Shown: positions 1 to 61,267 of the stretch, one piece after another
Position numbering within the stretch: position 1 is the first letter of the stretch
Layout: every line of letters begins with the position of its first letter
Source of the DNA: Glaucostegus cemiculus
Lineage: Eukaryota
Assembly (NCBI GenBank): GCA_976551045.1
Contig: CDPCPM010000289.1
Location: 2,480,001 to 2,541,267, forward strand
Direction of reading: 5' to 3'
DNA length: 61,267 bases
The notes under the pieces: generated by a model
The model's input: only the letters and a program-made list of their open reading frames with translations
The model's database searches: none
Told to the model about the DNA's origin: nothing
Made by a program: the position numbers and the translations under genes

Positions 1-330
1 ACAAAGTGCATCAGTGATGGTAGGGCAGTAGATGCAACTTACGTGGACTTTACTAAAGCCTTTGACAAGGTCCCACATGGGAGACTTCAAAAGGCTAGAG
101 CCCATGGGATCCAGGGCAAATTGTTTCCATAATTGGCTTGGTATAAGAGACAGAGGGTGATGGTAGAGGGTTGCTTTTGCAATTGGATGCCTGTGACCCG
201 TGGTGTCCCACAGGGATTGGTGCTGAGACCCTTGCTGTCTGTAATGTACATGAATGACTTGGATACAGGAGGCACGATCAGTGAGTTGGTGGATGACATG
301 GGAACTGACAGGGTTGTTGACAGTTCTAAT
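1..330 (+). mobile_element. CR1-like LINE reverse-transcriptase fragment
   Basis: Translates to DFTKAFDKVPHGRL and VTRGVPQGLVLRPLL. Confidence 0.88.
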
Positions 331-374
331 GTGGGCAAAAGGGTCGGAACTGTGCTGTACGACTCGTGCAGCTG

Positions 375-809
375 GGGACCAGGGACCAACAGCACAGTCC
401 GAGCAGCGCGGGACCAGGGACCAACAGCGCAGTCCGAGCAGCGCGGGACCAGGGACCAACAGCGCAGTCCGAGCAGCGCGGGACCAGGGACCAACAGTGC
501 AGTCCGAGCAGCGCGGGACAAGGGACCAACAGCGCAGTCCGAGCAGCGCGGGACCAGGGACCAACAGCGCAGTCCGAGCAGCGCGGGACCAGGGACCAAC
601 AGCGCAGTCCGAGCAGCGCGGGACCAGGGACCAACAGCGCAGTCCGAGCAGCGCGGGACCAGGGACCAACAGCGCAGTCCGAGCAGCGCGGGACCAGGGA
701 CCAACAGCGCAGTCCGAGCAGCGCGGGCCCAGGGGCCAACAGCGCAGTCCGAGCAGCGCGGGACCAGGGACCAACAGCGCAGTCCGAGCAGCGCGGGACC
801 AGGGACCAA
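375..809. repeat. 35-bp minisatellite, about 12.4 copies (GGGACCAGGGACCAACAGCGCAGTCCGAGCAGCGC)
   Basis: Near-identical tandem units read directly; explains ORFs within 87..910. Confidence 0.97.
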
Positions 810-902
810 TAAAGCAAACACAAACAGGCAGTTTACAAACACACTTTGACACATATCTGAGAGCCTCAATAACGTTCAACAAAGCTGCAGAACAATGCTC
901 AC

Positions 903-993
903 CAATATAGGCGTCTGCATCCCCAATGTACATCTCGATGCAATGACCAAGCATTGTAACTGAAAAGGTATCATCTCGACGGAGACCCAGGGC
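903..993 (-). CDS. CDC16: CDC16 exon 17 (ALGLRRDDTFSVTMLGHCIEMYIGDADAYI)
   Basis: ctttctcttcag| ... |gtgagc; 91 nt. Confidence 0.96.
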
Positions 994-2199
994 CTGAAGA
1001 GAAAGTCAGACACAAGCCATTCACCAAAAAGGCATTTAATGTAAACAATAGCTTCCAGATGGCTGTGCTTGCTTGATAGAGGAGGGGAAATCACAATCCC
1101 CTTGGATTTATGGACTGTACTGGAATGTATTATTTCCCTCACCGCTGGGCGGTGCAGAAATACTTATGGGAGTTTTGGAGAATTATTTCACGTGGAGGAC
1201 TGAATGACCTCTAGGTGATGAAATGGAGCAACTCGTTGGTAGCAGAGCATGCTGTGATCCTGCCCATCACAACACCCTCACGTCTGTGCAGAAGTCTCCA
1301 TCGAGCTGGTTTCAGCACTTCCTCACTAGAGTGAGGTCGTCTCTTGTAAATGAACTAATGGGAGCACAGGAAGGAATTCTCAGACCATTTTCTTATCTCT
1401 CAGCTAGCAGGGCCATAATCAAATGCTTCCAAAACTGCAATAGCTGTTTAAAAGACGTTTTGTTTAAGCTTCTATCTTAACATTAGCAAAAGATTAGGAT
1501 GTGGGGATTTGATTTTACCCCAGGGAGTAGATTATAATTTTGAACTCTCTTCCACATCAGTCAGAAACAGGTACAGCTCTTAAGCGGGAACCGGATGTTT
1601 GAGAGGATAATTTCATATGTACAGGAAAGGCACAGGGGGAGTGGAGCTATAGGGATTATTCTGCAAAGTGGTACACACACTCCATGGGCTGAATGACTTT
1701 CTACTGTGCTATGATTCTAATGTAGCATCAGTACCTTCCAGAGAATACCAAACTCAAACTAGCTTTTATAATTTTCAATGCAAATGATAACAAAAGTGAA
1801 TATTTATAGCAGCGTACAATGGCAGCATGTTCCTGTGGGAGTGTGGTGGGGAGCAAAGAATTTATTCATTGATATGCAGCAATGGGTACAGACATGGGCA
1901 CAACTGCTGTGGAATTAGAGTGTATCTTACAGACCTGCACATAACATGCAGACACGCAGTGTAGATGAACAGTGCTTCAAGTAGCAGATAGCAGAAAGTG
2001 TGGAGCACCTTTTCTGGTGCCTCAGTTGAATGCAGAGTGAATGGTTCCTAGTGGAATCCATTGGCTGGGCAGTGCCCACAGCAGCAGGGTACTTGCTGAT
2101 CTGTCAGTATGGCACAAGCTATAGTGCTTTCCATGCCCTAAATCAAGGATTTAAGTAACCTCAGACAACAACTTCACAGACAAAGCTCAGGGCTCTTAC

Positions 2200-2600
2200 T
2201 TCCAAAACACTGCAACATCCAACATGCTGATTATGCTGACAAAGTGCCTCTCATCTTCACTAATCTACACCAGCTGCCTTCACTCCAACACATTAAAACC
2301 TTCATCATCCTCAAACCTCTCCACAACATTTCTCCATCCAAACTCCCGAGCTCCTACAGCCTCTTCTCTTCTAGACCCTCAACTCCTCCGGGTGTTTATG
2401 ACCCTACCTGTCCATTATATTCATTGGTGTTAATCCTTTGCCAACTCTGAGCCTCTTCCACCTTCAGAAACCTTCTCAAAGCCTCCACCACTCTCCAGAT
2501 TTTACCAGCAATCATTGTTATCCATTCATATCTCTTCCTCCATGTTTCACTGGTGAGAGGAAAGCTCTTTACAATTGCATAGACTGAACTTTTAAGAATA
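2200..2600 (+). mobile_element. Old L2-like LINE 3' ORF remnant
   Basis: Degenerate LHxLP...FKxLH pattern (ORF 2244..2450); family assigned from recall. Confidence 0.45.
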
Positions 2601-3083
2601 GCTTTTGAAGGCAAGAAGTGGTGACTGGGCTCCCCCACTTGCTGTGTAACCAGCAGAACGTCATAAAAGTGTTATCCAAAAATTTTATTTTACAATCTGG
2701 CTTTCAGCTTGAAATATTTGTGCACTCACTGATGTGCGACATTAGTGCTGAAGAATAGAACATTTTGTGTTGCGAGCACTATCCATCTTCAAGCACTGAC
2801 CCAGGCCAGGTCAAGATATGTTCTCTGCTGCAATCACCAGAATACCACCCGCTGGACCACTGACGTCCCCCAGTTATCATCCCAAACTTTTCATTGTGAC
2901 AAATCCTTACCATCAGCAGACAAGAGAGACCTTCACCCCATGTGTGCAACAGTGCCCCACTCAGAAGGCAACATCATAGTGCCTATGTACTTCTATAATG
3001 GAGTTAAATAAATTGTAACAAATAGATTTATAAAGTTAAGTGTGTTAATGTCTGAAGTGCTCTCAAGAAATCAGAAGCCATAC

Positions 3084-3219
3084 CGTGTGAAAATAGTTGA
3101 TGGCACTCTCGAAGTTGCTCTTCAGACTCAGCACGTAACCTATGGCGGAATAAGTGGATGCATTCTGGGGAATGAGGACTAGAGCCTGGTGGTGATAATC
3201 TAACGCTTCATCATACTTC
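3084..3219 (-). CDS. CDC16: CDC16 exon 16 (KYDEALDYHHQALVLIPQNASTYSAIGY...NYFHT)
   Basis: ttttgttttag| ... |gtatgg; 136 nt. Confidence 0.96.
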
Positions 3220-4965
3220 CTAAAACAAAAGCAAAAGTTCTGTTAATTGTCAAAATCTTCAGAATTAAGAATGGCAGTGTACGGACACAGCACGGTGAAC
3301 AACGTGGAGAAGCTGGAGGGGTGAAGGAACCATTCAGTATGGCAGGAAGCCACGGCTCTTGGAGCCCTCTGGTTAGTCTCACTCCCCCGCACGTTTCCAA
3401 CGTTTATACCAAACCCCTGCTCAGGCAGCACAGTCCAAACCGCATTAAACTCTCCCCCTATCTATCCCGACTTTCTCACCATACACCAATTCCATGCTCA
3501 CTGCCACTGGAAGCAGTTGCTCCTTTTTTTATTTTAACACCGCCCTTCTATTTTTAACTCCTCTATAAACCTCCTTTGCTTTAAGGGGAGCAATCCCAAT
3601 TTTCCTGGTCCCTCCGCATTAAGTGAAATCCCAGACACTCGGGACCATTGCAGTAAGTCCTCTCTGCACCCTACCAATGCCCTGACATCCTTCCTGAAGT
3701 GTAATGCTCAGAATTGGTCTTAATCTTCCATATGTGATTGAATCACTTTGATGATTCAAGTCTGCCAAAAGAGCTGATCTTCACCAGCTGACCCAAGTGA
3801 GTTACTGAGCTTTGTGCTTTAGCTCAGATAAAACAGGGAAAAAGGGGTATAGCTGTTCCGTGCAAAGGATTGCTGATGCTATTCAGTGATTCACGAGATA
3901 TAAAGTGAGACCATCGTTATATGGTGATAGATTAGTTTCGTTGGAAATATCATTGGCCCAAATGCAACAATAGCAGAACACACAAAGTCAAGGAAATACT
4001 AAATCATCTAACTGGATCTTTCCATTTCGAGGACTTTACTGGTGCAACTGTTTAGTGTCCATTGACTATACATATAGGGTAGGGAAATTTCCAATAAGGC
4101 GATGACAATATGCTAGAAGCTATTGCTCTTATTTTGCAGGTAAATTTCAGTAAGTTGGAGTATTTTGTGATTATGCACAGAGCCCCCAACTAATTGGGCA
4201 GGATCCCCATGTTACCATGACCTCCACCACAGGAGTCCATCAGCAGAGCTCAATCTTACTGAGATTCCCAGTGCTATGCAGAGAAATCAGCCATCAGAAA
4301 CTGTGCATCCATTACCCAGTGATTTCAATTGGGAGCACGTGGCTGTGGAGAAGGTTTATATGATGCTCTGTGCCTGTGATGCTGCTGCAAGTAAGGTTTT
4401 CATTGCACTTGTGCATGTGACAATAAATTCAACTTTGTATTTGATTAAGTGTGTTTAAGTGTTTTTAGTTCATTCTTAAACACTAACTATTTCCAAGTAT
4501 TTTTAGTACCCTGCCTTACTTTGGGCCTCAAGACACAGACAGATCAGTTTGTGGAAGTGGGACAGAGAATTAAAGTGACAGGCAACAGGAGCTCTGAGTC
4601 ACCAGCAGACTGATCACAGATGCTCCACAAAGCAGTCACCCAATCTGCGCTTGGTTTCTCTGACGCAGTGACCACAGCGTGAACACCAAATGTAATAACC
4701 AAGGCTTGTCCACAGTTCAGGATGATTACATCTGTGTTCACCACGTTGCAGATCAGGAACTAACCTAAACAGAAGACAATCAACTTTACTATGACTGTCA
4801 TCATACCCAAATATGCCTCTTGGGAATGTATGGGGAGAGTGCGAGAATGTGGTATTGAGACAGAGAATCAGCCAGGATCCTACTGAAGGAAATGCACACC
4901 ACTCTATAGCAAGGGATGGAGACTCCTATGGAAAGTGAATTTGACAATTTTATTTAGATACTTAC

Positions 4966-5027
4966 TTGAGTTTCCTACAAACATGACCCAAATTATTCAT
5001 TAATGGCTCCCATTTATCAACAGTCAC
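4966..5027 (-). CDS. CDC16: CDC16 exon 15 (VTVDKWEPLMNNLGHVCRKLK)
   Basis: ttttctag| ... |gtaagt; 62 nt. Confidence 0.95.
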
Positions 5028-5289
5028 CTAGAAAATAAAACAAGTAAACTTTACATGTCACTCAGTTACAAAGGATGATGCCTTATGCAGTGCAGTAGCA
5101 GCAAAAACACAGAAATATTAAATAAAAACACAAGCCTTCAGCAATGTAATCCAGGCTGGCATTCCCTGTGTATTATTTGAAGTGAAGCAGTCTGGATTTT
5201 CCAAAGGTGTAGTTGGAGATGTTTCTCACAGCCTCAGGATATCCTAAAGTACAATAGGCATCAAGGAGAAAACACTCACTCCAATGGAT

Positions 5290-6225
5290 GGGATCGTACT
5301 GCACAAAAGATGGTGGTTGTGGATGATGGAGGTCAATCATCTGCTCCAGGGTATTGCTGCAGGAGTTCCTCAAGGCAGCATTCAACACACAATCCTCAGC
5401 TGCTTTGACAATGACCTCCTTCCAAACCAGCAGAAGTCAGCATGTCTGACAATGATGGCACAATGCTCAATTCCATTTGCAATCCTTCAGCAAATGAAGC
5501 AGCCCATACCTACACGCAGCAACACCTTGGCTGATAGACAATTCACAGGCTGATAATTGTAAGCAACATTTGATCCACAGAAGTTCAAGGCAATGACCAT
5601 CTCCAACAAGAGGGAGTCTAATCACCCGTACCTTACATTCAATGACATAATCAGAGACTCCACCAAAAGCATCCTGGGGGATAGGAGGGGGTCACCAATG
5701 ACCAGAAAGTCAACTGGTCTAGTCACTTAGAAACAGTGATCACAAGAGCAGGTGAGAGGTTGGGCACCCTGCATCAAGACTCATCTCCCAACTCCTTCAA
5801 GCTTTTCCACAATCTACAAGCCACACTTCAGGAAAATGATGGAATACTCTCCACTTGCTTGGATGAGTGCAGCTCCAACAACACTCCCGGACAAAGCACT
5901 GACTGGCACCCCATCCAACACAATAAACATTCATTCCCTCTGCCACCAGAACAGTGTTGCAGTGGCATCTGCAAAAACACAAGGGAACACCACCACCCAC
6001 AGTCCCCCCTTTAGGTTGTACGCCATCTGATTTGGAAGTATATCGTCAGTCCTCACTGTTGGTGGGTCTAATTCTTGGAGTCCTGCTCCAATGGCACTGA
6101 GGGAGTACATTCACCAGAAGGACTACAGCTGTGCAAGGTGGCTGCTCACCACCACCTCTTCAAGGGCAACTGGGGAAGGGCAATAAATGTTGGGCATTGT
6201 CTGCAACACCAGATCTCGAAAAATA
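5290..6225 (+). mobile_element. Old CR1-like LINE fragment
   Basis: IAAGVPQGS and MMEYSPLAWMSAAPTTL motifs; 3' GCTCACCACCACCT tail also seen near 27170. Confidence 0.75.
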
Positions 6226-9144
6226 AACTAAAACCTTACGGCCCTTTCAAATGTGACGTGCACCTGTGGAGGACGGTATCTCGCTCCTATGCATACTGTG
6301 TGTGTGTACATGGTTGTGACAATAAAACTGGTTCTGGTACTGGTAAACTGCAGACTCTGTGATAATGTAAGATAACACAGCAGACACAACAAGCTCCCAC
6401 AAATCACAGCGAGGCAAAGACCAGATCATCTCTTTAACAATGTTGACTGGGTGACGAACACTAGCAGAAAACTACTCTAACTTATTTCAAGACAGTTTTG
6501 TAAGATTTTTGTTTACATACACCCTAGAAATCAGATGGGGCTTTCAGTTAACATCCAATCCAAAAGATGTCCTGTGAGACAGTGGAACATTCCCCTAGAA
6601 CCATGCTGGGTTGTGCGTACAAGATTTATGCTGCTGGTACCCACATATCTCTGCTCACATCACTTGGGCACGCTTCAGTGAAGTTTCTGGATGAATGCAA
6701 GAGAATAACAGAGAAACTGCACTATTGCAGTTATCATCATTTCAAGTGAACTGTGAAACTAAGAACCTGTCTGTCCTGTTAGGGTGCATTAAACATCTCA
6801 CTGCAGTACTGCAAGCAGGTGTGTTCTTCCTGGTGCCTTACAGTTAACTTTCATCCTCAAACATCACTAGAATCAGATGACACTGCAGTTTATGGAAGCC
6901 TATTATGCAAATTGTCTCCAATACTTCTTACAATAAAACACCACATTAATACCCCACTGATTACTGAATATTTATGGTGCTACTATATTTAGTATTACTT
7001 TGCTCAACATTACGACATTTCCCGGCAACATTACAACAGGAAGTAAATTGCCAAAAGGTACTTAATTGAATGTTAAGTGTATTGGGTTAAGGTTTAAGAA
7101 GTTCTTTGCAAATATTAACTTGAATTTATATAGTACCTTTACCAAAGTAGAAGGATTAAAGCAAGAAATCTAGAGGGCAGAGGTTTCCAAAAGGTCGCCC
7201 ACCAACCAGGGAACCATTAATAGATGAAGCTTTCTGGGACAGGCTGAGTTCAGCATCAATCATTAGTAACCAGGGTGATACAAACACAGCATCATCTATG
7301 TGCTTTAACCTTCAGACACAAGCCCCCACCCCACTCAAAGTTACAGCATAAACAGCCCAGTTTATCCATGCTGGTATTCAAGTTCCACACGATCTGCCCC
7401 TCTTCCTAAACCCTTTACCCCTCCCGTTCCTTCCACCCCACCTCCTCCTCCACTAATGGAACAACACAGGATCCATCTGCACTAAAACTGAATATAATTA
7501 ATACTGTGTTAATTTATGTTCAACAGGCTGAGGACCTTAACTTTCAGAAAGTGAAATACTACCCTCATTTGAACCTTTATCTGCAGATTTATAAATACAC
7601 CACATTACTGGGAGGTTTAAAATTAAGGAGGGTTTGACAGAGTAGATGCAGAGGTGCTGTTTCCAGGGGCTACCAGGAGTCAGGCCATTATACGAGTCAC
7701 AAATAAACCCAACGTGGAAGTCAGAAGAAGCTTCTTCACCCAGAGTGAGGAGAATGTGGAACTCTCACAGAAACTCACCTCACTGCAGCCCAAAGCCTTT
7801 CCACCATGTAGAAGGCACTTCAGAAGTGCAATGGATGCATGCAGCACCAACAACACAAGAAACTCAACATCTTGGACAAAGCAGCCCATTGGTACCCCAT
7901 CCACCCCTGACAAAGCCAGCAGTGTGCACCATCTACAAAGGGCACAGCAGTTACTCCCTCATGCAATTCCAACAGTATCTCCAAAACTGAAGCCTTAAGT
8001 CAGCTAGGACAAGGGAACATCATGACCATTTCCCACCAAGTCACATACGTGGAGTACTACAGCAGCACTGTGGGAGTACCTGCACCAGAAGCACTGCAGT
8101 GGATTAAGGTGATAAGCTCACCACTAATGTCACAACACAGGATCCACAAGGGCCAGTTAGAAAGAGACAATAAATGTCAGACTTACCAGTGACACCCCAC
8201 ATCTCCTAAATGAATGGCAAGGAAATGGAGATAAATATTTAAAGAAAATCTGAAGAAACAGACGAGGGAGAAAGGAGTAGGGTGAAGATGAGTGGTGGGA
8301 GGGGGCACAAATGAAGCATAAACACTGCCGCAGACATCCTGGGCATATCACTCAACTGGTGAACATCCTTAACGATAATCTAAATGGTGAATACCATATC
8401 CCTTATCCACTCCAGCAGCACACCTTATCCAAATCTCAGAACAGCAGTTACAAGGGTATTTCCAGTATCAGGCTCCCACTGGGATTGACAGCGTTTGAGC
8501 TTAGGATCACTTGAGAACTAAATCAAGATTGTTCAAGGTAACTGAACACAAGATCACTCCTAGGCCATGAGAGAGGATAGATTCAAACTGCTTAGGATGA
8601 ATTCAAGCCCAGGTCCCAGAAGAGAAGGGAGCTTATTTTATCCCAGGGCATGAACCATTTTGCACCTTCCATTACATCACCCCTCCTTGGCATACCAACA
8701 GAAGCTGGGGCAGATGTATAGGGATCTCATTTATTCAAAGCTGTCTAGTAACCAGAGATCAAAACCAATCTGATCACTCCAACACAAGACCATATATACA
8801 GGACACTGTAGTGTGGAGATGAGACAACTGAATTTTGGTACTGCCAGTTGGTTAAACGGCTGTTCCTTCAGGATCCACATTACTGCAAAGTTGGACTTTA
8901 GTAACCAAGACTTTAGTAACCATTTGATATGGCCTTATTTACTTCTAGTTGCTTCCGCAGCTGAAAAAGTCTCACCCACCTGTTAAATCCTTTAATTGTA
9001 CATTTTTAATCACATCACCCCTCATTTTCTGGTAGAAAAAATTAAGTAGTCACTGGTGGTATGAGTTCAAAATAAGATATAGGAGCAAAATTAGGCCATT
9101 TGGCCCATTAAGTCTGCTCTGCCATTCAACAGTGGCTCACTTTA

Positions 9145-9425
9145 GGCTGGCATGTTAGTGTAACAGTTAGTGTAACACCATTACCAGCAACCCGGGTTCA
9201 ATTCAGGCCATTGTCTGTAAGGAGCTTGTACGTTCTCCCCATTACTGCGTGGGTTTCTTCTAGGTGCTCCAGTTTCCTCTCACATTCCAAAGACGTACAG
9301 GTTAGGAAATTGTGGGCGTGCTATGTTGGTGCCAGAAGCGTGGCGACACTTGCGGGCTGCCCCCAGAACACTCTATGCAAAGATACATTTCATTGTGTAT
9401 GTCGATGTACATGTGACTGATAAAG
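9145..9425 (+). mobile_element. tRNA-derived V-SINE-like element
   Basis: GGTTCAATTC B-box and GGTGCTCCAGTTTCCTCTCACA core. Confidence 0.75.
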
Positions 9426-10849
9426 AAACCTTATATTTTTTTTCAACCCTACTTTCCCACCATCTCCCTGTAACCCTAACCCTCTTGCCAATCAAGAACC
9501 CAGCAACCTCTACCTGAAATACACCCAATAACTTGGCCTGCACAGCCCTCTGTGGCAACGAATTCCACAAATTCACCATCCTTCGGCTGAAGCAGTTCCT
9601 CCTCACTTCAGGAATGTCCCTTTATTCTGAGGCTGTGCCCCTGGATCCTAGACTCTCCTACTGATGGAAACATCCTCTCCACATCCAGGCCTTTCAGTAT
9701 TCGGTAGGTTTCAATGAGATGCTCCCTCATCCTTCTGAAGATAATTATTGGTCAGAACATCAGTAAAACAATTCTTATTCGCTTAAGAGTTTACACCTAC
9801 AGTAGATTCCTGCCGCTTAACCCCTGCTCTGGGATCATTATCACACAGGGGACCACTGGTGACTTGAAAGTTTCAGCTTGGGAAAAAGAACAGAACAGGC
9901 CAACAGTGAGACAATGACAGATCACATATGAGCAGCTGGAGGGATCGGTGAGACGGAGGTGGCAATTGTAAAGGCAGGGAGTATAGCAAACTGGGAAGGA
10001 TCATGATGTCCACATCCATGGAGCAAAGAAAACATCAAGGTTTCAAAGAACAGGGCACAATTCATGGAAACAAGTGTGGGTCATGTGGAAGCAAGTTCTT
10101 ATTTTACTTCAGTCTTGTCCCAAATTTTAGTTCAAATTAATTTCAACTACTAATTTGCTTTCCACTGTTTCACTGCTTGGAAACTTCTTTCAAAACATTG
10201 TCACCATTATCACTTCACTCTCCTCACACAGTTCAGGTTTCTCTGAACAATTCCAGACACCTCCCTGGTTGATGAAGATGCAGTGTGTGTTTCTGAGCTG
10301 ATTAAGCATTCATAATCAAAAATAAGCATAATTTTAATTACAACAAAAGATTTAGTTTTACTTTAATCAGCCTAAGCAATACAGCATTTTAACGCCAGTC
10401 CAATGTGTATACGTACAGACAGCACAAACAACAGGAAAACTTCTGCAGGAAGGAAATCAAATAATAATACCGGGAACCATCCTGCAGTGACATGCAATTT
10501 TGGTAACATGGTGGTGGGGGTGATAGGATTTCATGTAGACGTCACTGTGCACATTGCACAAATTCCTGCAGATGTGATTCTACCTACAGCGCAACAAAAA
10601 CAAGAAGTTTGGCAACTACTGTTGTGAAATAAACTGCAATGTATCACCTAACACATAATAACTGGCAATGACTTGCAGAAATGCAAACGGAAAAAAAAAA
10701 TCACTTGTAAATGGGAGCGGCAGATTTGGGGAAACCCCTGCGACTTTAACGACATGTGAGTAAATTACTTTTTATGACTCTAATAGGCCAAGGGAATAAT
10801 TGGCTTTAAAAATATTATAAATAAAATTACTTCCTTAAACTTGAAGAAC

Positions 10850-11640
10850 AAATCACAAAACTTAAAAGTATAGCAAAATGCAGAAGGACAGTAGAAAAAG
10901 TTCACAGGTTGATTGAATCGATGGAAAGGTAACAGATGAAATTTAACACAAAGAAATACAAAACACTCCATTTTGGTAGGTAGGATGAGAGGCAATACAA
11001 ACTTATGGAGTCAATTGCAAAAGATGTACAAAAAAAGAAATCTGGGGGCATGTGTGTATAATTCATGGAAAGTAGCCAAAAATGTTGAGAATATGGTCAC
11101 AAAACCATCCAAGATGCTGGGCTACATAAACAGAGGCAGAGTACAAGTGCACCGAAGCCTTTAGAGAACACTAGCCCAACCACAACTGGAATATTGTATC
11201 CAGCTATGGGCACCATGCTTCAGGAACAAAAGGGAAGGGAACAAACCATTTGTTAAGATGATTCTAGTGATGAGGGACTTCTGTCATACACATCATCCAG
11301 AAACTGGCGTTATTTCCTTGGCAGAGATACAGAGAGGTTAGGATACAGGCATTTAAAATCATGAGAGGTACTGACCATAGATGGAGAGAAACTATTCCCA
11401 TTGGAAGAAGGTGATTGGCAAGAACCAAAAAACAGAGGAGAAGGTTTTTAAAAAACGCAGCAAGTGGTCAGGCTCTAGAATACAATGCAGTGGAAGGATG
11501 AAGGCAGAATCAATTGCAGCAGTCAACAGGGAACTGAGAGGAAACCATTTGCTGGGCTGTCAAGTGACATTAGCCAGGTTGTTCTTACATGGACCCAGAA
11601 TGGATTCAACAAACTTAACACCCTCCTTGCCTGTGGTGAT
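10850..11640 (+). mobile_element. Decayed CR1 LINE 3' region
   Basis: MLGYINRG and degenerate LEYCIQLWAP motifs. Confidence 0.7.
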
Positions 11641-12049
11641 AAATTCTTGGGTTGTGATTTGCCAGACTCTGGTTTACCCGTCATGAACCAGCTCATGCTA
11701 CAGCTTCTGCTTCCACCTCCTCTGCTATGGAACAGGGTTTGTGTAAAGCAGAAAGCCACTCATTGCCTCAATCCAACTCTATCTGGGTGCAGAGTGCGAT
11801 CTACTTTCTCCCTTCGCCCTACACTGCAACTTAAAACATGCCTGTTCTCCAACTTTTCCCAAAGTCTTTGACCTGAAACATTAACTCTCTCCCCCCATGG
11901 ATGCTGCAGACCTGCTGTGGACTTCCACCATTCTCTGTAATTAGTAACCCCATCGTTAAATACCCAATTACCCACAGTCAATCAACACAGTAACTGGCCC
12001 TTCAGCCCATCATGCCTATGCCAACCATCAAGCACCCATCTACACCCAA

Positions 12050-13000
12050 CTCATTTTCCAGCACTTGGCCTGGAGCCCTCCATAGCTGGTCAACGCTTCA
12101 TCACCTTCTTGGGTAGTACATTTCAGATTCCTCAGATCCGCTCTAAATCTCCCACCTTTTATCTTAAACCTATTCCTTCAGGCTTTAGATCCCAACCACC
12201 ACCCCCTGCTACATGTAAAGTTTCCCGCTACCTACCCTGTACACCGCATAATTTTGTATACGTCAACACGTCACCCCTCTGCCTCTTCTGCTCCACGGAA
12301 AGCAAACCCAGCCCATCCAGTTGCTCGTTGTAACTGGAACAGTCCATCCCAGGCAACAAATTGGTGAATGTCCTCTGCATTCTCTCTACTACGACTATAT
12401 CTTTCCCACAGTGTGGTAGCCAGAAATGGACACAGTAATTCAGTTATTGCCGAACCAATGTTTTATAAAGTTAACCATGACCTCTCTGCTCTTCTATTCT
12501 ATGTCCTGGCTAATGAAGACAAGCATTCCACGCCTTTTTCACTACCTTATCTACCAAACTACCACTCTCAGGGATGCTTGGTCTTGTTCCTCAATAGCCC
12601 CTAGGACTAACTATTCATTGTCAATGTCCTAGACTTAACAGTTTTCTTGAAGTACATGAACTCATGTTTACCAGCATTAAATTCCATCTGCCACTGCTCT
12701 GCCCATCTTACCAACCCATCAACATCATCCTTTAGCCTCAGACTACTCTCCTCAATATCAACACCATGAATTTCATTCCATCTGCACACTTACTCATCAT
12801 TCTTCCTACATTCACATCCAAACGGTTAATTTTAACAGTAAGGATCCCAGCACTGATCTGTGGTACACCACTGATCACAGGCTTCCAACCCATGACAATC
12901 CTTCAATCACCAAGCTGATGTTGGACCCAATTACCCAACATCCCATGGGTCAAACCTTTTGGACCAGTTTCTCATGTGGGATCACACCGAAGGCCTTACG
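12050..13000 (-). mobile_element. CR1 LINE fragment
   Basis: ORF 12607..12789 contains LVRWAEQWQMEFNAGK. Confidence 0.8.
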
Positions 13001-13017
13001 CTCACTTCATGGGACAA

Positions 13018-13195
13018 TTTTTTAAAAAATTTATTTACAGAGTAGTAACAGGCCCTTTCGGCCCAACGAGTCCGTGCTGCCCATTTTAAACCCCCAAATT
13101 AACCTACCCGTACGCCTTTTAGAATGTGGGAGGAAACCGGAGCACCCGGAGGAAACCCACGCAGACATGGGAGAACGTACAAACTCCTTACAGTC
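13018..13195 (-). mobile_element. V-SINE-like element (young copy)
   Basis: TGTGGGAGGAAACCGGAGCACCCGGAGGAAACCCAC core; close match to the copy at 19205-19486. Confidence 0.85.
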
Positions 13196-13904
13196 AGCAA
13201 CGGGTGTTCTAATTCACTCTTCGAGAATTAGAACACCTCAATTCACAGCTCAAGAACTGGAACATAGAACAGTACAGCACAGGAACAGGCCTTGCAGCCC
13301 ACCATGTCCATGCTGACCAAGATGCCCATTGAACTAATCCCATCTGTCTGCACATGGTCATTTTCCAGCTACCCTCAGCTTCCAACACTCCAGAGAAAAC
13401 AATCCAAGTTTGTCCAACCTTTCCTTATAATTAATCAAGACAACATCTGATGAACCTTTTCTGCACCCTCTCCAAAGCTTCCACAACCTTTAGCTAGAGG
13501 GTAGTGAACTTATGCAATTCCTTGCCACGAAAAGCAGTGGAGGCCAGATCATTGGAGGGGTTTAAGGAGGAGATAGATAGATATCTAATTAGTCAAGGTA
13601 TCAAGGGATATGGAGATAAGACTGGTAATTGGAGTCAGAATAAGTTTTTTTTTCTCTTCTTCCCCCCCCCCCCCCATTACTTATTTCTTTTTTCTTTCCC
13701 CTTCTCTTTAGAGTAGACTCAATGGGCCGAACAGCCTACTTCTGCTCCCTTGTCTTGTGATCTTGTGAACCTTCCTACAGATATGAATCTAGTAAATTGG
13801 TGCAGATGGATGGATTGAGATACAGGCCAGCAGTGAACTAAATGCTGGGGGAAGAGACCAGCAGCTTAATGGTCTGTACATTTATATTATCAGGAACCTT
13901 TAGC

Positions 13905-14305
13905 CAGGTCAGCTCAGTGGCAGCACGCTCTCCTTTGAATCCAGTCACAGGGTCAAACCCCGCTCCAGAAACTCGGGGACAAAACCCATGATGACACTCA
14001 GTGCGATCCTGAGAGAGTCTGGCACTGCCAGGTGTATGTCTCTTAGCTGAGAGATTATACCAACGACCATCCCATTTTGAATCAGAGCAAGTAAATTCTT
14101 CCCAGCCCCTGGTCAATGCTTGTCCCTTAATCAACATCATTAAAAAGGCAGGATTAGTCAATATCACATTCCTGTTTGTGGGATCTTGCAAAGCACAAAT
14201 TGGCTGCTACATTTCCTGTAATAGCAATTACAAACAAAAACTTTAGCTATAGTACATTTGGCTGGTCCTGAGGTTGCAAAAGGCATCATTAAATGCAAGT
14301 CTTTT
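13905..14305 (+). mobile_element. Decayed Deu-type (SacSINE1-like) SINE
   Basis: tRNA-like head GCTCAGTGG...GGGTCAAACCC and TTTGTGGGATCTTGC...AAATTGGCTGC tail; related copies near 25230, 30690 and 50860. Confidence 0.6.
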
Positions 14306-15350
14306 CTCCCCTTCCAAGTATACACCTTCCACAAAATTCTCAGCCGCTCTCACGTTCATAGCAAAGATCAGCACCTCGGTATCTTCTTCTCTGCTTTATT
14401 AAAAGATTGTTCAACCTTCGCCAAAGCAAATCAATTCACCCCTGGGGTTATCACATCCATATCCAAGTGTCGCAAGTCCCAGGAACAGCAGTTTTTCAAA
14501 AACAATTTTTAGAAAAAAATGATAATCTCATATTAGTACATCACATTCCGGTCAATTCAAACTGGACTTTCTTCAAAAATATTATGCTGCAGTCTCAGCC
14601 AAGTATTCTCCAGAAACAACATTGAAGGCATTTTGCTTTTGATAAAAGGAGATGATTGTGATGAGTCAAACTTTGAAATGGACAGATTAGAGCACAGGTT
14701 GTGTTTAGTGAGAAGCTGCAGCAACAGCAGCAATGTACAGGGTTCATAAGGGAGAACACTAACTTCAGCTAGTATTGGAGAAAATACTGAATGTGGTTCT
14801 GGAACCATGTACACATCCATAGGTTTGCCTTACAGGATAGGGACTCAGTCAATGGACAAGCCTGTGGGAAAATTGGATGTGAGAAATGTAGAGCAAGAAA
14901 GCTAAGCAGGGTGGGAAGAAAACCAGCAAGAGATTGTATATTTTACGATCAAAAAAACTAATTTCAATTAATTACCACCCCACCACATCTCAGGTGTGGC
15001 ACTTAAATTGAATTGATTTTAAATGCATGCCTTGCAGCTGAACATTATTCAAAAGTTCAGCTCTGTCCAGAAGGATTGCAGTTAATCAAGTAGCTGATTT
15101 TTGTTGAAATCATTTAAAATCACGATAATCTTAACTGCACCTTTCAAGCAAAGGTGTGACACTTGCATTCCATTCTAGCTCACTACAGTCTCGTCAAAAC
15201 TGATCACTACAGTGGGCCTCGTGAGCAACATTCTACTGGCACAGCACGTTGAGTGACTTGCTGTGCTGAGGCAAAGTGTAACATCCACACACCCAGTTGA
15301 CAAGTTTACATTGAAACACATAACTGAAAAATAAAAAAAATATAGTTTAC

Positions 15351-15414
15351 CTCATTTCCAATTGCTCTCACTTTTTCTAATGCGTCTAGAAAATACTTCT
15401 CGGCAGTCTTCCAA
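15351..15414 (-). CDS. CDC16: CDC16 exon 14 (WKTAEKYFLDALEKVRAIGNE)
   Basis: tgtttcag| ... |gtaaac; 64 nt. Confidence 0.95.
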
Positions 15415-16211
15415 CTGAAACATGATTGTTAAACTAATTTCAGCAAAGAACACAGCATATAAGTTAAAACATTTCTGGATTCAGAGCTTGTAATAAATCC
15501 ATTCATCTAGCTACAATATTAAAGAATGCTTTCAGATCAAAAGCATCTTGTCTCATTGGTTGACTGGTATGCAGCATCACTAGTATCAAACGAACGCCCA
15601 CCGCAGATTAGGATTGTTTTGTGTAAACTACAGTGTCATCACATTAAAAATACACAATCTGGCCAAAGGCAGCTCTGTTAATGTTCATAACACCTCACAG
15701 CCATTCGGCCCATCATGCCTGCACAGCTCTTGGAAAGAGCTTTCCAATTAGTCCCCACTCTCTTGCTCAGACCCCTGGCAATTTTCTTTGACATTACCGG
15801 AGTGTTTTTGCTACCTTTAGCTTTATGCTTTTTAAAACAAGTTTATTCTCTTTGTGAAAGAAAATATAATACTCGAACAAATATTGAACTTGAGTTAGTT
15901 TTGAACCAGTGCACATTGATTCTCTGCAGAATGAGAGAAACTTTCTCTGTGAAACTTTGACTATGCATTTCCCTAATCGTGTTCCACCTCATTCCTTCCC
16001 CAGCCTTGTCTGCCCTTTCCTTATTTCGTTCACTGCCCCACATACTCAGCAGCAGTGTAATTACAGTGACTCCTCCCATTGATGCAAACAGGGATTTATT
16101 TGCAGGAACGAAGAACAGAAAGACCTGTACAGAATCAAACCATTCGGTCCAACAAGTCTTGCCGGCAACAATGCGCCGTGAGAAGGTTTTCCCACCGTCA
16201 CCACACACCTC

Positions 16212-16611
16212 TGTGAGGAAGTGGAACCAAAGGAGAATCACTCCAGACCCAGGTCTGTTGCAAGTGTCAAAGGTTTATTGAGTTCTCAGTGGGGAGAATG
16301 GTGCTGAAAATCTCAGGCAACTTCTCCACAGAACAAAGGAAAACACCTCTTATCAAATCCTTTTCCAGTTTATCTCCAGATGGTACATGGTACCAGAACA
16401 GTAACACTATCCAACCTGGGGTCTAGTAAGGGGAAAGTCTACCTATAGACAAATGACCAATAGCTCTAGGTCATCTTCTAATGACTGCCAAACACCCTGG
16501 TCACTGCCCCTGAGCCTCAACAAAGGCCTCCATATTCAACAATCATGTGTTTCCAGCTAGATCGTCTGTCTATGAGACCACAGCAATGAAAGATGGTCAA
16601 GTCCCATAACA
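16212..16611 (-). mobile_element. Candidate solo LTR (400 bp)
   Basis: TGTTATGGGA...TTCCTCACA termini, TATA-like GATAAGA, and AATAAA about 65 nt before the 3' end; no target-site duplication seen. Confidence 0.4.
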
Positions 16612-16748
16612 ACTAGTCAGTTCTCCACTTTGAAACAACTACTGCTGCATTTCTACATTTTCTGGAAGTTATGAATATCTGGAAGAATTCAATTGCTACA
16701 GAAATATTTAGTGCAGGCCTGTACTGTGTAAAGTTTCAACCTACTTAC

Positions 16749-16901
16749 TCTGCATTTTGGAAAGCCACCACTCCCATCTCATGAAGAACAAAAGGGTCCT
16801 CAGGCGCTGTGCTCAAGGCCTGACTGAAAAACCTCTCTGCCAGTTTGGAATTGTTGGTCAGTCCATACTCGAGGCCAATGTACAACATTGGTAAATGACA
16901 C
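16749..16901 (-). CDS. CDC16: CDC16 exon 13 (CHLPMLYIGLEYGLTNNSKLAERFFSQALS...VAFQNA)
   Basis: gtcggcag| ... |gtaagt; 153 nt. Confidence 0.96.
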
Positions 16902-17689
16902 CTGCCGACAACAGAATGAATCATCGTTAATAATGCAATGCCTTCCAGGGAGCATGAACAAGATATATATCAAAGAATTTAAAGGACATTATAAACATCA
17001 CACAGAGGTAACTGCCGACATCACAGATTGGATGACTGTGCAGAGGTTTGTGGAATTGATATATTTATTCAATTGTTTAGATAATTGCTAACTGCAATCA
17101 ACTGATTTAAAAGCAATGACAAAGACAGGAAAATGTTCAAAGAGCTATGAAAGACTTTAAAAAAATTAAACTCTAAAATTTGGTAATCACTGGATTATTC
17201 ATAGCACCACGTATTCAGTATAGACAGCAAGGTGATAGGACAAAACTGGTTTCTTTCCACAGATGTTGCTTGACTGGCTGATTTCTTTCAGCGTTTCTGC
17301 TTTTGTGACAGGACAGATGTCCGTCTACTTATCCAAAGATGTTGAATTCAACGTTGTGCTCCAAGGGTACAGGGAATCAAAGTAACTCTGGTGTGTCTTT
17401 GTACCATCAAACCATTCCAAAGCAGCTCAAGATACAAGTCATCTTCCACTCAGGTACACTACACCTGCTGAGGCTCAGAATCAAATTCAGTGATTTCAGA
17501 TGAACAGCCTGTGACAGAAAAAGAGGAACCGCTGAGGGTGCTTAGCAGGTTAGGATTCTAAAGGCAAGCGAAGGATCGGCATTTTATGCAATGTTTCCAC
17601 TAGTAGGAGAGTTACAAGAAAGGGGGCATTAGTACAAAATATCGGCCCAGTCATTTAAAACTGAAATGAGTAGAAATGAAAAATTATTT

Positions 17690-18135
17690 ACGAGGATGTT
17701 GCCAGGACTAGAGGGCCTGAGACATTGGGAGAGGTTGGCCAGGCTGGGTCTTTATTCCTTGGAACATAGGAGAATGAGGGGCAACCTTATAGAAGTGTTT
17801 AAAATTATGAGAGGCACAGATAAGGTGGATGGTAACAGCCTTTTCCCCAGGGTAGGGGAGTCTAAAACTAAGGGGCAAGACTTAGGGTAAGAGGGAAAAG
17901 ATTTAAAAGGGACCTGAGGGGCAACTTTTTCATGCAGAGGTTGGTGAGTATATGGAACGAGCTGCCAGAGGAGTGGGTGAGGCAGGTACAACAGGGTCAT
18001 TTAAGAAGCACTTGGATAGGTACGTGGTGGGGAGGGGCTTGAAGGGATATGGGCCGAACACAGGAAATTGGGACTAGCTGAGTGGGCACTGTGGTCGGCA
18101 TGGACTGGTTGGGCCAAAGGGCTATATTTGCTCTT
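17690..18135 (+). mobile_element. CR1 LINE 3' end
   Basis: FTRMLPGLEGL...RLGLYSLEHRRMRGNLIEVFKIMRG (ORF 17666..17890). Confidence 0.88.
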
Positions 18136-18249
18136 TGATGATGTTTTTTTCTCTCAAGAGGGTAGTGAATCTCCGGAATTTTCTGCCCCAAAGGGTAGTG
18201 GAGGCCAGATCATCAGTTCACAAGGGAGAAGGACTTGTTGACTGGGGAG

Positions 18250-20045
18250 TTAGGGAGGGTGTGCTGATATTCTGGAACACGTCTGTACCAGAAAAGGGTA
18301 AGCACTGGAAATACAAGGGTGGATAAATCCCCAGGGATGAATGAGATCTATCCCAGGAAGCTAAGGGAAGCAAAAGGGAGGTGATTGCTGGGACTCTGAC
18401 AGAGAGTTCTGCATCTTTGTTAGCTAAGGGTGAGGTATAGAAGACAGGAGGCCAGGTATAATGCTGTCCACTTTTTCCAAAAAGGCAGTATGGACAAGCC
18501 TGGAAACAACAGGCCAGTGAACCCTACATCAGTGGTGAGGAAGTTGTTGGAGAAGATTTTGAAGGACAAGATTTAGGTTCACTTGGAAAGGAATGGACAG
18601 ATTAGGAGGAGTCGGCATGGTTTTGTGCAGGGGAGGTCACGTCTCACAATCTGATTGATCTTTTTTGAGGAGATGACTAGGAAAATTGATGAGGGCAGAG
18701 CAGTAGACATGGTTTATATGAACTTTAGCAAGGCTTGTGACAAGGTCCTGCCTGGCAGGTTGGTCTAAAAGGTTAAGCCACAAGGGATCCATGGCATGTT
18801 GGTGAACTAAATCCAAAATTGGCTTGGTGATAAGAGACAGTAATAATCTACAACAAATGATGTACCACAGGGATTGGTATTTGTTATACATACAATTGAC
18901 TTGGATGAGAATGTAGGAGGCACAATTAGTAAATTTGAAGGCGACACAAAAATGGTGGAATTGTTGATAACAAAAAAGATTGTTTAAAGATACTACAGAA
19001 CATAGGTCAGCTGGAAAATTAGAGAGAGTTGTGGTAGATGGGATTTAATCCAGGCAAGTGTGAGGTAATGCACTTTGGAAGGTCAAATCCTGGTTGGAAA
19101 TACAGAGTAAATGACATGGAGCTTAGGAGTGCTGATGTACAGAGGGACCTTGGGGTTAGGACTGGACAGGGTAGTGAAAAAGGCATTTGGTATGCTTGCC
19201 ATCAAAGCGGGCACGATCTATGCGGCACAATAGCATAGCAGTTAGTGTGACGCTGTTACAGCGCCAGCGATCGGGGTTCGATTCCCGTCGCTGTCTGTAA
19301 GGAGCTTGTATGTTTTCCCATGTCTGCATGGGTCTCCTCCGGGTGCTCCGGTTTCCTCCCACATTCTGAAAGACGTACGGGTAGGTTAATTTGGGAGTTT
19401 AAAATGGGCGGTGCGGACTCGTTGGGCCGAAAGGGCCTGTTACCACACTGTAAATAAAAGTTAAAAATTAAAACCAAAATTTAAATCATTGGTCGGGGCT
19501 TTGAGTACAAGGGTTAGGACATTATGTTGCAGTTGTACAGACCATTTGCTCAACTGCACTTAGAGTACTGTGTACAGTTTTGTTTGCCACACTACAGGAA
19601 GTTTGTGGTAGGATGTTAGCTGGAATGGAGAGCTGTAGTTATGCAGAGGGATTGTTCTCACTGGAACAGAGGAGGCCAAGGGATGACCTTACAAAGGTTT
19701 ACCAAATTATGAGGGGTAAAGATAGGATAGATGGTCAGAATTGTTTTGCAAGAGTTAGAACTGGAGGGCACAGGTTTAGGGTGAGAGGGGAGAAATTTAA
19801 AGGAGCTGGAAGAGGTAATTTTTTAACAAATGGATAGTGTCTAGAAGCAGCTGCCATAGGAGGTGGTGGGGACAGGTAGAATCACAATGTTTGAAATGCA
19901 TTTGGACAGGTACTCAGATAGGAAAGGCATAGAGGGATATGGGACTAATGTAGGCAAATGGGATTTACATAGCTAGGCATCCTGCTGGGTATGGAGTAAG
20001 TGGGCTGAAGGGCTTGTTTCTGTGTTATACAATTCTATGATTATT
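18250..20045 (+). mobile_element. CR1 LINE ORF2 remnant interrupted by a SINE
   Basis: RAVDMVYMNFSKA, GFNPGKCEVMHFGRSN and GLFSLEQRR motifs with many stops. Confidence 0.88.
19205..19486 (+). mobile_element. V-SINE-like element nested in CR1
   Basis: GGTTCGATTCCC B-box, CCGGGTGCTCCGGTTTCCTCCCACA core and A-rich tail; CR1 sequence resumes at TCATTGGTCGGGG. Confidence 0.88.
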
Positions 20046-20302
20046 AGATACACATTTTAGTGGAGATAGACAATATTTGAAAGATCGAGGAATTGAGGGC
20101 TATGGGAAAACTGGCAGAAGAGGAGTTGAGGCCAGCTTACATCAGCCATGACCAGATTGAATGATGGGGCAGGTTTGAGGGGCCGAGCCGTGCTCCTGTT
20201 GTCATTTGCTCTTGTGATCTTTCGTCGTGCTGGATCGTTGACCCTGGACATTTGCCCCTTCTCCCTGTCGATGCTATAGTGCAGTCGGTTCATGTTTCAG
20301 CA

Positions 20303-20524
20303 CCAGCAGAGGATACGGCACTCTTCTCTAACCAGCGCCAATACTGTACATCCAAACCCTGCAGAGGATATGGCAATCCTCTCTAACCAGGGTCAATACT
20401 GTACATACAAACCCTGCAGAGGATATGGCAATCCTCTCTAACCAGGGCCAATATTGTACATCCAAACATCCTGCAGAGGATACGGCACTCCTCTCTAACC
20501 AGGGCCAATAATGTATATCCAAAC
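20303..20524. repeat. 55-bp tandem repeat, 4 copies, in CDC16 intron 12
   Basis: CCTGCAGAGGATATGGCAATCCTCTCTAACCAGGG... starts at 20358 and 20413. Confidence 0.93.
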
Positions 20525-20826
20525 AAGGGGACGGAAGTTTAGTTTACAGCAGTAGTGTAGCTGTCCTCCAGCAATGCAATAGCCTAGACCAAACGAGAGG
20601 AGCTTGCACAACTGCCCACTGGCTCAGGAGAGAGTGGTACCAGCAAGTCCCAACCAGGCTGATAAAGAGTTGGCAGAAACTTCCTTTTAAAAACACATTG
20701 CAACATTAGTTTTGAAACCGCGTTGGAAAGGTCATGCCAGCAACATGTAAAGTCACAAATGTCTATCAAACAATGATTTATCTTGCGTTAGAGACATTTA
20801 CTGAGTGCGGTGGGAGCAGCACCTAC

Positions 20827-20952
20827 CCTTTCATTAGCTGAGCTGCAGTGAAGTAGGCAGCCATGGCCTGGTCATGCTCACCTTCCACTGCAAACGAATG
20901 GCCATAGGCGATCCAGGCCGGCCCATAGGTTCGCTCCAGGGTGGTGGCTTTA
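20827..20952 (-). CDS. CDC16: CDC16 exon 12 (KATTLERTYGPAWIAYGHSFAVEGEHDQAMAAYFTAAQLMKG)
   Basis: ccttcctcag| ... |gtaggt; 126 nt. Confidence 0.96.
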
Positions 20953-21049
20953 CTGAGGAAGGCAAACAAATTCTATTAGAAACAACTACAACAAATGCCC
21001 ATCGATTAGCATAGGCCACTGCACAAGTCAGGAGGCAAGGTGTGGAACT

Positions 21050-23215
21050 CAGAACAGCACAGGGACAGGCCCTTTGGCCCACCACGCCTGTGCTGCTGTG
21101 TCCATCTTAACTAATCTCATTTGCCTGCACAAGGTCTATATCCACCCCCCTCCCCCATTCCCTGCCTGTCTAAACGCCTCTTAAATATTACTATCGTATC
21201 TGCTTCCACCACTACGCTCGGCAGTGTGCAGTAGGTGTGTAAAAGATGGCCTTGTAAATCATTAAGCTTTCTCCTCTCATCTTAAAGCTACGTCCTCCAG
21301 TATTTGACATTTCCACGCTGGGAAGAAGACTGACTGTCTACCCTATCCATGCCTCTCATAATTTTACAAATTTCTATCAGGTCACCCCTCAGCCTCCGAC
21401 GCTCCAGAGAAAATAACTCAAGTTTGTCCAACCTCTCCTTGTAGCTAATACTCCCTAATCCAGGCCACATCCTGGTAAACTTCTTCCACGCCCTCTCCAA
21501 AGTCTCCACATCCTTCCTATAACGTTGTAACCAGAACTGCACACAATACACCACATGTGGCATAACCAAAGTTTATACAGCAGGACCTGTCCCGCAATTA
21601 ATACTTTGCTTCAGTATTCACCAGAGAGAGCGACCTTGGTGTTTGTGAGGATGGTGTACGACAGACTGATACGCTAGGGCATGCCAACGTGAGGAAAGAA
21701 GATATGCTAGGAGTTTTGTAAAACATTAGAATAGACAAGTCACCAAGGTCGGATGGGATGTATCTAAGGTTATTATGGGAAACGAGGGAAGAGATTGCGG
21801 CGCCTTTGGCAACAATCTTTGCATCCTCACTGGCCACAGGATTAGTGCCAGATGATTGGAGGGTGGCAAATGTTGTTCCTTTGTTTAAGAAAGTGGGAAG
21901 GGATAACACTAGGAATTACAGACCAGTGAGTCTTACTTTAGTGGTGGGCAAATTACTGGAGAAGATTGTTAGTGACAGGATTATGGGCATTTAGAGAAGC
22001 ATAGCCTGATTAGGGACAGTCAGTGTGGCTTTGTGAGGGGCAAACTCTATTTGCCATTTCTCTGCCCACATTTCCAACTGGTCTACATCTTGCTGTACCC
22101 TTTGACAACCTTCCTCATTATTCACAACTCCACCAATTTTTGGTCACCTGCAAACGTACTAATCAGCCGATATACATTTTTGTTCACACCAGAGGTTCTG
22201 GCACTGATCCTTAACACCATTGGTCATAGACCCCCCAGTCAAAATATCACCCCATCACTATTACCCTCTGTCTTCTATGGTCAAGCCAATTTTAACTCTA
22301 ATCTATGAAGTCTCCATGGATCCCTTGTGCCTGAAAATTCTGATCAGCCTACCATGAGGAATTTTGTTGAAAGCTTTACTGAAGTCCATGTAGACTACGT
22401 CCACTGCCCTACCCTCAATTGTCTTTGTCACCTCCTCAAAAAAATCAAGTTTATAAGACATGATCTCCCACACATACTTATTTCCAGATGCAAGTAGGTC
22501 TATCCCCAAGAATCTTCTCCAATGATTTCCTGACCGCTGACCAGCCTATAATTTCCTGGCTTGTCTCTACTGCCCTTAAACAAAGGAACAATGTTGGTTG
22601 TTCTGCAGTCCTCTGGGGCCTCACCTGTGGCTAAAGAGGATACAGAGATCTCTGTCAAGCAATCTGCTCTCTCAATAACTTGGGATAGAGCCCATCAGAC
22701 CAATGTGAATACTTGATGCAAAGTACTCGTTTAGTACCTCGCCCACTTCAACTGGGTCGAGGCATAAGCTCCCTCCTTTGTCGTTGAGTGGTCCTACCCT
22801 CACCCTAGTTACCCTGTTTTTAAACGCATGTCAAAAATGCCTTGGGATTCTCTTTAATCCCACTCGCCAAGAACATTTTATGGATCCTTTAGCCCTGCTG
22901 GTTCCCTGTTTAAATTCCCTCCTGCTCCCTTTATAGTCCTCAAAAGCCCAGTCTGGTTTCACCTTCCTAAACCTCACACATGCTTCCTTTTCGTTTTGAC
23001 TAAATTTGCAACATTTCTCATCATCCAAGGTTCCTGAACCTTGCCAGCCTTTTTGTTTTGTTCTCTGCACAGGAAAACATTGGTCTTGAATTCTGACCAG
23101 CTGTCCTTTAAACGTCTCCCACATGTTGAATGCGTGGACTTGGCCAATAATAGCTACTGCAATTTACTCTCCCCAGTTCCTGCACTACACTGCTGGAAGG
23201 TCTTTCCCCAATTTA
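21050..23215 (-). mobile_element. CR1 LINE (minus strand) containing an oppositely oriented CR1 piece at about 21600-22045
   Basis: ORFs 21288..21569(-), 21758..21994(+; DWRVANVVPLFKK, NYRPVSLT), 22303..22509(-) and 22831..23124(-). Confidence 0.88.
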
Positions 23216-23903
23216 GCCTAGAGAAGATAACTAAAAGTATAGAGGAAGGTGGTAACTCTTGAGAAAACAAATGTACAACAGGCCACTTCCTGACTTGTAA
23301 AATTCTAACCAGTCAATAGTTTCTCTGCATAACCCATGTATGGAACAAGAGGTGCAACTCATTTACTGGGTACAAGGGTGGGCAATTCCAAAGGACCCAA
23401 TCACCAGTATATAATCGAACTCCACCACTGTCCACAACCCTAACCACCCCAGCATCATAGACAAGCAGCTGCCTCAGTATTGCTATGCACACCAACTCCC
23501 ACCTGTTCCTCAAGTCTCCATATGTCCCTCAGATGGAACATAGGGAGAGGTGGTGATCATTCAAATCCTTGATCCCATTAAACATCATGGTTAATCTGCC
23601 CCTTAAGACGAGCTGTTTAGGTTCCATAATCCCCTCACCCTACAACAGTGCATCAGTCTTGGTTCTGGAGTTTTAAACTAAGCCTCAGCATTTTGGGGAA
23701 AGGAATTCTTCTGTAAGAGAAAGTGCTTCCTGACCTCAGCACTGGCCACCCAGTCTAATGGTCAGGGGAATGCACTCTCTCAGTAAAACACGGCACACCT
23801 GCAAAAATCACTAAAACAAAATTAAAATCAAGAAGAAAATATGGATTGATGACAAAAACACAAAGCTGCTGTAAATGCCCCAGTAACACAGCTGCATTCC
23901 CAC

Positions 23904-23977
23904 CTGAGATATCTCCTGGCGTGTTCGTTTTTGTGGCCAACCATGAGGTAGTAACAACCGACAGCAAACCAGGACAC
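23904..23977 (-). CDS. CDC16: CDC16 exon 11 (VSWFAVGCYYLMVGHKNEHARRYLS)
   Basis: gatgagcag| ... |gtggga; 74 nt. Confidence 0.95.
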
Positions 23978-24616
23978 CTGCTCATCAAGAGGCAACAGAA
24001 ACAGGAAAATGAGTAACTGAAAGGCTAGAACTGTAGTCTCTTTAACCAGAGCGGCAGCAAATTGGATCAGACAGGGTCAACGTGAAGAGCAGAGATATGG
24101 TTAAGGGGAATCTTGGAAAAAACATGAAGGAGGAAGAATGGAGGGGAGATGGAGATGGGTGGAAAGAGGCTCATGGAGAGATACTCGTTGGCAGGGGGCC
24201 GAGGGGCAAACCAGCCCCCTACCATGCCGTGTTCTGTTTATGTGGAAACACTACCAGCAGAATTGTGGATGGTCAAATTGTGTGAAGATGAACCACAGAG
24301 AAGGAGCCACAGATCCCACTCCTGCTCCATGATTACGTGGCTGATTTAACTGCACAAGGCTCAACCCACCTCGCAATTTGGGAGAGAGAAACCGACCCCC
24401 GTACCTGCCAACGGCTTTGTAACAAGCTCCTGGTGGAAGTGCAAGCATCGCGAAGGCAAGTTGTAGCTCACCTGTGATGCTTGACATGAGCACAGACCCA
24501 CTCACTCGTGTGTGAGCATTGGTAATCTGTGGTCATTTGAGATAAAGTGGCATCAAAAGTAGAATGATGGAAAGGGAAGACAGGATATGAATACTCGTGC
24601 ATGCAATACAACTTAC

Positions 24617-24666
24617 CGGATTATTGGGGTACAAATCCACCAACTTGTGCGCAAGGTAGAAGAGTT
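24617..24666 (-). CDS. CDC16: CDC16 exon 10 (ELFYLAHKLVDLYPNNP)
   Basis: cccttcag| ... |gtaagt; 50 nt. Confidence 0.95.
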
Positions 24667-25046
24667 CTGAAGGGCAAAGAACAAATGCAAAGAAAGAATT
24701 AAATCTGTGCAATTCTGTTTACAATCAGAAAATAAGAGGCAGTGAGAATGCAATGAGCTTACACCAAACATCAAGAGTCAGTTCAAAGTAAGGAGCTGGC
24801 ACCAGCTGCAAATAAAGGACAGGAGGAAAGAGGAGGGAGTCACAGCACATCGTGCTGAACAGCCAAGTGCTCCTTCACCAGTGGTGGAACTGAGGGGGAG
24901 TGAGGACTGACCATCACCCAGAGCCAAGAGGGCAAGTGTCAGGCAGACAAAGGGAGGCTGAAGCAGTGGATTTGTGTGCCTGAAACATGGTAGGCTGAGT
25001 CGTTCAAGTTAGATGAAGGCAAAAGGAAAAGTGATTCAGTTCCTAC

Positions 25047-25126
25047 CGTTTGCCTTGTTCAGTTCCACCAAGGCTCCAATGTGCACTGGAAGCAGCACTG
25101 CATGATAAGGATCTTTATTCATCACC
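25047..25126 (-). CDS. CDC16: CDC16 exon 9 (VMNKDPYHAVLLPVHIGALVELNKAN)
   Basis: tcttgacag| ... |gtagga; 80 nt. Confidence 0.95.
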
Positions 25127-25617
25127 CTGTCAAGAGACACCGAAACAAACAGCACAGGTTATTGAATTAACCCACCTACAAAGTGTTTAACAATTATATA
25201 AACCTTGCCGCATTACACTAGGAAGGTGCCAGGCACAGCACAGTGGGTGGCCCTCTCAGCCAAGGCAGGAAGCTGTGGTTTAAGTCCCTCTCCAGACCCC
25301 ACACTGCAAAAGCCAGCCCTAAACTTTACGGGGTGCTGCTCTGTCAGAGAGGCCATCTTTAAGTGAGATGTTAAATCTCTCAAGATATTAACCACTGCAG
25401 GTATTCCAAGCCGCAGGGCTGTTCTCTCCAGTGTCCTGGGTCACATTCATCCAACAAACATCACAAAAACAGATTATCTCATTGAATAATGTGAGAGCCT
25501 ACTATGTACAAATTAGCTGCCAAATTTCCTCTGTTACCATAGTGATTACACTTCAAATAAGACTTTTTTTTAACTGGCTGCCAAGAATCTTATTGATGAT
25601 GTACATACTTTACTTAC

Positions 25618-25751
25618 ATCGAAGTCAGTTTATAGCAAGTCTTGAAATCACAGTTGTAGTAATTCCTCTCCGCCACAGAAACTACAACATCCAGGTTATC
25701 CTGGAGTCCATCGACTGATTCAGGAATTAACGTTTCACTTGGCTTATTATA
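25618..25751 (-). CDS. CDC16: CDC16 exon 8 (YNKPSETLIPESVDGLQDNLDVVVSVAERNYYNCDFKTCYKLTS)
   Basis: ccccaacag| ... |gtaagt; 134 nt; overlaps ORF 25614..25814. Confidence 0.96.
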
Positions 25752-26374
25752 CTGTTGGGGAGAAGATACAAGACCACGCGGGGTTAAGGCATTAACATTA
25801 CTATAGCAGCTCAAATAATTAAAAGTTACTGAGTGGGCAGAAATGGGGTGAAATTACAGGAAGAAAGCAGTGACAAGGATTATGGTTACCCTACAAATAT
25901 ATTCACTTCTTGTAGCCAATGGGGAAATCTGTGATCGTTTCCCACTCAAAATTCCTTGTTCAAGTTGGAAATGACTTACGTCACTATATTATGAACAATG
26001 GAGAGGATGATTCAAGCCACAGTACACCAAGGAGGTGGATTCACTCCCAAAGAGTGAGAGTCTGTGGTGGGTTCTGCTGGTTGATCCAATCAACGAAGAA
26101 ATTGGGGCTCATTGAGGGCTGGAATCTGGACAAGTCTGACAGTAACATTCAATGACCATGTCTAACATCAATCTGACCACTTCACCTTAACATTCGATCA
26201 CATTACCATTGCTGAGTTCCTTCACCAACATTGACCAAAAACACAATTAGACCAGCCAAATAAATACTGTGGCTGCAGGAGCAGGTCAGGCAGCATCTGT
26301 GGAGAGACAGGCCGGCATCCGCGGAGAGGCAGGCCAGCAATGTCTCAGAATGATGGACTCCGTGGATCAGGTGA

Positions 26375-26830
26375 CAGTCAGAGTCATACAACATGGAACC
26401 GGATCACTACATCCACACCAACCAGTGGGCGCCCTTCCATATTAATCCCATCCACCAACTCTTGGCCCTTAGCCTTCAGTTCCTAGGTGAATCAAGTGCT
26501 CATCTAGACACTTCTTAAATGTTGTCAGTGACTCTGCTTCCACCACACTCTCCAGCAGTGCATTCCAGGTACCACTCTCTGGGTGAAGTCCCCCTCTGAT
26601 CTCCTCTAAATCTCTTACCCTAAATTTACATCCTTTAGTTTTATTCCCCTCTGACAAGGGAAAAAGATTCTTGCCCCTCAATTTATTATACCTCAAGGAC
26701 CCCTTAAGTCTCCTCTGCTCCAGGGAGAACAGACCAAGCCTCTCATGTCTCTCCTTATAACTAAAATGCTTTGTCACAGGCAACGTTCCAGTGAAGCTCC
26801 TCTACACTCACTCCAGTGCTATCACAGCTT
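26375..26830 (-). mobile_element. CR1 LINE 3' end
   Basis: SYKERHERLGLFSLEQRRLKG (ORF 26469..26783). Confidence 0.85.
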
Positions 26831-27938
26831 TGTCTGCTGGTGTGGATGAGAACTCCATAGGAACCAGGAGCAGGAACAAGCAGGGAGGCATACAGGCCAA
26901 AGCCGTCAACTTCACTGACACCCATCCACGACACTTAACACTGCCCCTCCACCATCTACAAACATACTGCAGTTACTCGTCAAGGCTAATCCAACAGTAC
27001 CTCTCAAATCTCTACCCCCAAAAACATCAGGCTCACTGGAACGTACACCATCCTGATTTTGAATGCATCAACCATATTTTCATTATTACTAGGTTCAAAC
27101 CCTACGACTCCCTCCCCAACAGCACCTTGGGAGCACTTCACCAGAAGGACTGTTGTCGTTCAGGCAGGTGGCTCACCACCACCTTCTCAAGGGCAGTTAA
27201 CCCCGGGCAGTAAATGCTGGACTTGCCAGTTAAGCCAGCGTCCTGGAAATGGACAAAATAAAAACAGAGGCAGCAGTGGTGTCAAGGGGTAGTGAGGATG
27301 TACAGCAGGGTTTTGACTCTGCACCCAAAATCCATGTGCCTTGATTAATGCTCTTGATGCCAGCACACAGATGAAATATGTTGGCTTCACACTTGCCAAT
27401 CACTTGCTTCTGGGGACATGCAACAGCTCCTGGGATCTTAATGTCCAAGCTTTGTTTAAATTCCTCCATGATCTAACCATCTCCTTCATCTCTATAATCT
27501 TAAGGTTGAAATTACAACTTTAAGCCACCTCCCCTGCTCCCTCATGATCCTGCTGCATTTTACTTTGTTAAAAACAATGCAACAGCAATGCTGGCTGCTA
27601 TGATGTATTAATGCTGTCCTACCAGTGATGGTCCAGTAGCACCACCATGGGGCAGAGAGCATTATTGCAGCTTTCATTCCCAACAAATGCTCCAGCACAG
27701 GAACTCACAAGAGAAAGTTAACAAGGGCAGAATTCAAGACTTTAAAATAGGAACTAAACTATATCCAAGAGCACTGGTCTAATTAGACATGCTAAGCTTC
27801 ACCTGAAAGTTGTACCATATCCAGAAGATAAGTTAATATTTTAGCAGTATTATATCCACAAATTTGTGATAATTATTTTCCCTGATCATGCATTTTTTGT
27901 TTCACAGAAACTTACATTTAAAAAAAAAGTGCCATTAC

Positions 27939-28033
27939 CTTTTTCAATTTATTTTCATACAGGAAGTACAGTAATTCATGTTCCTCTTCCGTGCACTGCT
28001 TGCTGAAAGGTAACGAATCAAGCAGCTCCTTCT
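27939..28033 (-). CDS. CDC16: CDC16 exon 7 (EKELLDSLPFSKQCTEEEHELLYFLYENKLKK)
   Basis: ctctacag| ... |gtaatg; 95 nt. Confidence 0.94.
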
Positions 28034-28618
28034 CTGTAGAGTAAAGTTTTACATGGAATTAACACATTGCCAAACGGACCCTGGTACACAGATCAACATG
28101 GTACATCCTGCTTCACCTCATTCATCACCCAGCAATGGGTGGCCTCCAGACCAACCCCTCCTGCTTACCTTAGCTTCCCACAAGTCTAAGTCATCAACTC
28201 ATGGCCTGGCATCTGAAGCAGAAATTGGCAGGTCAAACAAAGACTGGGCTCAAGCTGTGTAGACAGGAGCACTGGCCAAATCTGAACTCCATGTGTGAGG
28301 GAAGGTTACGAAGGAGCAGGGTGTGGAGATTTTCTGGGACGGTCCCAGGGATGAGAGACTTCAGCTGCGAGGCTGATCTCGGAGGAATGGTGGTTACGGG
28401 AGAGTTAGAGGTGTACACAATGAAAAGTATTGAGGGACCATCTTGGACAAGAGAGATACAAGAGACTGCAGATGCTGGAATCTGGAGCAAAAAACAAATT
28501 GCTGGAGGAAGTCAGTGGGCCAGAATGCATCCGTGAAGAGAAATGGACAGTCAGGGTTTTGGGTTGAGACCCTTCATCTGGACAATGGACTCAGTTTTCA
28601 TATCATACATATTAAAAT

Positions 28619-28880
28619 AACTGGTATTGGTATATTACTGTCACTTGTACTGAGGTACAGTGAAAAGCTTGTCTTACAAACCGATCGTACAGGTCAATTC
28701 ATTACACAGTGCAGTTACACTGAGTTAGTACAGAGTGCATTGATGTAGTACAGGTAAAAACAGTAACAGTACAGAGTAAAGTGTCCCAGCTACAGAGAAA
28801 GTGCAGTGCAATTAAGTGCAAGGTCACAACAAGGTAGATTGTGAGGTTATAGTCCATCTCATTGTTTAAGGGAACTGGAT
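28619..28880 (-). mobile_element. Rex1/Babar-like LINE 3' UTR fragment
   Basis: Same sequence as the 3' ends at about 39275-39480 and 56766-57020. Confidence 0.75.
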
Positions 28881-31241
28881 AAAGCAAAAGAAAAATTGAG
28901 ATCTTCTCTCTCTCCCCCAGTCCTTCTCTCCTTCTCTCCCCCAGCCCTTCTCTCCCCAGCCTTCTCCCAACAACCCCCACTCCCCTCCCCCAAAGAGGGG
29001 CATAGGATTGTGCTGATCTGGAATGTGCCCTCTGCAGGGACAGAGGATTCAGATTTTCAAAATCTCTTAAAAAGCATTGGCATGTTGCTGAAGACATCTG
29101 CAGGATTAAGTGAAAGGCCTTTGACCACACACAAAACTAGTCTCCATGCTGCAAGATTTAAATCACACTCACCTGATTTCCATTTTAAAACTCTAGTTGT
29201 GGTTAAACAGGGAGAGATAGCTGGAAGCACACTGCTGACTTGCTCAGCCTCCAAAAGGAATGAGAAAAATTGGACACATTTTCAATTCTGACCCAGAATG
29301 TTGACCCCTACACAGCCTGACCAACCTACTTCCCAAGATGCCTCATGCAAGTTCAGTTAGACTGCTATCATGTTATTAACTGATAGCTATTGTAGAACAA
29401 AGCTCAGAGCAGAGGCTAGAAAATGGAAAGTGTCACAGAACTCCTTTCTTACTGACACGCAGACCGTTTCCAATAGACTGTTGCTGTTTATGTTTCATTT
29501 CTTTATCACATTACTAGCATCCCTTTAATCATTTAACCAAGCTCGCCTTGCCCCTGCCCTTCCTCCCTCCCCCTCACATCATGCACTACGCTTTAGTGCC
29601 TGGCCTTCCTTCTGGACCTGCCTAAAACTTAAGCATCATTTTCTCATTCAAGGACAACAAACTGAACCAAACCTTTCCTCCCTACAGATGCTGCCTAACC
29701 CACAGCTACTCCTTGCACTTTCAATTTCTCCTTGATCCATTTGCTCCAAGGATAGGGGTTCAGAGATTTCCTGTACCAACAAAGCCCTTGCCTCTGACAC
29801 AATAAACCATTCAGCAAAGTGGAAGTCCCTTTCTGAAGTTCTCTCAGAAGCTTGGCTCTTAAAACAACATCATTGCCTGAAATCAAAGGAAAATGACACC
29901 AACAAACGAAATCTCAATTCATTCTTCAACCCGCAAGACCTGACGGGAGGAGAGGGTAAGCACGTCAACGGTTATTTGCATCGTTCAAAACAAAAACTAT
30001 TTTACATCCCTCAGAAACAACCACTATTAACACACTGACACATACATCACCTTTCCCACTTTTTATTCCAATAACACAATTATAATGGACATTTTCTGTA
30101 TAAACGGCAGGCAGTACTTCACAGACAAGAGTTGTGATTACAGCACCAGATTACATGGGCAGTTTCTGCTACAGCTGTAGAGAGTGAAAATATTTGGCAC
30201 CAAACCTTCTTCCGGTGATTAGGACCAAAAGTTTGAGGAAATGGCTGTGTAAATGTTACAACTGTTTCTCTAACCTTGTATTTACAACCTTCAAGCTCAG
30301 CAGCAGTCTTGGATTGCTTCCTGTACACAAATATAGCTGACAGCTTATGCACTGACCCCAGGTACCCCTCACAATAAAGAATGCTCTTTAACCTACCTAC
30401 TTGCCTGAAATAACTTCAGCGACTTTCAGGCTGGGCTAGCAGATTGACAGCCTTCACAGTGACAGGACTGAGAGCAGACCATTCAGCTCCTCAAGCCATT
30501 CAAAACTGGCAAATGCAATTATAGGGAAGCTGGACAAGGTACGTACGAGGGAGACAGGAATAGGAGGCAGTGCGGTCAAGATGAGAAGAGGTACAAGAAG
30601 CCAATGTGGAGCAGCCCACACCAGACAGGCCAAATGGCCTGCTTCAGTGCCACGAGCACTTTGTACTGTCACATTCACATTTTGGCTTAGTTGTAACACT
30701 CACACGTCTGAAGGTCATGGGTTCAAATCCTGAGACTTGAGCCGAAAATAAAGGTCACATCCCTGTACAGTAGTATCGAGGGAGTCCAGCACTGACGGAG
30801 GAAGAGACATTAAACGGAGACGTTCTGTGCCCTCTCCAGTGGGGGTAAACACCTGGCACCATTTAGAAGAGCAGGGGGCTTCCTGTGGAGCCCTGGCCAA
30901 CACTTATCCTTCAACCAGCAGCTCTGAAATAGACTATCCAGTCATCTGCTCATTGCAGTTTTTGGGGATCTACACACTGGCCGCCAGGTTTCCTTCCACA
31001 GTCTCCATCAGAAGTATTTCCTTGGTTGTAAAGTGCATTGGGACATCTCGTGGAGGTTGTGAAAGGGGCTGGAGAAATATGTCTGAAACATTTATCTGAG
31101 GGGTGAAAGGAAGTGGTTCTTGAGGCAGCTGGGAGCCTTCAGGCAAGTCAGTCAGAGTGCAGCACACCTGAACGACCCAAGCTGCTTATTAACTCAGTGG
31201 ACTACCTCAGTTTTCATTAACCAAACAAATGTGTAACAAAC

Positions 31242-31401
31242 CTTCCTGTGCTGTCAACATGTGGTGTGATGTCAATAGGTCAAACGCTTCAAAGCAACAC
31301 ACATCAAGCTTCAGTGCCTCTCTGTAGCTGTTGGTGGCCAGGGGCCGATTATCCATGGCATCATAGATCTTCCCTCGTAAGAGGCAAATCGAGCTTTTAA
31401 T
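31242..31401 (-). CDS. CDC16: CDC16 exon 6 (IKSSICLLRGKIYDAMDNR...HHMLTAQE)
   Basis: tcttggtag| ... |gtttgt; 160 nt. Confidence 0.95.
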
Positions 31402-32396
31402 CTACCAAGAAACATTCCAGCAGGTTAAAAAGTGATCAATACTATTCAACGAGAAATGTCAGTACACACACTTTGCACAGGAACTTTGAACCAGTGAGCA
31501 TACAGAACAATTTTAAATACAATTGTTTAACATAAATACATCACCAACAAGAATTTCAAAATACCTAAATACACAGGTACGCAGGAGAAGCCAATCAGCC
31601 CCTTGCACCTCCTCTGTCGTGCAAATAGTTTACGACTGATTAGTTCCTCAATTCCACCTTCTCACTATTGCTCTATTACTTTTGTCTCAAAACATTTACG
31701 AGTCTCAGTCTTGAAAATTCCATTAATCTCCCGCATCCAAAGCCTTTTAAATGAATAATATTCTTGATATAATCCTGTGAAAAATATTCCCTGGCTGAAA
31801 TCCACACTCACTTATTCCTAGATCTAACTGGTGTGTTTTTAGGATTGTGATTTAGAATTATTTAACTTGCCATGTTACAATGTTACACACTGGGAACCAT
31901 TAACAGATGATAGGCAGATTTCAGTCTGAATCCAGGATTTAAGTAGCTTTGCTGAATTTAAGTTGCAGAATTAATGCTGAAGAATTGATGTGTATTAATG
32001 GTTAAAGGGGTCAAATGTCAATCCAGCAATCACCACAAACTTAAAACCGATTTGCCCCAAGCTTCCACGAAAAAGCCAAGAGTTGATCACTGACGGATTT
32101 CCCTGCACTTATGCACTCCAGCTTCTGAATGTGACCAGCTTCAACCTGGCACAAGTCCGGCAACTCAACTCATTTCCATAGAAAGAGGGCAGGTAGGAAG
32201 CTACAAGTAATTTAAATTAAAACAATTTCTTTGATTTGAGTTAGTTATTTTTAAAGTGTTACCTAGTGCTTTAATTTGATTACTTTTGAAAATGTATCAG
32301 TATATTTAATGTTTAATGGTTCTGCCAAGGTTGTGAACATCAGAAGACACTGTCCCTACGAAGCAGCAGGGACCACAACAGAACCATTCCACTCAC

Positions 32397-32537
32397 CGCA
32401 GCTGGAGACAGCCCCCAGTCAATCGAAGCTTCTTTAACTTTGTTGTCATCTTTGGCACTCTTCTCCAGGATTATCTTGTTGATGGGTTCCTGCATATCCA
32501 GAATATCGAGGGCTTGCTGATATTCCTTGGCTGCATA
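32397..32537 (-). CDS. CDC16: CDC16 exon 5 (YAAKEYQQALDILDMQEPINK...WGLSPAA)
   Basis: ttggttgcaaag| ... |gtgagt; 141 nt; overlaps ORF 32340..32573. Confidence 0.94.
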
Positions 32538-35127
32538 CTTTGCAACCAAAAAATAAAAGACAAAAGTTAGCACAGAAGTTAATACAGATGGGGCAATGAG
32601 GGCAAAGATCTGCCAGAATCTTACTGAATGGTAGAGCAGGTGAGAGGGGCTGAATGGCCTACTTTTGTTTCTAAAAGTCCAATAAAGGAGAAATAATCAT
32701 CAACAGAGCTATCGCAACACAGGGTATGTTAATTAACCATTTAAATTTTCTACTAGGGGAGAAACTCTCCCAATGATATCTTGACAGGAGACTACAGTAG
32801 GAGTTAAATCTACAACCACGAACTCAGACACAAGCACACTAACCAGCAGGCTACAGCTGACATACACAATGGAGCAAACAGCGAGACTGCAGATAAATAC
32901 TGCAACAATCAGCCAGTGCTTGTTACTCAAAACTCGCAAGAATTCTTTGCAAAATAGCAAATAGAAACTCAGGCACTGAAAATTTTACACAAAGTCGTCT
33001 TTATAATATCAGGAATCAGCTTGTTGTATTGTCATCAAATCTGTTTCTGTCGGGGGGGTATGGAATTCACACACATTACGGACACAACACTGACAACTGG
33101 TGAAAGGTATTCTACTGAACTTCATTCAGACATTTAACTGCACATGCTCACAGCTTACACAGAATGCTGTCCATCAAGATCGGGTGATCAGTCTCAGTCT
33201 GACTTAAAGTACCCAGCATTGTCTGAAGCCCAGGTTTGGGGTCTCTTCTCCGGAGCGTTGGTCCCAGGTTTTGGTAAGGAATTGAGTCCTTCTTCTAAGA
33301 CCCCCTCTCATTCCTCCATCTTCCTTGTTAACACTACAGGATGCTAGGTGCACAGGAATGCACCAGCACTTTAAATGTCCACCACCAGCTCGTTCACTTT
33401 AATAACTATTTATTTAATTACCTGCCGTATTTAATTTAACCTGCCGTATTTAATTTAATTTAAACTTCCATAGTTTTTAATGTTTTTTTTGTTCAGTGTG
33501 CCTGTGTGTCTCTGCTGTTTGTTATTTAATGGGACAAGCACCTGAGGAGGACGGTATCTCGCTCCTATGCATACTATGTATGTATATGGTTGTGACAATA
33601 AAACTGATTCTGATTCCCTCCTAGTCTTTCCATTCTCCATCAATGAACTGTTTCCCATTGTTAATTTGGACAAGGCCAGACCCATTCCAGCCATCTCTGT
33701 CCCACTGTAAGTGGGCTGGTTGTCACAGCATCACCTTCCACTTTACCACTGTGTAGCACTGTCGTTATCAGTGTTGAGCTAATCAGGAGAATGTGGCATT
33801 GATTGCTCCTGAAATGTCACAGCAAGGCCAGATGAAGGGCCTCAACCCGAAACGTCAGCTGTCCATTTCAGATGCTGCCTGAACCGCTGAGCTCCTCCAG
33901 CAGTTCGATTTTTCCTCCAATTTGCAGCATCTGCAGTTGCTCATATCTCCACATCATACAAAGATGACAACGTCCTATCATTTAAATGTTTCTCCATCTT
34001 TACTTAAGTTTTGGTTATCTCCATTACCATGGGAACAGACCAGAGAGCGAATGAGACTTTGGTTTGGATCAGGAACATCTCCTGATTACACCTCTGGGGG
34101 AGAATGGAACTACGGAAAGCGTCCTCTACGCAGCACAGATCTACGAAGCCTGATATGGCTTCCACAGTGAACTAGTTCTGGGGTCTTCGGTATCTGCTGC
34201 ATCCTTCACCCAAGCTGGACAGCTCCAGAGAAATTACCAGCAGTGGAACTGCTGAACGCTCAACAATCACAACCCGGCCAGTTCATTTTTGCTCCTTTGT
34301 GGTCCCCTAAAATGATCGTACTGCAGTGCCACCTAACCTCGAAGATTAAACGCTACCAATGGGTAGATCCAGAAACTCCAGCAGGGGAAGAGTTTGGGAT
34401 CCAGAGGTCCAGGTCACCAGGTACAACCCAGTTGCCACACATCTCAGAATCACGTCTCAAAACATTATTTCTCTTGAACTCTATCTATCTACTTTATTAC
34501 TCTATTACTTATCATTATCATCATTACCATTACTTACCATATCTCATTAGAATGAAGTAATAAAGCACAGCGCAGAAACAGGTCCATCAGCCGACACATC
34601 CATGATGACTTTTTTGCCCTTTTACGCTGGTTCCATTTGCCCACAGATATAACTGATCTTGCCTATCTAAATATCTCTTAAATGTACTGATTGTGTCTGC
34701 CTTCACCACCTCTTCCGGATACGAACCACGCTCTGTGTGGGAAACTTTCCCCTCAGATCCCCTTACCACCTCCACCCTCGCACCTTAAACCTATACCCTC
34801 TTGTTTCTGACACCACTACCATGGAAGGGAACAGTACTCCACCCCCACCTGCCCCAGGGCAGCATATTCCATGGGGTTAAAAATAAATTATAGCTCAGTG
34901 AAATTAACTTCTGCAGATTAGTTTTGAACTTCCCCCTCAAATGCGGATCACAACATCTGTTATTCATCTCCCTCAGGTCCTGAAGTAACAATCAGGTCAT
35001 CATCCAAACATCCCTACCCTGAGCAAACATGCTCTTTGATGAATTCATCAGAAACTGTACACAGGCACACCGGCAAACCTGACTTTTAAGGAATATTTAT
35101 AAATGGCGTAAAATATACTGTACTCAC

Positions 35128-35166
35128 ATGACAAAGGGCAGCAAAATACCGACAGGCTCCATATAA
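35128..35166 (-). CDS. CDC16: CDC16 exon 4 (LYGACRYFAALCH)
   Basis: ttttccctcag| ... |gtgagt; 39 nt. Confidence 0.93.
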
Positions 35167-35679
35167 CTGAGGGAAAAGAGAGACATTTAATGCCAACCTG
35201 TAAATGTTTGCCATTTTCTGCAAAAATTAAAATTGTCCATTGAAAATGCTGTCAATTCAGCCACGTGATTAGACTTGTTAAAGAAAATACACCTAATACA
35301 ATACTGAGGAGGTGGCAGGTGGAGAAGACATTCGGCATTAAGTTGCTGATGTAAATGACATGAGAATTCCATCCAGATCAATAGGGTTCTATGCCCCAGT
35401 CTAATACTAACATATCCCCAGTATGGTATTAGGAACAGTTGGCTGTGGGCTGTTAATTTCAAGAACAAGGTGACGATGACAAGATCTGAAAGCATACTGT
35501 TCATGCAAAGCACTGAAAAGTTCATCAGCCGTCTTAAGGAAGCACACGCAGTCTAGTTTGCTGAAAATCACATCACCTCAGGTCTGACAAACAGGCTGAG
35601 ACAAAAGCATTGATGAACAACTGCATAATTCGTAGCAGCTGAAATGAGAACAGAATGGATGCTGGAGGGAAATCCCTAC

Positions 35680-35777
35680 CTTGTCGAGCTTGCGGGATCG
35701 AATAGCATGAGCAGCTCTGTGGTACTGGGCTGTGAGGTAAAGACACTGGGACAGCCAGTAGATATCCTGGGGCTCCT
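35680..35777 (-). CDS. CDC16: CDC16 exon 3 (EEPQDIYWLSQCLYLTAQYHRAAHAIRSRKLDK)
   Basis: tattgtag| ... |gtaggg; 98 nt. Confidence 0.95.
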
Positions 35778-35910
35778 CTACAATACAATTGCAGCAATAT
35801 TATACAGCTGAAGCACTCTCAAACAAAACAATATGCAGCAAGCAACACTGGGGAAATAAATTCAGTGACACGGGAGATTCTGCAGATGCTGTAATCTGGA
35901 GGAACTCACG

Positions 35911-36082
35911 CAGAATTCTGGAGGAACTCAGCAGGTCAGGCAGCATCTATGGAGGGAGATGGACGGTTGACATTTTGGGCAGAGACCTTCATCAGTCCTG
36001 TTGAAGAGCCTCGGCTCAATACAATGACTGTTATTTCCCTCCATAGATGCTGCCTGACCCGCTGAGTTCCTCCAGCATTCTG
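35911..36082. repeat. Inverted repeat with 47-bp arms (45/47 matched), made of head-to-head Penelope-like termini
   Basis: 35911-35957 is the reverse complement of 36036-36082 with two mismatches. Confidence 0.9.
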
Positions 36083-36925
36083 TGTGTGAAACTAATTCAG
36101 TGCTCCCTGCAGAATGGCAAAATAAAAATACCATATTCACTCCTGATGCTGAAATAGCATATCTACATCGCTGGGTCACACTTCATGCAACTAAACATTT
36201 CAAGTACAATTAGAAATTAAAATCCAAACAAATATTTCTATCCTTTTATCCCTCATTCCATTTATTTAACTTGGTTATTTTACCTCAAATTATATCCAAA
36301 TTTTTTTTTTTAGAATGTTTGAACTTTTGAACTCACATCTACGCCCCAGACATCCACAACAGACACACCTTTGCATCATCTAAGTTCAAGAGGGTAGAAG
36401 CTGGAAATGGGAATCAGAGCTGAGCCTGGACTCATGTTGTGTTAAAGTGATTACTCTACTGGAATAGCCATCCAGAAGCCGACATTACTGATCTGCAGAC
36501 ATTAAAATCTTCTGAGTAGACAAGGAAATTTGAAAGCAATTAATTAAAATAAAAATTAGTCCAGTATCAATACTGGAGGCTATGAAGATACAGGCTCTGC
36601 AAAATTCCATTCAGTTCACCAGTCCTCTTTGGGCGTTCAAACCTGCTGTCCTTGCCTGGCCTGGACTGACCTTTGTGACTCCAGACCCAACAAAGTGGTT
36701 GAGTCTTAAGTGCCCTCTGAGATGACCAAACAGGTAACTAGGTGCATAAAATGCCAACATCCCCAAGAACCCACGAATGACTGGTGCGAGGGTTGACAGA
36801 TGACGATCTAAAAGGATCTGCAGTTCTGGCAGCCCAAGAACTCCAGTGAAGCACGAGGTCAGGCACTGATCACACCCTCACCCTGGGCACCAACGTCTAA
36901 CCCGAAGGAAGGAAAGCAGGCTCAC

Positions 36926-36980
36926 CGTGTGAGAGAGAAGCAACCTTGTCAGCCCAGAACAGCGCACTCTGGTATTGTTG
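36926..36980 (-). CDS. CDC16: CDC16 exon 2 (QQYQSALFWADKVASLSH)
   Basis: ctttctgcag| ... |gtgag; 55 nt. Confidence 0.95.
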
Positions 36981-37240
36981 CTGCAGAAAGCCAGATAATG
37001 AAAGTGTTATCAACGTGACACTCGCTGAATAGTTTTGGAGGTGCAAACTGACGAGGGAGCGCTGCCAGTGAGGGAGACTGGAGGGGCTGCTGGGGCGGGG
37101 GGATGTAAGGAGAGGTCGGAGGAGTGATGGCAGGGGGACGGAGCACCTGCCGGGGATGCCCGAGGGAGAGCCACACTGCCAGAGGGGTAGTGCTGGCCTG
37201 GGAGACAGTGTGGTGTAGTGCACGGAGACCCACACACACA

Positions 37241-38105
37241 ACTGATCCAGGTACAATATCACCCACCCCACCGATCCGGGTACAACCACCCACACCCCCA
37301 CGCAGCTGGTCGGGGTACAGCTGCCCATCCCGCACCGCCGTGCACCCGGTCCGGGTACAGCCGGACACCTCACACCCCCGGTCCGGGTACAGCCGGACAC
37401 CCCACACCACACACCCCTGGTCCGGGTACAGCCGGACACCCCACACCCCCGGTCCGGGTACAGCCGGACACCCCACACCCCCGGTCCGGGTACAGCCGGA
37501 CACCCCACACCACACACCCCTGGTCCGGGTACAGCCGGACATCCCACATCCCACACCCCCGGTCCGGGTACAGCCGGACACCCCACACCACACACCCCTG
37601 GTCCGGGTACAGCCGGACATCCCACATCCCACACCCCCGGTCCGGGTACAGCCGGACACCCCACACCCCCGGTCCGGGTACAGCCGGACACCTCACACCC
37701 CACACCCCCGGTCCGGGTACAGCCGGACACCCCACACCCCACACCCCCGGTCCGGGTACAGCCGGACACCCCACACCCCCGGTCCGGGTACAGCCGGACA
37801 CCCCACACCCCACACCCCCGGTCCGGGTACAGCCGGACACCCCACACCCCCGGTCCGGGTACAGCCGGACACCCCACACCACACACCCCTGGTCCGGGTA
37901 CAGCCGGACACCCCACACCCCCGGTCCGGGTACAGCCGGACACCCCACACCACACACCCCTGGTCCGGGTACAGCCGGACACCCCACACCCCCGGTCCGG
38001 GTACAGCCGGACACCCCACACCCCCGGTCCGGGTACAGCCGGACACCCCACACCCCCGGTCCGGGTACAACCCCACACCCCTGGTCCGGGTACAACCCCA
38101 CACAC
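37241..38105. repeat. 32/39-bp minisatellite in CDC16 intron 1 (about 20 full units, 2 short, 3 degenerate)
   Basis: Core GGTCCGGGTACAGCCGGACACCCCACACCCCC repeated, with optional 7-bp inserts. Confidence 0.97.
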
Positions 38106-38171
38106 CTGGTCCAGGTACAGGCGGACCCGCCGCCGCAGCCGCTCCCGGTCCCCGCGCTGTTTCTGGCTCAT
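38106..38171 (-). CDS. CDC16: CDC16 coding exon 1 (MSQKQRGDRERLRRRVRLYLDQ)
   Basis: ATG in ACAATGA context; matches recalled MNLERLRKRVRQYLDQ; donor CAG|GTGTGT; 66 nt. Confidence 0.9.
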
Positions 38172-38500
38172 TGTCCCCGCTCCGCCGCCACTTCCGGCCG
38201 CCGCCTTTCCGCCACCCAGTCCCTTCCCCCGGAGCGCCAGGATCCGCACGAAACGTCCTACCCGGCGGAAGGCTTCAGGCGCGGAGCGAGCGGGAGGGGG
38301 CGGGGTTTCCCAATGATTGGCACCGGCGGCAGCGGCGGCAGCGGCGGGAACCGGCCCGACCCTCCGTCTGACCCCGGGAGATCCGCCCGGCGACGGCTGA
38401 GGTGAGGCGGCAACGGGCCGGCCGGACCGGGCCTGGTCACCAGGGCAACGCTGCAGCGGCGGGACCCGACTCTCCTTTGGTGCTGAAAGCTGCGGCCTGA
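38110..38500. promoter_or_regulatory. CpG-island promoter of CDC16
   Basis: Very high GC and CpG density; ETS motif ACTTCCGG 38190-38197; GC box GGGGCGGGG 38297-38305; opposed CCAAT boxes CCAATGATTGG 38310-38320. Confidence 0.85.
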
Positions 38501-38511
38501 CCTCTGGGCAG

Positions 38512-38945
38512 AGTCCGGGGCAGGGTCTGGGGTCAGGGGCAAGGTCAGGGTCCAGGGGCAAGGCCAGGGTCAGGGTCCGGGGCAGGGTCTGGGGTCAGGG
38601 GCAAGGCCAGGGGCAGGGTCCGAGGCAGGGTCGGGGCAGGGTCTGGGGTCCGGGGCAGGGTCTGGGGTAAGGCCCGGAGTCAGGGGCGGTGACCTGGGCA
38701 GGGTCGGGGGTAAGGCCCAGGGTCAGGGGCAGGGACCGGGGTAAGGCCAGGAGTCAGGGGCGGTGACCTGGGCAGGGTCGGGGGTAAGGCCCAGGGTCAG
38801 GGGCAGGGACCGGGGTAAGGCCAGGAGTCAGGGGCGGTGACCTGGGCAGGGTCGGGGGTAAGGCCCAGGGTCAGGAGCAGGGTCCGGGGTAAGGCCCGGA
38901 GTCAGGGGCGGTGACCTGGGCAGGGTCGGGGGTAAGGTCTGGGAC
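38512..38945. repeat. G-rich array upstream of CDC16; 6-bp primitives with a 74-bp higher-order unit
   Basis: GGAGTCAGGGGCGGTGACCT recurs at 38676, 38750, 38824 and 38898. Confidence 0.93.
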
Positions 38946-39274
38946 AGGAAAGGTGCTCAGTTAGGCATTTAATTACTAGTTTAATCAATTCGGCACAACA
39001 GCATGGGCTGAAGGGCCTGTTCCTGTGCTGTACTGTTCTATCTGCTTTCTATAAGGTCAGGGCAGGAGCAAGGCTTAGGGGTAGGGCGTGGGGCAGGAGC
39101 AGGGTGTGAGGCAAGGAATTGGAATTGGTTTAACACACAAAATGCTGGAGGAACTCAGCAGGTCAGGCAGCATCTATGGAGGGAAATAAACAGTCAATGT
39201 TTTGGGCCGAGACCCTTCATCAGGACTGGAAAAGAAAAGGGCAGAAGCCGGACAAACAAGGTGGAGGGAGGGTG

Positions 39275-40378
39275 TTTATTCACTTGCACCAAGGTACTGT
39301 GAAAAACTCATCTGGCATACTGTCCACACGGATCAATTCATTACACAGGGCATTGAGGTAGTACAAGGGAATGCAGAGTAAAGTGTCACAGTTACAGAGA
39401 AGGTGCAGTGCAGGCAGACAATAAGGTTCAAGGTCATAATGAGGTAGTTTGTGAGGTCAAGAGTCCATTTTATCGTACTAGGGGAACCATTCAATAGTCT
39501 TATAACAGTGGGTCAGAAGCTGTCCTTGAACCTGGTGGTACATGCTTTCAGCTTTTTGTATCTTCTGCCCAATGGGAGGGGGAAGAAGAGAGAATGTCCT
39601 GGATGGGTGGGGTCTTTGATTATGTTGGCTGCTTTACCGAGGCAATGAGAAGTGTAGACAGAGTGTATAGAAGGGAGGCTGGTTTCCGTGATGCACTGGG
39701 CTGTGTCTACAGCTCTCTGCTGTTTCTTGCGGTCCTGGGCAGAGCAGTTACCATACCAAGCCATGATGTATCCAGAAGGATGCTTTCTATTGTGCATTGA
39801 TAAAAGTTAATGAGTGTCAAAGGGGACATGCCAAATTTCTTTAGCCTCTTGAGGAAATAGAGATGCTGGTGAGCTTTCTTGGCTGTGGTGTCAACGTGGT
39901 TGGACCAGGACAGGCTATTGGTGATGTTCTCTCCTGGGAACTTGAAGCTCTCAACCCTCTTGACCTCACCACCGTTGATGTAGACAGGTGCATGTACACT
40001 ACCCCCTTTCCTGAAGTCAATGACCAGCTCTTTTGCTGACATTGAGGGAAAGGTTGTTGTCATGACACCATGTCACGAAGCTCTCTATCTCCTTCATGTA
40101 CTCCAACTCATCATGATTTGAGATATGGCCCACAACAGTGGTATCATCTGTAAACTTGTAGATGGAGTTAGAGCAGAATCTGGCCACGCAGTCATGAGTA
40201 TATAGGGAGTAGAGTAGGGGGCTGAGGACGCAGCCTTGTGGGGCACCAGTAATGAGAATAATCATGCCGGAGTTCTTGCTGCCTATCCTCACTGATTGCG
40301 GTCTGTTGATCAGGAAGTCAAGGATCCAGTTACAGAGGGAGGTGTTGAGTCCCAGGTCTCAGAGTTTGGTGATGACTT
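39275..40378 (-). mobile_element. 5'-truncated Rex1/Babar-like LINE (RT remnant with frameshifts)
   Basis: [21 protein letters not shown]...[19 protein letters not shown] and TTRFKDSF in ORFs 40017..40292, 39707..40063 and 39513..39797. Confidence 0.9.
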
Positions 40379-40974
40379 GGTTTCCTAATGAGTTTGCAAG
40401 GCCCCTAAACAAAATAATTGATGAGTTTGCAAAGCCCCTAAATACTGCAGCACCTCCAACTGCCCTCCATTCTTTGGGGGTTGAGGTCTGGCTTATGATA
40501 GACCTTGTCTTAACCACTAATTACCATTCTAAACCAAACAGTATTGTTAATTGATGATAACTACTTCATATATTTGATCTTTACTCTTTTTGAATGATGA
40601 TTAAGTCTGAATGAGTGATGCCATTCCAGCTGAGTCTCTGGGGTGTGGCTGGACAGACAGTGCAATTGTATTGCTGCGGATCTGTGCACAGCACCCTTCG
40701 TTGCCCTTACCAGGCTGGCCAAGCTAAGCCCAGTACAGCGCAGTGGATTGAGCAGTGACACACCAAGTGGCAGTAGATCCCTGGAACACATTGACTACTT
40801 CCCGTATTTCAGGAGCTGATTCTCAGCAAAGGCAGATATCAGTGAAATTCACCACCACTGTCAGTCCACTAGCATGGTCTTTCATTGGTGACGAAAAGGG
40901 TGTTTGATGGTCAACCTCAAAACTGGCACAAAATTCATGGTCTCTATTCCGTGAGTTCAGGACAATGAATGATA

Positions 40975-41480
40975 GAGTTGTGCAGCGCAGAAACCATGTC
41001 CATGCCGACCTTTTACCCATCTAGACTAATCCCATTTGCCCACGTTAGCTCTCTATCCTTCTATGTCCTGCCTATTTAAATATCTGCTTAAATGACTCTT
41101 AAGTGTAGTGATTGTATCTAGTTCCACCACCTCCTGTGGTGTCGAGTTCCAGAGATCAACCACTCTCTGTAAAAAAGATACTTTACCCTCACATCCCCTT
41201 TAAAACTTCCCCCCCCCACCTTAAAACTGTTTTTGATATCCCTACCATGTTAAAAAGATTTTGACTATCTATCCTAATTATGCCTCACATAATCTTACAC
41301 TCTTCTATCAGCTCACCCGTCAGCCTCCTTTGCTCCAGGAGAAACAAACTCCTTAGCCTCCCTCCTTAGCTAAAATCCTCAATCCATGCAACATCGTGGT
41401 GAATGTCCTCTGTACCCTCTCCATCACAACCACACCTTCTTATAGTGGAGTAACCAGAACTGCACACAGTACTCCAACAG
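40975..41480 (-). mobile_element. CR1 LINE 3' end
   Basis: Reverse of LEYCVQFW plus a typical 3' UTR. Confidence 0.78.
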
Positions 41481-41579
41481 ATGAGAGGTGATTTTATTGA
41501 ATTTCACAAGTCTTAGAGTACCCAGCAGAGCAGATGGGGGTAGCGTGTTTCTCCTCACTGAGATTCTGAATTCAGACCT

Positions 41580-42260
41580 TGGAGGTGCAAAGGGACTTAG
41601 GAGTCCTAGTTCAGGATTCCATGAAAGTTAACGTAGGTTGAGTTAGTAGTAAGGAAGGCGAATACAGTGTCAGCATTTGTTTCAAGAGGATTAGAATATA
41701 AACCAAGGATGTACTGCGGAGGCATTATAAGGTGTTGGTCAGACCACATTTGCAATATTATGAGCAATTTTGGGCCCAGTATCTAGGGAAAGGTGTGCTG
41801 GCCCTGGAGAGGGTCCAGAGGAAGTTCGCAAGAATAAAAGGCTTAACATATGAAGAGTGTTTGATGGCTCTGGGCCTGTACTCAATGGAGTTCAGAAGGA
41901 TGAGGGGGATCTCATTGAAACCTACTGAAAGGCCTGAATAAAGTGGACGTGGAGAGGATGTTTCCATCAGTGGGAGAGTCCGGGATCTGAGGGCACAGCC
42001 TCAGAGTAAAGGGATGTCCCTTTAGAACTGGGATGAGGAGGAGTTTCTTCAGGGCGGTGAATCTGTGGAATTCATTGCCACAGATGGCTGTGGAGGCCAA
42101 GTCACTGGGGGTATTTAAGGCAGAGATTGATTGGTAAGGTGGTGAAAGGTTACAGGGAGAAGGTGGGAGAATAAGGTTGAAAAAAACCAGCCATGATCGA
42201 ATGGCAGAGCCGACTCAATGGGCCGAATATCCTAATTCTGCTCCGCCATCTTATGGTCTT
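41580..42260 (+). mobile_element. CR1 LINE 3' portion
   Basis: LVRPHLQYYEQFWAQYL...LERVQRKF (ORF 41732..41941). Confidence 0.85.
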
Positions 42261-42694
42261 TTACTAAGAATTAGGAGTCATCAGACAACTTTGAATCTTT
42301 GGAATTCTCTACCATGGAGGGTGTTGGAAGATCACTCATTGAGTTCATTAAGAACGGAGATCAGTAGTTTTCAGGATATTGGAGAAATAAAGGGACGTGG
42401 GGGTAGTGCAGGAAAATGGTGCTGAGGAAGAAGATTGTCCCATGATCTTGTTCAATGGTGAAGCAGGCTGAAGGGGCCAAATGGCCTACCCCTGCTTTCT
42501 CTTCTTACCCCAGGATGTTGGGGGAAATCAGCCTGTTGCACTTGAAACGATGCCACAGGATTTTTTACATTGACCTGACAGAGCATGTGGAGTCTGGTTC
42601 ACTCACCTCTTTAAAAGGAAGCATTTCTGACAGCAAATCAAAAACACCGCAGATGCTGGAAATCTGGAGTAAAAACAGAACATGCTGGAAAACA

Positions 42695-44022
42695 GCTTGC
42701 AGGATTCTTAGGGACAGGATTTACGAACATTTGGAGAAGCAAAGTCTTATCAGGGATAGTCAGCGTGGCTTTGTAAGGGGCAGGTCGTGCCTCATGACCC
42801 TAATAGTGTTTTCTGAGGAGGTGGCAAATAGATTAAGGTAGAGCGGTGGATGTGGTGGATATGGACTTCAGTAAGACGTTTGACAAGGTTCCCCATGGTA
42901 GGCTCATCCAGAAAGTCATGAGGCATGGGATCCATGGAGACTTGACTGTGTGGATTCAGAATTGGCTCACCCACAGAAGGCAGAGGGTGGTAGTAGATGG
43001 AGAGTATTCTGCCTGGAGTTCGGTGACAGTTGTGTTCTGCAGGGATCTGTTCTGGGACCCCTGCTGTGGATGAGGAAATGGAGGGGTGGGATAGTAAGTT
43101 TGCAGATGACATGAAGGTTGGAGGGGTTGTGGATAGTGTAGAATGTCGTCATGCGTTACAACAGAATATAGACAAGAAGTGGCAGATGGATTCAATCCAG
43201 AAAAGTGTGAAGTGATACACTTTGGAAGATTGGAGTACGAGGTTAATGGCAGGATTTTGAGCAGTGTGGAGGAACAAAGAGGTCCTGAGGTCCAAGTCCA
43301 TAGATCCCACAAAGTTGCCACACAAGTTGATAAGGTATGGTGTGGTGGTCTTCATTAGTCAGGGGACTAAGTTCAAGAGCTGTGAGGTAGTGTTACAACT
43401 CTGGAGAACTCTAGTTAGACCACATTAGTATTGTGTTCAGTTCTGGTCACCTCATTGTAGGAAGGATTTAGAGAGGGTGCAGAGATGATTTACCAGGATG
43501 CTGCCTGGATTAGAGAACGTGTCTTGTGAGAAAAGGTTTAGCAAGCTAGAGCTTTTCTCTTTGGTGCGATGCAGGATGAGAGGTGACTTGATAGAGATGT
43601 ATAAGATTATGAGGGGCATAGATTGAGTGGACAGTCAGAGACTTTCTCCCAGGGAGAAAGTGGGTAACACGAGGGGGCAAACATGAGTGGACAGCCAATA
43701 CCCTTTTTCCAGGGCGGCAATAGGCAATGCCAGAAGACATCCGTTTAAGGTCAGAGGAGGAATGTTCAGGGGAGATGTCAGAGGTAGGTTCTTTACACAG
43801 AGAGTGGTGGGTGCCTGGAACACGCTGCCAGGGGTGGTGGGAGAGGCTGATACAACAGGGACATGTAAAAGACTCTTAGTTGGGCACATGGAAGTAAGAA
43901 AAATGGAGGGTTATGGACTGTGCAGGAGGGAAGGGTTAGATTGATAATGGAGTAGGTGTTTATATAGGTTGGCACAACATTGTGGGTTGAAGAGCATGTC
44001 CTGTGCTCTACTGTTCTATGTT
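42695..44022 (+). mobile_element. CR1 LINE ORF2 remnant running to its 3' end
   Basis: DFSKTFDKVPHGRL, SKFADD and FFTQRVVGAWNTLP motifs. Confidence 0.9.
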
Positions 44023-44029
44023 CTGGGTC

Positions 44030-45300
44030 AGGCAGTGGCTGTGAGGAGATAAACAGTTCATGTTTCAGATCTGAGACCTTTCGTCAGAACTGGGAAAGAG
44101 AAAACAAGTTGGTCTGCTGTAGTAGAGAAAGTGGAGAAAGATGGGTAGAACAAGGGGAGTATCTTATGAGGTGAGACCAAATGGGTTAATGAGGTAGATA
44201 GAAGCACGTCATGCTTCTTTGTCTGTGATATGTGCTGCCAGTAGCAGGACAATGGGACAGGCCCAGAAGAACAGGCTGTAGTAATGGAGAGAGAGAAACT
44301 GAGCCAAAATCACCAATAGATGTTTGACAGAAATGGCTGGTTCTGATTCAGACAGAACTAATAACTGAGTTACCCAGAGCTGGAGAACCGAGTCTGGAAG
44401 GCGGCACCGTGTCCGGACAGACAATAGACAATAGGAGCAGAAGTAGACCATTCGGCCCTTCGAGTCTGCTCTGCCATTTTGAGATCATGGCTGATCCTCA
44501 ACACTCAATATCCCGTTCCTGCCTTGTCCCCATATCCCTTGATTCCCCTATCTATAAGAAACCTATCTAGCTCCTTCTTGAAAGTGCACAGAGAATTGAC
44601 CTCCACTGCCCTCTTGAGGCAGTGCATTCCACAAACTCACAACCCTCTGGGAGAAGAAGCTTTTCCTCACCTCTGTCCTAAATGGCCTACCCCTTATTCT
44701 TAAATCATGCCCTCTGGTCCTGGACTTCCCCAACATCTGGAACATATTGATGAGGTGAGGAGAAGATGAGGTGTTGTCCTCACGCTTGTGTTGGGCTTCT
44801 GAGTAACATTGCTGGAGGTCACAGACAGATCAGAGTGGGATGGAGAATTAAACTGGCAGGAACGGGGAGGTCAGGGTCACTCCTGTGGACTGAGCACAAA
44901 GTGATCACCCGCTCTGTGTTTGGTTTCCTCAGGGAAGAGGAGGCTGCACTGAGAACACTGAATGCAGGACACTAGATTGGAAGAGGTGCAAGTGAACCAC
45001 TGCTTCACCTGGAGAGACTGTTTGTGTCCCTGTGTGGTGGGAAGGGGAGAAGGGAAAGGACAGGTGGTTGCACCTCCTGTGGTTTGTGAGGAAGTACTAT
45101 AGGCTGGGAAGTGTTAGGTGAGGGCAGGAGAGCAGACAAGAAGTCACAAACAGAGTGATCCAAAATGCTCAAAGGGGAGAGGTATATGTGTCTGGTGGTG
45201 GAATCTTGCTGGGGCTGGCAGAAATTGCAAAGGATTGTTTGTTTTAATGCTGTACAGAAAATGGGATGAAGCTGTATTCTGCACTACCAACTCCTGACAT
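44030..45300 (-). mobile_element. Penelope-like element remnant (GIY-YIG region plus hammerhead-bearing terminus), split by a CR1 3' fragment at about 44421-44747
   Basis: Minus strand near 44900-45040 reads QVKQWFTCTSSNLVSCIQCSQCSLLFPEETKHR, a degenerate PLE GIY-YIG; CTGACGA...GAAAC at 44054-44092. Confidence 0.75.
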
Positions 45301-45378
45301 TGGATGGCAATGTTGCCCACCGTTACTGAGTAAACGAGAAATGAGAGTGCAGACCAAACCCATTCATGCTTGGGTGGG

Positions 45379-46651
45379 CCAGCTCCCCCCAGTGCCCGCC
45401 TCTCTCAACACCAGCTCCCCAATGCCCCCCTCTCTAACACCAGCTCCCCCAGTGAGCCCCCCTCTCTCAACACCAGCTCCCCAATGCCCCCCTCTCTCAA
45501 CACCAGCTCCCCAATGCCCCCCTGTCTAACACCAGCTCCCCCAATGCCCCCTCTCTAACACCAGCTCCCCCAGTGAGCCCCCCTCGCTAAACACCAGCTC
45601 CCCAATGCCACCTCGCTAAACACCAGCTCCCCAATGCCCCCTCGCTAAACACCAGCTCCCCAATGCCCCCCTCTCTAAACACCAGCTCCCCAATGCCCCC
45701 CTCTCTAAACACCAGCTCCCCCCAGTGAGCCCACCTCTCAACACCATCTCCCCAATGCCCCCCCTCTAACACCAGCTCCCCAATGCCCCACTCTCTCAAC
45801 ACCAGCTCCCCAATGCCCCCCTCTCTAAACCCCAGCTCCCCAATGCCCCCTCTCTAAACACCAGCTCCCCAATGTTCCCCTCTCTAAACACCAACTCCCC
45901 AATGCCCCCCTCTCTAAACACCAGCTCCCCCAGTGAGCCCCCCTCTCTAAACACCAGCTCCCCAATGCCCCCCTCTCTAAACACCAGCTCCCCCAGTGAG
46001 CCCCCCTCTCTAAACACCAACTCCCCAATGCCCCCCTCTCTCAACACCAGCTCCTCCAGTGAGCCCCCCTCTCTAAACACCATCTCCCCAATTCCCCCCT
46101 CTCTAAACACCATCTCCCCAATGTCCCCTCTCTAAACACCAGCTCCCCCAGTGAGCCCCCCTCTCTAAACACCAGCTCCCCCAGTTCCCCCTCCCTAAAC
46201 ACCAGCTCCCCCAATGCCCCCTCTCTAACACCAGTTCCCCGATGTTCCCCTCTCTAAACACCAGCTCCCCCAATGCCCCCTCTCTCAACACCAGCTCCCC
46301 CCAGTGCCCCCCTCTCTAAACACCAGCTCCCCCAATGCCCCCCTCTCTAAACACCAGCTCCCCCAGTGCCCCCCTCTCTAAACACCAGCTCCCCCAATGC
46401 CCCCTCTCTAAGCACCAGCTCCCCAGTGCCCCCTCTCTAAACACCAGCTCCCCAGTGTCCACTCGCTAAACACCAGCTCCCCCAGTGCCCCCTCTCTAAC
46501 AGCTCCCCCAATGCCCCCTCTCTAAACACTAGCTCCCCCAGTGCCCCCCTCTCTAAACACCAGCTCCCCCAATGCCCCCTCTCTAAACACCAGCTCCCCC
46601 AGAGCCCCCCTCTCTAAACACCAGCTCCCCCAGTGCCCCCTCTCTAAACAC
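45379..46651. repeat. About 30-bp C-rich minisatellite, roughly 40 copies (AAACACCAGCTCCCCAATGCCCCCCTCTCT)
   Basis: Direct reading; C-run lengths vary between units. Confidence 0.97.
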
Positions 46652-47394
46652 TCAGGTCATTATGACGATGCTGTCCCCCTCTGATTCTGCCACACACTCA
46701 GTGCTGCGCCTTCATTATTGATGCTGGGTGAATATTCCATTAGGAAACAGCAGCTGATTGGAGCAAGAGACGTGATGAGTGGATCACATACTCAGATACA
46801 CCCACAACACTGTTGTCTGAAGGCAGGGCTCGTGTGGATAGATACTTGGCCCCTTAGGGCTATATTTCCCATCAGAACATGGATCAGGCTGTGAGGAAGG
46901 TGCACTGAACAGAGGGATCTGGCAATCAGTGCAAAAATATTTTCAGTGACCTGATCAGACCAGCTGAGGTCAAGGACACAACACCACCATCTTCCTCCAT
47001 TACTGATTGACCCATTACAATGACCCCCCCCCCACAGACACATAATACGTAGCATCATTGAATCTGCAGGTCTGATCCAGCAGTCTCACTCCTGCTTTCT
47101 TCCCCAGCACTGCAAATAATTGCCTTCTAAGTGTGTGTCCCTTTGTTTATTGGAAGTGGCTGTTATATCTGCTCCCATTGCCCTCATACTCTTTGACCAT
47201 TCACACTTACCTTTCAGAAGGGAACCTCCACGCACAGTTACCACCTACCTCACCCCCTGCTCCAGAGGGGAAAATGGCCTTCTCTTGAAGGGGTAGGTAC
47301 ACCCACACCTCCACTCTGCCCCACGATCTCCTCACATCCATTCCCTTTGCCACCGTGACTGTGCCAAAACTACCATGGACACTTCACTAAAGCC

Positions 47395-48695
47395 CATAGC
47401 CAATGGCAGATGGAACTTAACCCTGATAAGAGCAGGATGATGCACTTGGAAGAACTAAGAAGGGTAGGGCACACTATCGAAAATAAAAAAATTGCCAATG
47501 CTAGAAATCTACAATAAAAGCATAATATGCTGGAAATACTCTTCAGGCCAGGCCACATCTGTGGGAGGAGAAACAGGGCTAATGTTTCAGGTAGCAGACC
47601 TGTCGTGAGAATACATTAATGAATGTTAAGGCCATAGGGAGTGTGAAGGAACAGAGGGATATTGGTGTACAAGTCCAAGGATCCCTGAAGGTGGTGGCAC
47701 CAGGTGGTGAAGAGGGCATACAGGAAACTTGCCTTTGTCAGCTGAGGCACAGAATATAAGAACAGGGAGGTTATATTACAGCTTTATTAAACAATGCACA
47801 TCTGGAGTACTGTGTGCGGTTCAATGCACATCTGGAGTACTGTGAGCAGTTCATTGCACAGCTGGAGTACTGTGTGCAGTTCAATGCACATCTGGAGTAC
47901 TGTGTGCAGTCTGATGCACATCTGGAGAACAATGCACATCTGGAGTACTGTGTGCAGTCTGATGCACATCTGGAATACTGTGTGCAGTTCAATGCACATA
48001 TGGAGTTCTATGCACATCTGGAGTACTGTGTGCAGTTCAATGCACATCTGGAGTGCAATGTACATCTGGAGTACTGTGTGCAGTTCAATGCACATCTGGA
48101 GTACTATGTGCAGTTCAATGCACATCTAGAGTACAATACACATCTGGAGTACTGTGTGCAGTTCAATGCACATCTGTAGTACTGTGTGCAGTTCAATGCA
48201 CATCTGGAGTACTGTGTGCAGTTCTGGTCACCAGAGCAGAGAGAGATGTGTTTGCATTGGAGAGGGTGCAGAGGAGATTCACCAGGTGTTGTATGGGATA
48301 GAGCATTTCAGTTATGAAGTACTATAGGTTGGGCTTGTTTTCCGTGAGGGTGAGGATAGAGATGTAAAGAATTATGAGGGGCATAGATAGGGTAGACATT
48401 TGGAAATTCCTCATAACAAAGGTGTCTAAAACTGGAGGGTAAGGGGGTGTTTAGAGGGGGTCTGAGGAGATATTTTTTACCCAGAAGGTGTTTGGAGACT
48501 GGAATACACTGCCTGAGGGGGTGATGGAGGCAGAAACTCACATATCTGTGAAATATGTAGACCTGCACTTGCAGCACCAAGGCATAGAAAGCTATGGACC
48601 AAGTGCTGGTAAATGGGATTAGTGTAGATGGCCACTGGATTGCTAGCATGCACATGATGGAATAAAGGGCCTGTTTCAGTGCTGTATAACTCCAT
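47395..48695 (+). mobile_element. CR1 LINE 3' portion containing the 30-bp expansion
   Basis: WQMELNPDK upstream; HLEYCVQFWSP and ALERVQRRFTR downstream. Confidence 0.85.
47792..48224. repeat. 30-bp minisatellite (AATGCACATCTGGAGTACTGTGTGCAGTTC) inside a CR1 LINE
   Basis: Units translate as NAHLEYCVQF; some shortened units are interspersed. Confidence 0.96.
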
Positions 48696-50429
48696 GGCTG
48701 TATTGCAGAAAACTTTGGGCCGAGGGGCAGGAATAAATCACAGATGTCCCTGGGGTAGAAGGAAACAGAAGACAGACTCTGTAGCACTACCTGTGACTTC
48801 TGGACACCCCAATGTTCTGGATGAAAAGGCCATCAGCAATAGGATCAGGAGTCAGGTGTAGAGGTCCCTGAGGCTACTGTGCATTCAATGATACCTGACT
48901 TCAGCCTAGCTCCAATTTCCTGCCTCTTCCCATAACCTCGCTAGAGGAACACAGCATCTTGTGGTTTTTTCATCTAGATTCCTGCATCTGCAGTCTGTTC
49001 CCCCATAACCTTGACTCCCCTACAGACCAAGAATCTGTCCATCTTGGTCTTGAATATATTGAATGACTCCACCTCTACAGCTGTGTGGGGCAGAGAGTTC
49101 CGTAGATTCACGGCCCCCTGAGAGAAGAAATTCCTTCTATCTCTGTCAGAAATAGACAACCCCTAATTCTGTGCCTTCTGGTTCTAGGTACCCCCACAAG
49201 GAAGTTCTCAACATCTACCCCTTCAGTCGCCCTCAGGAACAAAGATGTTTCAACAAGATCACCTCTCATTCTTGTAAACTCCAGTATTACAGCCTTTAAA
49301 GTACACTTTGGAAGTATTATTACTCCTGTAAGGTTGGAAATTTAACAGCCAAATTGCCAGCAAAGATGTACCTTCTAAAAATATGGTAACTAACCACGGT
49401 GTAGGAGGGGTGGGGTTGTTTTTCAGTGCAGAGATATAACTGCATCTAAGGTGTGTCCCTGCTGCGGATTACTTTGAGTAAAATAAAAAGACACAAGTAG
49501 TTATCTGGTGTTTGATCAGTTTCTGTGCAGTGTGGTGAAGAGGGTGGAGCAGGTAGTTGGAGCAAACCCAAAATAAAAACATGGCCTTTTACCCCAGTGC
49601 CAGTGTTGAACTGGCCGAGGTGCAAGGTATCTGTGGACCAGATCACCAGCAGACAAACTCAAACGGACAAGTTACCCTCCCACTGAATGTCTGATCTCAC
49701 CCACCCACTGAAGCTCACTGAACCTCTCACATTAGAAATGTTCCTTCAAACTCACAAAGCATCAATCAATGCACAAGGAGGAGTCTGGTCCCAAAGCACT
49801 TTACACCTAAAAAAAATGATTTAGTAGAATGGCGATGTAGAAAATGTAGTTGATAATCTATGCTCAGTGAGCTGCCACAGACAGTGTGAAGCATGGGCAG
49901 ATCTGCAGCATTTTCTTAGTGATGTTACTTAAGAGATGGATAATGACCAAGGCACCCAGGGGAACTCGCTATGCCTTCTTCAAAACAGTCCCATTGGATC
50001 ACCTAAGTCTGTCTGAGGGACCAGACAAGGCCATACCCCCGACACTGAGAATGTTGTGCTTCAGTCTCTGGGGTGGGTTTGAAACCATTGTTCCATAAGG
50101 AAGAGGGGAGAATTCTGCCCGCTGATCCACACCAAACATTGATTCTTTCAATTTCACAGTATGAATCGTGAAAAGCAGCAAATTTATTTCACTAGATCTT
50201 CCTATAAACACACGGACATGCTTGCATTGACACAATTTCTTTCAAACTCAGCACTCTTGCTTTAACGATAAACATCCATATCAGTGAGAACTCGAGAAAG
50301 CATGAATGAGGTGTGTCTGATCTCAGTTACTGGTTCCTGAAACCTTCCCACACAGGGTAGTGACAGATGTAGATGCATTTATGGTCTGAACCACTGGCTG
50401 AAAGGAAGTTTGATGAGAAGATTGAGATA

Positions 50430-50435
50430 TTTATT
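50430..50435 (-). terminator. Candidate polyadenylation signal (AATAAA) of the CFAP97D2-like gene
   Basis: TTTATT on the plus strand, 100 nt past the predicted stop. Confidence 0.5.
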
Positions 50436-50534
50436 CTGGAGCAATAAATATGGAGGCACAGGTGGTACTGAGAGCTCAGTGTGGAGCCAGTTGAGCTGAA
50501 GACAGGCTACTTTGCTCCCTTTCTCTGCTGTCCT

Positions 50535-50615
50535 TCATGTCGATCTCCTTGCTTGTACGTTTTTGCTCTTTTCAGAATTTTTTGCTGATTTGACCTTCCT
50601 TGCTTTTGATTTGGG
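50535..50615 (-). CDS. CFAP97D2: Probable last coding exon of the CFAP97D2-like gene (PKSKARKVKSAKNSEKSKNVQARRST*)
   Basis: tttgcattttgccag acceptor; phase 0 fits; basic low-complexity tail ending in TGA; AATAAA about 100 nt downstream. Confidence 0.6.
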   Translation of the reverse strand, partial: PKSKARKVKSAKNSEKSKNVQARRST

Positions 50616-52381
50616 CTGGCAAAATGCAAAATGAGGATTAGAAAATAACAGCTATAACTGAATACAAACCAGCCACAAAGTTCCAACTTTATCTCAAAAT
50701 CTGGACAACCACACTTGTTCTTTTGCAAACTAACATGAATTTCAGAACAGTCCATTGAAAAAAGGAGGGCATTAATTTCTATAGTATGTAAAGCAGCCTT
50801 GTCCCAAAGCATTTACGGGGTCAATGAAGGCTTTTTAAAGGGTGTTTAGTGATATAATGCACAGCAAACTCCCACATACTTTGGAATAATGACCAGATAA
50901 TCTGCTTCTGGGAACACCAGGGATAACTCCCATTCTTCAGAAACTCTCCACTTTGGAACGAGATGTATTACATCGGCCTAGGAGAGCAGCCAGCGGCTCA
51001 GCTGAACTTTCAGTGTAGCACTCCCTCAGTGCAGCACCGGAGACCTTGCCTGGTGTACACAGATCCTGTCTCTGTGGTGGGATTTGAACCCACAACCCTT
51101 TGTCTCAGCTGTGGGAGTGCTGTCCACTGAGCCACAGCTCACACCTTAAAGCGAAATGGATATGTGGAGAGTTGTGGATGCAAGGAACATCTTGGAGGAC
51201 TGAAATTCAATGCCACGGGGGTGAATTTATAAAATCAGATGAACTCTGAATTTACACAACTTGTATCTCTGGTACATGTTTTCTGCTTTTTTTGACCACT
51301 TTTACCTCTGTGCTCTAACAATTCTGTGATTCAATGACCCAGCGATGTCAGTGCACAGAAGTGAGCATTTTTCAGGATCTGGGTGTTGTTGGCTGGGCCA
51401 GCATTTATTGCCCTTCCCCAAATGCCCTTAAACCAAGTAGCTTCATGGGCCTTTTCAGACTGAGGGATTTAAGAATGGGACGGGGAGTGGGTCTGGATCA
51501 CTATGGGCAAGGATGGCAAATCCAGCAAATCACATGGACTTTTGTGATGATTCAGTTTTTGTGGTCACCATTACAAACAATTTGTTGTTGTTTTTCCAAG
51601 CTCCACAGTTGCCATGGCGGGGTCTGATCTCAGGACACTGGATTACTGGTGTGCTCATTTAACTGCTGTTGCAGTATCATTGCCCCACCGCGCTCCAACT
51701 TTACGTGTTCACCCTCTAGCCCAGGGAGACGTCCCATGGTGCCTCACAGGTGGCCTGAAGCAAATATTCACATCAAGCTGCAAACAAAGACAGCAGCCAA
51801 AAGCTTGAGGCTTTAACAAACATTTCAAAGGAGGAGACAGAGTCCGGAGCCCAGGGACAGGGTAGTAAAGAAGGTATAACAGCAGGCTTGCCTTCATCAT
51901 ACAGGGCATTGAGTATAAAAGTTAACAGGTCATGTGGCAGTGAGAAAAAATTTGGCTAGGCCACGTTGGGAGTATTGTGTGTAGTTCTGGTTTTGCCACA
52001 CTATAGGAGGATGTGAGGGTTTTAGAGAGTGTGTAGAAGAGATTCACCAGGACGTTGCCTGGATTGGAGTATATTAGCTATAAGGAGGGGTTAGACAAAT
52101 GTAGGCTGTGCTGTTGTGTGTTCTATGTAGGCAGCTGAAGGCAGTGGAAATCCAGGAACATCGGGGAGTGCGGAGATCCCAGAGTTGCAACCTCAGGATA
52201 TAGGAACTTTTAGACATCTTAACGTGGATTAAACTGGACTGTTGATGTTAAGATATCAAGCAGATGTGGAGGGTGGGTTCAAGTGATGGAAAGTAACCAG
52301 GAGATTGAAGTAGGCCTGCTGTTGTGTCACACCGAGCAGCCAGGAGCAGTGCTGATGTTCCTCTAGGTCTCAGGGTGTTAC

Positions 52382-52574
52382 CTTTGATTTCTGTGCAGTG
52401 TACCAGCCACGGGGATAACGAGCAATGTTGTCCAAGTGTTTCTCAGACTTGTGCCAGTCCTCAAGCCACTTGAGGTGGTTGTACTGTGGCTCGACCTGTT
52501 TGAGGCGTTCCTGCATAGCCTGGTTCTCACGAGTGACTCTTTCCAGCTCGCGTTGCCGCCTTTCCCTGTTCAAA
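52382..52574 (-). CDS. CFAP97D2: CFAP97D2-like exon (SLNRERRQRELERVTRENQAMQERL...WLEDW...IARYPRGWYTAQKSK)
   Basis: aatcag| ... |gtaaca; 193 nt; overlaps ORF 52370..52573; family C-terminal motif SLNR...ENQ...W...IARYP. Confidence 0.87.
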
Positions 52575-53693
52575 CTGATTCACAAAGGGTACAGCAGTTT
52601 AAGAAAGAGTTCACACTCAGCCAGATCAGTATGTCATCCTCAGGTTATCCATGGTCTCTAATTCCCTGGACACATTTTGTCCCCCTTCTTAACCTCAGGA
52701 TTTATGTTAACCATCAGCCAGTCCTCCGGAACTGGACCTTTTTCCAACGAATTGTTACACCTGTGCGCCAATGTACTTCTGGACAATTACTTCAGGAGCA
52801 ACCATGGCACCAAGTTGCACACAGTAAGCTCCGGTGAGATGAACAATCAGCGAGGGTATGTGGACGGGACACTGGACAAAGTCCCTTCATCTTATTTTAA
52901 ATAATTAGGTGAGATCTTTCACCCTCACCACCCTTCCAACAGCAGTGCCTACTCCATTCAGTCCCACTGACAATGTGGTGCTGCCTCAGTACTGCCCCTC
53001 CAATTAACCTGTTCCCCGGTCATCTCCCAGCTCGGGGCATCAGCTCTTGTTCTGGCCTTGCCTTTGGAGGGTGTGGAGGAAGTTTACTGGAGCAGTCCCA
53101 GAGGGTGGGACTAGAGAAGGTGGAATTTCTCTCCTTGGAATTTAAATGGTTCAGAATCAAGAGGGGTTTAGCTGGAGAAAACAAGGAGAGACTGTTTCCA
53201 GGGGCAAGGGGGTGGGTTCCAAGAGGACATGGAGACATGGAGTGAAGGTGATCAGGAGAAGAACTGGTGGAGGGGGAGAGGAGGGGAGTGTCTTTATGCA
53301 GTGAGTTACTGTGATCTAGGACGTGCTGCCTGAAAGGGCAGTGGAAGGGGATTCGACAGGAACTTTCAAGAGGAGTTGGAGAAACGCTGGAAGTTTTTGC
53401 ATGACTTTGGGAAAAGAGTGAAGAAAGGAACTGACTGGAGACTTTTTCACGAGTTGGCAGAGGATCGATGGGCTGAATTGTTTGCTGCATCATTCTGAGA
53501 AAATGACAGAAGGTTTTTCCATCAGCTGTCACTCCAATAGCACAGGGAGCCTGGCCAGACCCCGAGAACAGCTGTGTGACACAAGTATACAACAACTCCC
53601 AGTTCAGGGACTGAGGATGGAGCAGGAAGACTGCAGGTACTGGCTCACATTTAAATATCCATGGTCAGAGGGCAAAGCAAGAAGGAAAGGCAC

Positions 53694-53812
53694 CTTTTTG
53701 ACTTGTACTGATTCATATTGTCAACTCGCCCAGTGGTCCTCATGATTGTTGACATCTTTTCTAGCAGTTTCTTGTTGTTTTTCTCTATGTTGGAGAGGCG
53801 GTCTTCCTCAAG
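53694..53812 (-). CDS. CFAP97D2: CFAP97D2-like exon (LEEDRLSNIEKNNKKLLEKMSTIMRTTGRVDNMNQYKSK)
   Basis: aaacacag| ... |gtgcct; 119 nt; KIAA1430/CFAP97 domain motif IExxNxxLLEK; phase fits both neighbours. Confidence 0.87.
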
Positions 53813-54153
53813 CTGTGTTTAAATGCAAACAACAATCAGCACACTTAACCAAAGTGCCAGATCTGAATACACAAACACTGCTTTAACGCAAAGAGATGAA
53901 ACTGGCTGCCAGGAAGCAGCTGAAGGTTGTGGGAACAGATCGAGCTAAACCCCACAAAAGCAAACAGTATCAGATTTGTACCGCACCTTTCAGGGCCCCC
54001 AGCCCCCGGAGAGATTCACAGCCACTGGAATAGTCTGTCTGCAATGGTTCAGGCACAATATCTCAGCTCTGAAATGGCAGGCTCTAGATTCAAATCAAGT
54101 TCTTCACTACAACATCTTGGCAGGCACTGAGGTACAGTAGAGAGGAAATGCCA

Positions 54154-54398
54154 CACTGTGGGAGGGGCAGTACTGAGGGAGGGTCCCACTGTGGGAGGGG
54201 CGGTAATGAGGGAGGGTCACACTGTGGGAGTGGCGGTAATGAGGGAGGGTCACACTGTGGGAGGGGCGGTAATGAGGGAGGGTCACACTGTGGGAGTGGC
54301 AATACTGAGGCAGTGCTGCACTGTGGGAGGGATGGTTCTGAGGCAATGCTGCACTGTGGGGGGGCGGTACTGAGGGAGGGTTGCACTGTGGGAGGCGC
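54154..54398. repeat. 33-bp minisatellite, about 7.4 copies (CACTGTGGGAGGGGCGGTAATGAGGGAGGGTCA)
   Basis: Unit starts at 54154, 54187, 54220 and onward. Confidence 0.93.
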
Positions 54399-55029
54399 CA
54401 TAATAAGGCAAAGCAATAAAATGTGCAAGTGCTGGAAATGTGAAATTGAAAGAAAATGCTTAAGATACTCATTAGGTCAGATAGCATCTGTAGAGGGAGA
54501 AACAGCAGTAACATCCCGATGAAAGGTCATCGACCTTTGAAGTTCACATAACAGCATAAAAAGGCTGGTCATTCACATTGCTGTTGTGGGATCTTGCTGT
54601 GCAACAGCTGAGTTTGCTTCATGACAGCAGCGACTGCAAGTCAGGGATCTCATTGGTTACAGACTCTGGGTCATCCTCAGCAGTTGCTGAACGGCGCTAT
54701 AGTAAAAGGCATTGTTACCATTCCCATCCCATGTTTCCACACATGCCAGTTATTTTCCAGCAACATTTCACTCCTGACCTGTCACTGCAATGACAAACAG
54801 CAGTGTGATGTGACCAGGACCTGGCACGGGTGATAACTGCGGGATTGCCGATATCACTTCTGTTCCGTTTCCCAGTGTCACTCAATGTCATTAAGGTTTT
54901 TCTTAACACAGGCAGGCTCTGAAAGTCAGCTGGGAAAGTGTTTCCGGCAGACACCATGGGCCAGGACCAGTGGAGACACAAGGCACACACCAAATGTGAC
55001 AATAACACTGCACAGATAAACACAGAGCT

Positions 55030-55350
55030 CGTGCAGCACATAAACAAACATGAGGGATAGGAGCAGGAGTCGGCCATCTGGCCCGTCGAGCCTGCTCCGC
55101 CATTCAATAAGGTCACCGCTGATCTGGCCGTGGACTCAGATCCACCCACCTGCCTTTTCCCCATAACCCTTAATTCCCCTACTATGCAAAAATCTATCTA
55201 ACTGTGTCTTAAATACATTTAATGAAGTCGCCTCTACTGCTTCCCTGGACAGAGAATTCCACAGATTCACTGCTCTCTGGGAAAAGCAGTTCCTCCTCAT
55301 CTCCGTCCTAAATCTCTCCTCCCCTGAATCTTGAAAATATCCTCTAGTTC
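55030..55350 (-). mobile_element. CR1 LINE 3' end
   Basis: FRTEMRRNCFSQRAVNLWNSL (ORF 55136..55402). Confidence 0.85.
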
Positions 55351-55822
55351 TAGTCTCTTTCGGTCTATGCTGGTGCTTCTTCCCCACACAGCCCCCTCCC
55401 ACCCCTCTCCATCTCCCCCATCACCATCTCCCCCCACCCCCCTCTCCCTCCTGTGTACATCCAGCTTCCCCTTAAACCCATCTCTGCTGTTCACCATGAT
55501 CCTCCCAGTGGGGCTTCTCCATTCTCTCAGCTGTCTGAGGAACCAATGTTCTCCTCAACTCACAGAGACCGTTTAACGTTGATTCTTCTCCCCTCCACAT
55601 TGCCATGGGCCAGCCTTTCCTGGCTGGTGGTTTCAGCAGCGATTTTATCTTGAGAGTAACCTCCTGACTACTTCAGCCCCTTTTGCATATTTCCCTGAGT
55701 TTCAGTTGAGATATTTTTAATCGCATTTGCCCTGGGAGGTGTCCTGACACATTGACAGAGGCAACTGCACGATCCTGGGGTAGAGAATGCTCTCACATTG
55801 GAGAAGATAAGGGACACATTAC

Positions 55823-55903
55823 CTTTAGCTTCTTAAATTTCAGCTGAAGATGAGAGAAGGTTTCAGGAGGATGGTTGTCAACCGTTGATTTAGCCGCTTG
55901 TAC
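55823..55903 (-). CDS. CFAP97D2: CFAP97-domain protein 2-like, internal exon (VQAAKSTVDNHPPETFSHLQLKFKKLK)
   Basis: tcttgtag| ... |gtaatg; 81 nt; resembles recalled CFAP97D2 [27 protein letters not shown]. Confidence 0.85.
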
Positions 55904-56765
55904 CTACAAGAGAATTTGACTGATAAACTGTTGAGAATATTTTGGCAATGAACAGAATACCATTCAGCCTCTTGAGACAGCCCTGATATTCAGTGGGATC
56001 AGGGCGGATTGATTACTTAACTCCATCTATCCACCTTGATTCGGTGACCTCGACAAAGATGAATCCATCTCAGTTTTGGAATGTTCAGTTGACTACTCTG
56101 CTAATGTTTTGTTCATCTGGACTGATGAAGGGTCTCAAAACGTCGACTGTCCATTTCCCCCCATTGATGCTGCCTGACCCACTGAGTTCCTCCAGCGTCT
56201 TGTGTGTTGCTGCTGCTGTAGAGCAGTTGGCTAAAGGGCCTGTTTCTGTGCGGTGACGTTGATATTGTTCTGTGATACCAGTCTGTTGAGTGTTGGGCTA
56301 CGTGCATTAACTAACGACCCAGCTTGAGATTACAACAGTCTCACTCGACATATTTGATGTTGGTTGCACGAGAGCCTCTGAGAAAATAACGGAGCGGCAA
56401 GTGGATCTGAGCTGTGCTGATGCACTCTTGCTGGAAATGGCCTCCTGAACCTGCCATGCTAGTAAGCCCCACCCCAGGCTTTCTTCAACCTCTCTGGCTT
56501 GAGATGGGAGAGGCTGCCAGTCTGATTGGCTGTATTGTGGAGTGGACCCTTGCTCCACAGCTCCATAGTGCTGTGCCAGCTGTTTGAAAGCCCTCTGGTT
56601 ACTTCCAGTCCCTTGCTCCTTCATTCATATCCTGCAGCTTCTCCTATAAACACATATTCAATTCCCTTTCACAACTCTCTCTCCAAACAAACATTCCTGC
56701 CATAGTATCACACCCCACAGAAACAGAACTTGCCGCACTGAGTTTGTGCCAACCACCATCCACCC

Positions 56766-57277
56766 AGTTGGTGCTGGTGCTGGTTTATTACTGTCCCTTG
56801 TGCCGAGGTCCAGTGAGAAACTTGTCTTACAACCCGATTGTTCAGGTCAATTCATTACACAGTGCAGTTACATAGTTAGTACAGAGTGCATTGATGTACA
56901 GGTAAAAACAGTAACAGTAGAGAGTAAAGTGTCACAGCTACAGAGAAAGTGCAGTGCAATAAGGTGCGAGGTCACAACAAAGTAATCGTGAGGTCAGAGT
57001 CCATCTCATTGTATAAGGGAATAGTCTTATCACAGTGGGGAAGAAGCTGTCCTTAAGTCTGGTGGTACGTGCCCTCAGGCACCTGTATCTTCTACCTGAT
57101 GGGAGAGGAGAGAAGAGAGAATGTCCTGGGTGGTTGGGGTCTTTGATTCTGCTGGCTGCTCCACCAAGACAATGAGAGGTAAAGACAGAGTCCAAGGAGG
57201 GGAGACTGGTGTCCGTGATGCGCTGGGCTGTGTCCACAACTCTCTGCAGCTTCTTGTGGTCCTGGGCAGAGCAGTTG
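56766..57277 (-). mobile_element. Rex1/Babar-like LINE 3' fragment
   Basis: KKLQRVVDTAQRIT...HPGHSLFSPLPSGRRYR...TTRLKDSFFP (ORF 56938..57345). Confidence 0.88.
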
Positions 57278-57495
57278 TCTAATCCTGTTTGGTTCTCCCC
57301 ACATTCCCACCAACTCCCCCCAGATTCTACCACCCACCTACACATGAGGATAATTTACAGCAGCTAATTAATCTACCAACCTGCATGCCTTTGGAATGTG
57401 GGAGGAAACCAGAACATGCAGAGGAAATCCATGCAAAGTCCACACATCAGCACCAAGGTCAGGATTGAAGGTGGGTTGCTGGAACTGCACCACCA
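57278..57495 (-). mobile_element. V-SINE-like element
   Basis: TGTGGGAGGAAACCAGAAC core on the plus strand. Confidence 0.65.
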
Positions 57496-59626
57496 CACCA
57501 CTCCTTGTCTCCCCTCTGGTTCTTTTGTCCCTCACCTTTGAATGGTGACCTTTGACCACCAGTGCTCCTGCCACTGGAAGTGGTATGTAAAGGCTACATA
57601 CTGTGTACACCCAGCTTCAATCTCCTCTGAAAGTGGAGGACTGGAAGGGACTGGCTGCACCAACGTCACCTTATTGCTGGATCTGTCCCAAGCCAGACCC
57701 CAAGGAAAGTTGCTATCAGCTAATTTTTCATCTCTGAGAATTAAAGCGAACAGGAAGTAAACCACAATGTATCTCGAGACTCTTTTGTTCACATCTAATT
57801 GCTCCACTGACACAAAGCTTGGCCAAACAGACTTGAGCAATGTAATCAGTATCAACAGCCTGTTGTCATGGAGTATTCACCTTCAGTCTAATCTGATCCA
57901 TCAGATTACAGCAATAATTATATGGCCCAACACTCACCCTGCTTCGTGGTGCCCTTATCAGAATGAGTCCCTTGACAATATTGTCAACAGATCCCAAAGC
58001 ATTTGCCATCCCAACATCCTTTATTGCATGCCCTGGTGTTCTCAATCTCATTGGCTCCTGGTTTGCACTGTCCCACATGCAGGTTCACTGACGTACATTC
58101 GCCCCCAGCCTGATAAATTCTCCAAATCCCCCCTCCTCCCTATTTCTGTAATCTCCTGCGGCCCCACACCCCTCCAAGATCTCTGCCCTTCAATGATCCT
58201 GCCCCCTGCGCATCTTTCATCGGTCAGCCACTGGCAGCTGTGCCTTCAGGTGGCCGGTCCCCCAACCTAACCTTCTCCACCTCGAGGTCCATCCCTCCTA
58301 CACCCAGTGCTTTGAACGAGCTTTTCCTGTTATCTCTGTAACTGCATAAATGCCAACTGTTGTTTGGAGTTGCTGCTATGAAGGTGTTCATGCTATGTTA
58401 GAGACGTCATCAGATTCCTGCTGAGACTCCCAACATCACTTGTTGCCTGATATCCTAGTCCGACCTTGCATAATTTGAAGAAGTCCTCTGATCTGAGTCA
58501 CTGGGACGCTGCACACAGGTGAAGTAATTTCCATGAAAGGGGCAGACTCTTCCCGTTTCCATACCTGGATGTTTTTTTCTCTCAAATAAAGCAAAAGGTT
58601 AGAGGGAAGCTGGTGAACTCCCAGCAGCAAGCCGCGGCTACAAACGGTGAAACAAACCCATCTGTCTCTTCAAGCAATTGGAGAGAGAGGCTGGAGCTCA
58701 TGGTCACGTCGTGCAGCTGAAGCCCTGAACTGATTTGTTGAGCTAAAGTCCTGTCAGTGTTTACACGGGCTGTGAACCATCCCCTTAACCAAATTCAATA
58801 ATTACACAGTTTTGCACCAACACATGTCCAAACATCTGTAGCACTCCACAAGAAACACATTTACTCACCTCAGCCCCTCCAGTTCCCAACCACACCATGT
58901 TTGCATCAAACACCCTGCCTGTTGCATACATACAGTTACTTTCACATGTGACCTGTCCAAAGTCATGAAGTTCAAATTCACACATCTTGGCACTGGAAAT
59001 CAGCATCACACTCAAAGTGTCACACACATTGCAGCCAACGTCTTATCGGATCTATGCCAGCTCTTTGAAGAGAGTTCCCAATGAGTCCCAGCTCCCTGCT
59101 CTCCTTCAGACCACCGAACTTCTTCATTTCCAATATTCCTCCAATTCCCTGAAAGTTCCTGACGGGCAGTGTGTCTGAGATCTCAGCAGCTCACCTTCCC
59201 GGTGGTCTTTTCTATAAGTGCCCTCTGTACACCAACCCTTCCTCCACTGGAAGCAGGTAAAATTGAAGTTAGTGGGCATCAAAGGGAAATCTCTGCAGTG
59301 GCTGGAGTCATTCCTTGCACAAAGGAAGATAGTTGTGGTTTTTGGAGGTCAATCGTATGAGTCCCAGGACATCACTGCAGGGTTTCCTTAGAACAGCACA
59401 CTTGGCTCAACCATCTCCAGCTTCTTCATCAGTCATAAGGGCAGCAGGGGGGATGTTCACTGATGATTGCTTGATGTTCAGTTCACAACTCCTCAGCAAA
59501 TGGAGACACAAGAGGCTGCAGATGCTGGAACCTGGAGCAGCCTGCGAATGTACGCAGTACCATCTAGACAATGTTCTTCAAAATGATGGCCACCAGAGAG
59601 CATTGGAGCACCTGAATGGTGGTCTC

Positions 59627-60365
59627 CCCATGTCACACTGGAGGTACTGACCCATCTGACAAGTGCCGTACTCTCCAGTGTCATACTGGAAGTACCGACA
59701 CGTCGGACAGTGCGGCACTCTCCCAGAGTCACACTGGAAGTGCAGACTGATCCCTGACAGTGCAGCACTCTCCCAGTGTCACACTGGAGGTGCCAACTCA
59801 TATGACAGTGCAGCACTCTCCCAGTGTCACACTGGAGGTGCCAACCCATATGGCAGTGCAGCACTCTCCCAGTGTCACACTGGAGGTGCCAACCCATATG
59901 GCAGTGCAGCACTCTCCCAGTGTCACACTGGAGGTGCCAACCCATATGGCAGTGCAGCACTCTCCCAGTGTCACACTGGAGGTGCCAACCCATATGGCAG
60001 TGCAGCACTCTCTAGTGTCACACTGGAGGTGCCAACCCATATGGCAGTGCAGCACTCTCTAGTGTCACACTGGAGGTGCCAACCCATATGGCAGTGCAGC
60101 ACTCTCTAGTGTCACACTGGAGGTGCCAACCCATATGGCAGTGCAGCACTCTCTAGTGTCACACTGGAGGTGCCAACCCATATGGCAGTGCAGCACTCTC
60201 TAGTGTCACACTGGAGGTGCCAACCCATATGGCAGTGCAGCACTCTCTAGTGTCACACTGGAGGTGCCAACCCATATGGCAGTGCAGCACTCTCTAGTGT
60301 CACACTGGAGGTGCCAACCCATATGACAGTGCAGCACTCTCTAGTGTCACACTGGAGGTGCAGAC
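59627..60365. repeat. 48/47-bp minisatellite, about 15 copies (CAGTGCAGCACTCTCCCAGTGTCACACTGGAGGTGCCAACCCATATGG)
   Basis: Direct reading; explains ORFs within 59493..60109. Confidence 0.96.
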
Positions 60366-61267
60366 CTAGTTCCCAGTTTGGGTCTCCTGAACCTGAAGTC
60401 CAAAACCTCCCTTGGAAGGGGGGAGCCCCTGGACCTCAGCTGGAACATTTACGGCTGCAGAGGGGAGAAAAGGTTTCTTTTCTCTGAGCACAAAAGGTGA
60501 TGGAACAAGTTCAGGAGGAGCCCGTAACTGAGGGGCACAAGCTCCAGAGATGCTAGGTGATTTATACATGGCCCCAATAGGGACAATCTCATTACTATCT
60601 CTACAGTCAGTTTTTGCAGTGAATCATTCAACAGCTGGAATGAATCATTCAACAGCTGGACCTTCCAGTGAATGACAAACGTTACGAATAATGTTATGAT
60701 GAATGGAACAACTGCCCCATTAACCAAAGCAACAAAGCACAACAGGTACTTGAAACGTTATTTGACACAGTTATTGAATGAAATATATTAGCAGCAGTTC
60801 CAACTTCTTGAGGAAGGAATTTCATTGACATATTCACCCGACTCCTGGTTTAAAAGCAGCTTCTTCAATAAAATGGAAGCAAAGACAGACGTACTGAGAA
60901 GGAGTTATTCGCAACCTCATCATGTTCCAGAGCCTCGGACGTGTAGTCAGTGCTGTTCAGTGCTGTTCAGTGCTGTAACTCAGGGATCCACCCAATTGTA
61001 AATTACCTGGGGTTGGTGAGGCAGTTCACATTATTGTTCCCTGGTGCAGGAGCTGTGGATAAACGTGTGAACCGGGCATCACCAGTCCTCACGACAACCC
61101 GCCATCTCACTGCCACTCTGAACTCCTGTCCTTCCGAGGTGGGGAACAGCACTTCATCTTCCCATTGACCACATTAAGCCCCTGGACACTGACATCTCCC
61201 GGTCCCTTCTCTCCTGCCAGCCTGCCTGACCTGGAGGACAGCGCCGGCATCTCCCTCTGTTGACAAC

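What the first reader, a model, noticed from the sequence alone, without database searches (positions are those of the whole stretch)
37241..38125. CDC16 intron-1 minisatellite amplified from the exon 1/splice-donor junction, with the donor GT lost in every copy
Seen: on the gene strand the true junction is GTCCGCCTGTACCTGGACCAG|GTGTGTGGGG. The roughly 22 downstream units read GTCCGGCTGTACCCGGACC(A/G)G|GGGTGTG..., which is the same sequence (VRLYLDQ versus VRLYPDQ/R) with the +2 T of the donor changed to G. Distal degenerate copies carry other donor-killing changes: TACCTGGATCAG|TT near 37245 still encodes YLDQ, and another has CAG|CT near 37305. Inference: the exon end seeded an 850-bp array that is tolerated because the decoy donors are dead. 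The array also multiplies exonic motifs and G-runs beside a fairly weak donor of an essential mitotic gene. A single founder mutation could explain the main block.
Basis: partly seen in the sequence, partly recalled or inferred. Interest (0 to 1): 0.7.

Follow-up and report, generated by a model that had tools for sequence, protein, structure and literature searches.

The report
Splice-junction minisatellite in ray CDC16
The end of the first exon of a ray's cell-division gene CDC16 is copied 25 times into the next intron, and most but not all copies have lost the splice signal; repeats of this kind are known from human and lancelet genes, and this one is likely harmless because the cell likely uses the first, best signal.

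Summary
The array is real. 25 copies of the exon 1/intron 1 junction of a batoid CDC16 fill 865 of the intron's 1125 bp. They match the exon end far above shuffles, and the exact core occurs only here. 'GT lost in every copy' is wrong. Copies 1-21 carry one shared +2 T>G and copies 23 and 25 have other losses, but copy 22 keeps GT and copy 24 keeps it with a one-base shift. Every main copy has a weaker GT two bases on. The true donor is not weak: 5th-6th of 17 CDC16 donors on two crude scores. With copies collapsed to lineages, GT loss is not clearly above chance (P about 0.1; 0.02-0.03 in post hoc subsets). This is a known kind (human F7, CBS, 6-16, LMNB2; amphioxus 'mirages'), where intact pseudo-donors are often tolerated. 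This scan found the kind before: 29 notes in at least 15 genomes. One lead remains: here and in a second array of this genome, the copies nearest the true donor are the dead ones. Splicing itself was not observed.

The parts
38106..38171 (-). CDC16 (APC6) exon 1 coding part, 22 codons; its last 21 bases are the exonic half of the repeat unit
   Evidence: identical to the N-terminus of skate CDC16 P0021; PDB APC6 match
38100..38108 (-). true 5' splice site CAG|GTGTGT (G+1 at 38105); its use is inferred from protein homology, not seen in RNA
   Evidence: 8.46 bits (5th of 17), U1 energy -8.8 kcal/mol (6th of 17)
37367..38101 (-). homogenised main block, copies 1-21 (two 25-bp, then 32- and 39-bp variants), all GG at +1/+2 with a weaker GT two bases downstream
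   Evidence: (variant map ABBBCBCBDBDEBFCFCBBCG)
37336..37366 (-). copy 22, which keeps GT at the homologous position (CGG|GTGCAC); low score
37232..37326 (-). degenerate distal copies 23 (CAG|CT), 24 (GT kept if one base is deleted) and 25 (CAG|TT)
   Evidence: a related organism's contig covers 37227-37268
36981..37231 (-). non-repeat remainder of intron 1 with the acceptor
36926..36980 (-). CDC16 exon 2 (QQYQSALFWADKVASLSH)

Best explanation
This is a minisatellite whose unit is the CDC16 exon 1/intron 1 junction; it likely grew by slippage and unequal exchange, and is likely near-neutral because splicing would use the first and best donor whether or not the copies are intact. Shown: the unit covers about -21 to +10 of the junction, its exact core is confined to this locus, and 21 central copies share one +2 T>G while the distal copies are older and diverged. 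Inferred: a local duplication of the GC-rich junction beside the CpG-island promoter came first. One variant, already changed at -16, -8 and +2, then swept the centre by concerted evolution, so the 21 dead donors count as one event. The true donor would win by being most upstream, cap-proximal and best-scoring on the matrix.
For: Similarity far above three null sets. The exact core has 20 hits genome-wide, all in this array. The exon peptide is conserved in 11 of 12 listed elasmobranch proteins that have exon 1, so the direction is exon to array. The variant map has a homogeneous centre and diverged distal end, the pattern described for amphioxus mirages (PMC3087553, passages). GT survives in copy 22, in copy 24 (shifted) and in shifted sites: 58 of 143 other array GTs score at or above the second-lowest true CDC16 donor. 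A related organism's contig continues after the donor with a short junction repeat that keeps GT (10 loose letters at a contig end). An LZTS-family array in this genome keeps two 9-mers identical to its donor. F7, LMNB2 and PDGF use only the authentic donor despite pseudo-sites (PMC1557585).
Against: All 8 copies that keep CAG at -3..-1 lack GT, through three different changes (T+2>G, G+1>C, G+1>T), and the copies that keep GT have lost the -2 A. Post hoc subsets give P 0.02-0.03. In the LZTS array the 8 proximal copies are also dead. In CBS and 6-16 pseudo-sites are used, in 6-16 the two most proximal (PMC1557585, introduction), which would give selection a handle. One distal GT (37266) pairs with U1 better than the true donor by energy (-10.4 against -8.8).
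Confidence: 0.62

Rival explanations
1. Same origin, but selection chose which variant could expand. Intact copies next to the true donor caused some mis-splicing of an essential APC/C subunit, so only donor-dead variants spread in the proximal part.
For: Three independent GT losses, each in a copy with intact CAG. P 0.02-0.03 if copy 22 is set aside. Proximal-dead, distal-intact order in the LZTS array. 14 of 25 shifted GT sites would frameshift. Selection against cryptic 5' sites in short introns is reported (PMC3245539, abstract).
Against: With all five lineages P is 0.10-0.11. Copy 24 is ambiguous, copies 24 and 25 share a -4 change and may not be independent, and the subsets were chosen after seeing the data. 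Each main block is one event. F7 pseudo-sites identical to, or stronger than, the real donor are unused (PMC1557585, Discussion).
Confidence: 0.27
2. The array has been co-opted as a regulator. Its G-runs act as an intronic splicing enhancer or first-intron G-rich element, or the intron is retained in frame to give a longer or degraded product.
For: 53 G-runs in the array; 7 in the first 100 nt of intron 1 against 0-4 in the other 15 introns; G4Hunter-type mean 0.85. Intron 1 is 375 codons and stop-free in the CDC16 frame. G-rich first-intron elements are described (PMC2275096, abstract).
Against: The donor is not weak, and there are 0 canonical four-run G4 motifs. The intron has only 5 stop triplets over all frames, so an open in-frame intron has about a 4-7% chance by my estimate. 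The 25- and 32-bp units break frame on any copy change. No long protein matched the read-through (0 of 2574 candidates; weak evidence).
Confidence: 0.08
3. An unrelated GC-rich satellite that resembles the junction by chance, or an assembly artefact.
For: The genome search gives lower bounds and skips common words (tool note). 9 single hits lie elsewhere at 1-2 mismatches, against 3 for the reversed control.
Against: The match is far above shuffles, and the 9 outside hits are single sites on 9 contigs. The internal variant structure is varied. A 62-nt contig of run X2 matches the array exactly at depth 16.5, against 2.5-4.3 for single-copy contigs (X2 may be the source sample).
Confidence: 0.03

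Closest known systems
Human F7 intron 7 37-bp VNTR (Borensztajn et al. 2006, PMC1557585; abstract, outline, search passages and the whole Discussion read)
   Same: The first unit spans the exon-intron boundary and the donor region is reiterated into the intron.
   Different: F7 pseudo-sites are identical to the real donor and functional but unused; here the homologous GT is lost in 23 of 25 copies (24 by ungapped count). F7 has 5-9 units in an internal intron; here there are 25 in a first intron.
Human CBS intron 13 31-bp VNTR (Yang et al. 2000, Lievers et al. 2001; seen only as the introduction and reference titles of PMC1557585; Yang not held)
   Same: Similar unit size (31 against 32 bp) and copy number (15-20). 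[quoted passage not shown]
   Different: Two pseudo-sites are reported as used in CBS; use here is untested.
Human 6-16 (IFI6), LMNB2 and PDGF intron 4 junction minisatellites (as summarised in PMC1557585; the 6-16 paper was not held)
   Same: Junction-spanning arrays of 10-25 units.
   Different: 6-16 uses the two proximal pseudo-sites, and LMNB2 and PDGF use only the authentic one; here the proximal copies are dead.
Amphioxus 'mirage' repeats, Adh3 and globins BflGb6/BflGb9 (PMC3087553; passages read)
   Same: Tandem duplications of exon-intron boundaries. Many but not all units keep splice signals, the centre is homogenised with the boundaries excluded, and no interference with splicing is reported.
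   Different: Here the host is a cartilaginous fish and most copies lack the donor GT; length instability is untested.

Membership tests
Junction-spanning minisatellites (F7/CBS type, mirages) | Head-to-tail array of units of minisatellite size | tested here: met
   TRF period 32, 20.8 copies, score 816; 25 copies of 25-40 bp
Junction-spanning minisatellites (F7/CBS type, mirages) | First unit overlaps a real exon-intron boundary | tested here: met
   The unit covers about -21 to +10 of the exon 1 donor. The boundary is fixed by homology: the 17-exon model matches P0021 at 535 of 541 aligned residues.
Junction-spanning minisatellites (F7/CBS type, mirages) | Locus-specific, not a dispersed satellite | tested here: met
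   20 of 20 exact hits lie in this array; 22 of 31 loose hits lie here and the other 9 are single sites; counts are lower bounds
Junction-spanning minisatellites (F7/CBS type, mirages) | Homogenised centre with diverged boundary units | tested here: met
   Variant map and haplotypes
Junction-spanning minisatellites (F7/CBS type, mirages) | Copy-number polymorphism (VNTR) | not testable with these tools
   One assembly; the contigs laid do not span the array
Junction-spanning minisatellites (F7/CBS type, mirages) | Normal splicing at the authentic donor | not testable with these tools
   Needs RNA junction reads; inferred from homologous proteins
F7-type arrays of intact pseudo-donors (narrow sense) | Pseudo-sites identical to the authentic donor | tested here: not met
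   0 of 25 copies carry the donor 9-mer
Selection-purged donor array | GT loss above neutral expectation in independent lineages | tested here: inconclusive
   4 of 5 lineages lost it ungapped, P 0.10-0.11; subsets give 0.02-0.03; copy 24 is ambiguous

The most novel reading that the evidence does not exclude
Junction minisatellites in cartilaginous fish carry a positional record of splicing selection. Only donor-dead variants can expand next to the true donor, while intact copies survive further away, as seen here and in the LZTS-family array. The many such arrays in these genomes would then be a natural assay of 5' splice-site competition against distance.
Probability: 0.27. Interest if true: 0.5.

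Novelty: new member of a known kind. Interest (0 to 1): 0.22.

Why it matters
On its own this is one more junction-spanning minisatellite, and little about CDC16 changes. It would matter if proximal copies are purged as a rule. That would test in natural sequence whether the upstream-donor-wins rule shown for F7 is leak-free, and it would explain why some arrays keep their donors and others lose them. This locus gives one founder event plus two clear further losses, too few to decide.

Tried and rejected
(1) RNA evidence: no RNA holder was listed. The two runs laid are contigs; no joint was listed on 36800-38320, and the joints shown (15 of 147) lie in a high-copy repeat. This says nothing about expression or splicing. 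(2) MaxEntScan was not available. I used a matrix from 16 other CDC16 donors and a U1 pairing energy, both crude; the energy favours G-U-rich sites. In one search the exon 17 donor was misplaced; it was corrected and the scores cited come, except the copy 22 score. One search failed with a script error. (3) In-frame retention of intron 1 was rejected as likely chance; the search for a long read-through protein found 0 of 2574 candidates (weak). (4) Are the window's other arrays junction-derived? The other 7 of 8 arrays tested reached at most 14/20 against any CDC16 donor or acceptor, against 18/20 here. Only CDC16 junctions and one + strand donor-like site were tested. (5) A Pfam scan of 62 frames upstream (61 listed ORFs plus one short frame) gave retroelement fragments and one weak DUF4773 hit below cut-off, and no divergent coding gene. 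(6) A gappy 92-nt X1 contig on 37726-37780 (3 mismatches, 8 gaps) was set aside as unreliable. (7) No related genomes are held, so intron 1 could not be compared across sharks and rays. (8) Literature. None of the 15 papers listed of 2,813 holds 'CDC16', and none of the 12 listed of 93 holds 'elasmobranch'. This is a weak basis for 'not in print'. No supplements were read.

Full report
Gene and setting. The region is the 5' end of CDC16/APC6 on the - strand. The frame that starts at 38171 matches solved human APC6 in two pieces. A spliced model of 17 exons matches skate CDC16 P0021 at 535 of 541 aligned residues, and the closest listed protein is a sawfish isoform at 440 of 441, so the animal is a batoid. 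Exon 1 codes for 22 residues (38171-38106), intron 1 is 1125 bp and exon 2 is 36980-36926. The exon lies in a CpG island (CpG o/e 0.92, GC 0.74). CFAP97D2-like exons lie upstream on the same strand.

The observation. Anchoring on TGTAC gives the junction plus 25 copies over 865 bp. Copies 3-22 match the last 21 exon bases at 18-19 of 21, and copies 1-21 match the first 10 intron bases at 8-9 of 10. The best match in 500 dinucleotide shuffles of the array was 16 (once). 0 of 20,000 shuffled units reached 18, and the rest of the window reached at most 15. The exact 19-base core has 20 hits in the genome, all in this array. A looser 22-base pattern has 31 hits: 22 here and 9 single sites on 9 other contigs, against 3 for the reversed control (the tool calls such counts lower bounds). 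A 62-nt contig of run X2 matches the array exactly at depth 16.5, against 2.5-4.3 for single-copy contigs. This fits a real repeat, but X2 may be the source sample.

Direction. The exon peptide VRLYLDQ is in 11 of the 12 listed shark and ray proteins that have exon 1. One shark has VRDYLDQ, the chimaera has VKQYIDQ, and two listed isoforms lack the exon (15 of 37 cluster members were listed). 24 of 25 copies have C at -8, which gives a Pro codon. So the exon is the source, and the array has not overwritten it (inference).

State of the donors. Copies 1-21 read GG at +1/+2. Their variant map (ABBBCBCBDBDEBFCFCBBCG) is a mosaic of 25-, 32- and 39-bp units sharing the same changes, so this is best counted as one founder event. 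Copy 23 has G+1>C and copy 25 has G+1>T. Copy 22 keeps GT (CGG|GTGCAC; a weak site, 1.1 bits). Copy 24 aligns best with one base deleted and GT kept. 'Lost in every copy' is therefore false. Every main copy also has a GT two bases on. In the five CAG-type 39-bp units the sequence after CAG is GG followed by the first eight bases of the intron, so a two-base slip would explain it too, although the aligner preferred substitution under my scoring.

Donor strength. I scored sites with a leave-one-out matrix from the other 16 CDC16 donors and with a U1 pairing energy (both crude). The true donor is 5th (8.46 bits) and 6th (-8.8 kcal/mol) of 17, so it is not weak. All array GTs score lower on the matrix: 7.77 at 37266, 6.63 for five sites, 6.47 at 37271 and 5.66 for 18 sites. 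Still, 58 of 143 reach the second-lowest true donor, and 37266 beats the true donor on energy (-10.4). The decoys are weakened, not all dead. Of 25 shifted sites, 14 would frameshift and 11 would add residues in frame.

Is the loss selected? Collapsing to five lineages and placing each lineage's differences at random, 4 of 5 losses has P 0.10-0.11. Leaving out copy 22 gives 0.02, and main+23+25 gives 0.03. Those subsets are post hoc, copy 24 is ambiguous, and copies 24 and 25 share a -4 change. For selection: all 8 copies with intact CAG lack GT, and the GT-keeping copies lack the -2 A. The test is inconclusive.

Comparisons. Run X1 is a related organism, about 90% alike in the introns. One contig covers exon 1 and five intron bases, then ends in 10 letters that read GACCGG|GTGT on the gene strand: a short junction repeat with the same -2 change but GT kept. 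This is one contig end, so it is weak evidence. Another X1 contig covers the distal copy region 37227-37268 with 8 differences, which suggests that the array's old end predates the split; its letters at the GT were not shown. After a donor inferred from the end of the reading frame there are 13 copies of a 47-bp unit. Copies 1-8 have G+1>A and copy 10 has G+1>T. Copies 11-13 keep GT, two with the donor's 9-mer unchanged. Copy 9 scored 'lost' ungapped but keeps GT with a one-base shift (read). So intact decoys exist in this genome, which is against 'tolerated because dead'. They are distal, which fits purging of proximal copies.

Side lead rejected. Intron 1 is 375 codons and stop-free in the CDC16 frame. 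It has only 5 stop triplets over all frames, so the chance of this is about 4-7% by my estimate, and the 25- and 32-bp units do not keep frame. No long protein matched the read-through (weak). The array adds 53 G-runs, 7 of them in the first 100 nt against 0-4 in the other 15 introns, but no canonical four-run G4 motif. An enhancer role is possible and untested.

Known kind. PMC1557585 (abstract, passages and Discussion) describes F7, CBS, 6-16, LMNB2 and PDGF minisatellites whose first unit spans an exon-intron boundary. It shows that F7 pseudo-sites are functional yet unused because the most upstream donor is chosen, and it reports that some pseudo-sites are used in CBS and 6-16. PMC3087553 (passages) describes amphioxus mirages, in which many but not all units keep splice signals and the centre is homogenised. 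A cap-proximal advantage for first-intron donors rests on the start of one abstract in a search listing (PMC2800227) and on my own knowledge. Selection against cryptic 5' sites in short introns is in PMC3245539 (abstract and opening), and G-rich first-intron elements are in PMC2275096 (abstract). The scan's own notes hold 29 such findings in at least 15 genomes (unchecked, 8 shown).

Verdict. This is a real junction-derived minisatellite and a new member of a known kind. Near-neutral tolerance through use of the first donor is most likely (0.62). Purging of proximal donors is a live rival (0.27), and it needs many arrays, not one, to test. Interest 0.22.

Noticed in passing
L015:1162-1765 (G000:C164): 47-bp junction array in an LZTS-family gene: the 8 proximal copies have G+1>A, and 4 of the 5 distal copies keep GT (one with a one-base shift), two with the donor's 9-mer unchanged.
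   Followed up: partly
window 38506-38948 (+): Second GC-rich array on the far side of the CDC16 CpG island, with 8 GGG|GTAAGG donor-like sites antisense to CDC16, downstream of a donor-like site at 38402. It does not resemble that site (13/20), and no gene was shown.
   Followed up: partly
window 36981-38105 (-): Intron 1 is 1125 bp and stop-free in the CDC16 frame; likely chance.
   Followed up: yes
window 55903-55820, 53881-53696, 52576-52382 (-): Exons matching the non-CDC16 half (PF13879) of the fused bird protein P0033; the name CFAP97D2 is recalled.
   Followed up: no
window 368-809: 35-bp array, 97% identical copies, starting about 90 bp after the exon 17 donor; not junction-like.
   Followed up: partly
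proteins P0063, P0072: A sawfish isoform (four accessions) and a shark isoform of CDC16 start at MQEPINK and lack the N-terminus, which hints at annotated 5' transcript variants; no link to the array was shown.
   Followed up: no
window 38308-38320: Near-palindromic CCAAT box readable on both strands about 140 bp upstream of the CDC16 start codon; the label is recalled.
   Followed up: no
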